IMG/VR virus record: IMGVR_UViG_2585427743_000015 | DNA from: a virus | Taxonomy: Duplodnaviria; Heunggongvirae; Uroviricota; Caudoviricetes | Length of the DNA: 37,170 nucleotides | Reading direction: 5' to 3' (one strand) | Shown here: one piece after another, positions 1-37,170 of the stretch | Layout of the letters: each line of letters begins with the position of its first letter | How positions within the stretch are numbered: the first letter of the stretch is position 1 | The notes under the pieces: generated by a model | The model's database searches: none | What the model was told of the DNA's origin: nothing | Seen by the model: the letters and a program-made list of their open reading frames with translations, nothing else | Program-made: the position numbers and the translations under genes

Positions 1-1002
1 TTACCCTCTATTGTCAAAAGGGTTCAATTCAACAGCAGCCTCTAAATGACCTGGAGCAAAATGCGCATAACGCATAGTCATTTTTATATCGCTATGCCCC
101 AGTATTTTTTGCAACACAAGAATATTTCCGCCCCGCATCATAAAATGACTGGCAAACGTGTGACGTAGCACATGAGTTAATTGCCCATCAGGAAGCTCGA
201 TCTTCGCTCTCTTAATTGCAGCGTCAAAAGCCTCATAACATGGTGAAAATAGCGCTCCTCGTTTTTTAGGAAGCATAGCCTGCAATTGAGGTGAAATCGG
301 TACAGTGCGGTTCTTCTTTCCTTTAGTTTTAACAAATGTGATTCGACCGGGCAGTACTTGAGATTGCTTTAATCCTTCTGCTTCACTCCACCGAGCACCA
401 GTCGCAAGCCCAATACGGACAACAACCCCCAAATCTTTATTCCGTGACTCATCACACGCAATCAGAAGGCGTTCAATCTCATCTACATACAGAAACGCCA
501 GTTCCTTTTCTTCCTCACGAAACTTGCGAATACCAGTCAGGGGGTTTTCACCAGACCACTCCCCAAGGCGCTTCAGTTCGGCAAAAACAGCATGTAGATA
601 TGACTGCTCGCGATTAACGGTTGCTTCACTAAGTTTTTTCTTCCCCTTGGGATTCCATTCTCCTGATAGCCTTCTTTCCCGATAAGTAGCAAACATATTT
701 TTGTCAAACTGCGAAGCAAATGGATCTCCCAGCCTGGAACAAATCGCCTCAAGTTTGACTTTGCGCTCTGCACCAGAGGACAAGGTTTTACCGTACATCT
801 CAAACCAACGAGCAATCAACTCAGAAAGACGAGGACCAGAACCATCTTGAAACTCGTCTCCAACTCTACTATTCATTAAACGGCGCTCATAAGAGAGCGC
901 CTCACTTTTTGTCGCAAACTGTTTACGAATGCGTTTTCCCGATGCCCCGTAGGGATAACATTCGCAAAGCCATTTACCTGATGGAATCTTACGAACCGAC
1001 AT
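1..1002 (-). CDS. int: Phage tyrosine integrase (P2/186 family)
   Basis: 333-aa ORF. N-terminus 'RKIPSGKWLCECYPYGASGKRIRKQF' resembles P2-family integrases; C-terminal catalytic region 'LRHTFASHF...GHSDIKMTMRYAH' (R, H-x-x-R, Y). Stop codon is at window positions 1-3. Confidence 0.9.
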   Translation of the reverse strand: MSVRKIPSGKWLCECYPYGASGKRIRKQFATKSEALSYERRLMNSRVGDEFQDGSGPRLSELIARWFEMYGKTLSSGAERKVKLEAICSRLGDPFASQFDKNMFATYRERRLSGEWNPKGKKKLSEATVNREQSYLHAVFAELKRLGEWSGENPLTGIRKFREEEKELAFLYVDEIERLLIACDESRNKDLGVVVRIGLATGARWSEAEGLKQSQVLPGRITFVKTKGKKNRTVPISPQLQAMLPKKRGALFSPCYEAFDAAIKRAKIELPDGQLTHVLRHTFASHFMMRGGNILVLQKILGHSDIKMTMRYAHFAPGHLEAAVELNPFDNRG

Positions 1003-1007
1003 TTTAG

Positions 1008-1355
1008 TTACTTATCACATAAATCAAATGCAGCCTTAGTGACATCCCCCAGACTCTTTTTTAACCCTGGGGTGGCATCATTATCTAGCCAAAATGGATT
1101 ATTGTTATCTAACGGTAACGCACCAAATGTTTTACCTTTTATTCGAGCCAAACCTGTAAGTGCATATAACTTATTATCGTCAAAATTCATTACATAAGGA
1201 TTACCATCAAGACACTGTAATTGAACCTCATCAGTATTAAATGGCCACACCCCATTGAAACTCTCACGTTCAATGGTTTTAAAAGGCATTGCGACGGCGG
1301 AAAAAGAAAACATAGATAAAAAAGTAACTAATAGTTGAACCTTTTTAACTTTCAT
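1008..1355 (-). CDS. Hypothetical secreted protein (prophage cargo)
   Basis: 115-aa ORF with N-terminal signal peptide ('MKVKKVQLLVTFLSMFSFSAVA'), two Cys; visibly AT-rich against GC-rich phage core. Confidence 0.55.
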   Translation of the reverse strand: MKVKKVQLLVTFLSMFSFSAVAMPFKTIERESFNGVWPFNTDEVQLQCLDGNPYVMNFDDNKLYALTGLARIKGKTFGALPLDNNNPFWLDNDATPGLKKSLGDVTKAAFDLCDK

Positions 1356-1384
1356 ATCATTACCTCAATTTAGCTCAAGTAAGA

Positions 1385-2035
1385 TTACAAATTAAAAAAC
1401 GCTCTAGAAATGACACCGCCTACCAAACCCCCTACGCAGATAAAGAATATTATTTCTTTTGGATAAAGTCGGATTAATTCTGAAGCACGAAGTCGGACTT
1501 CTGGTAAGGTCGAACTCTCTGTGTGGCTTGATGCCGATTGTTGCTCTAACCACGACAATGCAGACTGTAACTGAGAACGAGTAAGATCGTTTAAACGTCC
1601 TGTACCGAAATTGATATGGCAATACCGCAGAAGTTTTTGTCGAAGTCCACAGTCTTCACTGTTACGTAGTAATAAACTTACAAGAGCCTTACAGGCATCA
1701 TGATCTTTACATCGCTCAAGCATTGCATGCAGAAAACTCTCCGCTGTTTTATATTGATTTACTGTCATATCATCAATACCAGCTACACCAATCTCCGCAT
1801 GTACTTTTTGCCAAATAATAAACGCTTCAGTATTGCTAGCTTCTGCAATAGCAGCAACCAAGCTATTTAGCTCCTTACGCTGAGCCTTAAGCAAAGGGCG
1901 ATCGTCATCATCATTATTCGAAGGGATTGCGATATTGACGGTATGAGAACCATCATATCGCTCTATCTGAATATTCTTTTCGTGAAAATCACGCCCAGCA
2001 ACGCGATTGTTTGAACCGTTTGAGTTGACGGCCAT
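1385..2035 (-). CDS. Hypothetical C-terminally membrane-anchored protein (prophage cargo)
   Basis: 216-aa ORF. C-terminal hydrophobic helix 'IIFFICVGGLVGGVISRAFF'. N-terminus 'SNGSNNRVAGRDFHE' shares a motif with the C-terminus of the adjacent repressor. Confidence 0.6.
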   Translation of the reverse strand: MAVNSNGSNNRVAGRDFHEKNIQIERYDGSHTVNIAIPSNNDDDDRPLLKAQRKELNSLVAAIAEASNTEAFIIWQKVHAEIGVAGIDDMTVNQYKTAESFLHAMLERCKDHDACKALVSLLLRNSEDCGLRQKLLRYCHINFGTGRLNDLTRSQLQSALSWLEQQSASSHTESSTLPEVRLRASELIRLYPKEIIFFICVGGLVGGVISRAFFNL

Positions 2036-2050
2036 GTCACCTCCCTACTA

Positions 2051-2455
2051 TCACCTGCCCTTAGTTTCGTTATAGTCACGACCAGCGATACGGTTATTAC
2101 CACCAGAAATATTTAACTCACGTCCTGATGGCTGAGTTTCCTTTTCACTGATCGCACCTTTTAAAGCCCCAATCACCGCGTTTTTCACATCTAACGAAGC
2201 TGCTCGAAAGCGAGTAATCAACTCCTGCTCATCATCGTTATAAGTTTCAGGTGAGTGAATTCCCAACACAACATACTGAACATCAAGGCCAAAACGAGAC
2301 AGCGCTGCCAAATACGCAGCATCAGGAAAGCTATCTCCTTTCTCATATCTAAGCTGAGTTAGCTTTTTGACTCCACCAATGTCGCTCATGGCAACTTGAC
2401 TAAGTCCCAATCTTTCCCTTTCCTCACGCAACCGCTGACCAATATCATTTTTCAT
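2051..2455 (-). CDS. Immunity repressor, XRE-family helix-turn-helix (CI/C-like)
   Basis: 134-aa ORF with N-terminal HTH 'LREERERLGLSQVAMSDIGGVKKLTQLRYEKGDS'; divergent from early operon, adjacent to int as in P2/186. Confidence 0.75.
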   Translation of the reverse strand: MKNDIGQRLREERERLGLSQVAMSDIGGVKKLTQLRYEKGDSFPDAAYLAALSRFGLDVQYVVLGIHSPETYNDDEQELITRFRAASLDVKNAVIGALKGAISEKETQPSGRELNISGGNNRIAGRDYNETKGR

Positions 2456-2464
2456 ACAAAAACC

Positions 2465-2488
2465 TTGACAGGTATCTTTTTTGATACC
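2465..2488. promoter_or_regulatory. Switch-region promoter/operator: TTGACA -35-like hexamer followed by perfect palindrome GGTATC-N6-GATACC
   Basis: TTGACA at 2465-2470; inverted repeat GGTATCttttttGATACC at 2471-2488 in the 75-bp gap between the divergent repressor and early operon. Confidence 0.4.
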
Positions 2489-2530
2489 AAAATGATTTCA
2501 CGAGCTATTAGATGATCACAATATACCACT

Positions 2531-2737
2531 ATGAAACAAGTTCTTCACGATACCAGATCACGCATTCCGCGTAACACCGCCACAGGTCCAAGACTGGCAC
2601 TTCGGCTGTCCCTCGAGGAGCGAGCCGTCATTGATGAAATGGCAGCTAAAGAACAACGCTCATCCTCTAACATGGCGCGCATGATCTTCCTTCGCGGCCT
2701 AGAACTAACCCAGAAAGAACAAAACAAATCTTCCTGA
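2531..2737 (+). CDS. Small early regulator, possible ribbon-helix-helix fold
   Basis: 68-aa ORF, first gene of early operon; 'RLSLEERAVIDEMAAKEQRSSSNMARMIFLRGLE' resembles CopG/Arc-type RHH proteins. Confidence 0.5.
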   Translation: MKQVLHDTRSRIPRNTATGPRLALRLSLEERAVIDEMAAKEQRSSSNMARMIFLRGLELTQKEQNKSS

Positions 2738-2753
2738 TCAAGAGGCTAGTGGG

Positions 2754-2957
2754 ATGTCAGGTATAACCATCAATATCAATGTGAATGCCCCCTATGTATC
2801 CCTGCAGAAATATGCAGAGATAACAGGTATCCCTCTTAATACATGCAAAAAGATGTTGGCTGACGGTCGAATTATTATCCGCCCCAAACGCGCCAAAATG
2901 GAAAAGCCTGAAGTAAACCTTGTGGCGATGTTAAAAGACGCTTTGACTAACAGCTAA
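2754..2957 (+). CDS. Cox-like DNA-binding protein (excisionase/early repressor)
   Basis: 67-aa ORF; 'VSLQKYAEITGIPLNTCKKMLADGRI' parallels the DNA-binding region of P2 Cox as remembered. Confidence 0.55.
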   Translation: MSGITININVNAPYVSLQKYAEITGIPLNTCKKMLADGRIIIRPKRAKMEKPEVNLVAMLKDALTNS

Positions 2958-2978
2958 AACAATGAACAGAGCACCATC

Positions 2979-3329
2979 ATGAAAAAAAACGCTAATAATC
3001 CATACTCCAAATTTCGTAATGGCGTAGAACGCCATGTACACCACGTCGCTACCAGTGCATCACGTAGTAACAGTCGCTATAACCTGAACGAGACGCACGC
3101 AACACCGGATGGCCACGCTGTAAAACAAATCGGCGAGCATGCCTGGCTGATTGAGAAAGCTGGAATCGTGGTCCACAAATGCCCACGCAATCCGTTTACC
3201 GGAAACCGCATTTTTGCTCTAAGCAGTGGCGACAATCAGTTCGGGCAGGATTTCACATTATACGAAGCACTTCGCACGGTTGATCGTCTGCTTCGCGGGC
3301 AAAGTTTTATTAAACAGGCTGATTTATAA
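2979..3329 (+). CDS. Hypothetical early protein
   Basis: 116-aa ORF in early operon; no recognisable motif. Confidence 0.5.
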   Translation: MKKNANNPYSKFRNGVERHVHHVATSASRSNSRYNLNETHATPDGHAVKQIGEHAWLIEKAGIVVHKCPRNPFTGNRIFALSSGDNQFGQDFTLYEALRTVDRLLRGQSFIKQADL

Positions 3330-3339
3330 CAGGTGCTTT

Positions 3340-3627
3340 ATGACCAAAGACCATGCACAAGGTGTATTTATCCGTTTTATTGATTTTCGCGGTGAACTGT
3401 TATTACGTGCATCCGCTATTGACGGAGTGACTCCGGCGGGTAAAAACGGAGCCGACGAAGCCACTTACGTTTATCTGAACGGCACGCGACTGCTTGTGGA
3501 ACTTCCGTACCAGACCGTACGAGAAATCATTAGCGAAGCTGAAAAGGCACGCCAGGTTAATGGCGATGAACCCTATATCGAAATTATTTGTATGGATTCA
3601 GAAGCTGAAATACAGAAAGCAGATTAA
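3340..3627 (+). CDS. Hypothetical early protein
   Basis: In-frame ATG at 3340 just after the preceding stop (3327-3329); the ORF-track start 3226 would overlap the upstream gene. Confidence 0.5.
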   Translation: MTKDHAQGVFIRFIDFRGELLLRASAIDGVTPAGKNGADEATYVYLNGTRLLVELPYQTVREIISEAEKARQVNGDEPYIEIICMDSEAEIQKAD

Positions 3628-3635
3628 AGGGCGTT

Positions 3636-3881
3636 GTGATGGGCAAAGAATATAAAACTCTCATTAACAAAGCACTTGAGCGTTTTTATTTTCGCTTAAG
3701 TGCATCAGGCGCTCATGCTGAACGTGCGGCCCGTGACTCATTGACCAGAGCAATCCGAAGTCTGTATGACGTAGCTTTTTACGCTGATGATCTGGATGCA
3801 CTTAACGAACTTTCCGAGCTGATCTGTGCCGCAGAATGCGGGGAACATATTGAACCGTATAAGCTGGGGAATATCGCATGA
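3636..3881 (+). CDS. Hypothetical early protein
   Basis: 81-aa ORF, co-directional and tightly packed. Confidence 0.45.
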   Translation: MMGKEYKTLINKALERFYFRLSASGAHAERAARDSLTRAIRSLYDVAFYADDLDALNELSELICAAECGEHIEPYKLGNIA

Positions 3882-3991
3882 GTATATTTATCTCATGGCT
3901 TGTTCTGATTATTTCGGTGGCCTGCGCTATTGGGATTATGCGAATTATTCATTCAATAAAAAAGATTGAGCGTTTTTTCACTGAAGAATAA
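3878..3991 (+). CDS. Putative small hydrophobic peptide (37 aa)
   Basis: ATG overlaps upstream stop (ATGA); translates to 'MSIFISWLVLIISVACAIGIMRIIHSIKKIERFFTEE', one predicted TM helix. Below the ORF-track size cutoff. Confidence 0.3.
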   Translation: MSIFISWLVLIISVACAIGIMRIIHSIKKIERFFTEE

Positions 3992-4026
3992 CAGCACAAA
4001 TAAAACACACGATTAAATAAGAAAAC

Positions 4027-4344
4027 ATGAAAACAATCCGCACTCGCGGAGGTATCCATATATATAAACACGAGGTTAGCATGCTCAGGACAAATCAAAA
4101 AATACTGAAGGATGCATATTTTGACAGGGGGCGAGATCTCGCAAAGCTTTGCGCCGCACTAAAAGAAATCAGTCAGTATTTCACTGATATTGAAGATGAT
4201 ATAGCTAACAAAGGTGCCAGTATTACATTAGCGAACAGAGCACATTTTATGGGCTTTAATGTTTTCACAGCCATAAGAACATTAAAAGAACAAAAAGAAG
4301 AAATAGAAAAGCTCAAATACAGACATAAAGCCAAGAGGGTGTAA
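4027..4344 (+). CDS. Hypothetical protein (AT-rich moron)
   Basis: 105-aa ORF, lysine-rich, in a visibly AT-rich stretch (~3880-4340). Confidence 0.45.
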   Translation: MKTIRTRGGIHIYKHEVSMLRTNQKILKDAYFDRGRDLAKLCAALKEISQYFTDIEDDIANKGASITLANRAHFMGFNVFTAIRTLKEQKEEIEKLKYRHKAKRV

Positions 4345-4547
4345 TGGCAATTAAGCATTTTCCTGTCGTTCGCTTCACCTCCAGAGACCGCGAATACGAG
4401 GTCGACGAACGACTGATTACCACTATCGACAAACATCGTTCGGAAAAGGATGCACATCACATCTATCTCACTGACGGCACTTACTTCTGCGCCACGAATG
4501 TGGTGCGGGTAAACCTTATCCGACAGGTACAGGAGTCACGCAGATGA
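4344..4547 (+). CDS. Hypothetical early protein
   Basis: 67-aa ORF, translationally coupled to neighbours. Confidence 0.45.
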   Translation: MAIKHFPVVRFTSRDREYEVDERLITTIDKHRSEKDAHHIYLTDGTYFCATNVVRVNLIRQVQESRR

Positions 4548-4810
4548 CCATTCTGGACTACATCGCTACCCATCCGGGTTGTAGCGGCGGAGAAATCGCC
4601 GCAGCACTGAATACCCCAACCACAGCCATCAATGCTGAGTTACGCCGACTCTGGCGCGGCGGCTTAGTCATCAGAACAAACCGCAGCACAGGTGGTCGCG
4701 CTCGCAAAGCAGGAGGCCAGGCTTCTTACCACGTAAACCCGATGCCGTTCGGGTGTAGCAATCCACTTACTCACATGTTTAACCTGCTACTGAAGGAAGC
4801 CAGAGCATGA
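4544..4810 (+). CDS. Hypothetical protein, possible winged-helix DNA-binding
   Basis: 88-aa ORF; 'ILDYIATHPGCSGGEIAAALNTPTTAINAELRRLWRGGLV' looks like an HTH/winged-helix. Confidence 0.45.
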   Translation: MTILDYIATHPGCSGGEIAAALNTPTTAINAELRRLWRGGLVIRTNRSTGGRARKAGGQASYHVNPMPFGCSNPLTHMFNLLLKEARA

Positions 4811-5106
4811 GCGCCATCAACCACCAGGAATTACGCGAGCTGGCGACTGACCTGCAACGAATGGCAACGCATCAAAAATTACTGGCGTTTCGCGCAATGC
4901 TCTCGCCATCTGCCGTGCTGGCACTGCTGGATGAGCTGGAGCACGCCAGAACCATGGCTCCTGCCATTCGTCTGACGCTCCATCATGAAATCAAGGATTT
5001 TTGCGCGACGCTGGAGTCACCAGGTGAATCAGAAACGCCGGAAGCAATGCAGCAGGAGCCGCTGCAACGCATCGACAACGTTTTCGATTTTTTCCTTAAC
5101 CAGTAA
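4807..5106 (+). CDS. Hypothetical early protein
   Basis: 99-aa ORF overlapping upstream stop. Confidence 0.45.
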   Translation: MSAINHQELRELATDLQRMATHQKLLAFRAMLSPSAVLALLDELEHARTMAPAIRLTLHHEIKDFCATLESPGESETPEAMQQEPLQRIDNVFDFFLNQ

Positions 5107-5117
5107 AGGACCGCGAT

Positions 5118-5321
5118 ATGAACAAAAAGACCTGGTTTCGCGCATACATGTGGGCGCTGGTATGCGTCCTCGTCTCTCTCATTCTGTATGCAGGACTACT
5201 CCCCCGAATGATTTCATCAGACAGCTCCTTCCTGGTATTGCTGGGAATTTTCATTGCCATGCTGTACCCGGCAGGCGTTGTTCGCCTTTTCAGTAAGTAC
5301 ATCAAGGAAATCAAACAATGA
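5118..5321 (+). CDS. Small membrane protein (two predicted TM helices)
   Basis: 67-aa ORF with two hydrophobic segments; immediately upstream of the SPFH lipoprotein gene with overlapping stop/start. Confidence 0.5.
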   Translation: MNKKTWFRAYMWALVCVLVSLILYAGLLPRMISSDSSFLVLLGIFIAMLYPAGVVRLFSKYIKEIKQ

Positions 5322-6148
5322 AGAAATTCAGACTCTTTCAGATTCTCCCGCTTTTTGCCGCCATCCTGCTGGTTGGTTGCGATCGCGTTGAGCCAGGTAA
5401 TGTGGGCATCAAAGTCAACAAACTGGGCGACGACAAAGGCGTCGGTGAAGTGGTTGGCGTTGGCCGCTACTGGACAGGCTGGAATACAGAGGTTTACATC
5501 TTCCCGACCTTCAAACAAATGAAGAGTTACGATGAGCCGTTCAACTTCCAGATGAGTGACGGCACAACCATCGGCTATCACATCGGCGTGGCCTACAAAG
5601 TTGATCCATCCAAAGTTACCACGGTGTTTCAGACCTACCGCAAAGGCGTGGACGACATTACCGACACTGACCTGCGCCAGAAGATCGCCGATGCACTCAA
5701 CCGACTGGCCAGCAAAATGACCACCGATAAGTTTATCGACGGTGGTAAGTCTGAACTGCTGGATTCAGCACTTAAAGATATTCAGGAAGAGATGACCCCC
5801 ATCGGTATTCAGGTCATGAGCCTCTCTTATGTCGGTAAACCGGAATATCCGCCAACCGTTATCGACAGCATTAACGCCAAAGTCACGGCAAACCAGAAAA
5901 CCCTGCAACGCGAACAGGAAGTCAAGCAGCGCGAAGCAGAAGCCAACATGTTGCGCGCAGAAGCTGCCGGACAGGCCGATGCCATTCGCACAAAAGCCCA
6001 GGCTGAAGCCGACGCCATTCGTTTACGCGGCGAAGCTCTGCGCCAGAATCCCGGCGTTATGGAGCTGGAAGCAATCAACAAATGGAACGGCACGCTGCCG
6101 CAATACATGACCAGTAACACCGCTGTTCCGTTCGTTCCCGTGAAGTAA
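5318..6148 (+). CDS. SPFH/Band-7 (prohibitin-like) domain lipoprotein
   Basis: 276-aa ORF; lipoprotein signal with lipobox 'LLVGC'; central domain and Ala/Glu/Arg/Gln-rich coiled coil ('QREQEVKQREAEANMLRAEAAGQADAIRTKAQAEADAIRLRGEA') typical of SPFH proteins. Confidence 0.7.
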   Translation: MKKFRLFQILPLFAAILLVGCDRVEPGNVGIKVNKLGDDKGVGEVVGVGRYWTGWNTEVYIFPTFKQMKSYDEPFNFQMSDGTTIGYHIGVAYKVDPSKVTTVFQTYRKGVDDITDTDLRQKIADALNRLASKMTTDKFIDGGKSELLDSALKDIQEEMTPIGIQVMSLSYVGKPEYPPTVIDSINAKVTANQKTLQREQEVKQREAEANMLRAEAAGQADAIRTKAQAEADAIRLRGEALRQNPGVMELEAINKWNGTLPQYMTSNTAVPFVPVK

Positions 6149-6315
6149 TGACACCCGGCCAGTGCAAACCGCTGGCCGGAGCAGTATCAGGATTTTTTAG
6201 TATGCCGTTCTCACAAAAAAACCGCTTGCCATGCCGCAATCAGTCAGGTTACATTTTCGCTGCACCTCATAAAACGGGTGCCGGGTTTCGCAGCCTGCTG
6301 ACAACCAAAGCGCAC

Positions 6316-6337
6316 AACCGCGCCAGCGGTTTTTTTG
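6316..6337 (+). terminator. Rho-independent terminator
   Basis: Hairpin AACCGC-gcca-GCGGTT followed by a run of T's. Confidence 0.5.
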
Positions 6338-6378
6338 TGCGTACTGTATTGCCACGTTTTTTTCGCGTCAGAATTATG

Positions 6379-6452
6379 GCGGGGCGTACGGGGCCGACTT
6401 CGGTCGGGCCGGGTTCTTTGGTTGCCGGTACTGCGAACCCCGTACGTCTCGC
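6379..6452 (+). other. GC-rich structured element (possible small RNA, RNA regulatory element or DNA structure)
   Basis: Outer 9-bp stem CGTACGGGG (6385-6393) / CCCCGTACG (6438-6446) enclosing hairpin CCGAC-TTCG-GTCGG and a CCGG/CCGG stem; lies in a ~370-bp noncoding gap. Confidence 0.3.
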
Positions 6453-6515
6453 CACCCACAGTTTCGCAGCTCTGGATGGTGAGTTTTCAAAACTTACAAC
6501 CAAAGAGGCCACACC

Positions 6516-6746
6516 ATGGCAAACCGCAAACAGCACCGCGCTATCGCGGAGCGTCGTCACATCCAGACTGAAATCAACCGCAGACTTTCCCGCGCATTCC
6601 GCGTCGCTAAAATCATGCACATCAATATGCTGCATGAGCGTAGCTGCGAACTTTCAAACCTCTACTCATCCGCTGTTTTCAGTTATCTGGCGGATGATCT
6701 GCGCGAGCTTCAGCAGCTCATCCAGCAGCAAAACAAACTCCATTAA
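6516..6746 (+). CDS. Hypothetical protein
   Basis: 76-aa basic ORF upstream of the replication gene. Confidence 0.4.
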   Translation: MANRKQHRAIAERRHIQTEINRRLSRAFRVAKIMHINMLHERSCELSNLYSSAVFSYLADDLRELQQLIQQQNKLH

Positions 6747-6818
6747 TTCCTGTTCCGGGCCTTTCCTGCACCTTGCGGCAGGAGGCCTTCGCACATCTGT
6801 AACAAGAGGATTGCCGCA

Positions 6819-7184
6819 ATGATTCTCGCCAACGACTTTCTTGAATACCTGCTCAACACAGAGCGTGATCTTGCCGTTCGCGTGCGTGAACGTTATGACA
6901 TGTACCTGAAATCCCTGCCTGTACCGCAGCTCGCTGACGGAAAGATTGTTATTGATGGTCGCTACATGATTGACAGCCACGAGGGAAATTACAGGCTTTA
7001 CCGCATTGAAGGTGGCACTCCGTCCGTTATTGGCATTTACCAGCGCCCATCCTCTGCAATCGTCGATGTGATTGCCGACAGCATCCGCATCACACATCGC
7101 TATGCCGACACAGAAGACACCGTGCTGGAAATTCAGCGGCTGGCTGCCGTTTGCCGTGACACCCTGAACGGTATGACGCAGTAA
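6819..7184 (+). CDS. Hypothetical protein upstream of gpA (gene B position)
   Basis: 121-aa ORF ending 7 bp before gpA start. Confidence 0.5.
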   Translation: MILANDFLEYLLNTERDLAVRVRERYDMYLKSLPVPQLADGKIVIDGRYMIDSHEGNYRLYRIEGGTPSVIGIYQRPSSAIVDVIADSIRITHRYADTEDTVLEIQRLAAVCRDTLNGMTQ

Positions 7185-7190
7185 ATCAGT

Positions 7191-16824: not shown

Positions 16825-17877
16825 ATGAATCTGGTGATGTCAGATATTACCCGCAACAAGCTGGGTTGCTATATGGCGCAGCAGGCGTCGCTTAACAATA
16901 TCCCGGTATCTGCACTGGTATCGCGATTTACCGTGGAACCCTCGGTGCAGCAGCGTTTTGAAAACGCAGTAAAGGAGAGCACTGAATTTACAAAAAAAAT
17001 TAACGTGTTCGGTGTGACTGACCAGAAAGGCGAAAAAATCCTCCTGGACACCACCGGGCCGATTGCGCGCACGAATACCAGTTATGACGGCACAAAACGC
17101 CGTAACCCGAATAACGTGGTTGATCTGAAAAACCGCAAATACCAGTGCGAACAGGTGAACTACGACACGTTTATTTCGTATCCGCAGCTTGATGCCTGGG
17201 CGGCACACCCTGATTTTCAGTCCCGCGTCAGCACACAGATTGCCCGGCAGGTGGCGCTTGACCGCATCATGATCGGTTTCAACGGCACGTCTCACGCGGA
17301 TGAGTCCAACTTCAGCACTAACAAGCTGCTTCAGGACGTTAACGTGGGATGGCTGGAGCACATCAGAACCGACGCCAGCGAGCGCGTTATGAATGATGTA
17401 ACGCTGACCTCCCGCAACATGGACAACACCGTGGCGCACGCGGGTAAATATGCGAACGCTGATGCACTGGTACAGGACGCGCGCTCATCCCTGCTGGATG
17501 AATGGCACAAGGAAGCTGACGACCTCGTGGTGATTATGGGGCGCAACCTGTTTAACTCGCTGCGTCTGCCCGTGCTGAACAGCATCAGCGGCCAGAATCC
17601 CAATGCGGAATTACTTGCCGGACAGCTCATCCTGTCATCGCGCGCCATTGGCGGGCTGGATGTATTCCTTGCGCCGTTCTTCCCGGATGCAACGATGCTG
17701 ATCACCTCGTTCAACAACCTGTCAATTTACTGGCAGAAAGGAACAATGCGTCGCCTGATGAAAGACGAGCCGGAATACAACCGCATCGCCACCTACCAGT
17801 CCATCAATGACGCTTATGTCGTTGAAGACTATGGCAAGTGCGCGATGGTCACTGGCCTGAAGTTCGCCGACAGCTAA
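16825..17877 (+). CDS. N: Major capsid protein (P2 gpN family)
   Basis: 350-aa ORF; 'FTVEPSVQQRF...GEKILLDTTGPIARTNTSYDG' as in P2 N; an internal start (MAQQ...) is possible. Confidence 0.9.
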   Translation: MNLVMSDITRNKLGCYMAQQASLNNIPVSALVSRFTVEPSVQQRFENAVKESTEFTKKINVFGVTDQKGEKILLDTTGPIARTNTSYDGTKRRNPNNVVDLKNRKYQCEQVNYDTFISYPQLDAWAAHPDFQSRVSTQIARQVALDRIMIGFNGTSHADESNFSTNKLLQDVNVGWLEHIRTDASERVMNDVTLTSRNMDNTVAHAGKYANADALVQDARSSLLDEWHKEADDLVVIMGRNLFNSLRLPVLNSISGQNPNAELLAGQLILSSRAIGGLDVFLAPFFPDATMLITSFNNLSIYWQKGTMRRLMKDEPEYNRIATYQSINDAYVVEDYGKCAMVTGLKFADS

Positions 17878-17922
17878 TCCCCTCACGGCGGGCATCATGC
17901 CCGCCTGTAACGGAGAGAAAGA

Positions 17923-18723
17923 ATGATTACCCCTGCACAGCAACACTGGCAGAACGTGATGGCGCAGCGCGCAGGCCGGGCGAATGAAGGCGTGGATCAC
18001 GCCGCACGTACCGCGCATGAAGAGGTGCTGTATCGTCTGCGTCTGGCACAGGCCCGGCTTAAGGGCGTACAGGCCAGAAGCGCGAAAGCCGCCATCAAAA
18101 AAGAGTTATTGCCGGACTTTTCCGGCTGGATTGAGGGAACGCTGGAGGCTGACGGCGGGCAGCAGGATGAAGTGATTGCCACGCTGATGGTCTGGGCGAT
18201 TGACTGCGGCGATCTTCCGCTGGCGCTGCGTATTGGTGCATATGTGGTCCGTCACAACCTCATCATGCCGGATAACTTTGGACGTACTGCTGCCACGGTA
18301 CTGACCGAAGAAATCTGTAATCCGGTACTGACGCAGGCCGGGACGGATGCCGACGCGGATTTGTCCGCCTTTATCGAACCACTGGACACCCTCCGGGAGA
18401 TTGTCACCGACCAGGACATGCCGGACGAAGTGCGCGCCAAATTATGCAAAGCGTGCGCCTTTGCCCGCCGTGGCCTGAGTGATACGGACAGCATGGCCCT
18501 GTCACTGAAGCTGCTGCGCGAAGCAATGCACCTGAACCCGAACGCAGGTGTGAAACGCGAGATTGCAACCCTTTCCCGCGCCCTGAAAAAAGCCGATTCC
18601 GCAGCCGCACCAGAAGACGCCAGCGCACAGCAGACGCAGGACGAAAGCAGCAAAAGTAAAAAGACAACGCGGAAGCCTGCAACACGAAAAACCACCGCGA
18701 CGCAGAAGGCGAAGCGCGGTTAA
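17923..18723 (+). CDS. M: Terminase small (endonuclease) subunit (P2 gpM family)
   Basis: 266-aa ORF in the O-N-M-L order. Confidence 0.85.
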   Translation: MITPAQQHWQNVMAQRAGRANEGVDHAARTAHEEVLYRLRLAQARLKGVQARSAKAAIKKELLPDFSGWIEGTLEADGGQQDEVIATLMVWAIDCGDLPLALRIGAYVVRHNLIMPDNFGRTAATVLTEEICNPVLTQAGTDADADLSAFIEPLDTLREIVTDQDMPDEVRAKLCKACAFARRGLSDTDSMALSLKLLREAMHLNPNAGVKREIATLSRALKKADSAAAPEDASAQQTQDESSKSKKTTRKPATRKTTATQKAKRG

Positions 18724-18815
18724 CGACTGACCCCGTCAGCGGGCGGCGTGCGCGGTGTTCCGGTTTGACTCCGTGACCGTTTACACCGCGCACCCACCGC
18801 CCGATTTTTTCAGGA

Positions 18816-19319
18816 GTGAACCCAATGAGTATGGTTGCCAGAACCAACCCCGGACCCGCAGAGGACGACATCACCGATACCGATGATGGTGATACCCGTA
18901 TTTCAGCGGGTGCATTCTGGCCGGATATTGTGCTGCGTGAGCTGCGTCTGGCGGTACGACTGCCGGGCCGTGTGACCACCTCCCGCCTGCTGCATACCGC
19001 CACTGGGGCCGTGGCACACGTTACCCGCGAGCTGGAAGCATGGCAGCAGGAACAGCAGGCGGCTGGCCATCAGACGCTGGCCGATGTTCCGGCACCCGTA
19101 ATTAACGGAGAAAGCGTCAATCTCTGGCACTGGCGCAATGCTGTTTATACCGCCACGCGCGCCCTGATTCTGGAGCGTTATCGTGATGCAGACACAACGG
19201 ACAAGGGCGACCGCCGGGCGGACGCTCTGGATATACAGACATCGGATTTGTGGCGTGATGTGAGCTGGGCCATCTCTGACATTCTGTGCCGCCCGCGAAT
19301 CTTTGCGGAGTTGTGCTGA
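18816..19319 (+). CDS. L: Head completion/stabilisation protein (P2 gpL family)
   Basis: 167-aa ORF following M; stop overlaps the X start. Confidence 0.85.
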   Translation: MNPMSMVARTNPGPAEDDITDTDDGDTRISAGAFWPDIVLRELRLAVRLPGRVTTSRLLHTATGAVAHVTRELEAWQQEQQAAGHQTLADVPAPVINGESVNLWHWRNAVYTATRALILERYRDADTTDKGDRRADALDIQTSDLWRDVSWAISDILCRPRIFAELC

Positions 19320-19519
19320 TGAAAGTGAAGGTACTGGAAGGCGACACCGTGGATTCGCTCTGTTTCCGGTACTACGGCACGACGCAGGGCGTCACCGAAA
19401 AGGTGCTGGATGCCAACCCCGGACTCTGTCAGCAGGTATTTCTGGACGCCGGGCAGGAAGTGGAGATGCCGGAGCCGGAGAAGAAGAAACGAGAAATGAT
19501 TCAGTTGTGGGGGGAGTAG
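19319..19519 (+). CDS. X: Tail protein X (LysM-like)
   Basis: 66 aa 'MKVKVLEGDTVDSLCFRYYGTTQGVTEKVLDANPGL' resembles P2 gpX; ATG at 19319 overlaps L stop. The longer ORF-track start is unlikely. Confidence 0.8.
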   Translation: MKVKVLEGDTVDSLCFRYYGTTQGVTEKVLDANPGLCQQVFLDAGQEVEMPEPEKKKREMIQLWGE

Positions 19520-19521
19520 CA

Positions 19522-19845
19522 GTGAGCACCATTCAAACAGGGATCACAGAGCAGGTTATTGCGTGGCTCTTTGACCACCTGCCAACGGTGTATGCAGTAG
19601 GCGCGGCGGTCAGCATTTCCGCGCTGATGAGTCTTTATGACGGACGAACACTGGTTCAGACCGTAACGGGATCGCTGGCGTGCGGCGTTCTTGCCATGGC
19701 CGTGGCCGGATCGTTGCGCTTCTTCGGTTTTCCTGAAGATGCCGTGACGTTTATCGGCGCATCAATCGGTTTTATGGGCGCAGAGAAAGCACGCGACAAG
19801 GTTATTGCAGCCTTTAATCGCAGGGTGAAGGAGAAGGACGAATGA
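19522..19845 (+). CDS. Putative holin
   Basis: GTG start at 19522 right after X stop; 107 aa with hydrophobic segments and charged C-terminus, immediately upstream of the endolysin. Confidence 0.55.
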   Translation: MSTIQTGITEQVIAWLFDHLPTVYAVGAAVSISALMSLYDGRTLVQTVTGSLACGVLAMAVAGSLRFFGFPEDAVTFIGASIGFMGAEKARDKVIAAFNRRVKEKDE

Positions 19846-20234
19846 GCAACACATTTAAATTCAGCAGCCGGAGCGAAAAGAATTTGCAGGGCGTAAATCC
19901 TGATCTGGTGAAAGTGACCCGACGGGCACTGGAAATTTCGGAAGTGGATTTTGGTATCACCGAAGGGTTGCGCAGCCGTTACCGCCAGAAGCAACTTGTG
20001 GCCACAGGTAAGAGCCAGACCATGAACAGCCGCCACCTTACGGGACATGCCGTGGATGTTGTGGCTTATATCGGCAGCCAGGTGTCATGGGAATGGCCGC
20101 TGTACGAAAAAATCGCAGCAGCATTCAGACAGGCCAGCCGGGAGCTGAATATTCCGGTGGAATGGGGCGGCGACTGGAAGACCCTGAAAGACGGACCGCA
20201 TTTTCAGTTACCACACGGAGCCTATCCGGCATGA
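19842..20234 (+). CDS. Endolysin, peptidase M15-type zinc endopeptidase
   Basis: 130 aa; 'SRHLTGHAVDVV' metal-binding H..D motif typical of M15 peptidases; in the lysis position. Confidence 0.7.
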   Translation: MSNTFKFSSRSEKNLQGVNPDLVKVTRRALEISEVDFGITEGLRSRYRQKQLVATGKSQTMNSRHLTGHAVDVVAYIGSQVSWEWPLYEKIAAAFRQASRELNIPVEWGGDWKTLKDGPHFQLPHGAYPA

Positions 20235-20638
20235 AGCTCTGGCCCACGCTGGGTGTCGCTTTCCTTCTGATTGCCGCATGGGGAACATCCATGCGTCTGT
20301 CATGGTCGCTGGGCCGGGAGAACGCCAGAAACGAAGCGCAGGCCAGCACCCTGAAACGTACCGCCGACACCCTGAATATCATCAGCGCCGGGGTACAGGA
20401 TATGCAGCAGGTGCTGGCGCAACTCCGCGTGGAAAATCAGCAACGCAATCAGGACGGAGAGGTAAGACGTGAACAGCTACGCAACGATATTGCAAAAGAT
20501 GAATGCGCCCACGCTTTGCCTGACGCTCGTTTTACTGACAGGCTGCGCAGGCACGCAGAACGCGCCACTGCCAGCGCCGTCAGTCCGGCTTATACCGCAG
20601 ACGCTGACCATACCGGTAACGCCGCCCCCCTTCCCTGA
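20231..20638 (+). CDS. i-spanin (Rz/LysB-like)
   Basis: ATG at 20231 overlapping endolysin stop; N-terminal TM helix then coiled-coil periplasmic domain. Confidence 0.6.
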   Translation: MKLWPTLGVAFLLIAAWGTSMRLSWSLGRENARNEAQASTLKRTADTLNIISAGVQDMQQVLAQLRVENQQRNQDGEVRREQLRNDIAKDECAHALPDARFTDRLRRHAERATASAVSPAYTADADHTGNAAPLP

Positions 20639-20789
20639 TACTCCCACATGGGGAAATCTCGGTATATGGGGCGACCGCCTTCTGGATGCACTGGAAACCT
20701 GTAACGCGGATAAACGGGCCATTGAATTACTGGAACAGCGCAGGCTGCAACGACTGAACAACGAGGACAACAACCATGCTGAAAACTGA
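20469..20789 (+). CDS. o-spanin (Rz1/LysC-like lipoprotein), overlapping the i-spanin in another frame
   Basis: Lipobox 'LLTGC' and proline-rich mature region; starts inside the i-spanin gene and extends past it; true start may be the internal Met ('MNAPTLCLTLVLLTGC'). Confidence 0.55.
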   Translation: MNSYATILQKMNAPTLCLTLVLLTGCAGTQNAPLPAPSVRLIPQTLTIPVTPPPFPDTPTWGNLGIWGDRLLDALETCNADKRAIELLEQRRLQRLNNEDNNHAEN

Positions 20790-21243
20790 TTCCCTGCGTG
20801 AAGCCATGACCCGTTCATGCCGATGGTGTCAGGCCAACCCGGAAAAACTCACCATTTTCGTGGAGAGCGGCAACATTGAAACGACCGGAGAAACGCCCTC
20901 GTTTGTTTACCGCTATCAGATGGTGATGTTTGTCATGGATTACGCCGGGGAGCTGGACGACCTCACGCTGCCGCTGCTGGCGTGGTTATCCGAAAATCAG
21001 CCACAGTTGTTGCTCAACCCTGAGCGTAATCAGGACATCAAATTCTCCGCCGTTATCAATGACGATGACAGCGCCGATCTCCTGTTTACGCTCCCCCTGC
21101 GGGAACGCGTTCGCATCACGCGCAGCAGTCAGGGGACACCGCAGGCAGAACACCTGCCGGAGCCAAAACCCCGCCTGCCATCTCCCGAAGGCGACTGGTC
21201 GCATGTATTCCAGGATGTGACGTGGGGTGAAAGCGATGGATAA
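20776..21243 (+). CDS. R: Tail completion protein (P2 gpR family)
   Basis: 155-aa ORF, same length as P2 R, in the R-S position. Confidence 0.8.
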   Translation: MLKTDSLREAMTRSCRWCQANPEKLTIFVESGNIETTGETPSFVYRYQMVMFVMDYAGELDDLTLPLLAWLSENQPQLLLNPERNQDIKFSAVINDDDSADLLFTLPLRERVRITRSSQGTPQAEHLPEPKPRLPSPEGDWSHVFQDVTWGESDG

Positions 21244-21871
21244 GGCATTCACCCGCGTGGATGAAACCTTTGAGGCCATCCGCGACAGCCTGAATCAGCA
21301 GGCCATCAATAACATCGCCAGAAAGCTGGCACAGGATTTACGCCGCGCCCAGCAGGCGCGTATCCGGTCACAGAAAGCGCCGGACGGGACCGCGTGGACA
21401 CCACGCAGACGCCGCGTAACCCGGATACAGGAGCGCATTCGCTTTATCTGGAATAACGAAGCACGCACGCTGAAAAACTGGCATCACGACACGGGGAAAT
21501 ACGGGCGAACCATTACCGGGTGGGATGAGGATAAAAACAATATCCGCACGTTTTACCGGGATGACATCGACCGTTTTCTGGAAATACGCACCCGGCGCAT
21601 CAACCAGGACAGCACAAAGCGCGTCCCCATGTTCGTAAAACTGCGCACCGCCCGCTACCTGAAAGCCCGTGCAGATGCTTCCGGTGTGACGGTGGGTTAC
21701 AGCGGCGTGGCCGCACGTATTGCCCGCGTTCATCAGTTCGGTGAGCGCGATCAGGTTGCGCCGGGCATTTTCACCGATTACCCGGTACGTGAGCTGCTGG
21801 GTATCAGCCAGGCAGATGAGCGCCTGATTTATAACACGGTGCTGGGCCGGATTGCGGAGGCTGTACGGTGA
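21227..21871 (+). CDS. S: Tail completion/virion morphogenesis protein (P2 gpS family)
   Basis: 214-aa ORF after R, overlapping the V start. Confidence 0.75.
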   Translation: MKAMDKAFTRVDETFEAIRDSLNQQAINNIARKLAQDLRRAQQARIRSQKAPDGTAWTPRRRRVTRIQERIRFIWNNEARTLKNWHHDTGKYGRTITGWDEDKNNIRTFYRDDIDRFLEIRTRRINQDSTKRVPMFVKLRTARYLKARADASGVTVGYSGVAARIARVHQFGERDQVAPGIFTDYPVRELLGISQADERLIYNTVLGRIAEAVR

Positions 21872-22449
21872 GCGCAGAACTCATGCGACTGCTGAGCAAT
21901 ATCATCCGCACCGGGATCATCTCTGAAGTTGATGAGAAGTCCTGGCGCGTGCGCGTTCGCAGCGGCGAACTGGAAACAGGCTGGTTGCGCTGGAACACCA
22001 CGCGCGCGGGAGCCTTCAATGTATGGCTGCCGCCATCACCAGGCGAACAGGTGGTAATTGCCTGCATTGGCGGCAACCCGGAAACCGCCATGATAATTGG
22101 CAGCCTGTGGAGTGATGCCAGTCCGGCCCCCGGCAAAAGCCTGAAAGAAATCGTGGTCAGCGCGCCGGATGGCGCGGTGTTCCGCTACGACGCAGACGCT
22201 GGCGCACTGAGCGCCAGCGGCATGAAAACAGCCACCCTGCAGGCATCCGTCAGCGTGACACTGGATACGCCCGTCGTGGAATGCACAAACCTTCTGAGAA
22301 CAGCGACGCTTGACGTCACAAAAGGGGGAAAGATGAGCGGCAATATCACGCACAGCGGCGGCGATTTCACCTCAAACGGCATCACAGTGCATACGCATAA
22401 GCACGGTGGCGTTAAAGGTGGCAGCGATTCGACAGGAGGCCCGCAGTGA
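21868..22449 (+). CDS. V: Baseplate spike protein (P2 gpV family)
   Basis: 193-aa ORF, first of the V-W-J-I-H-G series. Confidence 0.85.
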   Translation: MSAELMRLLSNIIRTGIISEVDEKSWRVRVRSGELETGWLRWNTTRAGAFNVWLPPSPGEQVVIACIGGNPETAMIIGSLWSDASPAPGKSLKEIVVSAPDGAVFRYDADAGALSASGMKTATLQASVSVTLDTPVVECTNLLRTATLDVTKGGKMSGNITHSGGDFTSNGITVHTHKHGGVKGGSDSTGGPQ

Positions 22450-22796
22450 CAACCCGCTACACAGGAATGAACCCGGACGGAACGGGAAACCTGAACGATA
22501 TGGAGCACCTGAAACAGTCAGTCAGGGACATCCTGACCACCCCGCTGGCCAGCCGGGTTATGCGACGGGAATATGGCAGCCTTGTGCCTGATTTGATTGA
22601 CGAACCCATGAATAACACCACGCGTCTGCAATGCATGAGTGCTGCCGTGATTGCGCTGACACGATGGGAACCCCGCATTGCCCTGGACGCTATCGACGTT
22701 GTCTGGAAGGCAGGAGGCCGCGCCGGGGTGACGCTGTCGGGCACTGTCATGCAGACCATGCAGAATGTTGAATTAACCATCACGCTGAGGGAGTAA
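22446..22796 (+). CDS. W: Baseplate wedge protein (P2 gpW family)
   Basis: 116-aa ORF in the V-W-J order. Confidence 0.85.
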   Translation: MTTRYTGMNPDGTGNLNDMEHLKQSVRDILTTPLASRVMRREYGSLVPDLIDEPMNNTTRLQCMSAAVIALTRWEPRIALDAIDVVWKAGGRAGVTLSGTVMQTMQNVELTITLRE

Positions 22797-22799
22797 ATC

Positions 22800-23696
22800 A
22801 TGCCTGCCGTTGACCTTTCACAGTTACCGGACCCCGCCATCATCGCGGAGCCTGACTTTGAGGCAATTCTGGCTGACACAAAGGCCATGATGATTGCGTC
22901 CTATCCCGCCGAACAGCGTGAAGCCGTTTCCGCCGCGCTGGAGCTGGAATCGGAACCCCTTAACGTTATCGCTCAAACCATGTCGTTTCGTGAAATGCTG
23001 TTACGCCAGCGGGTCAATGAGGGTGCACGCGCCTGCATGCTAAGCCACAGCGCCGGGACAGACCTGGACAACCTCGCGGGCAATATGAACACAAAGCGCC
23101 TGGTTATCACTCCGGCAACGGATACCACCGACGCAGTGATGGAAAGTGACACCTCGCTGAGACTACGGGCGCAACGGGCATATGACGGTCTGAGTGTTGC
23201 TGGCCCGTCAGGTGCATACGAGTATTTTGCACGCAGCGCCAGCGGTCTGGTACGCGATGCGCGGGCCATCAGCCCGTCTCCGGCCAACGTGACGGTTTCC
23301 ATCCTGTCCACTGAGGGCGACGGCACAGCAACGGAGGCGTTGCTTAATACCGTTCGCGCCGTTCTGAATGCAGAGGATACCCGCCCGGTGGCCGACCGCC
23401 TGACCGTACAGAGCGCCAGCATCGTGACATGGCGGCTGAATGCAAAACTGTACTTTTACCCCGGTCCGGAATCCGAACCTATTCTGGCCGCGGCGGAATC
23501 GTCATTCAGGAAGTGGCTGGCTGAACAGGGGCTTATCGGTCAGGACGTGGCGTTGTCCGCCATTGCTGCCGCACTTCATGTACACGGCGTGCAACGCGTG
23601 GAGATAATCGAACCCACACAGAATATGGCCATCAGCGACATACAGGCGGCGCGCTGTGAGTCATTCACCATCAGCGAAGGTGGGCGTAATGAGTAA
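22800..23696 (+). CDS. J: Baseplate protein (P2 gpJ family)
   Basis: 298-aa ORF in conserved order. Confidence 0.85.
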   Translation: MPAVDLSQLPDPAIIAEPDFEAILADTKAMMIASYPAEQREAVSAALELESEPLNVIAQTMSFREMLLRQRVNEGARACMLSHSAGTDLDNLAGNMNTKRLVITPATDTTDAVMESDTSLRLRAQRAYDGLSVAGPSGAYEYFARSASGLVRDARAISPSPANVTVSILSTEGDGTATEALLNTVRAVLNAEDTRPVADRLTVQSASIVTWRLNAKLYFYPGPESEPILAAAESSFRKWLAEQGLIGQDVALSAIAAALHVHGVQRVEIIEPTQNMAISDIQAARCESFTISEGGRNE

Positions 23697-24219
23697 TTCA
23701 CTGTTACCGCCATCAGCCAGCAATTTCATGCGTTGTGCCGAAGCTGTCGGAACGCGCATTACAGACATCCCGGTAGACCTCAACACGCTGTGGTCGCCGG
23801 ACACCTGCCCGGTGCACCTGCTGCCTTATCTCGCCTGGGCATTTTCCGTTGACCGCTGGGATCGCAACTGGCCGGAAGAGACAAAACGACAGGTGATTCG
23901 TGATGCATGGCTGATACACCGACACAAGGGAACCATCAGCGCACTGCGCCGGGCCATTGAGCCGCTGGGATACCTCATTCGTGTGTCTGAGTGGTGGGAG
24001 TTCGGCGGAGAACCGGGAACATTTACCGTTGAAGTGGGCACGCTGGACAGTGGCGTGACGGAGGAAATGTATCTGGAAATGGAGCGGTTGATTGCTGATG
24101 CCCGCCCGGTCAGCCGCCACATGACAGGGCTGAATATCATTCAGGAGATTCCGGGGGATATTTTCGCGGCGGCAGCAACTTACGACGGTGAAGTCATTAC
24201 CATTTATCCGGACGATTAA
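23689..24219 (+). CDS. I: Baseplate protein (P2 gpI family)
   Basis: ATG at 23689 ('MSNSLLPPSASNF...') gives 176 aa, matching P2 I; ORF-track start 23656 would overlap J further. Confidence 0.8.
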   Translation: MSNSLLPPSASNFMRCAEAVGTRITDIPVDLNTLWSPDTCPVHLLPYLAWAFSVDRWDRNWPEETKRQVIRDAWLIHRHKGTISALRRAIEPLGYLIRVSEWWEFGGEPGTFTVEVGTLDSGVTEEMYLEMERLIADARPVSRHMTGLNIIQEIPGDIFAAAATYDGEVITIYPDD

Positions 24220-24221
24220 GC

Positions 24222-27077
24222 ATGAGTACCACAACACGAAAATTTAAAACCGTTATCACCGATACGGGTGCAAAAAAATTAGCTCAGGCAGCCGCGCCAG
24301 ATGGTAAGCCTGTCCGCCTGACTCATATGGCCGTGGGCGACGGTGGCGGCACGTTGCCCACACCAGACAGTAAGCAGACCCGTCTGGTGCATGAGGTGTG
24401 GCGACATACTGTTAATCGCGTCATCCTGGACGCAACACATCAGAACCGCATTATTGCGGAGCTGGTTATTCCTCCTGAAACGGGCGGATTCTGGATCCGG
24501 GAAATTGGTGTATTTGATGAGCACGGCGATTTGATCGCGGTGGGCAATACTGCGGAAAGTTACAAGCCAGCCGTTGCCGAAGGATCCGGACGTGTACAAA
24601 CATTTCGCACCATTCTGACCGTATCCAGCACTGCCACCGTGGCGCTTACCGTGGATAACACCATGGTTATGGCCACAGTGGATTACGTGAATGACAAACT
24701 GAAAGAACATGAACAGTCACGACGTCACCCGGACGCCTCGCTGACCGCAAAAGGCTTTGTTCAACTCAGTAGCGCCACCAACAGCACGTCTGAAACACTG
24801 GCCGCAACGCCGAAAGCGGTAAAGGCCGCGTATGACCTTGCTAACGGGAAATATACCGCACAGGACGCCACCATAGCGCGAAAAGGCCTTGTCCAGCTCA
24901 GTAGTGCCACCAACAGCACGTCTGAAACGCTCGCCGCAACGCCGAAAGCGGTAAAGGCAGCATATGACCTTGCTAACGGGAAATACACTGCACAGGACGC
25001 CACCACAACGCGAAAAGGCCTTGTTCAGCTCAGTAGCGCCACCAACAGTGATTCTGAAACGCTTGCGGCAACGCCAAAGGCGGTAAAGGCAGCATATGAC
25101 CTTGCTAACGGGAAATACACTGCACAGGACGCCACCACAGCGCGAAAAGGTCTTGTCCAGCTCAGTAGCGCCACCAACAGCACGTCTGAAGCATTGGCCG
25201 CAACACCGAAAGCGGTAAAGGCCGCGTATGACCTTGCTAACGGGAAATACACTGCACAGGACGCCACCACAGCGCGAAAAGGTCTTGTCCAGCTCAGTAG
25301 CGCCACCAACAGCACGTCTGAAGCATTGGCCGCAACACCGAAAGCGGTAAAGGCCGCGTATGACCTTGCTAACGGGAAATACACTGCACAGGACGCCACC
25401 ACAGCGCGAAAAGGTCTTGTCCAGCTCAGTAGCGCCACCAACAGCACGTCTGAAGCATTGGCCGCAACACCGAAAGCGGTAAAGGCCGCGTATGACCTTG
25501 CTAACGGGAAATACACTGCACAGGACGCCACCACAGCGCGAAAAGGTCTTGTCCAGCTCAGTAGCGTCACCAACAGCGATTCTGAAACGCTTGCGGCAAC
25601 GCCAAAGGCGGTAAAGGCCGCGTATAACCTTGCTAACGGGAAATACACTGCACAGGATGCCACTACAGCGCGAAAAGGTCTTGTCCAGCTCAGTAGCGTC
25701 ACCAACAGTGATTCTGAAACGCTGGCCGCAACATCAAAAGCGGTGAAGTCTGCCTATGACAATGCTGAAAAACGCCTTCAGAAAGATCAGAACGGTGCGG
25801 ATATTCCGGGAAAGGATACCTTCACGAAAAATATCGGTGCCTGTCGTGCTTATAGCGGCGCTTTGAGCACTGAAGCCGGAAACTGGACAACCGCTCAGTT
25901 TATTGAATGGCTGGATTCCCGTGGTGCATTTAATCATCCGTACTGGATGTGCAAAGGCTCATGGTCATATGCAAATAACAAAATCATTACGGATACCGGA
26001 TGTGGTGATATCCACCTGGCTGGTTGTGTCGTCGAGGTCATGGGAACTAAATCTGCAATCACTATCCGAGTAACCACGCCGACAACATCAAGTGGTGGCG
26101 GTACAACCAGCGCACAATTCACTTACATTAATCATGGGGGCGGCTACTTCCCCGGCTGGCGTCGTGACTGGAATCGTCAGGGCGACTCAATGACCGGAAC
26201 GATTAATCAGGATGGCGGAAGCCAGAATGCCTATATGTCTACGGCCTTATGTTCAGGCACCAGAGGCGGCAAAAAATATCTCAGAAAGTTTCGTGGTGGA
26301 GAAGGAGATACTATCTGGCATGAAACAGTACAGGGCGGGGTAATTCGCTGGGCGACAGGAAACTATGACGCTCAGGAAGAATTATCACTCAGCTCCGCTT
26401 ATGGTCTCCGTTCAAGAGGTGAGATTACATCACTCAGTGCTAATGGTCTGCGCATTGCTTATGGCAATTATGGATTCTTTATCAGGAATGATGGCGGCAG
26501 CACATATTTAATGCTGACGGCCTCTGGCGATAAATTTGGGACATGGAACGGCTTAAGACCGCTGACTATCAATAACGCCAATGGCGGAGTGTCAATGGGG
26601 CATGGCCTGAGTGTTACAGGTGATATTGTCTCAAGTACCAAAGTACGTGCCGGTAGCGGGAAAAAGTTCATGGTCAGCAGCAGCAATACATCCACGAAGG
26701 AAGCCGCATTCAATTTGTGGGGAAACGCAAGTCGTCCGGTGGTGGCTGAATTAGGTGATGATGCAGGCTGGCATTTTTACAGTCAGAGAAATACAGATAA
26801 CAGCATCACTTTTGCTGTTAACGGGCAGGTATCACCATCTAACTATGGCAACTTTGATTCACGCTATGTCCGGGATATTAGACTTGGTGGCGCGTCATCC
26901 TATAAACCAGCAAATAACGGGACAACATGGACGCATCAGGCTCCATCTGGTTGCGCATATACCGGGATTATCGTTCAGGATACAGGCTCAAACTCTGCCG
27001 ATAATATTGGTGGTGTTTATTACAGACCAATTCAAAAAAATATTAATGGTACATGGTATAACGTATCGAGTGTTTGA
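24222..27077 (+). CDS. H: Tail fibre protein (P2 gpH family) with expanded internal repeats
   Basis: 951 aa; N-terminal ~180 aa closely match P2 gpH ('HEVWRH...AELVIPPE.GGFW.RE'); then ~7.7 tandem 44-aa repeats; distinct C-terminal receptor-binding region. Confidence 0.9.
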   Translation: MSTTTRKFKTVITDTGAKKLAQAAAPDGKPVRLTHMAVGDGGGTLPTPDSKQTRLVHEVWRHTVNRVILDATHQNRIIAELVIPPETGGFWIREIGVFDEHGDLIAVGNTAESYKPAVAEGSGRVQTFRTILTVSSTATVALTVDNTMVMATVDYVNDKLKEHEQSRRHPDASLTAKGFVQLSSATNSTSETLAATPKAVKAAYDLANGKYTAQDATIARKGLVQLSSATNSTSETLAATPKAVKAAYDLANGKYTAQDATTTRKGLVQLSSATNSDSETLAATPKAVKAAYDLANGKYTAQDATTARKGLVQLSSATNSTSEALAATPKAVKAAYDLANGKYTAQDATTARKGLVQLSSATNSTSEALAATPKAVKAAYDLANGKYTAQDATTARKGLVQLSSATNSTSEALAATPKAVKAAYDLANGKYTAQDATTARKGLVQLSSVTNSDSETLAATPKAVKAAYNLANGKYTAQDATTARKGLVQLSSVTNSDSETLAATSKAVKSAYDNAEKRLQKDQNGADIPGKDTFTKNIGACRAYSGALSTEAGNWTTAQFIEWLDSRGAFNHPYWMCKGSWSYANNKIITDTGCGDIHLAGCVVEVMGTKSAITIRVTTPTTSSGGGTTSAQFTYINHGGGYFPGWRRDWNRQGDSMTGTINQDGGSQNAYMSTALCSGTRGGKKYLRKFRGGEGDTIWHETVQGGVIRWATGNYDAQEELSLSSAYGLRSRGEITSLSANGLRIAYGNYGFFIRNDGGSTYLMLTASGDKFGTWNGLRPLTINNANGGVSMGHGLSVTGDIVSSTKVRAGSGKKFMVSSSNTSTKEAAFNLWGNASRPVVAELGDDAGWHFYSQRNTDNSITFAVNGQVSPSNYGNFDSRYVRDIRLGGASSYKPANNGTTWTHQAPSGCAYTGIIVQDTGSNSADNIGGVYYRPIQKNINGTWYNVSSV
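24744..25770 (+). repeat. Tandem 132-bp (44-aa) coding repeats within tail fibre gene H
   Basis: Unit 'ARKGLVQLSSATNSTSE(T/A)LAATPKAVKAAYDLANGKYTAQDATT' repeated about eight times with few substitutions. Confidence 0.85.
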
Positions 27078-27613
27078 TTATGATGCATTTAAAAAATATA
27101 AAACCGGGCAATCCAAAAACAAAAGAACAGTACCTGTTAACTAAAAACTCCGGCGTTGTCTGGTTATTCGCTGAAGATGGTAAAAACTGGTATGAGGAAC
27201 AAAAGAACTTTCAGCCAGACACCATAAAGATTGCATATGATGAAAATAATGTCATATGCGACGTGCAAACGGATGTAACTGCAATTTGCCCGGAAGGAAA
27301 AAGTGTTGTCGAGTTGCCTAATATTACAGCAAACCGACGCGCTGATATTTCAGGTAACTGGATGTTTAAAGATGGCTCAGTCATTAAACGTGTGTATACC
27401 GAAGAAGAGCAACGCTTGCAGGCTGAAAACCAGAAACAAAGGTTATTACAGCAGGCCAGAGAAAAAACGCAGTTCTGGCAGACCCAGCTTGCATTAGGGA
27501 TTATCAGTGATTCAGATAAGCAACAACTGATGCGCTGGATGCGGTACGTGCAACAAGTTGAGACCACTGATACCACTGAATTACCCGTTACGTTCCCTGA
27601 TCAACCAGAATAA
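27074..27613 (+). CDS. G: Tail fibre assembly chaperone (P2 gpG family)
   Basis: 179-aa ORF overlapping H stop. Confidence 0.8.
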   Translation: MIMMHLKNIKPGNPKTKEQYLLTKNSGVVWLFAEDGKNWYEEQKNFQPDTIKIAYDENNVICDVQTDVTAICPEGKSVVELPNITANRRADISGNWMFKDGSVIKRVYTEEEQRLQAENQKQRLLQQAREKTQFWQTQLALGIISDSDKQQLMRWMRYVQQVETTDTTELPVTFPDQPE

Positions 27614-27616
27614 ACG

Positions 27617-27650
27617 AAAGGCCCGAATATCGGGCCTTATCGTTATTTCT
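27617..27650. terminator. Bidirectional rho-independent terminator between convergent G and U
   Basis: Hairpin GGCCCG (27620-27625) / CGGGCC (27631-27636) flanked by T-rich sequence on both strands. Confidence 0.5.
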
Positions 27651-27681
27651 GTTTATCTAACTATTTGTGATTTGCGTTAAA

Positions 27682-28176
27682 TCAGAACAGTCCCTTAACA
27701 GAACTGACCGCACTGTTAAGGGATGACGCCACCTTATCTTTGAAGCCGGACAGCATATCGCTGAACGATGAGGATTGCAGGCGCTCCCGCAAATCCTCAT
27801 CACAGCGTTCAAGGGTCAGTGAAAATTCTATCTTTTTCGCCTTACCGTAGCGATCAAACTCGGAACGGGTCGTATTCGTTTCAGTCAGCACATACATGCC
27901 GTAAATCTGCCCGACACCATCAATCAGAGGCCAGGGGCGTCCTGTATATGCCTGCGTGGTCAGCAACGAAAGCGACACTTCGCCACCTGTAATTTCAGGA
28001 TAAAGCACGCCGGAAAGCACAATGCGATCATCACCTGCACCTATATACTGCCAGCTTGCTGAACGGTTAACGCGTTCATTTTTTACATGCCGCCAGCTTT
28101 TGTTTTGCTGTAACTGCTGATGCGGCAGTGTGCGCAGCTCAAAAACAAACATGCCGTAGATCATCATCATGGCCAT
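27682..28176 (-). CDS. U: Tail protein (P2 gpU family)
   Basis: 164-aa ORF immediately downstream of T on the minus strand. Confidence 0.8.
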   Translation of the reverse strand: MAMMMIYGMFVFELRTLPHQQLQQNKSWRHVKNERVNRSASWQYIGAGDDRIVLSGVLYPEITGGEVSLSLLTTQAYTGRPWPLIDGVGQIYGMYVLTETNTTRSEFDRYGKAKKIEFSLTLERCDEDLRERLQSSSFSDMLSGFKDKVASSLNSAVSSVKGLF

Positions 28177-28182
28177 GACTCC

Positions 28183-31026
28183 TCAATCTTTATCGTAAAA
28201 ACTGCCACGTCCGGCACGGGCGCGCCGTTCCATCTCTGCCCTGACCATTTCACCGACCAGTTTCGCCAGTTCGCGGGGATTCTGCGTAACAACGTTATGC
28301 AGATGAACATGAATTTCACCGCCAAACCCGGAGGCAACAGGCTCCCGGTTACGGAAAGTTGCAGGAACTGATGCCACTGGAGAGCGTATGGCCTCCGCCA
28401 CCGGGCGGGAGCTGGCCGCAACAACAGGGACCAGCGCCGGAGGCAGCGGAGCCGGGACCACGGGTGTGATATTAATTGCGGGGGCAGGCTTACTGACCTG
28501 CGCAATCTTCCGCTCCTGCCACTCCCCACGAACAGCAAGTGCGCGGGGCAGGTTCTTAAAGACAATATCGCCGGGGCCAATGCGTTTTTTCGTCTCATCA
28601 ACCAGCTTACCTGTGTTATCAGCAATTTTGCTGAGTCTGCGTAGCGTCCCGGTATTGCTGTCTGTGAGCGGTTTGTTGTCTTTGGGTTTATCGCCTCCGG
28701 TGCCATTGCCATTTTCCGCAGACTTCGGCGGATTGATTTTCGCAATGTCTCCCTGAAACAGAGCGACCTTGTCCTGAAGAATGGCCGCACGCTGTGCGTC
28801 TTCGATTTTCTTTCTCGCCCTTTCCGCTTCATCCGGAAGCACACCGAGTTTTTCAAGTATCCACGCCAGCGTATCCAGCAACATTTTTGCAGGCGTCAGA
28901 ACAAGTTGTAACGCACCGCCAAGAACGTTACCGAATATCTCGCCAGCACTGGTACATTTATCCAGCGTTTCCTTGCTGGACTCCATCGGTGACAGCAGTG
29001 ATTTAAACCAGTTAAACACCTGGCTGATCCCGCTTCCGATTGCGTCAAAAACAGGACCAAACCGTTCAAAGGTTTCGCGCAACGGGGTCAGCCTTTCCAT
29101 AATCCCGCTGAACACCCCGGCAAAAAATGCCCTGATGGGATCCCAGTATTTCCAGATAAGAACGGCAGCTCCGGCAAGCGCAGCCACGATAAGACCAACC
29201 GGACTGAACAACGCCCCGATAGCGCCTCCCAGTAAAGAAACGGAACCCGTCACCATTCCCCATAGTGCTGGCAGGACCCTGACAGCATTCATTGATCCGG
29301 TCAGGAGAGAAAAACCAAGACGCAGTTTTGCCAGCGGGCCAGCAAGCACACCAATAGCCAGCGACAACGAGCCAACCGTTGCAGTCATTGCCAGCAACGC
29401 ACCGCCTGCTATCAGTAGCTGGCGCGTCAGTGCCGGATGGGCCTGCGCCAGCGCCGTCACCCTTGATACCACCCGCGTGAGCCACTGCGTGACAGAACGC
29501 AGCGGACCGTCAATCAGATCTGCAATGCGGATGCGCAACCCTTCCCATGCACTGCCGAGTGATTTCAGATCGCCGTCAAGGTTGTTGGCCATAACCTTTG
29601 CTGTGCGTTCAGCCTCACCGCGCGCGCCTTCAAGTTCTTTTCTCAGTTTGGGTAAGGAACCGTCACCCGCTGCATCAACGAGCGCCATAAACGATGTGAA
29701 AGCCTCTTCTCCGGCAATGTCCTTAAAGAACGATACCCGGTCAACTTCCCCGTATTTGCGGGTGACTTTATAAAGGTCGGCCAGCACATCCTCCATCGGG
29801 CGCATTTTGCCCCCGGCATCCGAGACGGACACGCCCAGCTCTTTCAGCGCCTCTGCTGCTGCCTTTGGCGGTGATGCCAGACGAGCCAGGCTGGCACGCA
29901 TTGCCGTCCCGGCATCACTCCCTCTGATACCCATATTCGCCAGCACGCCCGCCATCGCTGCGGCCTGCTCCAGCGATATTCCCAGCTTACCCGCCACCGG
30001 ACCTGCATATTTCATGGTTTCGCCCAGTGCGCGAAGGTCAGTGTTGGTACGGGTAAACGCTGCGGTGAGCGTGTCGCCAACCCGGTCCATCTGGTCAGCA
30101 GAAAGGCCGAACTGCGTCAGGATATTTGAGCCAATATCCGCCGTCTCGCCGAGATCCATGCCGCCAGCCGTTGCCATGCTCAGCACGCCCGGAAGCGCAG
30201 CCTGAATGGCCTGCGGTGTGAAGCCCGCCATTGCAAGAAATGCCTGCCCACTGGCGGCATCGCCTGCGGTGAACTGCGTTTCAGAGCCAAGTTTTAACGC
30301 CTGCTCACGCAGCGCCTTAAACTGCGGGCTGTTCTGGTCGATTCGCGTCAGAGCCTGAACGCGGGACATCTCTTTCCCGAACCCAATCGCGGGCTGCAAA
30401 AAACGCCCGGCAGCATAGCCGCCCGCCGCTGCCGCACCTGTTGCCAGTGCACCACCTGTTTTCAGTTTTCCCGCGGTTTCCTGCGCGCGCGAATACCGCT
30501 CACGCGCACGTGTTACACGCGCAAGCGCCTGCCGTTCGCGTTCAAGCTGGTTGTTGTACTGTTCGGTGCGTCTGATGGCCTGCTGGATGGTGTTATCGCT
30601 GCCTGTCAGGGAAATGCCGTGGCGTTTCAGCTCTCCGCCAAGCTCCCGCATTTTCTGAATTTCCCGTGTACGCGATTCATTCAGGCGTTCAAGCCGGGTG
30701 CTTAACTGCTGCATCAGCTTTTGTTGTTTTTCGCTGAGCACTGTACCCGTGCGTTGTAACTGATTAAGGGCGTTAAGCTGGCGTCGTGCTTTCACGATGC
30801 CAGCATCCGCTTTACTGACAGCGTCACGGGCGCGCTCAAATGAACGCGCCTGACGCTCGAGATTTTTGATCGCCCCCTGCGTTCGCTGGATGGAGTCACC
30901 AAACTGCCCCATCAGGCGGCGGGCGTTTTCGGCAGGCCGAGTCAGCCTGTCAACGGCGCTGAAAGCGACCCGGATATCAAGAGTCTTCATTGTCTGCATT
31001 CCCGCTGCGAAGTGCCGCCCGCTCAC
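28183..31026 (-). CDS. T: Tail tape measure protein (P2 gpT family)
   Basis: 947 aa, Ala/Gly-rich with long helical stretches and a hydrophobic central segment; GTG at 31026 or internal ATG at 30999. Confidence 0.9.
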   Translation of the reverse strand: MSGRHFAAGMQTMKTLDIRVAFSAVDRLTRPAENARRLMGQFGDSIQRTQGAIKNLERQARSFERARDAVSKADAGIVKARRQLNALNQLQRTGTVLSEKQQKLMQQLSTRLERLNESRTREIQKMRELGGELKRHGISLTGSDNTIQQAIRRTEQYNNQLERERQALARVTRARERYSRAQETAGKLKTGGALATGAAAAGGYAAGRFLQPAIGFGKEMSRVQALTRIDQNSPQFKALREQALKLGSETQFTAGDAASGQAFLAMAGFTPQAIQAALPGVLSMATAGGMDLGETADIGSNILTQFGLSADQMDRVGDTLTAAFTRTNTDLRALGETMKYAGPVAGKLGISLEQAAAMAGVLANMGIRGSDAGTAMRASLARLASPPKAAAEALKELGVSVSDAGGKMRPMEDVLADLYKVTRKYGEVDRVSFFKDIAGEEAFTSFMALVDAAGDGSLPKLRKELEGARGEAERTAKVMANNLDGDLKSLGSAWEGLRIRIADLIDGPLRSVTQWLTRVVSRVTALAQAHPALTRQLLIAGGALLAMTATVGSLSLAIGVLAGPLAKLRLGFSLLTGSMNAVRVLPALWGMVTGSVSLLGGAIGALFSPVGLIVAALAGAAVLIWKYWDPIRAFFAGVFSGIMERLTPLRETFERFGPVFDAIGSGISQVFNWFKSLLSPMESSKETLDKCTSAGEIFGNVLGGALQLVLTPAKMLLDTLAWILEKLGVLPDEAERARKKIEDAQRAAILQDKVALFQGDIAKINPPKSAENGNGTGGDKPKDNKPLTDSNTGTLRRLSKIADNTGKLVDETKKRIGPGDIVFKNLPRALAVRGEWQERKIAQVSKPAPAINITPVVPAPLPPALVPVVAASSRPVAEAIRSPVASVPATFRNREPVASGFGGEIHVHLHNVVTQNPRELAKLVGEMVRAEMERRARAGRGSFYDKD

Positions 31027-31506
31027 GCCAGCTAACCACTTCGCCGGGCGTCATCATGAAGATTTCGGCGGGCGACCAGTTAAAAATAACGGCAATATCT
31101 GCCACAAAGTCTTCTATGTGCTCAAAGCACACAACCGTGATCAGGCTTCCGTCGCCTGTTCGTTCTTCCCGCCAGAGTCCGCACCGCTCAAAAAATTTAC
31201 GGCAACCACACATAACTGAATAAAGTCACGGGATGCCATTTTTTTGATCGTCACTTCATCCAGTCGCGGTGATGTCACGCGTGACAGCAGCGTAAACATG
31301 GATTCCGCTTTCAGATTCAGCACATCAGACAGCGACAAATCTCGCAGAGATCCAGCCTGCTCAATAGCCCCGGTGATCTCCACATACGTGATTTTTTCGC
31401 CGCCTCGCTCAATTGGTTGGGTAAGTTTTACGCCACGCTCACTGGTTTCTTTCACAGTGTCAGCAACTACCGTGTTTTCGGTATCGATGTTTTTCGTCTC
31501 TTTCAT
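30977..31506 (-). CDS. E+E' fusion chaperone made by programmed -1 ribosomal frameshift
   Basis: Slippery heptamer T_TTT_TTG on the minus strand (plus coords 31189-31195); the -1 frame continues as 'ERCGLWREERTGDG...' to a stop at 30977, overlapping the T start. Confidence 0.6.
31141..31506 (-). CDS. E: Tail assembly chaperone (P2 gpE family)
   Basis: 121-aa ORF between tail tube and tape measure; contains the slippery site near its 3' end. Confidence 0.8.
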   Translation of the reverse strand: MKETKNIDTENTVVADTVKETSERGVKLTQPIERGGEKITYVEITGAIEQAGSLRDLSLSDVLNLKAESMFTLLSRVTSPRLDEVTIKKMASRDFIQLCVVAVNFLSGADSGGKNEQATEA

Positions 31507-31560
31507 CAGGAAACTCCTTTCAGTCAGAGGCGACGCACTGCGCCGCCTGCATATTACTTA

Positions 31561-32073
31561 TCAGCCAAGCCCAAGCGCGGAACGGATACGGTCAGGCACA
31601 ATGTCCTTGCCGTCCTTCCGGTAGATGAAGTTCAGCAGGTCAATCTCCCACAACGGGCGATCGTTAACACTCAGCTTGTAGTAGGTGTTTTTAATGGCGT
31701 AAGTGTGTGATGTGGCTTCGCCCTGTTTGGCTTCCCCCATATCAATTTCCGTCACACGTCCGCGCATTTCGACTTCATACAGGTCGCTTTCTGCATCGGT
31801 GTAGTATTCACCCGCAAAACGCAGCAGCGTGCCGTCAATCGTGCCGCCATACTTAAGGAACAGCTCACGAACTGCGCCCCCCATGACAAAGCTCGCATCA
31901 AGCGCGGAGTCGTCCAGACCGAGATCAATACTTACCGCACCCATCATGCCGCCACCCCGGTAGCTGTCGGTTTTGCGCGTCAGCTTAGGCAGAGTGACGG
32001 ACGTCACCTTACCCACTTCGTTTTCACCATCCACAAACAGCGTAAAAAAGCGAAGATGTTTTGGCACAGCCAT
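31561..32073 (-). CDS. FII: Tail tube protein (P2 gpFII family)
   Basis: 170-aa ORF downstream of sheath, size as P2 FII. Confidence 0.85.
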   Translation of the reverse strand: MAVPKHLRFFTLFVDGENEVGKVTSVTLPKLTRKTDSYRGGGMMGAVSIDLGLDDSALDASFVMGGAVRELFLKYGGTIDGTLLRFAGEYYTDAESDLYEVEMRGRVTEIDMGEAKQGEATSHTYAIKNTYYKLSVNDRPLWEIDLLNFIYRKDGKDIVPDRIRSALGLG

Positions 32074-33257
32074 CAGGCACCTCCCAGCACCGCAAATGCA
32101 GGTTCAAAGTATTCATCAGTAAACGTCTGGTAAAGCTCCATGTCTTCCAGTGGCGGAACAGGCGTATATTTGTAGCGAATACGCACACGCCCCTGACGTA
32201 AATCCGTGGTGCTGTTATCCACCACGTCATACCAGCACTCCGCGCCAATCAGTTTCCCGGCAGTAACCAGTGAATCCAGTTTTGCCCTGATGGCACTGAT
32301 AACATCCTTCACGTTCGCAGGCGTCAGTGGACTGTCGATGGTTTCAAACTGCGCTTCTGCAATTGAATCAGCCAGCACCTGTGCGGTTCGGGTATACACC
32401 TCAAAGATGTAGGCGTTCGTTTCCGGTGTGCGGTTGCCCCAGAAGCGGAACCCGTTGCGACGAATAATGGTCGTGATTTCTTTGTTGTTGAGGCTGTTGG
32501 CATCACTGTCTTCGGCCTGCAACGACCAGAACACATGCCTGGACATTCCCAGCACATTTTTAACAGGAACGTTGGACAGCGATTTGTGCCAGCCCTGCTC
32601 ATGGTCAATGTACGCACGAAGGCCGCACGCATAGGCAGGCGCGGGGAACGTTTCGTTTTTGCCACTTTTCGGGTTGTAGGCGATGAAGTCCGGCCATAAG
32701 AGCATCACCTCACGTTCGTTGAATTTCTGGCGGTAGGTAATCGCCTCAGCCATCGTGTTACAGCCGTGACATGAGGCATACACAAACGCGCGCAGTTTAC
32801 CCGCAATCACGCACAGGGATTTTGTTACCGCCTCCGTGTCCAGCTCCGGCGCGGCCAGAATACGCGGACGGTATCCGATGCTTTCATCCTGCTCTGCAAC
32901 AAGCAGCGCATACATCCCCGTATAGCTGCCGTCAGATTCAGAACCACCGATAACCAGTTGATCCTGCGTTTTTCCGTCTTCTTCTTTGTGTTCAGCCACG
33001 CGAACGACGATCACCTTTGTGCTCACCTGGTCTGCGATGGCCTTAAGCGCACGATAAAGCGTCCCCGTTGTCCCGCATTTTCCCAGCACGTCATTGACGC
33101 GGGTCAGCAGTGTGGGCTTGTTCAGCGGGAACAGCTTCGCGTCCGCATCATCCGCCGTTGCCACGATACCGATAACGCTGGAATCAACATCGTTAATCGC
33201 TGTTACCAGGTCGGTATTTTCCGTAACACGGGCACCATGAAAACGAGTTTCACTCAT
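32073..33257 (-). CDS. FI: Tail sheath protein (P2 gpFI family)
   Basis: 394-aa ORF, size and position as P2 FI. Confidence 0.9.
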   Translation of the reverse strand: MSETRFHGARVTENTDLVTAINDVDSSVIGIVATADDADAKLFPLNKPTLLTRVNDVLGKCGTTGTLYRALKAIADQVSTKVIVVRVAEHKEEDGKTQDQLVIGGSESDGSYTGMYALLVAEQDESIGYRPRILAAPELDTEAVTKSLCVIAGKLRAFVYASCHGCNTMAEAITYRQKFNEREVMLLWPDFIAYNPKSGKNETFPAPAYACGLRAYIDHEQGWHKSLSNVPVKNVLGMSRHVFWSLQAEDSDANSLNNKEITTIIRRNGFRFWGNRTPETNAYIFEVYTRTAQVLADSIAEAQFETIDSPLTPANVKDVISAIRAKLDSLVTAGKLIGAECWYDVVDNSTTDLRQGRVRIRYKYTPVPPLEDMELYQTFTDEYFEPAFAVLGGA

Positions 33258-33414
33258 AGCTTCAGCCCCTTGTATCCGTTAAATGATTCGGCAACAATCA
33301 TCACCCACCACGCGCGTAATCTCCCCCCTGCGCCGTTCTCCCGCCACGGCGACAACAAAAAGCAGTAACCCCCTCCGCACGCACATGCGACCATGCCGCA
33401 CAGGGAGGGAGCAG

Positions 33415-37170: not shown

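What the first reader, a model, noticed from the sequence alone, without database searches (positions are those of the whole stretch)
1008..2455. Repressor C-terminus and adjacent membrane protein N-terminus share a conserved peptide motif
The repressor ends with 'SGGNNRIAGRDYNETKGR' and the next gene begins 'MAVNSNGSNNRVAGRDFHEK'. The DNA differs at synonymous positions (AATAAC vs AACAAT, CGT vs CGC, GGT vs GGG), so the motif looks conserved at protein level rather than a recent duplication. A membrane-anchored protein carrying the repressor's terminal motif, plus a secreted protein, in an AT-rich insert between int and the repressor, suggests a signal-linked or exclusion module.
Basis: seen in the sequence. 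Interest (0 to 1): 0.6.

Follow-up and report, generated by a model that had tools for sequence, protein, structure and literature searches.

The report
Repressor tail mirrored on membrane partner
A prophage's immunity repressor ends in a short peptide that is repeated at the start of the membrane-anchored protein encoded next to it; this matched pair recurs and co-varies in many unrelated prophages, which suggests an undescribed physical link between lysogeny control and the cell membrane.

Summary
In this P2-like E. coli prophage the HTH repressor (2051-2455, -) ends ...LNISGGNNRIAGRDYNETKGR. The next gene (1385-2035, -), a tail-anchored Flk_N-family membrane protein, starts MAVNSNGSNNRVAGRDFHE. 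The match is far above chance: score 62, against 31 for the next best match in the whole window.

It is also general. In 68 distinct repressor/downstream-gene pairs the repressor tail and the partner's N-terminus carry the same 15-20 residue G/N-rich peptide. These come from P2-like and Mu-like prophages of Gamma- and Betaproteobacteria. The peptide's flavour differs between loci but matches within a locus (permutation z = 14). Codon use shows no gene conversion (111 shared codons, 110.8 expected).

Both segments are predicted disordered. Partners are nearly all membrane proteins, and 20 lack the Flk_N domain. The genes overlap or lie within 35 nt in 66 of 68 pairs.

The layout (C-terminus of one gene, N-terminus of the adjacent gene) is that of amyloid-signalling motif pairs (HET-S/NWD2, BASS, Bab/Agp), here on a phage repressor. 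Profile membership in BASS1-3 was not demonstrated.

Most likely the peptides pair with each other, coupling repressor to membrane partner. The biological output is untested. The DUF2511 gene is variable cargo, not part of the module.

The parts
2051..2455 (-). Immunity repressor, 134 aa: XRE/Cro-C1-type HTH (residues 1-65), two helices (74-105) and a disordered tail (102-134).
   Evidence: ORF. HTH hits in Pfam, NCBIfam and PHROGs. A profile of the family hits the P22 C2 repressor N-domain in the PDB at E = 9e-6. AF2 model. It sits divergent from the Arc-like/Cox-like early genes and next to int.
2066..2116 (-). Tail motif of the repressor, residues 114-130, LNISGGNNRIAGRDYNE.
   Evidence: pLDDT is below 50. 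It is conserved in homologues. Logo.
2036..2050 (-). 15-nt spacer after the repressor's TGA stop: TAG TAG GGA GGT GAC. It holds two further in-frame stops and the Shine-Dalgarno sequence GGGAGGTG of the membrane gene.
   Evidence: No terminator-like site lies between the genes.
1385..2035 (-). Tail-anchored membrane partner, 216 aa, Flk_N family (PF27202): N-terminal motif, helical domain, linker and C-terminal TM helix.
   Evidence: It belongs to PHROG 5825, function unknown.
1979..2029 (-). N-terminal motif of the membrane protein, residues 3-19, VNSNGSNNRVAGRDFHE. This is the copy that mirrors the repressor tail.
   Evidence: pLDDT is about 50.
1919..1978 (-). Second, degenerate motif repeat, residues 20-39, KNIQIERYDGSHTVNIAIPS. 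In relatives it reads .Q.IGRD..NI.IP.
   Evidence: Alignment A2 and the N-termini.
1520..1900 (-). Flk_N helical domain, residues 46-172, pLDDT above 95.
1391..1486 (-). C-terminal transmembrane anchor, residues 184-215.
   Evidence: AF2 helix 184-215 and the hydrophobic stretch EIIFFICVGGLVGGVISRAFFNL.
1008..1355 (-). Secreted DUF2511 protein. This is AT-rich cargo in a variable slot, not a conserved part of the module.
   Evidence: Pfam DUF2511 at E = 2e-6. GC is 35%. Related loci carry unrelated genes at this position.
1..1002 (-). P2-type tyrosine integrase. It gives the context: this is the end of the prophage.
2465..2957 (+). Divergent early region: a promoter-like site (2465-2493), an Arc-like gene (2531-2737) and a Cox-like gene (2754-2957).

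Best explanation
The repressor and the gene after it form a two-gene immunity module found in P2-like and Mu-like prophages. The repressor carries a disordered C-terminal 'address' peptide. The co-transcribed, membrane-anchored partner carries the same peptide at its cytoplasmic N-terminus.

I propose that the two peptides bind each other by strand-to-strand (beta) pairing, as matched terminal motifs do in amyloid-signalling gene pairs. The membrane partner can then capture or co-assemble with repressor molecules at the inner membrane. This would set how much free repressor is available and would link a membrane or envelope condition to maintenance or loss of lysogeny. Different flavours of the peptide would keep co-resident prophages from cross-talking.

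Shown: the motif pair exists, it is conserved, it co-varies within loci at the protein level, its genes are arranged as an operon, both segments are predicted disordered, the partner is membrane-anchored, and the motif match is independent of the rest of the partner.

Inferred: direct peptide-peptide contact, and membrane capture of the repressor.

Speculative: the direction and trigger of the signal, and whether the assembly is amyloid-like.
For: 1. Conservation. The motif is present in all 120 closest homologues of the membrane protein and in most full-length close repressor homologues across Enterobacterales. The two logos are nearly identical: [IV]N[VS]SG..NR[VI]AGRD[YF][NH]EN.

2. Generality. 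There are 68 distinct matched pairs from genome and viral contigs. Genera include Gilliamella, Pectobacterium, Aeromonas, Pseudomonas, Bordetella, Burkholderia, Jeongeupia, Oleiphilus and Rhodocyclaceae.

3. Co-variation.
- In 15 loci chosen only by homology of the partner's body, the cognate score is 45.8 against 28.9 +/- 3.5 for permuted partners, with 0 of 100000 permutations reaching it.
- In 62 dereplicated loci with no selection, it is 32.3 against 19.4 +/- 0.9, z = 14.4.
- For paralogous segments that evolve independently, cognate and non-cognate similarity should be equal.

4. No DNA homogenisation. Of 242 identical aligned residues, 111 use the same codon, against 110.8 expected.

5. 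The flavour follows the locus, not the host. In Pectobacterium colocasium the P2-like prophage has ..GQRVAGRDYHE | ..NNRVAGRDYYE, while a Mu-like prophage has QIFNGDISGQFAGNQIIN | QEFNGTAQGQFSSRDIIN.

6. The motif match does not depend on the Flk_N body. Twenty matched partners lack it and belong to other, mostly TM-containing, families. In two loci (L016, L052) two successive downstream genes carry the motif.

7. Both segments have low pLDDT and are attached to confident folded domains.

8. Operon structure. Seventeen matched pairs overlap and 49 lie 0-35 nt apart. In the window there is no terminator between the genes and there is a strong SD.

9. Some partners have a periplasmic Cys-containing domain after the TM helix (L012, L020, L046, L134, L150, L151). 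This is the layout of a transmembrane signal transducer.
Against: - No direct evidence of binding was obtained.
- AF2 gives no beta structure for either segment in the monomer.
- A few repressors have such tails but no recognisable partner (L018, L030, L032, L163, L164). The tail may therefore have a function of its own, for example repressor self-association.
- Conserved charged residues (R, D, E) in the core AGRD..E are not typical of a purely hydrophobic zipper.
- Co-variation could also arise if both peptides fit a third, co-evolving site.
Confidence: 0.5

Rival explanations
1. True amyloid (prion-like) signalling. The membrane partner, once clustered or activated, folds its N-terminal motif into a cross-beta template. 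This template converts the repressor's tail and drives cooperative, switch-like aggregation and inactivation of the repressor, as NWD2 does to HET-S or Agp does to Bab. This is a special case of the best explanation, with a specific structural mechanism.
For: - The gene layout is identical to that of amyloid-signalling pairs: the motif lies at the C-terminus of gene 1 and at the N-terminus of the adjacent collinear gene, with short or negative spacing.
- Such signalling has been shown in an E. coli prophage defence island (Bab/Agp).
- The composition is N 14.5% and G 12.3%, with almost no P, L, M, C or W.
- Conserved glycines divide the motif into short segments.
- Enterobacterial partners carry two motif repeats against one in the repressor.
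- Longer tails look like two windings, for example FHGSVGQSVAGSITNKSGVTFNVG.
- Short words are shared with experimentally amyloid BASS families: AGRD in BASS1, N.ISGG..GRD in BASS2 and FHGP in BASS3.
- As a population, the real segments match BASS1/2 HMMs about 6 times more often than their own shuffles do.
Against: - No individual motif of the window scores above negative controls with BASS1-3 HMMs: 3.1-3.7 bits against the best negatives at 8.7-11.9.
- The population enrichment is inflated by relatedness among the sequences.
- The partners are not an NLR/STAND sensor and a pore-forming effector.
- An irreversible aggregate is an odd way to control a repressor that must also be inherited stably.
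- No biophysical data exist.
Confidence: 0.25
2. Molecular mimicry at a third site. The repressor tail normally docks on a folded surface, and the partner's N-terminus mimics it and competes for that surface. The surface could be the repressor's own core or dimer partner, or the helical Flk_N domain. The peptides would never touch each other.
For: - Tails without partners exist, so the tail may have an intramolecular role.
- Co-variation is also expected under this model.
Against: - Twenty matched partners lack the Flk_N domain, so that domain cannot be the common receptor.
- AF2 docks neither the tail on the repressor nor the N-terminus on the Flk_N domain; pLDDT is below 50 for both.
Confidence: 0.15
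3. A shared tag read by a host factor, such as a protease, chaperone or targeting machinery. Repressor and membrane protein would be processed in parallel without meeting.
For: - Terminal disordered peptides are typical degrons.
- From established knowledge, not tested here: the C-terminus of the Mu repressor governs its degradation by ClpXP.
Against: - The flavours differ between prophages of one host species and match within each locus.
- A host factor would impose one motif per host, not one per locus.
- One motif is C-terminal and the other N-terminal.
Confidence: 0.05
4. No function. The match is chance similarity of low-complexity ends, a relic of an old duplication, or a product of gene conversion.
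For: The segments are short and compositionally biased.
Against: - Shuffles and the window-wide scan exclude chance.
- The motif is conserved over deep divergence.
- Cognate similarity exceeds non-cognate similarity.
- Codon identity is exactly at the random expectation.
Confidence: 0.02

Closest known systems
Amyloid-signalling motif gene pairs: fungal HET-S/NWD2; bacterial BASS1-10 (Dyrka et al. 2020, bioRxiv 10.1101/2020.01.06.895854); E. coli Bab/Agp with BASS11 (bioRxiv 10.1101/2024.11.07.622273)
   Same: - A 15-25 residue motif is shared between the C-terminus of one protein and the N-terminus of the protein encoded by the adjacent collinear gene.
- Intergenic distances are tiny or negative.
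- The composition is rich in G, N and Q.
- There are several motif flavours, matched within pairs.
- Sometimes several partners carry one motif.
- One partner acts at the membrane.
- The location is a prophage, as for Bab/Agp.
- Short words are shared with BASS1-3 (AGRD, ISGG, FHGP).
   Different: - The C-terminal-motif protein is a DNA-binding phage repressor, not a Bell/HeLo pore-former.
- The N-terminal-motif protein is a small tail-anchored or bitopic membrane protein, not an NLR/STAND or TPR sensor.
- The hosts are unicellular Proteobacteria, whereas BASS1-10 were reported as specific to multicellular Actinobacteria and Cyanobacteria.
- No significant profile match to BASS1-3 was found.
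- Amyloid formation is untested.
[quoted passage not shown]
   Same: It has a homologous cytoplasmic helical domain (Flk_N, PF27202; NCBIfam Flk partial hit at E = 8.6e-16) and a C-terminal membrane anchor.
   Different: - True Flk proteins are 290-430 aa, start MQP.SGPG... and lack the N-terminal motif.
- The window protein scores 58 bits against an equivalog cut-off of 353.
- The window protein is encoded in a prophage immunity operon, not at the flk locus.
Membrane-spanning anti-sigma factor / ECF sigma pairs, and phage repressor/antirepressor modules such as ICEBs1 ImmR/ImmA (named from general knowledge as analogies)
   Same: A transcription factor is encoded next to, and co-expressed with, a protein that can sequester or inactivate it. 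In the anti-sigma case the cytoplasmic N-terminus of the membrane protein binds the factor, and a periplasmic domain senses the signal.
   Different: No homology to either system. The contact here would be between two copies of one short peptide rather than between folded domains. No protease domain is present.
Lambda cI-rexA-rexB (from general knowledge)
   Same: A membrane protein gene is co-transcribed with the immunity repressor and expressed in the lysogen. This is the precedent for an exclusion or abortive-infection function at this position.
   Different: There is no sequence relation, Rex proteins share no motif with cI, and PADLOC models do not hit the window proteins.

Membership tests
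Amyloid-signalling motif pair (BASS / HET-s-type) | A short motif shared by the C-terminus of one protein and the N-terminus of the protein encoded by an adjacent, collinear gene. | tested here: met
   Window. There are 68 distinct pairs elsewhere; 66 of 68 overlap or lie within 35 nt.
Amyloid-signalling motif pair (BASS / HET-s-type) | The partners are an NLR/STAND-type (or other oligomerising) sensor and a cell-death effector (Bell, HeLo, Bab, TIR and others). | tested here: not met
   The partners are an XRE-type HTH repressor and a Flk_N tail-anchored protein or another small membrane protein. No NB-ARC, NACHT or Bell domain is present.
Amyloid-signalling motif pair (BASS / HET-s-type) | A profile match to a described BASS family (BASS1, 2 and 3 tested). 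| tested here: not met
   HMMs were built from instances transcribed from table S2. The window tail scores 3.7 bits and the window N-terminus 3.1 bits, against best negative controls of 8.7-11.9 bits. Only 3 distant tails beat all negatives for BASS2. There is a population-level enrichment of about 6-fold over shuffles. BASS4-11 were not tested.
Amyloid-signalling motif pair (BASS / HET-s-type) | The motif forms cross-beta fibrils, and the sensor-side motif templates the effector-side motif. | not testable with these tools
   Indirect only: G/N-rich composition and disorder in the monomers.
Flk (flagellar biosynthesis regulator, NCBIfam NF007987 equivalog) | A full-length match above the curated cut-off. 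| tested here: not met
   58.1 bits against a cut-off of 353. Only residues 37-166 align to model positions 20-149 of 339.
Flk_N domain family (PF27202) | Presence of the Flk_N helical domain. | tested here: met
   Precomputed PF27202 on the homologues, named Flk_N. A profile search retrieves true Flk proteins.
Phage immunity repressor of the XRE / Cro-C1 type | An N-terminal HTH of the lambda-repressor-like fold. | tested here: met
   The family profile hits the P22 C2 N-domain at E = 9e-6 and ICEBs1 ImmR at E = 1e-4. PHROG repressor families hit it. AF2 gives five helices in residues 5-64. Single-sequence Pfam scores are below the gathering thresholds.
Phage immunity repressor of the XRE / Cro-C1 type | Position at the lysis-lysogeny switch: divergent from the early operon and next to int. 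| tested here: met
   Repression itself was not tested.
LexA/CI-type self-cleaving repressors | A C-terminal S24 peptidase domain. | tested here: not met
   No such domain was found. The protein is 134 aa and ends in the disordered tail.
Known anti-phage defence systems (PADLOC-DB v2) | A match of the membrane or DUF2511 protein to a defence-system model. | tested here: not met
   No hit for either. The repressor hits only generic HTH models.

The most novel reading that the evidence does not exclude
Prophage lysogeny in many P2-like and Mu-like phages of Proteobacteria would be controlled by prion-like (amyloid) signalling. A membrane-anchored sensor nucleates a cross-beta fold that propagates into the C-terminal tail of the immunity repressor and switches it off. 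Different motif flavours act as orthogonal address codes for co-resident prophages. This would be the first amyloid-signalling pair whose target is a transcription factor rather than a death effector. It would also extend such signalling to unicellular bacteria at large, including about 9% of complete E. coli genomes.
Probability: 0.25. Interest if true: 0.92.

Novelty: new variant of a known kind. Interest (0 to 1): 0.8.

Why it matters
How temperate phages other than the SOS-inducible ones decide to leave lysogeny is largely unknown. P2-type phages are the classic 'non-inducible' case.

A conserved, co-evolving peptide link between the immunity repressor and a membrane protein made from the same operon would supply a concrete, testable route from the envelope to the genetic switch, or from the switch to a membrane effector.

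The module is common. A region at least 80% matching this one is present in 505 of 5426 complete E. coli genomes, including ETEC H10407. It occurs in two unrelated phage lifestyles, integrase-based P2-like and transposable Mu-like.

If the pairing is amyloid-like, it widens amyloid signalling in three ways: from cell-death control to gene regulation, from NLR-type sensors to small membrane proteins, and from multicellular to unicellular bacteria.

The flavour-specific pairing would also be a ready-made set of orthogonal short interaction tags.

Finally, it suggests that the flagellar regulator Flk is a motif-less relative of a prophage protein family.

Tried and rejected
1. Read-through or fusion of the two ORFs. 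They are in frame but separated by TGA TAG TAG. No fused homologues were seen among 240 homologues.

2. Recent duplication or gene conversion. Rejected by codon analysis, 111 shared codons against 110.8 expected.

3. Chance or low complexity. Rejected by shuffles, the window-wide scan and permutations.

4. Host-factor tag. Disfavoured because one host species carries two flavours, each matched within its own locus.

5. The DUF2511 protein as a third component. Rejected as a conserved part, because that slot is variable.

6. A third motif-bearing protein elsewhere in the prophage. None found.

7. Complex prediction from the natural two-ORF translation. 

8. Fold assignment of the Flk_N domain.
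- Foldseek against the PDB gave nothing significant.
- A sequence profile against the PDB gave nothing.
- Pfam gave only weak GemA and ORF6C hits.

9. Membership in BASS1-3 by HMM. Not shown for the window motif.

10. Defence-system models. No hit.

11. Literature. Six searches found no description of a repressor-associated paired motif or of prophage Flk_N proteins. The BASS and ASM papers checked do not mention HTH proteins or repressors.

12. Characterised phages. Only one prophage-derived E. coli record and three Ralstonia phages carry a relative of the membrane protein.
Full report
**What the window is.** The first 3.4 kb are identical to a prophage of E. coli ETEC H10407 and related strains. 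A region at least 80% matching is present in 505 of 5426 complete E. coli genomes. The nearest phage record is a Peduoviridae (Xuanwuvirus, P2/P88-like) prophage.

The layout on the - strand is:
- integrase, 1-1002;
- a secreted DUF2511 protein, 1008-1355;
- a 216-aa protein, 1385-2035;
- a 134-aa HTH protein, 2051-2455.

On the + strand lie an Arc-like gene and a Cox-like gene. The HTH protein therefore sits where P2-type phages keep their immunity repressor. Its family profile matches the DNA-binding domains of P22 C2 and ICEBs1 ImmR.

**The observation.** The repressor ends ...GRELNISGGNNRIAGRDYNETKGR, and the next protein begins MAVNSNGSNNRVAGRDFHEKNIQ.
- Ten of the 17 aligned residues are identical, and only four of those use the same codon.
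- The local alignment score is 62, against 20.9 +/- 4.3 for shuffled N-termini (maximum 45 in 5000).
- In a six-frame scan of the whole 37-kb window, the best match of the tail is the adjacent N-terminus. The next best scores 31.
- The two ORFs are in frame but separated by TGA TAG TAG followed by a strong Shine-Dalgarno sequence, so read-through is not the explanation.

**Conservation.**
- All 120 closest homologues of the 216-aa protein start with M.VNS.G..NR.AGRDF.EN.IQI..FDG.HT.NIAIPS. They come from Escherichia, Klebsiella, Serratia, Erwinia, Enterobacter, Raoultella and others, and reach down to 59% identity.
- Most full-length close homologues of the repressor end INVSG.GNR.AGRDY.ENKK. 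They come from Yersinia, Serratia, Klebsiella, Salmonella, Dickeya, Pectobacterium and Hafnia.
- More distant repressor homologues carry other G/N/Q-rich tails, for example QIFNGDISGQFAGNQIINNG and VFHGDVGQVVNADTANQQGLSISMGG.

**Generalisation and co-variation.** I fetched 80 loci from one-genome-per-species contigs and 80 from viral contigs, using the repressor family as query. For each I compared the repressor tail with the N-terminus of the next gene on the same strand.

The tail and the downstream N-terminus carry the same peptide in locus after locus, although the peptide itself changes:

| Locus | Organism | Repressor tail | Partner N-terminus |
|---|---|---|---|
| L022 | Bordetella | KQVFHGQVGQ | METQIFRGQVGQ |
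| L015 | Rhodocyclaceae | QQINGPISGGVAGRDFVQ | QEINGDVEGGIAGRDIVR |
| L020 | Jeongeupia | TVDYGNAQIGQASAGDIVN | TVSFGGAQIDQAAAGDINN |
| L019 | MAG (Proteobacteria bacterium) | KQVFKGSVSGVAGRDVVK | KQTFKGPVGDVAGNDVVK |
| L014 | Pectobacterium | QIFNGDISGQFAGNQIIN | QEFNGTAQGQFSSRDIIN |

The statistics are as follows.
- In 15 loci chosen only because the body of the partner is homologous to the window protein, the mean cognate score is 45.8. Permuted partners give 28.9 +/- 3.5, and none of 100000 permutations reaches the observed value.
- In 62 dereplicated loci with no selection at all, it is 32.3 against 19.4 +/- 0.9, z = 14.4.

If the two segments were old paralogues drifting independently, a tail would resemble its own partner no more than it resembles the partner in another lineage. 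The excess therefore means either selection for matching or DNA homogenisation. Homogenisation is excluded: across 26 loci, 242 identical aligned residues use the same codon 111 times, against 110.8 expected from codon usage.

**Host or locus?** In Pectobacterium colocasium, a P2-like prophage has INVTGSGQRVAGRDYHE | MTVEAQGDNNRVAGRDYYE. A Mu-like prophage of the same species has the FNG-type pair (L014). The flavour belongs to the locus, which argues against a tag read by a host factor.

**Genomic setting.**
- Enterobacterial and Aeromonas loci are P2-like, with an integrase downstream.
- The Gilliamella, Pseudomonas, Pectobacterium, Bordetella, Burkholderia and Jeongeupia loci have a divergent small HTH gene, a gene of about 300 aa and a transposase-sized gene of about 590 aa, with lysis-like genes downstream. 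By gene order this is a Mu/BcepMu-like transposable prophage; that is an inference, and those proteins were not searched.
- Of 68 distinct matched pairs, 17 overlap (mostly ATGA), 49 are 0-35 nt apart and 2 are farther apart.
- In the window no terminator-like site separates the genes.
- Repressor homologues without such a tail lie next to unrelated genes, and their scores sit at background. An example is the Pseudomonas chromosomal paralogues followed by a response regulator.

**The partner.** The AF2 model of the window protein has the following parts:
- residues 1-40, low confidence (pLDDT about 50);
- residues 46-172, a very confident helical domain;
- a short linker;
- residues 184-215, a C-terminal TM helix.

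It is thus a tail-anchored protein whose motif faces the cytoplasm.

The helical domain is Pfam Flk_N (PF27202). It aligns to the N-terminal part of the flagellar regulator Flk, far below that family's cut-off.

An exhaustive profile search finds only 175 representatives at 50% identity among 1.84 billion proteins.
- Prophage-type members carry the N-terminal motif in several flavours.
- True Flk proteins (MQP.SGPG..., 290-430 aa) do not carry it.
- One member (P0388) fuses a Rha domain to the Flk_N domain.

Fold searches give no confident assignment:
- Foldseek against the PDB gave nothing significant.
- A sequence profile against the PDB gave nothing.
- Weak GemA and ORF6C Pfam hits recur.

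Enterobacterial partners have two motif repeats (NR.AGRDF.E, then .Q.IGRD..NI.IP). The second is degenerate in the window.

**The motif match is independent of the Flk_N body**. Among 115 distinct pairs:
- 48 are matched and have a Flk_N body;
- 20 are matched and lack it;
- 2 have Flk_N but a low alignment score;
- 45 have neither.

The 20 belong to other small proteins. Some have one or two central TM helices, some have zinc ribbons, and some are bitopic proteins with a coiled coil, a TM helix and a conserved periplasmic Cys-containing domain. In L016 and L052 two successive downstream genes both start with the motif. What these partners share is the motif and, with few exceptions, membrane anchoring.

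**The repressor.** AF2 gives an HTH domain (residues 1-65), two helices (74-105) and a tail (102-134) with pLDDT below 50. It has no peptidase domain, so LexA-type self-cleavage is not available.

**The DUF2511 gene.** It lies in the most AT-rich stretch (35% GC). In related loci that position holds unrelated genes: a 291-aa protein, a 242-aa membrane protein, a 126-aa secreted protein and a VasI-like protein. It is cargo in a variable slot, not a conserved third component.

**Comparison with what is known.** The gene layout is the defining one of amyloid-signalling motif pairs. [quoted passage not shown] Those pairs were mostly collinear and often overlapping. BASS1 and BASS3 formed fibrils and prions. 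Bab/Agp in an E. coli prophage island uses BASS11 for abortive infection.

The logos of our tails and N-termini are nearly identical: [IV]N[VS]SG..NR[VI]AGRD[YF][NH]EN. They are rich in N and G and almost free of P, L, M, C and W. By eye they share short words with three BASS families:
- BASS1, ASGSARIYQAGRDQHITER;
- BASS2, NTISGGTQNGPVLQGRDFS;
- BASS3, NTFHGPTAFQ.G.

I tested this with HMMs built from transcribed instances.
- The window motifs score 3.1-3.7 bits, below the best negative controls (8.7-11.9 bits).
- Only three distant tails beat all controls for BASS2.
- As a population, the real segments are about 6-fold enriched over their own shuffles. Relatedness among the sequences inflates this figure.

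Membership in BASS1-3 is therefore not shown. The partner domains, a repressor and a small membrane protein, are unlike any described pair.

Searches of the held literature found no description of this module. PADLOC has no model for it. PHROGs lists the partner as function unknown.

**Mechanism.** The best-supported reading is that the two peptides are a locus-specific interaction tag that brings repressor and membrane partner together. The most likely means is direct strand-to-strand pairing, because the motif itself is the only element common to all partner classes.

The consequence I think most likely is capture or co-assembly of the repressor at the membrane. This would tune or switch off repression in response to a membrane or envelope condition. 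The bitopic partners with periplasmic domains look like transmembrane transducers of this kind.

The opposite direction, in which the repressor's state triggers a membrane effector in the manner of Rex, cannot be excluded.

Whether the assembly is a simple complex or a self-propagating cross-beta structure is open. I give the amyloid version about one chance in four.

Rivals are mimicry at a third site, a host-factor tag, and no function. The last two are disfavoured or refuted by the data above.

**Verdict.** The AT-rich insert and the role proposed for the secreted protein are not supported.

Noticed in passing
window 2531-2737 (+) versus 2545-2682 (-): RefSeq for ETEC H10407 annotates a 45-aa hypothetical protein on the - strand here. 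The + strand ORF of 68 aa matches the PHROG 'Arc-like repressor' family at E = 1e-28 and is annotated as such in phage 520873. The RefSeq call is probably on the wrong strand.
   Followed up: partly
window 1008-1355 (-): The DUF2511 secreted protein sits in the lowest-GC stretch of the region (35%) in a slot that holds different genes in related prophages. It looks like a typical moron position between the immunity module and int.
   Followed up: partly
L016 4838-5137 and L052 4861-5628: A second downstream gene also begins with the motif: MGKTNKDNHPHISVKGDRNIVAGGDIYI in L016 and MESGNGLTQEFNGNVGQVAGGNIYNYY in L052. One repressor tail may therefore address two partners.
   Followed up: no
L012, L013, L020, L046, L134, L150, L151 (partner genes): Partners of 260-340 aa have the motif, a coiled coil, a TM helix and a conserved periplasmic segment C.F.G..Y..GS..(D)N...PD..CV. 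This may be a sensor domain.
   Followed up: no
proteins P0318-P0378: True chromosomal Flk proteins share the Flk_N domain with the prophage proteins but lack the N-terminal motif. Flk may be a domesticated relative of the prophage family, or the reverse.
   Followed up: no
protein P0388: This protein is a fusion of a Phage_pRha domain (E = 6e-26) with an Flk_N-like domain. It links the helical domain to phage regulatory proteins of the antirepressor type.
   Followed up: no
[not shown]
   Followed up: partly
L018, L030, L032, L163, L164: These repressor homologues have long G/Q-rich tails (for example VFHGKVGQQIHGDITAPQTINVGRKKK), but no matching N-terminus was found nearby. Either the partner was lost or the tail works alone.
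   Followed up: partly
L002 (phage 520873, NC_049344) 1039-3065: In this record the integrase is split into two CDS, and the membrane-partner gene matches in three pieces and is not annotated. The cause is either frameshifts from sequencing or a decaying copy.
   Followed up: no
L084 4058-4705 and L083 4778-6118: In the Pectobacterium P2-like prophage the cargo slot after the module holds a VasI-like protein. In a related contig it also holds an AAA_15/AAA_21 ATPase, which is defence-like cargo.
   Followed up: no

Follow-up and report, generated by a model that had tools for sequence, protein, structure and literature searches.

Why would a temperate phage of the P2 family carry a prohibitin-like lipoprotein, together with a small membrane protein, among the genes of its early operon? 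SPFH proteins (prohibitin, stomatin, flotillin, HflK/C) are known to build membrane cages, and what the bacterial ones contain, beyond HflK/C, is largely obscure. The stretch of viral DNA analyzed here, 37,170 nucleotides long and hereafter called the window, is a P88-like (P2-family) prophage, that is, another isolate of the P88 phage type, and it encodes such a lipoprotein directly behind a two-transmembrane (two-TM) protein of 67 aa.

A 1.1-kb cassette within the early operon

By the gene order that Pfam matches give, the pair lies in a rightward early operon flanked by an HTH repressor gene (2051-2455, minus strand) and gpA (7191-10013). An earlier note on this DNA had described a 67-aa two-TM protein overlapping a lipoprotein gene, had placed both in the early region, and had added that P2 itself has no counterpart. 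All of this holds: the two ORFs are as described, with their ATGA overlap and two hydrophobic stretches (Table 1), they sit between the repressor and gpA, and a comparison with the P2 early operon genes (cox, orf78, B, orf80-83, A) gave no counterpart of the pair. The region is 94% identical in DNA sequence to P88, and P88 gp12 is 98.9% identical to the 276-aa SPFH protein.

Table 1. Features of the two-gene cassette and its presumed promoter, in positions of the window
Feature	Coordinates	Strand	Basis or remark
Early-promoter-like site, TTGACA-17-CAAAAT	2465..2493	+	Score 10/12; adjoins the divergent repressor gene
Cassette carrying both genes and the 3′ hairpin	5107..6211	+	1,105 bp; flanks only 18 bp apart in vB_EcoM-705R2
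Ribosome-binding site AGGA of the 67-aa gene	5107-5110	+	Sequence
67-aa two-TM hairpin gene	5118..5321	+	ORF listing, hydropathy, phrog_1130, pN/pS
Short loop PRMISSDSS, predicted periplasmic, family motif P-x-[LM]-[IV]-S-[SA]	5202..5228	+	Motif conservation across loci
ATGA stop/start overlap, 4 bases	5318..5321	+	Sequence
276-aa SPFH/Band-7 lipoprotein gene	5318..6148	+	Pfam, phrog_200, P88 gp12 identity, pN/pS
Signal peptide (aa 1-20) and lipobox L-V-G-C; Cys21 at 5378-5380, Asp at +2	5318..5380	+	Sequence
SPFH (Band_7) domain, aa 23-209	5384..5944	+	Pfam match; AlphaFold model
Single long helix (aa 179-243, 65 residues), predicted coiled-coil wall element of SPFH cages	5852..6046	+	AlphaFold, Foldseek
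C-terminal motif W-N-G-T-L-P	6083..6100	+	Two alignments
GC-rich hairpin CCGGCCAG...CTGGCCGG just past the stop codon	6155..6178	+	Sequence; adjacent T-run absent

The cassette is bordered upstream by the stop codon of an ead/Ea22-like gene (5104-5106) and downstream by the promoter of an isrK-like sRNA. In phage vB_EcoM-705R2 no more than 18 bp lie between the two flanks (window 4333-5106 and 6212-8000). The earlier note had proposed examining the distribution across P2-like prophages, and when E. coli genomes were searched with a query that joined both flanks, the full cassette was found in 145 and the empty junction in 957. Because the same prophage junction occurs without the cassette in these 957 genomes, the module is dispensable. 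The site is essentially binary, empty or filled with this cassette, one sampled record having a different insertion of about 540 bp; we therefore rejected the idea of a variable hotspot with alternative cargo among E. coli genomes, and guilt by association with defense cargo is for the same reason uninformative. We found no repeats or mobile-element scars at the cassette borders, and the GC content of about 0.50 is similar to that of the flanks, so that the base composition is not foreign. A 224-aa ORF at 6148-6822, just beyond the SPFH gene, was discarded as spurious since it overruns two Rfam-supported RNAs.

Scans for promoters, which used the consensus only and which a weak internal promoter would escape, gave no promoter-like site inside the cassette or directly ahead of it, whether in the window, in phiP27 or in a P1-like locus. 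Apart from the early-promoter-like site beside the repressor gene, the only plus-strand site of this kind upstream of the cassette is weaker (3664-3692, 9/12) and lies inside the early operon, and we presume that the pair is transcribed from the former site. The ATG of the 67-aa gene follows the upstream stop codon after only 11 nt. At the other end, the terminator scan did not call the GC-rich hairpin at 6155-6178, and it gave no canonical terminator after the SPFH gene; phiP27 has a different GC hairpin after its SPFH gene. A moron is cargo flanked by a promoter and a terminator of its own, and this arrangement was not seen by consensus-only scans in the three contexts. Since no promoter-like site was found that belongs to the cassette itself, expression in a lysogen is not expected, and the pair is probably made soon after infection or induction and not in the quiescent lysogen. 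A P88-like temperate phage would have acquired the pair as a promoterless 1.1-kb cassette within its early replication operon.

Two genes of a probable conserved membrane module

The 276-aa protein belongs to the SPFH/Band 7 superfamily. A search with the Pfam Band_7/SPFH profile (PF01145) gave E=6.5e-31 and 108.2 bits, against a gathering cut-off of 23.6, over profile positions 2-176 of 176, which confirms the prohibitin-like domain proposed in the earlier note; the lipoprotein and the coiled coil that it had proposed are likewise borne out, the one by the LVGC lipobox with Cys21 and the other by the long helix of the AlphaFold model. The N-terminus, MKKFRLFQILPLFAAILLVGC followed by DRV, reads as a signal peptide with a lipobox, and Cys21 reaches at least 90% conservation when distant homologues are aligned. 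Asp at position +2 is an inner-membrane retention signal in E. coli. In most non-enterobacterial members the +2 residue is Ser and not Asp, and inner-membrane retention can therefore not be generalized to the family.

The AlphaFold model (mean pLDDT 85) consists of an alpha/beta domain of strands and helices, residues 20-176, and then a continuous helix from 179 to 243. Further on, at the W-N-G-T-L-P motif, W256 and G258 are invariant and L260 and P261 at least 90% conserved in two alignments, and the pLDDT of the model is low. Foldseek aligned the model over its full length with the cage subunits of prohibitin, HflK/C, erlin and stomatin, at a probability of 1.00, flotillin included. The prohibitin complex was the top match (8rrh, E=4e-14), with HflK/C, alone or with FtsH, at 8e-14 to 1e-10 and QmcA-YbbJ at 1.3e-8, while identity to HflK/C and prohibitin in these alignments is only 15–18%. 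By sequence, the nearest PDB entry is HflK (E=1e-4). The predicted fold is that of the class to which the cage-forming prohibitin and HflK/C belong. Among PHROG families the protein matches phrog_200, 'lipoprotein', with E=6.1e-112; at its N-terminal end the profile of this family (379 positions) extends about 80 positions further, as would fit the fused members.

The 67-aa protein has hydrophobic stretches at aa 9-28 (TM1) and 38-56 (TM2) and basic termini, and its predicted topology is N-in/C-in. It matches phrog_1130, 'membrane protein' (E=1.3e-22), in the PHROG category 'moron, auxiliary metabolic gene and host takeover'. In Pfam there was no NfeD match, the sole match being a sub-threshold one to RseC_MucC (E=0.032), and neither Pfam nor PHROG gave a holin or spanin family; for want of a family match we rejected an identity as NfeD, holin or spanin. 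Purifying selection acts on both reading frames of the pair. Over 42 distinct alleles, pN/pS came to 0.06 in the SPFH gene and to 0.28 in the small ORF, whose other two frames gave 0.71 and 1.95.

The ATGA overlap would imply translational coupling of the two genes, and the same 4-nt overlap occurs in phiP27, in a Salmonella prophage and in KpCHEMY26. A word-index homology search with the 67-aa protein reached close E. coli relatives only, and distant partners were located by inspecting the sequence upstream of SPFH homologues. In 65 of 85 diverse loci, spanning Gamma-, Beta- and Alphaproteobacteria, Leptospira, Bacteroidota and Dependentiae, a hairpin with P-x-[LM]-[IV]-S is a separate upstream ORF, in five it is fused to the SPFH protein, and in 15 the motif search did not find it; in phiEa21-4 no obvious hairpin was seen directly upstream of the SPFH gene. 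Three E. coli phage contexts that are unrelated to one another have a homologous hairpin upstream of the SPFH gene, and the loop motif is also present in phiP27, KpCHEMY26 gp28, GAP31_161 and the fused proteins. These fused proteins are 330–400 aa long and keep the lipobox internally; one E. coli fusion allele (P0001) is 96% identical, and AlphaFold modeled one natural fusion as three N-terminal helices, predicted with moderate confidence, and then the SPFH domain. The small gene lacks annotation in records such as that of phiP27. The earlier note had called the small protein a membrane partner, and the partnership of hairpin and SPFH protein is much stronger than that reading of the sequence could show. 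We take the two genes to form one conserved membrane module.

The module is widespread, and the family comprises roughly 2,900 clusters. By tblastn the SPFH gene was found in 385 of 50,697 phage records and in 625 plasmid records, including Shiga-toxin phages and Yersinia pestis pMT1-type plasmids. It occurs in virulent phages (N4-like, FelixO1-like and PVP-SE1-like) and in phage-plasmids, and the family extends from crAss-like and phiCbK/Caulobacter phages through coliphages. Replication and nucleotide-metabolism genes surround the pair both in Rhodopseudomonas, Epibacterium and Salmonella prophages and in three virulent phages, KpCHEMY26, phiEa21-4 and GAP31, where these genes are early or middle. 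Outside phages, Dyella and other Rhodanobacteraceae have a syntenic, vertically inherited chromosomal pair in at least 24 genomes, and in Leptospira the pair adjoins genes that, by ORF size and order, are putative succinate dehydrogenase (sdh) genes. The literature searched yielded no experimental data on any member of the family and no paper on P88 gp11/gp12; the 'band 7' of a phiCbK paper is a gel band.

What the module may do

The explanation that we favor, tentatively and with somewhat less than even confidence, is that the pair is a conserved, early-made membrane module in which an SPFH ring or cage and a hairpin alter the behavior of host inner-membrane proteins. The 67-aa protein would form a hairpin in the inner membrane, N-in/C-in, with the conserved P-R-M-I-S-S loop toward the periplasm. 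The 276-aa protein would be exported, lipidated on Cys21 and probably retained in the inner membrane through Asp at +2, and export signal, lipobox and retention together would place the SPFH domain on the periplasmic face. There the domain and the 65-residue helix would probably assemble into a ring or cage that fences a patch of membrane, like prohibitin, HflK/C, stomatin and erlin, and the hairpin may supply the TM anchor or the enclosed partner that the lipoprotein is missing; in many relatives these are one polypeptide. With such a cage in place at the periplasmic side of the inner membrane early in infection, the phage could alter how host inner-membrane proteins behave while the infection proceeds.

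As to the client of such a cage, the quality-control protease FtsH would be our best single guess, by analogy and with the expectation that it is somewhat unlikely to be correct. FtsH is a recurrent client of SPFH proteins (HflK/C, QmcA, prohibitin), as PDB entries and an earlier survey (PMC2636767) indicate. The missing promoter-like site, the PADLOC outcome and the distance from the lysis genes (for both see below), the replication-gene context in virulent phages and the Dyella pair form a pattern that points to a general effect on the inner membrane over a phage-specific block of entry. Superinfection exclusion and lysis timing, the functions that the earlier note suggested, gain no specific support from these results. 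Extending this thought, we speculate that phages of many lifestyles, namely temperate P2-like, lambdoid, P1-like and SSU5-like phages and virulent N4-like, FelixO1-like, PVP-SE1-like, phiCbK and crAss-like ones, could share a self-contained 'viral prohibitin' that is expressed early, a lipid-anchored periplasmic cage with a dedicated hairpin subunit. It would capture a universally conserved machine of the inner membrane, with FtsH as the most plausible candidate, and would redirect the turnover of membrane proteins and the circuits of sigma-32, LpxC and CII to the advantage of the phage. In this full form the proposal is doubtful; if true, it would describe a counterpart of lambda CIII that acts from the membrane side, and the hairpin would represent a new class of SPFH partners, distinct from NfeD.

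Alternatively, a complex of hairpin and lipoprotein at the periplasmic face of the inner membrane could block the entry of DNA from a secondary phage, in the manner of T4 Imm/Sp or of the lipoproteins Llp, Cor and Ltp, and so protect the infected or induced cell. We consider such superinfection exclusion unlikely, while noting that it would suit an accessory cassette that is present or absent among near-identical prophages, a gene that is about 92% identical in nucleotide sequence in P2-like phages, lambdoid Stx/phiP27 phages and P1-like elements, and a hairpin whose PHROG category includes host takeover. The product would moreover be an envelope protein that is made early, like those of T4 imm and T5 llp. 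On the other hand, a lysogen would lack protection given the absence of a private promoter, the site is empty or holds this cassette and is not a variable defense hotspot, and a known defense system was rejected, as the SPFH protein matched none of the models in PADLOC-DB v2 and the hairpin matched one marginally (PDC-M18B, E=0.0078, without a qualifying stretch). Proteins of exclusion usually have a narrow range and evolve fast, whereas the SPFH gene is under very strong purifying selection, its family is conserved across phages that range from crAss-like and Caulobacter ones to coliphages, and Dyella has a syntenic version on its chromosome. Nor do we find it probable, and we would give it less weight than exclusion, that the cage stabilizes the inner membrane mechanically or energetically, so that the proton-motive force is kept up and neither an early triggering of the holin nor abortive infection aimed at the membrane occurs, or that the two-TM protein itself regulates the lysis clock. 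Early expression in virulent and temperate phages would fit protection of the membrane through the latent period, bacterial SPFH proteins are linked to membrane stress and to the recruitment of Psp (phage-shock protein) (PMC8581546), and the 67-aa protein formally has the architecture of a class II holin/antiholin (N-in/C-in, basic C-terminus). Yet it matches no holin family, and the lysis genes of this prophage form a separate late cassette at about 19.3-20.8 kb, 13 kb from the pair (phrog_126 holin/antiholin, phrog_465 endolysin, phrog_214/3001 spanins). In none of the contexts examined does the pair adjoin lysis genes, and the chromosomal pairs of Dyella and Leptospira have no lysis context.

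A lipoprotein made by the lysogen could also reach the cell surface or vesicles and affect the animal host, either by activating TLR2 or as a virulence factor. The Pasteurella multocida protein PM0222 (PMC9872710) offers a precedent for such lysogenic conversion, the cassette is common in pathogenic E. coli (ETEC, STEC, UTI89), and a homologue is found on Y. pestis pMT1-type plasmids. We nevertheless think it very improbable, since the pair lies within a repressed early operon and has no private promoter, Asp at +2 predicts retention in the inner membrane in E. coli, the pair is also present in virulent phages and environmental bacteria, and TLR2 can be triggered by any triacylated lipoprotein. 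Hardly any probability attaches to the remaining reading, a protease, the sole basis of which is the annotation 'serine protease' given to homologues in phiP27, Stx2 phages, Erwinia phages and some bacterial records. Pfam gave no domain other than Band_7, over aa 23-209, the remainder being signal peptide and one helix; no peptidase family matched, and all structural neighbors are SPFH scaffolds. The label is probably a legacy of a former COG name, 'membrane protease subunit, stomatin/prohibitin homologue', and on the many Stx-phage and other records that carry it, it is wrong.

The family is a compact two-gene SPFH system that is genetically tractable, being dispensable, strongly selected and available in natural cassette-plus and cassette-minus prophages. 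If the module does target FtsH, or if it does block DNA entry, it would represent a widespread and unrecognized takeover of the host membrane by phages. The hairpin would be a new kind of SPFH operon partner.

Comparison with known systems

The closest known system is P88 itself (NC_026014/KP063541; Xuanwuvirus, Peduoviridae), in which gp11 (membrane protein) and gp12 (lipoprotein or putative SPFH domain protein) form the same cassette at the same position in the same phage type, with no difference of substance from the window. Among solved structures HflK is the nearest in sequence and ranks with the best in fold. HflK/C are linked to phage biology via FtsH and lambda CII. The HflK/HflC-FtsH complex (PDB 7vhq, 7wi3, 9cz2) likewise has a periplasmic SPFH face, which is predicted here, and a long helix in the cage wall, but it is built of two paralogues, each with an N-terminal TM helix, whereas the pair described here has one SPFH gene with a predicted lipid anchor and a separate 67-aa hairpin. 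The scores against the NCBIfam equivalog models, 25.7 bits against a cut-off of 134.4 for TIGR01932 and 23.4 against 159.4 for TIGR01933, do not place the protein within HflK or HflC. The prohibitin PHB1/PHB2 cage is the top match by fold, and NCBI names some homologues 'prohibitin family protein' (P0304).

Several phages make small membrane proteins or lipoproteins that alter the envelope for superinfection exclusion, among them T4 Imm/Sp, T5 Llp, phi80 Cor and TP-J34 Ltp, and several of these are early. To our knowledge none of them has an SPFH domain, and we found no relationship of sequence or fold between them and the pair.

By description, the 276-aa family resembles SPFH4, the 'p-prohibitins' of Hinderhofer et al. 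2009 (PMC2636767), which were predicted to face the periplasm and whose members were then unstudied; no operon partner was found there for SPFH4, whereas the 276-aa family has a conserved hairpin. A likeness, again by description, exists with PM0222 (Pmorf0222), a prophage-encoded HflK/C-like SPFH protein of similar size (25–35 kDa), which is reported to occur in outer-membrane vesicles and to induce TNF-alpha and IL-1beta via TLR1/2, and whose deletion reportedly attenuates virulence in mice (PMC9872710). It has been studied as a host-directed virulence factor, and in the literature searched it is the only phage-borne SPFH protein with experimental data. The arrangement of the genes, finally, recalls the NfeD-SPFH operons (QmcA-YbbJ, PDB 8z5g; stomatin with STOPP), in which a small membrane gene is likewise coupled upstream of, and sometimes fused to, the SPFH gene. 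The NfeD/OB-fold domain of the NfeD partners is absent from the hairpin, and QmcA faces the cytoplasm whereas the 276-aa protein is predicted to be exported, and we regard the resemblance as a functional analogy and not as homology.

The gene pair and its place in the early operon

The SPFH lipoprotein described in the earlier note is borne out by a Pfam Band_7/SPFH match (E=6.5e-31), for which the recommended HMM check gave 108 bits against a cut-off of 23.6, by an N-terminal lipoprotein signal (MKKFRLFQILPLFAAILLVGC|DRV, with Cys21 and Asp at +2) and by a long helix in its AlphaFold model. This model, with 44 homologues as input and a mean pLDDT of 85.4, consists of an alpha/beta domain (20-176), an unbroken helix (179-243), a short helix (245-254) and a low-confidence tail. 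PHROG 200 'lipoprotein' is also matched by the 276-aa protein (6e-112), and PHROG 1130 'membrane protein' by the 67-aa protein (1.3e-22). The overlapping two-TM gene ahead of the SPFH gene was likewise confirmed: its stop shares the four bases ATGA with the SPFH-gene start, and its product has hydrophobic stretches at aa 9-28 and aa 38-56, separated by the short loop PRMISSDSS. As both termini are basic (MNKKTWFR... and ...RLFSKYIKEIKQ) and the loop is short, the positive-inside rule predicts an N-in/C-in hairpin. In 42 distinct alleles from related prophages, pN/pS was 0.06 for the SPFH gene and, for the small ORF, 0.28 in its own frame versus 0.71 and 1.95 in the other two frames. Thus, both ORFs are real genes under selection.

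Positions of features in the window
Feature	Position	Strand	Remarks
Integrase	1-1002	-	
DUF2511/phrog_2950 gene	1008-1355	-	Unknown function; between integrase and repressor
phrog_5825 gene	1385-2035	-	Unknown function; between integrase and repressor
HTH repressor	2051-2455	-	
Early-promoter-like site	2465-2493	+	
Weaker promoter-like site	3664-3692	+	
Cassette	5107-6211		1,105 bp
Hairpin gene	5118..5321	+	67 aa, ORF listing
SPFH lipoprotein gene	5318..6148	+	276 aa, ORF listing
224-aa ORF	6148-6822	+	Rejected
Promoter-like site	6226-6255		Fits isrK unit
isrK Hfq-binding sRNA	6262-6336	+	Rfam, 65.9 bits, gathering score 50
Terminator-like site	6316-6331		Fits isrK unit
C4 antisense RNA	6372-6459	+	Rfam, 87.1 bits, gathering score 45
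'Derepression protein' ORF	6516-6746		76 aa, Pfam Derepression
Replication gene A (Phage_GPA)	7191-10013	+	Last of run of plus-strand genes
319-aa ORF	10090-11049	+	After gpA
Three clustered tRNA genes	36171-36470	-	Rfam tRNA, 54-69 bits

The window is a P88-like prophage (Xuanwuvirus, Peduoviridae), and Escherichia phage P88 is 94% identical across the region, with the pair as gp11 and gp12. The pair is thus already in databases, both there and as PHROG 200 and 1130, and the SPFH annotation is therefore not new. The gene order, from the repressor through the early-promoter-like site and a run of plus-strand genes to gene A, places the pair inside the early rightward operon, in agreement with the location first proposed. 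Also as proposed, the equivalent operon of P2 (cox, orf78, B, orf80-83, A) contains nothing resembling it.

Several neighbours deserve mention in their own right. The two minus-strand genes between integrase and repressor, the second with a weak 'membrane protein' moron match, lie on the lysogenic strand and may be lysogenic-conversion or defence cargo, since P88 has no equivalents at the matching position. The 319-aa ORF corresponds to P88 gp17, annotated 'plasmid segregation protein ParM', which is unexpected in an integrating P2-family phage. The tRNA cluster near the right window end probably belongs to host DNA at the attachment site of the prophage. Directly 3′ of the cassette and 5′ of the 'derepression protein' ORF lie the isrK and C4 RNAs, and the set resembles the C4/antirepressor control module of P1/P7, here within a P2-family phage. 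The 224-aa ORF that crosses both RNAs has a non-protein-like composition and is almost certainly spurious; its counterpart in vB_EcoM-705R2 is annotated as a 205-aa hypothetical protein.

Cassette borders and expression signals

vB_EcoM-705R2 and four other relatives have matching flanks but lack the pair; in them 18 bp join window 4333-5106 to 6212-8000, and this junction delimits the cassette. Its GC content resembles that of the flanks, and no repeats were found at its borders. The distribution across related prophages, which the earlier note had wished to see, is that 145 of 5,426 complete E. coli genomes hold the whole cassette and 957 the empty version of the junction; the site is thus a presence/absence polymorphism and not a varied-cargo hotspot. 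One E. coli prophage (NZ_CP087377.1, 1732984-1734718; search match H180) carries something other than the SPFH cassette at the junction, an insertion of ~540 bp.

The ATG of the small gene follows the stop codon of the preceding gene after only 11 nt. A consensus-match scan found no sigma-70-like site in the cassette or immediately before it; the plus-strand promoter-like sites closest to it are the early-promoter-like site and the weaker one downstream of that site. The scan also found no canonical terminator after the pair, just a GC hairpin without a T-run. Given where the pair lies in the operon and that no promoter of its own was found, we infer that it would be expressed early in the lytic phase.

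Distribution of the partnership

An exhaustive profile-free search yielded 2,890 clusters at E<1e-3 (formed at 50% identity), many of them with representatives of 330-400 aa. The additional N-terminal segment of these longer proteins is the hairpin, joined in a single frame to a third hydrophobic helix that ends in the lipobox, with the SPFH domain after it; the AlphaFold model of a fusion has helices 5-38, 43-67 and 74-89 followed by the SPFH fold. A fusion allele in E. coli (P0001) is 96% identical to the window protein, and other natural fusions include P0143, P0149, P0154, P0304 and P0308. If SPase II cleaved at the internal lipobox, both subunits would arise from one precursor, an unusual polyprotein-like maturation.

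We surveyed 85 loci, from a one-genome-per-species collection and others, for an ORF with the loop motif P-x-x-[LIVM]-S between hydrophobic flanks, ending within ~30 nt of the SPFH start. The hairpin ORF is separate in 65 loci and fused in 5, and was not found in 15, for which the limits of a motif search may account. Among the taxa surveyed are Enterobacterales, Xanthomonadales, Pseudomonas, Sutterella, Alphaproteobacteria, Leptospira, Bacteroidota and Dependentiae; the partnership is ancient. The lipobox Cys is nearly universal in homologue alignments. It is missing in loci L100, L101, L111, L114 and L115 (Sutterella, gut MAG contigs), which have a plain N-terminal TM helix; a hairpin ORF still precedes the SPFH gene in the first three, and the search detected none in the last two. 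A TM anchor can thus replace the lipid anchor. At least 24 Dyella/Rhodanobacteraceae genomes (L102-L132, L144, L158) have the pair as a syntenic chromosomal locus, with a BlaR1-like gene on one side and nrdB, nrdA on the other (identities judged from N-terminal sequence and size), and therefore the module also exists in a cellular form that is apparently not phage-borne. The Leptospira pair adjoins putative succinate dehydrogenase (sdh) genes, assigned by ORF size and order only. Given these chromosomal settings, the module serves the cell as a housekeeping unit too.

The mature part of the SPFH gene is ~92% nucleotide-identical in phiP27 and many Stx2 phages, whose homologues (L05 in phiP27) carry the label 'serine protease', an annotation artefact according to Pfam/NCBIfam domain results. 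An unannotated 62-aa two-TM ORF of phiP27 (locus L003, NC_003356, 2762-2950) has an ATGA overlap with the start of L05 and is its hairpin partner, and a third group of E. coli viral contigs has a 78-aa hairpin ORF (loop LLPNMISSD) overlapping the SPFH start. By tblastn, the SPFH protein occurs in 385 of 50,697 phage records, including the virulent lineages Schitoviridae (N4-like), Ounavirinae (FelixO1-like), Vequintavirinae (PVP-SE1-like), Bruynoghevirus, phiCbK-like, crAss-like and Lak phages. In three virulent phages, KpCHEMY26, GAP31 and phiEa21-4, the gene lies amid early/middle replication and nucleotide-metabolism genes. KpCHEMY26 gp28 (61 aa, '2 TMDs N in C in', loop LPAMISAKDT) overlaps the SPFH gene gp29, the homologous hairpin GAP31_161 is one gene further upstream, and no obvious hairpin lies directly upstream in phiEa21-4. 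In Rhodopseudomonas, Epibacterium and Salmonella prophages the SPFH gene is found between a CI-like repressor and the integrase, on the replication-gene strand.

Plasmid records matched by tblastn number 625 (601 non-mobilizable), Yersinia pestis plasmids included, and fall by size and identity into two classes, which we take to be P1-like and SSU5/pMT1-like phage-plasmids. A 77%-identical SPFH lipoprotein with a hairpin ORF is present on a Yersinia pestis NCTC5923 contig (L093) and in plasmid matches H137-H139. The plasmids with this lipoprotein are 96-137 kb in Yersinia pestis, presumably pMT1-type; non-mobilizable plasmids of ~106-114 kb in E. coli, Citrobacter, Enterobacter and Salmonella, presumably SSU5-like, also carry it with the hairpin.

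Proposed architecture and role

Foldseek aligned the protein over its full length to subunits of SPFH cages of solved structure, namely prohibitin (4e-14), HflK/C with or without FtsH, erlin, stomatin, flotillin and QmcA-YbbJ. The nearest solved protein by sequence is HflK (E=1e-4), and NCBIfam HflC and HflK gave sub-threshold matches only. The 276-aa protein has every cage-subunit element: membrane anchor, SPFH domain, wall helix and a conserved C-terminal motif (W256, G258, L260, P261). Asp at +2 is a classical inner-membrane retention signal in E. coli. The sole conserved soluble feature of the hairpin is its predicted periplasmic loop, on the same membrane side as the SPFH domain, and coupled translation together with repeated fusion argues that the two proteins would act as one unit in fixed stoichiometry. 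We consider it likely that they build a cage of the prohibitin and HflK/C type on the periplasmic side of the inner membrane, in which the hairpin would be the membrane-spanning subunit.

The earlier note had proposed superinfection exclusion or lysis timing. An accessory, horizontally shared, early envelope module would suit exclusion, but we regard this as unlikely: PADLOC gave no convincing match, the consensus scan found no promoter for use in the lysogen, and known exclusion proteins show a different pattern of conservation. Less probable still is membrane stabilisation or lysis timing, for which the hairpin has a class II holin-like architecture, whereas 13 kb separate the pair from the phage's own lysis cassette and no context examined ties the pair to lysis genes. 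A part in lysogenic conversion, or as a host-directed lipoprotein like Pasteurella PM0222 (PMC9872710), is very improbable here because independent expression is lacking. We favor a role in which the pair would act on some conserved inner-membrane machine of the host or on general membrane physiology, given the deep conservation, the occurrence in virulent and temperate phages and the chromosomal core gene pair. FtsH is the leading candidate client of the cage, being a recurrent client of HflK/C, QmcA and prohibitin (PMC2636767; solved structures) and also a known phage target via lambda CIII and CII (PMC1838920); this assignment, by analogy, is possible yet doubtful. A cage, early expression and a host inner-membrane target with FtsH as lead together form our best explanation, one that we hold tentatively and place just short of probable.

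In the literature searched, which leaves out most subscription journals, phage SPFH genes appear in genome-description mentions only, and one such paper speculates on a role of the gene in driving lysogeny via HflB (PMC10269572). To our knowledge, there is no earlier description of the conserved hairpin partner of non-NfeD type or its loop motif, of fusions whose lipobox is internal, of the module's spread over phage lifestyles, or of the syntenic form on chromosomes. The pair is not startling; it is a clean, widespread unknown that is open to direct testing. Among prokaryotic SPFH proteins, a survey from 2009 described operon partners for the NfeD-linked subfamilies only (PMC2636767). In contrast to the known SPFH cage subunits, the 276-aa protein is predicted to be exported and lipid-anchored, and like the NfeD-SPFH systems the gene pair combines an SPFH scaffold with an operon partner, here a non-NfeD hairpin.

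Follow-up and report, generated by a model that had tools for sequence, protein, structure and literature searches.

The closest described relatives of the locus analysed here are the immI region of phages P1 and P7, the immunity region of the satellite phage P4 and the isrK-orf45/STnc1160-anrP locus of the prophage Gifsy-1. The P1/P7 c4 RNA and the P4 CI RNA belong to the same Rfam family (RF01695), and immI is also represented by a second model, RF03163 (c4-a1b1). In P1, the elements follow one another in the order a1, b1, C4, a2, b2 and first ORF, with a1 and b1 lying 88 and 74 nt before c4, a2 and b2 lying 4 and 33 nt after it, and the ATG of icd lying 11 nt after b2; b2 is located on the ribosome-binding site, and more genes lie beyond the small first ORF. 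The heteroimmunity of P1 and P7 corresponds to a difference in specificity (PMC12197685). In P4, the elements are arranged in the order seqA-CI-seqC-epsilon-...-alpha and, as summarised in PMC4825925, the CI RNA pairs with seqA and seqC, transcription terminates prematurely and the replication genes are off; epsilon, the helper derepression protein, is described in work cited in PMC8628076 as an anti-repressor that makes the helper phage P2's repressor inactive. In Gifsy-1, IsrK is transcribed from a promoter of its own, its terminator is leaky, and directly downstream of it come an RNA that is processed and a gene of the anti-repressor type; control of read-through beyond the leader has been shown for IsrK, and its short form acts in trans to relieve repression; Hfq binding and trans activation of the downstream gene are known for this IsrK only (PMC4825925).

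The window, that is, the whole stretch of 37,170 nucleotides analysed here (IMG/VR record IMGVR_UViG_2585427743_000015), is a P2-like prophage of E. coli of the P88-like type (Xuanwuvirus, Peduoviridae), and, apart from the repressor gene, all the features described below lie on its + strand. The gap at 6149-6515 is flanked by an SPFH-domain lipoprotein gene (5318-6148) and by a 76-aa ORF (6516-6746). With a probability of roughly 85%, it is an RNA-based immunity cassette for anti-repressor control, of the P1 immI/P4 immunity type, carried by a P88-like prophage. This reading is based on RNA family membership, fold, covariation, complementarity between loops and targets and the co-variation of that complementarity, the position of one target on a ribosome-binding site and the homology of the controlled gene. 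The cassette is a known kind of regulatory RNA switch and not a new one, both the C4 and the IsrK families being curated in Rfam; nevertheless, a literature search found no functional study of it in P88 or Xuanwuvirus, and the RefSeq and phage records that were checked label it as "ash family protein", as "hypothetical protein" or as the N-terminal part of an anti-repressor, and none of them as RNA.

The segment 5300-7300 is 100% identical to chromosomal prophages in many enterotoxigenic strains, strain TW10722 has exactly this sequence, and about a fifth of complete E. coli genomes (1162 of 5426) contain the cassette, which is about 250 nt long. The region of interest is 91% identical to that of phage P88 (Peduoviridae, genus Xuanwuvirus), and the closest phages belong to Xuanwuvirus and have structural genes of the P2 type, including capsid and terminase. 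Other Xuanwuvirus phages are 92-96% identical to the window, with alignments that begin only at 6212, and therefore the SPFH gene and the hairpin that follows it are a separate cargo, the conserved module starting at about 6212. This hairpin (6155-6179), which immediately follows the SPFH gene's stop codon, has a 10-bp stem, a 5-nt loop and a folding energy of -20.3 kcal/mol, lower than that of shuffled sequences (z = -3.69). The same stem is present in P88, which also carries the SPFH gene, and the hairpin is part of the cargo gene and not of the RNA cassette. The sequence-only reading had described three structures in the gap, all of which are present, with folding beyond chance for 6155-6179 and 6379-6452, and had counted two terminators among them. 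One of these, at 6316-6337, is indeed terminator-like, with a stem followed by seven U residues. The other is the hairpin at 6155-6179, which is real and stable but is no canonical intrinsic terminator: the closest U-run begins 14 nt past its stem, at 6193, and the terminator scan returned no entry for it.

The central element of the gap is a C4/CI-type antisense RNA at 6372-6459, with a predicted mature RNA extending from 6378 to about 6456. It matches RF01695 over the full length of the model (positions 1-87 of 87) with 87.1 bits against a threshold of 45 (E 4.8e-16), a score higher than those of P1 c4 (68.8 bits) and P4 CI RNA (74.9 bits) on the same model. A closing stem of 16-17 bp, formed by 6377 or 6378 to 6393 with 6438 to 6453 or 6454, encloses a UUCG hairpin (6394-6407), a second hairpin with a 12-nt loop (6408-6429) and, after it, a single-stranded junction of 8 nt (6430-6437). 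The minimum free energy structure (-49.3 kcal/mol) coincides with the family structure and accounts for 53% of the ensemble; its z-score is -4.22, and equally good folds appeared in 0 of 200 shuffles. A three-way junction with a UUCG hairpin at 6379-6452 had been proposed from the letters alone, and it folds as described. Among the functions then considered for it, a small RNA is borne out by the two Rfam families found above threshold (RF01695 and RF01394) in the covariance-model search that had been suggested as a check. A processing or antitermination element came close, since RNAs of the C4 type in P1 and P4 are excised from a longer transcript and control translation and termination in the operon downstream (for P4, as summarised in PMC4825925). 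The structure was read correctly, and what escaped that reading were the flanking repeats, two short sequences complementary to the loops, which explain the element.

Covariation had also been put forward as a check, and it supports the fold. When viral contigs were scanned for exact matches to a pattern of the conserved C4 core, 120 stretches were obtained; 76 of the pattern matches in the loci examined folded with the closing stem and gave 48 distinct loop/junction combinations, 45 of which were used. In an alignment of 46 variants that includes the window, P88 and P4, 93.9% of the cells are paired and 16 of 27 pairs have changed on both sides, a level of pairing attained in 0 of 500 shuffles and lowered to 50% or less when the partner strand was slid. 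Moreover, G-U pairs are common in the stems (27, 21 and 45 of the 46 sequences at three pairs), and the structure therefore exists only on the + strand, as RNA. At the ends of the element, U6377 occupies position -1 and G6378, at position +1, pairs with C6453, which is followed by A6454, C6455 and C6456; the CC at the 3' end is conserved in at least 90% of the 46-variant alignment. These ends resemble the acceptor end of a tRNA, and by analogy an RNA of about 77-79 nt would be released by RNase P.

Upstream of C4, a leader RNA of the IsrK type with three hairpins, the third of which forms an intrinsic terminator, spans 6262-6337. It matches RF01394 (isrK) at 6262-6336 with 65.9 bits against a threshold of 50, over model positions 1-77 of 77, and is the equivalent of P4 seqA and P1 a1b1; the seqA region of P4 scores 60.8 bits on the isrK model and P1 scores 51.0 bits on the c4-a1b1 model, on which the window stays below the gathering score (19.6 against 46.7 bits, at 6249-6301, overlapping the isrK match). 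An isrK element lies directly upstream of a C4/CI-type RNA in the window, in P88, in P4 and in six further loci. The leader is preceded by a sigma-70 promoter-like site at 6226-6255 (TTGCCA, an 18-nt spacer and TACATT), returned by the promoter scan, from which transcripts would begin at about 6262, where the isrK match has its first base. It ends in the terminator-like element at 6316-6337, returned by the terminator scan, with a stem at 6316-6331 (CCGC/GCGG core) and a run of seven U residues at 6330-6336. Both the promoter and the terminator are pattern matches, and neither varies, the two promoter hexamers included, among nine divergent module copies. Another promoter-like site, at 6349-6377, was considered as a promoter for C4 and rejected because its start would fall within the closing stem and its -35 hexamer is variable among relatives. 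A by-eye search for a LexA box near either promoter found only a half-site, TACTGTAT at 6340-6347.

The two single-stranded parts of C4 have complements on both sides of the element. The b' recognition sequence, UCUUUGGUUG, occupies 6415-6424 in the 12-nt loop of the second hairpin and is complementary to 6302-6310 and 6497-6506, and the a' recognition sequence, CUGCGAA, occupies 6431-6437 in the single-stranded junction and is complementary to 6287-6293 and 6463-6469. In the leader, the a1 target (UUCGCAG, 6287-6293) is exposed in the loop of the second hairpin and the b1 target (CAACCAAAG, 6302-6310) is single-stranded just ahead of the terminator. Downstream, the a2 target (UUCGCAG, 6463-6469) follows C4 immediately and the b2 target (CAACCAAAGA, 6497-6506) overlaps the Shine-Dalgarno sequence AAGAGG (6503-6508) of the ORF whose ATG lies at 6516. 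Beyond b' and its targets, CTTTGGTTG and its complement are absent from the rest of the window. In the 45 C4 variants, complementarity of at least 7 nt with the cognate loop or junction sequence is seen at a1 in 44, at b1 in 29, at a2 in 42 and at b2 in 38, against 6-10% for non-cognate pairings of loops and flanks (6% for a2), and the offsets of the a and b targets relative to C4 are fixed within each phage type. When the duplex energy of a' or b' alone was computed against the whole window, the targets were not singled out, and each complementary stretch is only 7-10 nt long, both of which count against the model; the evidence rests on the paired sites, their fixed spacing and their co-variation. 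A pseudoknot-free cofold of C4 with the leader or IsrK-like RNA predicted no intermolecular pairs, a result that is neutral and counts neither way, since loop-loop contacts are pseudoknots beyond the reach of the method.

Across nine copies of the module, the a and b patches change in concert, and 46 of 86 columns vary within the six a/b windows, compared with 46 of 214 outside them. In P88, b' is CUGUAGUUG with CAACUACAG as b1 and b2, and a' is GUGGAAA with UUUCCAC as a1 and a2, while one further contig (L054) combines b of the window type with a of the P88 type. The variation in a and b has the pattern that would be expected of immunity specificities, as between P1 and P7 (PMC12197685). In the sample examined, no C4 variant of the P4 type shared both its a and its b specificity with variants of the Xuanwuvirus type. 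The same module occurs beside unrelated primary repressors, and a/b specificities are reshuffled among relatives.

The predicted controlled gene is the 76-aa ORF at 6516-6746, a homologue of P4 epsilon. On the Pfam model PF25738 (Derepression) it scores 29.5 bits, just above the threshold of 27, compared with 170 bits for P4 epsilon itself, and in BLASTP it shares 29% identity with P4 epsilon over 66 aa (E 1e-8). Its substitutions show the third-position excess of a coding sequence, 42 of 77 compared with 22 and 22 at the other two positions. It is followed by a 121-aa ORF (6819-7184), which matches phrog_3237, a PHROG of unknown function, and has no significant similarity to P4 orf151, and by a gene for a P2-type replication endonuclease gpA of 940 aa (7191-10013; Pfam Phage_GPA, E 8.7e-130). 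Both (6819-10013) probably belong to the same transcription unit and could depend on the RNA switch. No co-variation of the epsilon-like protein with the repressor of its own prophage, encoded in the window at 2051-2455 on the minus strand, was found, modules 100% identical to one another being placed beside unrelated repressors, and the epsilon-like protein thus may not act on the repressor of its own prophage.

The arrangement of the locus is that of P1 immI in several respects, with the same RNA family and the same order of a1, b1, C4, a2, b2 and first ORF. The distances, too, are nearly those annotated in the P1 GenBank record: in the window, the predicted mature 5' end (6378) is preceded by a1 at 91 nt and by b1 at 76 nt, the predicted 3' end (about 6456) is followed by a2 at 7 nt and by b2 at 41 nt, and the ATG comes 10 nt after b2; as in P1, b2 is located on the ribosome-binding site and additional genes come after the small first ORF. 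The relatives of the window also differ in specificity, as P1 and P7 do. Unlike in P1, the controlled protein is unrelated, the 76-aa ORF showing no similarity to P1 Icd in BLASTP, and no homologue of Ant1/2 follows in the window. Moreover, the leader of the window has its own intrinsic terminator and matches the isrK model instead of c4-a1b1, no C1-type operator is evident at the promoter of the window, and the element as a whole is a P2-like integrating phage, unlike a plasmid prophage of the P1 type.

The likeness to P4 extends to the leader and to the controlled gene. The CI RNA and seqA of P4 match the same two Rfam models as the RNAs of the window, and the order of elements is the same, with an epsilon homologue after the RNAs and gpA as the replication gene at the end of the operon. 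Unlike the satellite, the window has a P2-type gpA and structural genes in place of alpha, sid, delta and psu. Furthermore, the distance from a1 to the C4 closing stem is 90 nt compared with 120 nt in copies of the P4 type, and P4 has about 200 nt with small ORFs between seqC and epsilon, whereas in the window b2 lies directly on the ribosome-binding site of the epsilon-like gene. As in Gifsy-1, an IsrK-type RNA with its own promoter and a terminator lies upstream of a C4-type RNA and an anti-repressor-type gene (PMC4825925). However, the downstream gene of Gifsy-1 is AnrP, an anti-repressor of another type, the output is the antiterminator AntQ and the prophage is lambdoid; in addition, the model for Gifsy-1 treats the C4 equivalent as orf45, with translation coupled to anrP, whereas the corresponding frame in the window lacks a coding signature. 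In other phages, the same pair of RNAs precedes anti-repressor genes of the Rha or Bro type. These IsrK-C4 cassettes, in lambdoid and Stx prophages, have the same two RNAs, the same arrangement of targets and about 70% identity to the window over 6250-6510, and their loops and targets likewise co-vary; their controlled genes encode 180-300 aa, and in many records the annotated ORF also takes in the RNA upstream of the gene.

The scheme that follows is proposed by homology with P1 c4, P4 CI and Gifsy-1 IsrK/STnc1160 (PMC4825925, PMC3632133, PMC12197685); in it, transcription, processing, repression and polarity are inferred, and so is what the epsilon-like protein acts on. The promoter at 6226-6255 would direct synthesis of the IsrK/seqA-type leader with a1 and b1, and most transcripts would stop at its intrinsic terminator. 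Transcripts that read through, and probably also those of the early operon coming from upstream, would carry C4 (6372-6459), from which it could be excised by RNase P, by analogy with P1 c4 and P4 CI. The folded C4 would expose b' in the hairpin loop and a' in the junction, and these could pair with b2 and a2; since b2 lies on the Shine-Dalgarno sequence, ribosome loading on the epsilon-like gene would be blocked. If the epsilon-like gene is not translated, there would probably be less transcription into the 121-aa gene and gene A, through polarity as in P1 and P4. In the leader, a1 and b1 would compete for the loops of C4 in cis and in trans and in this way set the level of free C4 and the passage beyond the leader terminator. 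The exact a and b sequences would define the immunity specificity, which would differ among related phages. C4 may act through translational repression, termination or both, between which the sequence does not discriminate.

An attenuator or leader that acts exclusively in cis, in which alternative folds of one long transcript set the read-through into the epsilon-like gene and gpA and no free C4 is made, seems unlikely as a full account of the locus. The intrinsic terminator inside the leader agrees with it, and so does the minimum free energy structure of the read-through RNA (6262-6530), in which a1 and b1 pair with a' and b' in cis and the 3' strand of the C4 stem pairs with 6475-6484, a fold in which the middle of IsrK contacts the downstream RNA as in the inactive "structure A" of isrK-orf45 (PMC4825925). 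The alternative helix with the 3' strand of C4 recurs, cognate runs of at least 7 nt being present in 36 of 45 variants, but the non-cognate controls for this helix are also high (43%) and it is thus weakly supported. Moreover, conservation and covariation are by far the strongest in the C4 fold, whose tRNA-like ends are typical of an excised RNA. A switch working purely in cis would have no need of the second set of targets, which stand at fixed distances on either side of C4, and the homologues P1 c4, P4 CI and Gifsy-1 STnc1160 are RNAs that are processed and stable (PMC4825925, PMC12197685). Both modes of action are compatible, and the cis fold is included in the explanation preferred here, the RNA-based immunity cassette.

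It is highly improbable that the frame at 6148-6822 encodes an "Ash family" protein or transcriptional regulator and that the RNA structures are incidental. This frame is open for 224 codons, matches PHROGs annotated as transcriptional regulators and scores 30.1 bits on PF10554 (Phage_ASH; threshold 26) over aa 35-126, which correspond to nt 6250-6525; "ash family protein" is the RefSeq label at this locus in many genomes, and the frame is open from a1 to the end of C4 in 29 of 45 variants. However, the region is not spanned by any open frame in 10 of 45 variants, PGAP flags the 224-aa ORF as incomplete or as a pseudogene, and the frame crosses the real epsilon-like gene in another phase. Its variable columns (25 of 89, 29 of 89 and 23 of 88) show no third-position excess, whereas the neighbouring epsilon-like ORF has the coding pattern in the same phages, and the covariation of the stems and their G-U pairs are as expected for RNA. 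In P4, the obsolete "cI gene product" ORF has its PF10554 match exactly at the CI RNA, while the true epsilon ORF matches only PF25738, and the immunity factor of P4 is the CI RNA, which arises by processing of an untranslated transcript (as summarised in PMC4825925). We conclude that the Ash family (PF10554) is a translated RNA gene, its match covering both RNA genes exactly. The sequence-only reading was right to find no convincing ORF in this frame, which lacks codon periodicity, but not for the reason that it gave, low complexity. Its suggestion of a DNA structure fails, because the G-U pairs are possible only on the + strand and the stems covary as RNA. An element acting as DNA (a cruciform, an origin of replication or a site of recombination, for instance) is scarcely credible, and so is a GC-rich group of inverted repeats brought together by chance, even though such repeats do adjoin the replication gene A: the other strand would have A-C mismatches at the frequent G-U pairs, the UUCG tetraloop stabilises RNA and not DNA (according to a remark in PMC2864571), two covariance models score above their curated thresholds, none of the 200 shuffles folded equally well, and a DNA hairpin would have no need of the observed co-variation between loops and distant single-stranded targets.

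Read as an RNA-based immunity cassette, the locus has a practical value in the correction of its annotation. Moreover, the RNA-controlled epsilon module of their satellite P4 is present also in the P88 group of P2-like phages, directly ahead of the replication gene, which bears on the exchange of regulatory parts between helper phages and satellites and on the reasons for which P88-like prophages can be induced chemically or are active spontaneously (PMC6456863). It is possible, if rather doubtful, that in these phages the P4-style RNA cassette gates an epsilon-type anti-repressor together with gene A and forms a second, RNA-based layer of immunity independent of C/Cox. If this were true, the epsilon-like protein could serve to attack other resident prophages of the P2-like type, or could open a way to induction in a family whose prototype, P2, is non-inducible, and the cassette could cross-talk with the CI RNAs of P4 satellites.

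The region of the window that encodes the IsrK-type leader RNA (6262-6337, + strand) and the C4 antisense RNA (6372-6459, + strand) is matched, when translated, by the Pfam family PF10554 ("Ash protein family"; 6250-6525) and also by PHROGs 6928, 995 and 821 ("transcriptional regulator/repressor"), and in many E. coli genomes RefSeq labels the cassette region as a pseudo "ash family protein". In P4 (locus L003, 8330-8521), the PF10554 match corresponds to the obsolete cI ORF lying over the CI RNA and not to epsilon. PF10554 served as the "epsilon" marker in a survey of P4-like satellites (PMC8628076); thus, since the match in P4 covers the cI ORF and CI RNA, this marker probably detects the RNA gene adjoining epsilon.

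In an alternative fold of the region 6448-6484, predicted for unprocessed transcripts, the closing stem of C4 could contribute its 3' strand (CUCGCCACCC) to a helix with GGAUGGUGAG (6475-6484); a2 (6463-6469), one of the C4 targets, would then lie in the loop of the resulting hairpin. Such a helix is kept, with a changed sequence, in divergent variants, including those of the comparison loci L015, L040, L055, L108 and L111, and is found in 80% of cognate combinations; the non-cognate controls are also high, at 43%. A second sigma-70-like match (TTGCCA, 17 nt, AATTAT; 6349-6377) is located between the leader terminator and C4. Transcription from this site would begin inside the closing stem of C4, and the -35 hexamer of the match varies among relatives; the site is probably not functional.

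Immediately before the cassette (window 5318-6200) lies a gene for an SPFH/Band-7 lipoprotein, followed at its 3' end by a strong hairpin (6155-6179). Of the listed phage records, P88 alone covers this gene region, and the match of the remaining Xuanwuvirus phages to the window begins at 6212; the gene and its hairpin look like a cargo ("moron") insertion. On the other side, the epsilon-like ORF is separated from the 121-aa ORF by a 72-nt spacer (6747-6818), in which an imperfect inverted repeat rich in GC (GGCCUUUCCUGC...GCAGGAGGCC), lacking a U-run, can be made out by eye.

Three clustered tRNA genes, tRNA-Leu(taa), tRNA-Cys(gca) and tRNA-Gly(gcc), lie close to the window's right end (36168-36470, - strand) and may represent host flank or the prophage attachment region. 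The C4 RNA of L004, a viral contig used for comparison, has a HEARO RNA (RF02033, 106 bits; 7332-7573) some 5 kb away, which is unrelated to the window cassette.

In BLASTP, the primary repressor of the window, a 134-aa HTH protein (2051-2455, - strand), resembles neither the C-type repressor (106 aa) of the comparison locus L001 (2502-2822, - strand) nor the 93-aa C of P88 (1170-1451, - strand). A 100%-identical module of C4 and the epsilon-like ORF is found in prophages with unrelated primary repressors; hence the RNA cassette assorts independently of the immC region.

Follow-up and report, generated by a model that had tools for sequence, protein, structure and literature searches.

An eight-module PF03406 array in the tail fibre of a P88-like E. 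coli prophage and its probable origin by stepwise duplication of one module

We consider the tail-fibre gene of a prophage contained in a DNA stretch of 37,170 nucleotides (IMG/VR record IMGVR_UViG_2585427743_000015), which is called the window throughout. The gene lies directly downstream of two baseplate genes and is followed by the gene of a tail-fibre assembly chaperone. The features of the locus are given below with their positions in the window, their strand and, in parentheses, the source of the assignment.

22800-23696 (+), baseplate gene J, and 23689-24219 (+), baseplate gene I, directly upstream of the fibre gene (PF04865, PF09684, called genes)
24222-27077 (+), tail-fibre gene, gpH equivalent, an intact ORF of 951 aa (ORF list; PF12571, eight PF03406 and PF21446)
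24237-24680 (+), tail-collar fibre domain at the N-terminus, aa 6-153, presumably the end that attaches to the baseplate (PF12571, E = 7.7e-54)
24750-25805 (+), PF03406 array of eight in-frame units of 132 bp / 44 aa in the order A B C D D D E F (TRF, unit table, Pfam)
25146-25541 (+), units 4-6, unit D three times over with identical DNA, the sole difference from the 6-unit allele (unit comparison)
25095-25566 (no strand), perfectly periodic tract of 472 bp with period 132 (w[i] = w[i+132] over 25095-25434)
25674-25805 (+), terminal unit F, whose diverged second half (…SAYDNAEKRLQKDQNGADI) runs into the distal half (unit table)
25806-27074 (+), distal half of the fibre, mosaic, including the presumed receptor-binding tip (PDB sequence search, PF21446)
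26376-26570 (+), Gp34-type trimerisation domain, aa 719-783, inside the distal half
27080-27613 (+), tail-fibre assembly chaperone Tfa, 177 aa (PF02413, E = 2.5e-33)
24761-25006 (-), antisense ORF of 81 aa, the same artefact as the next (ORF list)
25025-25705 (-), antisense ORF of 226 aa, periodic, a by-product of the repeat (ORF list)

The order J-I-fibre-tfa and the PF12571 domain fix the gene as the gpH equivalent. The preliminary description, which took the gene for a P2-H-type tail fibre, is borne out by the domains and by this gene order, and is refined in that the prophage is P88-like. The encoded protein has exact matches under the name "phage tail fiber repeat family protein" (KDT02505.1, KEM30264.1 and WP_072002945.1; JNNA01000084.1), and Tfa is a called gene in the source contig (L002, 5859-6392). 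P2 gpH (NC_001895) and other Peduovirus H proteins show the same layout, with a PF12571 N-terminus directly ahead of PF03406 units and the gene flanked by I and by the Tfa gene, G. Unit 1 hardly differs from that of P2 gpH (KGFTQLSSATNSTSETLAATPKAVKAAYDLANGKYTAQDATTAR); the distal half is different. A second contrast to P2 is that the tail genes FI-U in the window are found on the strand opposite to the fibre, whereas on the P2 map these genes lie on the same strand as the fibre gene.

The comparison with P88 (Xuanwuvirus P88, NC_026014) is closer in this respect, with a common gene order that includes the minus-strand FI-U block. The structural region (12500-37170, 24.7 kb) is 96-97% identical to Chuche, 503458 and PhiR44_2 over 78-82% of its length, and the same query is 97.7% identical to P88 over 52%. 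By its sequence, the prophage is P88-like (Xuanwuvirus, Peduoviridae), from E. coli, rather than P2 itself. The N-terminal domain of the P88 fibre, gp39, is nearly identical to that of the window fibre, but gp39 has three units and another distal half. P88 also carries an invertible tfa'-fibre'-invertase cassette (25416-27564) downstream of tfa, which the window does not have and which is not genus-defining. In the window, gpU (27682-28176, -) lies 68 bp beyond the end of tfa at 27613. No invertible alternative-fibre cassette with a DNA invertase is present in the window's ORF list, and the gap between tfa and gpU contains no ORF; a diversity-generating or invertible fibre system was rejected for these two reasons.

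About eight near-identical 132-bp repeats had been noticed behind the N-terminal domain, and they are confirmed by Tandem Repeats Finder, by the unit table and by eight PF03406 stretches. Tandem Repeats Finder gives 24749-25760 as one array (period 132, 7.7 copies, 92% matches, 0% indels, score 1597). PF03406 is found on the fibre protein with E = 9.9e-152 and 492.8 bits against a cut-off of 22, each stretch covering the profile from 1 to 41/42, and an HMM built from the window units also counts eight in the window fibre. The array is read in the frame of the fibre ORF (24222-27077, +), and its units run from 24750 (aa 177) to 25805 (aa 528). The boundaries originally assigned to it, 24744-25770, are right at the start to within a few bases, and the end falls about 35 nt short of the end of the last unit.

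Units 1-7 are full 44-aa modules that differ pairwise at 0-19 of 132 nt, with no difference at all among units 4, 5 and 6. The first half of unit 8 (unit F) is repeat-like and the second half is diverged, which leaves 44-51 nt differences between this unit and the others; it can be aligned to residues 117-159 of Mu S. The window units contain the core motif of distant PF03406 members (G-x-V-x-L-S ... A-A-T-x-x-A-V), and the columns G2, L6, S14, A19, T20, A23 and V24 are invariant in an alignment with units taken from Mu S, from a protein of 1629 aa and from a protein of a Pseudomonadota MAG. The older units are separated by 6-12 synonymous versus 2-5 non-synonymous codon differences, and 18 of the 27 variable columns fall on codon position 3. 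Since the differences are mostly synonymous, the module is under constraint at the protein level, and the array is old with a fresh duplication on top. The D-specific 25-mer is GTCTGAAGCATTGGCCGCAACACCG. The pattern specific for D-D occurs twice in the window and has an expectation of 0.00 in shuffles, so a chance repeat is of no concern.

The array had also been said to generate long spurious antisense ORFs, and this is the case for the two listed above: both are periodic, neither scores above the Pfam threshold, and neither is annotated where RefSeq records the 6-unit allele. The longer one spans 226 codons, which would be the reason to take it for a real overlapping gene. This length, however, is reached because one stop-free antisense frame per unit repeats, as the 44-residue period of the sequence reflects, and it would shift with each change of copy number. 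The best Pfam score of the ORF is 20.3 bits, below the cut-off of 25, and the RefSeq annotation of the allelic locus has no CDS there. A real gene at this position is extremely improbable.

The unit counts in relatives were obtained with the HMM from the window units, which replaced a regex count that missed diverged units. Canonical P2 H (NC_001895, 669 aa) has one full and one partial unit, another P2 record has four units, and P88 has three; the eight of the window exceed the counts of both P2 records, as the preliminary description had it for P2 H. The 120 closest protein clusters have 4-6 units, and the commonest alleles are tightly grouped at 4-5. Proteins that share the identical N-terminal domain of the window are found with 5, 6 and 8 units. 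When the array alone is used as a BLAST query, the longest span is 751 bp (6-unit alleles) among the 40 E. coli matches listed and 532 bp (4 units) among the 25 phage matches listed. Taking the unit number from the coverage in this search was rejected: off-register pieces are joined, so the count of matches with at least 80% coverage is uninformative, and the spans of single rows are usable.

The complete genome of ETEC1749 contains a 6-unit allele, A B C D E F, whose units are DNA-identical to window units 1, 2, 3, 4, 7 and 8. The flanks are 100% and 99.9% identical to those of the window. Over its first 528 nt the gene is 100% identical to those of ETEC1749, Z142-6 and CH468, and the distal half of the ETEC1749 fibre (WP_050487170.1, 863 aa) is 99.9% identical. 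The difference lies in the two additional D copies, which the ETEC1749 fibre does not have; its allele is found in about a dozen complete genomes. The window allele is exactly the ETEC1749 allele with two perfect additional copies of D. The 7-unit intermediate, A B C D D E F, is present in an IMG/VR contig (L012) with a prophage 23 SNPs apart over 9.1 kb, and a second contig (L011), with 2 mismatches in 12 kb relative to the window, has A B C D D D E F. Among complete E. coli genomes, the alleles AF, ABF, ACEF, ABCDF, ABCDEF and C'DCDEF are found with flank identities of 0.966-1.0.

This natural series of 2, 3, 4, 5, 6, 7 and 8 units with near-identical flanks supports the earlier remark that such arrays are prone to recombination. 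The array is thus a coding minisatellite whose units stay in register and which is prone to recombination or slippage. The variation in copy number is real but ordinary, and the PF03406 repeat is already well known. We found no literature report on copy-number variation of PF03406 or gpH repeats or on the sequencing of the source, and the P88 paper (PMC5285337) is silent on repeats.

We consider it likely that the PF03406 modules belong to the proximal fibre shaft of this P88-like prophage and that the 8-unit allele is very recent, having arisen from ABCDEF via stepwise duplication of D. The route would lead from A B C D E F to A B C D D E F and on to A B C D D D E F, with no later substitutions. 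Because the units are exactly 132 bp (44 codons) long and 86-100% identical in DNA, whole modules can be gained or lost without a break of the frame. Such gains and losses, with the frame intact, could be the work of in-register unequal homologous recombination, by RecA or a phage recombinase, or of replication slippage.

There is a concern whether the triple D is genuine, or whether it is the resolution of a loop in a short-read assembly graph and the true number of D copies is another one (giving 6, 7 or over 8 units altogether). The source of the window is a draft (GCA_000700165.1, with the window on an 83-kb contig), and within the 472-bp perfect tract the D number is the assembler's estimate unless reads or pairs span the tract. 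In a true ABCDEF allele, C(82-132)+D(1-25) is the same as D(82-132)+E(1-25); this makes a common node of 76 nt, so a D-to-D cycle is possible in a de Bruijn graph. Database fragments of the fibre gene often start within a unit, which indicates that contigs break in the array. Related assemblies conflict, 7 versus 8 units, and the 7-unit locus ends 225 bp past the array, probably at the end of its contig. The D-D junction occurs in none of 5,426 complete E. coli genomes, and exact-pattern scans find none in species-representative genomes or JGI metagenomes; the best 396-bp match in complete genomes has 96.5% identity and is the D-C-D of MINF_1A. The caveat about short-read copy number in the preliminary description was well placed, given the draft source, the periodic tract and the junction scan of the complete genomes.

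Several observations argue for the assembled number nevertheless. The identical 951-aa protein is deposited under two GenBank accessions, on two contigs, and the 8-unit array is found again in the IMG/VR contig with 2 mismatches in 12 kb, which is hence a separate record. Copy-number variation of exactly this PF03406 fibre array is real in complete genomes. Perfect tandem repeats are more often collapsed than expanded by assemblers, and by this tendency eight is more likely to be a minimum than an overcount. A miscount is possible, though we are inclined to doubt it; the exact count of eight rests on draft assemblies, and long-read confirmation is needed.

The stepwise duplication of D can be placed in a scheme of the whole fibre. 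The PF12571 domain would anchor the fibre, presumably a homotrimer, to the baseplate wedge of J and I; next would come the eight modules of 44 residues as proximal shaft, and the distal Mu S/S'-like half, aided by Tfa in its folding, would contact the host receptor. In Mu, the fibre N-terminus docks on the baseplate wedge (PMC11915804); the N-terminal attachment domain of Mu S differs from that of the window fibre. The likeness to Mu S/S' (gp49; PDB accession codes: 5YVQ, 8JU3, 9KI1) lies in a homologous distal half and a Tfa-type chaperone. In a PDB sequence search, aa 513-666 resemble the Mu S-S' chimera (8JU3, E = 9e-90) and aa 727-950 resemble Mu S (5YVQ, E = 1.3e-60). Together with the adjacent Tfa gene, this homology suggests that the distal half is a Mu S-type, Tfa-dependent receptor-binding domain, for which LPS binding and folding would be as in Mu, where the role of Tfa has been described (PMC9608196). 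Mu switches the distal half of its fibre by inversion of the G segment (PMC11915804), and the host-range determinants of P88 map to C-terminal hypervariable regions of the fibre, not to the repeats (PMC5285337).

It is plausible that the array lengthens the shaft, given its place after the domain for baseplate attachment and before the receptor-binding half. Each module would then contribute its own length, and how long the shaft is probably depends on the array, with a possible effect on adsorption. A profile search of the PDB found no multi-unit PF03406 structure, only the single unit of Mu S (residues 117-159). An AlphaFold2 single-sequence monomer model of aa 1-573 was all-helix with a mean pLDDT of 40.8 and a pTM of 0.27, and was discarded as unusable for its pLDDT.

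The next question is whether the length is tuned by selection. The array would then be kept mutable, in a contingency-type manner, with lengths that fit the depth of the O-antigen or capsule, and the 8-unit allele would be adaptive and not a product of drift. The occurrence of 2-8 units on near-identical backgrounds is consistent with this, as are the unit protein sequence that is kept while the DNA drifts and the 11-12-unit arrays of other E. coli fibres, one of them plasmid-borne. Adenovirus may offer an analogy: its serotypes differ in how many shaft repeats their fibres contain, and this number influences receptor use. However, the case for tuning is built on the comparison of between-strain alleles, and the same variation is expected if tandem repeats of 132 bp simply undergo unequal recombination without selection. 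The commonest alleles, at 4-5 units, look like a preferred length and not like diversifying selection, and no paper was found that reports a length-tuning effect for PF03406 arrays. All changes in unit number among the between-strain alleles compared are in-frame, so on/off switching is not involved.

We judge selected tuning to be unlikely, and an equally long shot is the broader idea of the array as a fast-evolving length dial, whose 44-residue steps (2-8 units here, up to 12 elsewhere) would give heritable variants of fibre length. If the dial were true, its lengths would suit P2/P88-like prophages, otherwise identical, to hosts that differ in O-antigen or capsule depth, and the succession D, DD, DDD would be a snapshot of ongoing expansion.

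With or without selection, the alleles AF, ABF, ACEF, ABCDF, ABCDEF, ABCDDEF and ABCDDDEF neatly illustrate, in a natural series, how a receptor-binding fibre can change its length in frame and module by module. The overall significance is modest and will be no surprise to phage specialists. For genome work, it matters that short-read assemblies of E. coli frequently break in the fibre gene and are prone to copy-number errors there, and fibre lengths from drafts need long reads. If fibre length affects adsorption through the O-antigen or capsule, the unit could be built into engineered fibres or tailocins as a naturally occurring spacer that keeps the frame.

The word "expanded" is a relative term for this array, as 11-12 units are found in other E. 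coli fibres and eight is no record. These fibres, MCZ5247813.1 (846 aa, 12 units) and the plasmid-borne MGE2023831.1 (778 aa, 11 units), also have near-identical tandem PF03406 units, but their N-terminal domains and distal parts are different from those of the window fibre. In both, two forms of the unit alternate with a 22-residue spacer, which gives a higher-order period of 100 or 156 residues.

We begin by considering the gene that carries the repeats, an intact open reading frame of 951 codons on the plus strand (24222-27077). The repeat family and the order of the domains are read directly from Pfam matches to its product and its neighbours:

aa 6-153: tail-collar fibre N-terminal domain (PF12571)
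eight stretches: PF03406 (Phage_fiber_2, "phage tail fibre repeat"), 492.8 bits against a cut-off of 22
aa 719-783: Gp34 trimerisation domain (PF21446)
upstream of the fibre gene: baseplate J (PF04865)
upstream of the fibre gene: tail protein I (PF09684)
downstream of the fibre gene: Tfa chaperone (PF02413)

After the Tfa gene, gpU and the tape-measure gene follow on the opposite strand. Given these domains, with J and I upstream and Tfa downstream, the gene is the gpH-equivalent tail fibre. GenBank already lists the 951-aa protein under the name "phage tail fiber repeat family protein", and one record names the strain E. coli 6-319-05_S1_C3.

Within 23000-28000, Tandem Repeats Finder reports one array only (24749-25760, period 132, 7.7 copies, 92% matches, no indels, score 1597), and it lies inside this reading frame. 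In that frame the 44-residue units run from aa 177 (nt 24750) to aa 528 (nt 25805): seven are full units (KGLVQLSSATNSTSETLAATPKAVKAAYDLANGKYTAQDATTAR and close variants), and the eighth has a diverged second half (…SAYDNAEKRLQKDQNGADI). Because of this array and the in-frame layout of its units, the preliminary description, which placed about eight 132-bp repeats at 24744-25770, is correct in both observation and coordinates. It also foresaw spurious long antisense reading frames, and two are found:

25025-25705, minus strand: antisense ORF, 226 aa
24761-25006, minus strand: antisense ORF, 81 aa

Both simply repeat, with the period of the array, a single antisense frame that lacks stop codons. 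Neither reaches the threshold for any family match or is annotated in RefSeq at the allelic locus; the repeat gives rise to them as by-products.

Pairwise, units 1-7 differ at 0 to 19 of their 132 nt; no difference at all separates units 4, 5 and 6 at the DNA level. Among the older units, codon differences are synonymous in 6-12 cases versus non-synonymous in 2-5, with 18 of the 27 variable columns at codon position 3. The picture given by these sequences is of an old array whose module sequence is under purifying selection, whose whole units are gained and lost in register, and which has a very fresh triplication in the strain of the window.

To place the copy number among relatives, units are counted with an HMM made from the window's own units:

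canonical P2 H (NC_001895, 669 aa): 2 units (1 full, 1 partial)
second P2 record (NC_070905, 736 aa): 4 units
P88 fibre: 3 units
MCZ5247813.1 (P0121), E. coli fibre, 846 aa: 12 units
MGE2023831.1 (P0122), E. coli, plasmid-borne, 778 aa: 11 units

The window, with 8 units, thus has more than either P2 record, as the preliminary description had said of P2 H. In a search of 5.8 billion proteins, the 120 best-scoring clusters have 4 units in 50 cases, 5 in 58, 6 in 12 and more than 6 in none. From the counts in P2, P88 and these clusters, the window allele is the longest seen in its own lineage. The record of the repeat family belongs elsewhere: querying 1.84 billion cluster representatives with the array finds E. 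coli fibres with more units (the last two proteins listed), as well as several much longer proteins with 8-12 diverged units each. In MCZ5247813.1 and MGE2023831.1 two unit forms alternate, with higher-order repeats of 100 or 156 residues; whole multi-unit blocks have therefore been duplicated there.

We turn to the origin of the eight-unit allele. In the complete genome of ETEC1749 (NZ_CP122712), the 863-aa fibre has six units, here lettered A to F, which are DNA-identical to window units 1, 2, 3, 4, 7 and 8; over its first 528 nt the gene shows 100% identity to that of the window, and over the distal 1.27 kb 99.9%. The window is then A B C D D D E F, the six-unit allele with two perfect extra copies of D and no other change. 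An exact-pattern scan for the D-D junction matches two IMG/VR contigs. One, L011, is again A B C D D D E F (2 mismatches to the window in 12,053 nt); the other, L012 (IMGVR_UViG_2585427737_000004, 8270-9193), has a single extra D (A B C D D E F), an intermediate state, and its prophage shows 23 mismatches to the window in 9,136 nt. Its seven-unit locus ends 225 bp past the array, within the fibre gene, which is probably another contig break. Comparison with H genes of related prophages extends this to an in-frame series of 2 to 8 units between near-identical flanks (identities 0.966-1.0 in complete E. coli genomes), so that gain and loss of whole units is shown:

C3: A F, 2 units
CH468: A B F, 3 units
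HCP5S3_I2: A C E F, 4 units
Z142-6: A B C D F, 5 units
ETEC1749 and about a dozen others: A B C D E F, 6 units
MINF_1A: C' D C D E F, 6 units (two-unit duplication)

Database proteins with an N-terminal domain identical to the window's have 5, 6 or 8 units.

There is a concern, whether the true unit count is eight. The window comes from a draft assembly (GCA_000700165.1, contig JNNA01000084.1), and its tract 25095-25566 (472 bp) is perfectly 132-bp-periodic, so that the D units cannot be counted with reads or linked pairs shorter than 472 bp. Even in a true A B C D E F allele, a 76-nt node common to the C-D and D-E junctions gives a D-to-D cycle in a short-k assembly graph. Database fragments of the fibre gene often begin within a unit; contigs therefore commonly break in the array. 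Among 5,426 complete E. coli genomes the D-D junction is absent; the 396-bp match that comes nearest to D-D-D, at 96.5%, is the D-C-D of MINF_1A. Scans of genome representatives and metagenomes give none either. On the other side, the identical 951-aa protein has two GenBank accessions from two contigs, the eight-unit array recurs in the non-identical L011, and assemblers usually collapse tandem repeats rather than expand them. We judge a different count somewhat unlikely, and it would leave the nature of the array unchanged.

The preliminary interpretation is supported and, with this reservation on the count, the feature is an ordinary one. The PF03406 family and its occurrence in the fibres of P2, P88, Mu, lambda and P1 type are already established, as is the fact that tail-fibre genes evolve as modular mosaics. 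The present analysis adds the exact derivation, in which D is duplicated and the array goes from 6 units through 7 to 8, and also the allelic series; no description of copy-number polymorphism of this array was found in the literature.

How might such a fibre work? The N-terminus of the Mu fibre docks onto the baseplate wedge (PMC11915804), P88 host range is set by C-terminal hypervariable regions (PMC5285337), and Tfa chaperones help the distal part to fold and trimerise (PMC9608196). Between these two ends, the PF03406 modules probably make up the trimer's proximal shaft, to which each unit would add a fixed length increment. Unit number would change when 132-bp units undergo unequal homologous recombination or when replication slips between them. 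A PDB search for PF03406 units returns one unit only (Mu S, residues 117-159), and the AlphaFold model from single-sequence input has a pLDDT of 40.8. We hold it to be quite improbable that the number of units serves as a selected, fast-switching dial of fibre length, matched to the depth of the host surface.

The distal half is, as judged by alignment, homologous to the phage Mu fibre: aa 513-666 align with the Mu S-S' chimera 8JU3 (E = 9e-90), while for aa 727-950 the match is Mu S 5YVQ (E = 1.3e-60). This half (window 25758-27071, aa 513-950) looks mosaic, with a gp34-type (T4) trimerisation domain between two Mu-like parts, the first closest to the S' (G-minus) part of 8JU3 and the second to Mu S (G-plus).

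The whole prophage is P88-like (Xuanwuvirus, Peduoviridae). Its structural region (12500-37170) is 96-97% identical over 78-82% to Escherichia phages Chuche, 503458 and PhiR44_2, and 97.7% over 52% to P88, which has the same gene order including the minus-strand FI-FII-E-T-U block. In both, the tail sheath, tube, E, tape-measure and gpU genes (27682-33257, minus strand in the window) are opposite in strand to the V-W-J-I-H-tfa operon; P2 differs in the strand of its sheath-to-gpU genes. Between tfa and gpU, P88 has an invertible host-range cassette (25416-27564 of its record, L004), made up of an alternative tfa'-fibre' pair together with a DNA invertase, whereas the window has only a 68-bp gap (27613-27682) without the cassette and therefore a single fixed fibre specificity. 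At its ends the window contains:

1-1002, minus strand: integrase, far left
34567-34827: Ogr-like zinc-finger ORF, right end
35017-35157: hok/gef-like 46-aa ORF, right end
36168-36470, minus strand: tRNA-Leu(taa), tRNA-Cys, tRNA-Gly
36622-37170, minus strand: pgsA

The prophage seems to adjoin the glyW-cysT-leuZ cluster.

An early-region gene (5318-6148, plus strand) encodes an SPFH/Band-7 family protein (PF01145, E = 6.5e-31) with no PADLOC match; the P88 record at the matching place is annotated 'lipoprotein / serine protease'. A 268-aa DUF3800 protein (11597-12403, minus strand) is encoded between the portal gene and the ParM/partition genes, a place at which P88 shows small hypothetical ORFs only. 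In PADLOC its match is to the candidate anti-phage defence family PDC-M04A (E = 2.6e-35), and it is probably prophage-borne defence cargo. The ParM/StbA actin-like plasmid-segregation gene itself (10090-11049, plus strand), like gp17 of P88, lies inside an integrated prophage, which is odd for an integrating phage.

Follow-up and report, generated by a model that had tools for sequence, protein, structure and literature searches.

Why does a phage with a recognizable P2-type tail module carry most of it in reverse? In the 37,170-nt window (the whole stretch of DNA that was analysed, IMG/VR virus record IMGVR_UViG_2585427743_000015, Caudoviricetes), open reading frames and Pfam matches place FI, FII, E/E′, T and U on the minus strand at 27682–33257, inverted with respect to P2, as an earlier note on this sequence had claimed. 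The direction of the P2 operon given in that note is right: in NC_001895, FI-FII-E-T-U-D runs in the same direction as V-W-J-I-H-G, with U and D overlapping. Two explanations had been left standing, a lineage-specific rearrangement and an assembly artefact. The genes concerned are the following.

27074–27613, plus strand: G, tail-fibre assembly protein (ORF table; Pfam Caudo_TAP, E = 2.5e-33)
27682–28176, minus strand: U, tail protein (Pfam Phage_P2_GpU, E = 5.6e-39; 46% identity to P2 U)
28183–31026, minus strand: T, tape measure, longest ORF (Pfam PhageMin_Tail, E = 1.2e-57; P88 annotation)
30977–31132, minus strand: GpE′ segment of E′, the −1 frameshift extension of E (Pfam Phage_P2_GpE, E = 7.3e-13)
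31141–31506, minus strand: E (ORF layout; 32% identity to P2 E)
31195–31189, minus strand: E/E′ slippery site T6G (TTTTTTG), read from the sequence
31561–32073, minus strand: FII, tail tube (Pfam Phage_tube, E = 7.5e-47)
32073–33257, minus strand: FI, tail sheath (Pfam Phage_sheath_1, Gp18_domIII_N and Phage_sheath_1C)
33415–34524, plus strand: D, baseplate hub, “late control D” (Pfam Phage_GPD; 49% identity to P2 D)
34567–34827, plus strand: ogr/delta-type zinc-finger late activator (Pfam Ogr_Delta, E = 5.1e-14; cysteine motif CX2C-X24-CX4C)

This is the complete tail module of a member of the Peduoviridae (FI, FII, E/E′ with a −1 frameshift, T, U, D and an Ogr/Delta activator), all of its genes having Pfam matches except E itself. 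Together E and E′ span 30977–31506 on the minus strand, the E′ frame being −1 relative to E, in comparison with the P2 E+E′ annotation. For T, the annotated P88 start corresponds to the ATG at 30990. D starts at the ATG at 33415, which has a Shine–Dalgarno sequence (GGGAGGG) and with which the start codons of all relatives align; the in-frame upstream ATG at 33283 offered by the ORF table was rejected. G closes the plus-strand V-W-J-I-H-G series. The window shares with the P2 pF operon (FI-FII-E-E′-T-U-D) its genes, their internal order from FI to U, the E/E′ −1 frameshift, an Ogr-type dyad ∼82–88 bp upstream of the FI ATG, and an ogr gene directly 3′ of D. The FETUD organization of the prototype is nevertheless absent. 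The P2 operon runs collinearly with V-G, and its D overlaps U and is transcribed from pF; here the minus strand carries FI-U, and D, encoded on the plus strand, has a separate 5′ region, diverging from FI across exactly the 157 bp (33258–33414) given in the earlier note.

The window is a P88-like (Xuanwuvirus, Peduoviridae) prophage, and its inverted order is the ordinary state of a whole clade, not a peculiarity of this sequence. P88 itself (NC_026014 / KP063541) has the same order, U-T-E′-E-FII-FI on the minus strand and D-ogr on the plus strand, and is 97% identical. P88, PhiR44_2, Citrobacter phiSM, P884B11, 520873 and 500465-2 share 95–97% nucleotide identity with the window over 27671–35000, and their FI-D gap has almost the same sequence, dyad included. 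This group differs in its immunity and early region; moreover, G and U of P88 are separated by a DNA invertase and an invertible tail-fibre cassette, while the window lacks both and G adjoins U. The same inverted block is found in Salmonella SEN4/SEN5 (Senquatrovirus) and in Klebsiella Reginaelenavirus-type phages, which have other hosts, other tail fibres and a D only 63–70% identical to that of the window; they retain a divergent FI/D gap of equal length (the coding-sequence gap in the annotated SEN5 record is also 157 bp), with the dyad and −10 elements conserved. Inverted FI-U, divergent FI/D and convergent G/U thus characterize the whole P88/SEN4-type clade, comprising Xuanwuvirus, Senquatrovirus, Reginaelenavirus and uncultured relatives, and the synteny comparison proposed in the earlier note comes down on the side of a lineage-specific rearrangement.

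To delimit the clade, we took a census of orientation in 296 fetched loci, split at 60% identity to the window's D. At or above this threshold, 125 loci were inverted (125/125 of those that could be classified, in line with the annotations of P88 and SEN5), one was disrupted by an IS but had the same orientation, four were truncated, and none was of P2 type. Below it, 163 were collinear as in P2, three were undetermined and none was inverted. The collinear loci include P2-like and SopEPhi-like contigs, Kapieceevirus, phiCTX, Mannheimia PHL101 and Shewanella M16-3. An alignment-based scan of viral contigs had returned members of the inverted clade only, and the collinear group was therefore sampled with separate P2 and SopEPhi queries. 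Fels-2/SopEPhi, considered as possible sharers of the inverted order, were rejected, SopEPhi being collinear. Because the group below 60% was drawn chiefly from phages closely related to P2 and SopEPhi, with six genera checked individually, the inversion may have arisen independently elsewhere in the Peduoviridae.

These data leave an assembly artefact, in which a 5.6-kb block was misoriented in the assembly of this one genome, with practically no probability. Nothing speaks for it beyond the difference from P2, and against it the FI-D junction (901 bp) is contiguous at 95–100% identity in 1358 of 5426 complete E. coli genomes, about a quarter of them. The exact G-U junction at the other end of the block is present in 28 complete E. 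coli genomes, and is 100% identical across several independent ones. The same order also recurs in 11 phage records, in 80 IMG/VR contigs and in genome contigs of numerous genera of Enterobacterales, and no repeats flank the block that might have misled an assembler.

At that other end, the block converges on G, as the earlier note had it, across a spacer (27614–27681) with a hairpin that is terminator-like on both strands.

27618–27638, both strands: hairpin in the convergent G/U spacer, likely a bidirectional intrinsic terminator (terminator scan and folding)

Its stem has 9 bp, including 6 G–C pairs, and the fold reaches −26.4 kcal/mol; its z-score is −7.65 for the plus strand, and the minus strand gives −5.54. 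The equivalent junction of P88, between invertase and U, has a different hairpin. That invertase, adjoining the 3′ end of U, brings up a second explanation, that the block is phase-variable, a Gin/Cin/Hin-type DNA invertase flipping it so that populations contain both orientations; a fragment of an invertase also lies just upstream of FI in SopEPhi, and this is a frequent location of invertible tail-fibre segments. Yet the hallmarks of such Gin/Cin/Hin/Pin systems are missing from the window: no invertase ORF lies between G and U, where that of P88 is found, and the block has no flanking inverted repeats, the best pair that spans it (19 nt, 84% complementarity) lying inside the U and D coding sequences and being one of 79 chance-level pairs. 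The same search, read for a trace of the recombination mechanism, gave chance-level pairs only. With none of the 125 clade members in the other orientation, and a flipped state that would cost D its promoter and break the terminator arrangement, we regard a switching segment as scarcely credible.

We favor instead one old inversion, since fixed in the clade, as the event to which these comparisons point. The P2 order is the ancestral one: collinear operons occur in phiCTX, Mannheimia PHL101, Shewanella M16-3, SopEPhi and Kapieceevirus alike. Phage genomes being mosaic, the FI-U block might alternatively have come from an unrelated contractile-tail phage and been inserted backwards, and T is indeed poorly conserved (33% identity to P2; 25–58% within the clade). 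However, FI, FII and U (46, 42 and 46% identical to P2) resemble the unmoved D (49%) and J (54%) in their divergence, and FI identity tracks D identity within the clade. The promoter upstream of FI is an orthologue of pF at an equal distance from the ATG, and the E/E′ frameshift architecture is kept. Such a replacement is therefore very improbable; as judged from these identities, the block appears not to be a foreign module, and to have diverged from P2 to the same degree as D.

With D on the other strand, the earlier note reasoned, it would need a promoter of its own, and a search for divergent late promoters in the gap at 33258–33414 yielded a conserved Ogr-type dyad with a predicted −10 hexamer on each side, that of D at the canonical distance.

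33335–33356 (centre 33345.5), no strand assigned: Ogr-type activator dyad GTTCT-N12-ACAAC, predicted to be common to the divergent FI and D promoters
33297–33302, minus strand: GATGAT, predicted −10 element of the promoter of FI (orthologous to pF); distance to the dyad centre 43.5 bp, transcription predicted to begin at ∼33290
33389–33394, plus strand: GACCAT, predicted −10 element of the promoter of D; distance to the dyad centre 43.5 bp, transcription predicted to begin at ∼33401

The late-promoter activator consensus is TGT-N12-ACA, the four P2 late promoters are Ogr-dependent, and in phage Smp131 one site serves two divergent promoters (PMC3931495). The window encodes an Ogr_Delta protein and has three exact copies of GTTCT-N12-ACAAC, as compared to 0.07 expected; two of these occupy the two divergent late-gene gaps, the copy in the window's own P/O gap being at 15874–15895. 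The third, inside T (28905–28926, minus strand), was dropped as a candidate internal promoter, since none of 70 diverged relatives has it; a bare match to the motif can therefore arise without function. The gap dyad, in contrast to this unconserved copy, aligns with the pF dyad of P2, SopEPhi and Kapieceevirus, the distance to the FI ATG being equal, and its right half, ACAAC(AAAA), is invariant in 38 diverged relatives (<90% mutual identity), the spacer being variable. Its left half-site is TCT in the window versus TGT in the consensus, and many relatives have GTTGT; a strict search of the window for TGT-N12-ACA gave one irrelevant match, as compared to nine expected. The site of this clade is better written GkTsT-N12-ACAAC.

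The geometry around the dyad is conserved and symmetric. On the FI side, a NANNAT hexamer lies exactly 43.5 bp from the dyad centre in 36 of the 38 relatives and at 44.5 bp in the other two, within a conserved block of alignment columns. On the D side, it lies at exactly 43.5 bp in 29 and at 44.5 bp in three, most of the remaining six having GATCCT; at other offsets NANNAT hexamers are essentially absent. Position 33345.5 is accordingly equidistant from GATGAT (minus) and GACCAT (plus), as in a bidirectional promoter with a shared activator, and each half has the features of an Ogr/Delta late promoter: a dyad centred near −55 (left half TCT), a weak −10 and no −35. No sigma-70 −35/−10 promoter was found in the FI-D gap. 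P2 pP/pO offers the closest parallel, since there too a single dyad lies midway between divergent late genes, the −10 elements are 43.5 bp to each side and a −35 is missing, and a single annotated activator site (3057–3087) lies between the mapped starts at 3016 and 3127. The P2 promoters, for which alone function has been shown experimentally, serve P-Q and O-S, whereas the window gap would serve FI-U and D(-ogr). From these likenesses we infer that the FI-D gap is a two-way Ogr-dependent promoter, reading FI-U in one direction and D(-ogr) in the other, with Ogr probably binding the dyad and both transcripts expected to be made late.

Extended −10 promoters can function without a −35 element. 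The inversion could thus be real and D nonetheless driven by an activator-independent extended −10 or by another regulator, instead of by the shared Ogr dyad. In keeping with this, TGn and a tract of alternating pyrimidines and purines (33376–33389) come before the D-side hexamer, the TG one base upstream being conserved, and the conservation of the block CGCGCGCGCrTGr goes beyond the needs of a simple −10. An independent promoter would not, however, need a fixed distance from the dyad, so the mirror-symmetric 43.5-bp spacing (29 of 38 relatives, or 32 allowing one base) across a variable intervening sequence counts against it, and D, as a structural hub protein, should be produced late, together with the rest of the tail proteins. 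We consider separate control of D unlikely, although less so than any of the other alternatives.

We therefore favor the shared Ogr dyad, and put at about 85% the probability that the window is a P88-like prophage with a single ancient inversion common to its clade, the FI-D gap of which is a predicted bidirectional Ogr-dependent late promoter. The proposed event would have turned the segment from just upstream of pF to the U/D boundary, splitting the P2 operon FI-FII-E/E′-T-U-D. FI to U are now read from the minus strand towards G, ending at the likely hairpin terminator, while D would have kept its place beside ogr and gained the pF activator site next to its 5′ end. The 157-bp gap would then act as a bidirectional Ogr-dependent late promoter, with two divergent transcription starts, each ∼55 bp downstream of one Ogr dyad, and weak −10 hexamers 43.5 bp to each side without a −35, an arrangement as in P2 pP/pO. 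The predicted D leader is only ∼14 nt. Transcripts from this putative promoter, pD, probably run on into ogr, because no terminator-like site was found between D and ogr. The Ogr positive-feedback transcript is ∼6.7 kb from pF to ogr in P2, and would be ∼1.4 kb for pD-D-ogr here. That the inversion created a second bidirectional late promoter with a shared activator (pF/pD), uncoupled D from the sheath/tube operon and shortened the Ogr feedback transcript from ∼6.7 to ∼1.4 kb is a more speculative proposal, which we advance tentatively and hold to be rather doubtful.

The inversion is not mentioned in the papers on P88 (PMC5285337), SEN4/5 (PMC5261728), phiSM (PMC6456863), Serratia PP4 (PMC9826266) or Burkholderia P2-like phages (PMC3091744). 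The gene order could nonetheless already be read from public records; novelty, of a modest kind, is limited to the promoter inference, and the current understanding of P2-like phages is unaltered by these findings. For annotation, the inverted order is normal for a very common prophage clade, and should be neither flagged as a misassembly nor “corrected” to P2 order. For taxonomy, it provides, in our sample, a clean rearrangement character separating the P88/SEN4-type (D at least 60% identical) from the collinear P2-, Fels-2-, phiCTX- and HP1-types. For regulation, it constitutes a natural experiment, in which the dyad of a single promoter (pF) appears to have been co-opted for a divergent second promoter by gain of a −10 in mirror position, which fits the action of P2-type activators at pP/pO. 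If true, the pF/pD rewiring would amount to a differently wired late switch, and might help explain the fixation of the inversion and the commonness of the clade in Enterobacterales.

The window is a P2-like prophage integrated in the host chromosome, its attachment site probably coinciding with, or lying close to, the tRNA-Leu gene, and is laid out as follows.

1-1002, minus strand: integrase, at the left end of the window
Late region, first part: Q and P on the minus strand, then O, N, M, L ... R, S, V, W, J, I, H and G on the plus strand
Late region, distal part: U, T, E'/E, FII and FI on the minus strand, with D and ogr last, on the plus strand
Within 36168-37170, at the right end: tRNA-Leu(taa), tRNA-Cys and tRNA-Gly genes and a pgsA-like CDP-alcohol phosphatidyltransferase gene

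Pfam recovered GpU, the tape measure, GpE, tube, sheath, GPD, Ogr_Delta and the G tail-fibre chaperone. For the -1 frameshift between E and E' the slippery sequence is TTTTTTG (31195-31189, minus strand), with E' in the -1 frame. The start codon of D is the ATG at 33415, which follows GGGAGGG and lines up with that of all relatives. Elsewhere, Rfam models detect C4 antisense RNA (87 bits) and isrK (66 bits) at 6262-6459 on the plus strand, in or beside an Ash-family ORF (6148-6822); these make up, inside a P2-like early region, a module of the P1/P7 type for antisense-RNA immunity or anti-repression. Accessory genes encode a ParM-type actin-like segregation protein (10090-11049), an SPFH/Band-7 protein (5318-6148) and a DUF3800 protein (11597-12403), and G+C is low (0.385) at 1001-2000.

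The earlier note had described the FI-U block as inverted relative to P2, through either lineage-specific rearrangement or misassembly. All its coordinates for the block and both junctions hold, including the 157-bp FI-D gap (33258-33414), and its account of the prototype was correct: P2 (NC_001895) has FI-FII-E-E'-T-U-D collinear with V-W-J-I-H-G, with D and U overlapping. The bidirectional terminator on which it had G and U converge corresponds to a 9-bp hairpin (27618-27638; -26.4 kcal/mol, z = -7.65) in the 27614-27681 spacer, terminator-like on either strand. The arrangement is genuine, and the suspicion of an assembly artefact falls because both junctions recur in independent genomes: the FI-D junction (901-bp probe) is contiguous in 1358 of 5426 complete E. 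coli genomes, and the window's own G-U junction is present in 28 of the 5426, several at 100% identity. With positions 26500-35000 as megablast query, P88, PhiR44_2, Citrobacter phiSM, P884B11, 520873, 500465-2 and others match at 95-97% from 27671 on, and the P88 RefSeq annotation likewise has the block inverted and D divergent. The exact G-U junction was not found in any record of the phage collection. Between G and U, P88 (NC_026014, 24860-27564) carries an invertible tail-fibre cassette and a DNA invertase, whereas the window (24222-27681) has neither. Similarity to Yersinia P2-like phages and to the S/U genes of Mu, P1 and P7 is seen in the 3' part of H and the whole of G.

What stands is rearrangement at the level of a lineage. 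For a census of gene order, we collected loci that encode homologues of D and assigned each to an arrangement from tblastn searches with the window proteins: 47 from species-representative genomes (including Salmonella, Serratia, Erwinia, Pantoea, Enterobacter, Klebsiella, Kosakonia, Brenneria, Symbiopectobacterium and Edwardsiella), 80 from IMG/VR retrieved with a D alignment, 160 further IMG/VR loci retrieved with the D proteins of SopEPhi and P2, and individual phage records. Where D is at least 60% identical to that of the window, the inverted order is the rule (125 loci, none P2-type; one disrupted with the same orientation, four truncated). Below 60% identity, 163 loci are P2-type, none is inverted and three were not assignable; collinear examples are P2, SopEPhi (Felsduovirus), Kapieceevirus, phiCTX (Citexvirus), Mannheimia PHL101 (Baylorvirus) and Shewanella M16-3 (Arsenicumvirus). 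Since every classifiable locus sampled below 60%, those genera included, is collinear, the P2 order is ancestral, and the inversion is a synapomorphy of a clade including Xuanwuvirus, Senquatrovirus (SEN5) and Reginaelenavirus-type phages. The inverted genes are as close to P2 (FI 46%, FII 42%, U 46% identity) as is the unmoved D (49%), and FI identity rises and falls with that of D inside the clade, which favours inversion in situ over acquisition of the block as a foreign module. An actively invertible segment was also considered and ruled out, since no inverted repeats border the block in the window and no clade member in the census has the opposite orientation.

In P2, late promoters are without a -35 element and contain a TGT-N12-ACA dyad to which Ogr binds (PMC3931495). 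In the P2 record, one activator site (3057-3087) is common to the divergent promoters pP and pO, whose mapped starts (3016 and 3127) each lie ~55 bp from its centre. In the P2 sequence, the -10 hexamers of pP (TAGCCT) and pO (GAAACT) each begin 43.5 bp from the dyad centre, and that of the F-operon promoter pF (GAAAAT) begins 44.5 bp from its own. When the FI-D gap was searched for divergent late promoters, as the earlier note had proposed, a predicted dyad of this type with mirror-placed -10 hexamers was found, GTTCT-N12-ACAAC occurring exactly three times in the window against 0.07 expected.

15874-15895: dyad copy in the P/O gap
28905-28926, minus strand: dyad copy inside T
33335-33356: dyad copy in the FI-D gap
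33302 to 33297, minus strand: predicted FI -10, GATGAT (predicted start ~33290)
33389-33394, plus strand: predicted D -10, GACCAT (predicted start ~33401)

We discount the copy in T, which is conserved in 0 of 70 diverged relatives and is probably either a chance match or confined to the P88 group. Near the P/O copy, the longest O ORF begins at 15933, but ATG 15966 is favoured as the true start of O by the P88 annotation together with the pO start predicted at ~15940. The dyad in the FI-D gap can be aligned to its pF counterparts in P2, SopEPhi and Kapieceevirus, at equal distance from the FI start codon, so that the predicted FI promoter is the pF orthologue. Among 38 gap sequences of <90% mutual identity, the right half-site ACAAC and the A-run after it are essentially invariant, the left half-site is GkTsT and the 12-bp spacer varies freely. 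On the FI side, 36 of the 38 have NANNAT at exactly 43.5 bp from the dyad centre (two more at 44.5 bp); on the D side, 29 do (three more at 44.5 bp; GATCCT in most others), with almost no matches at other offsets from 20 to 62 bp. A conserved TGn and an alternating tract, CGCGCGCGCrTG, precede the D-side hexamer, and no sigma-70 -35/-10 promoter was detected in the gap. This pyrimidine-purine tract (33376-33389; CGCACGCACATGCG in the window) is conserved beyond the need of a plain extended -10, and it may act in regulation, whether supercoiling-sensitive (Z-DNA-prone) or of another kind. Small 'hypothetical protein' CDSs annotated within the gap in P88 (33155-33286) and SEN5 (8800-8952) overlap conserved elements of the promoter and are probably not real genes.

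The inversion has one breakpoint immediately beyond the pF dyad and the other at the U/D boundary; the first 12-18 residues of D cannot be aligned with P2 D and vary inside the clade, consistent with a breakpoint at the extreme 5' end of D. Inversion brought the pF dyad beside D, where a -10 at the mirror position would suffice for a bidirectional site, as at pP/pO. From conserved sequence geometry we infer this regulation, and likewise that of ogr, which follows D after 42 bp (34525-34566). That spacer holds a -10-like TAGAAT (34531-34536); most relatives have CATAAT at the equivalent spot and then, immediately ahead of the ribosome-binding site of ogr, a conserved palindrome, GAGTTCAACTC, that the window lacks. 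These hexamers suggest that ogr probably retains its own promoter and, as no terminator was detected between D and ogr, transcripts from the predicted D promoter, pD, probably also reach it. This dual supply would parallel P2, whose record annotates a single terminator for the ogr transcript and the F operon. The inverted order is annotated in public records and usual in an abundant prophage clade, and so is already known in databases; we found no remark on it in the papers searched. The predicted pF/pD promoter, shared between FI and D, would be a modest and testable addition of a known kind.
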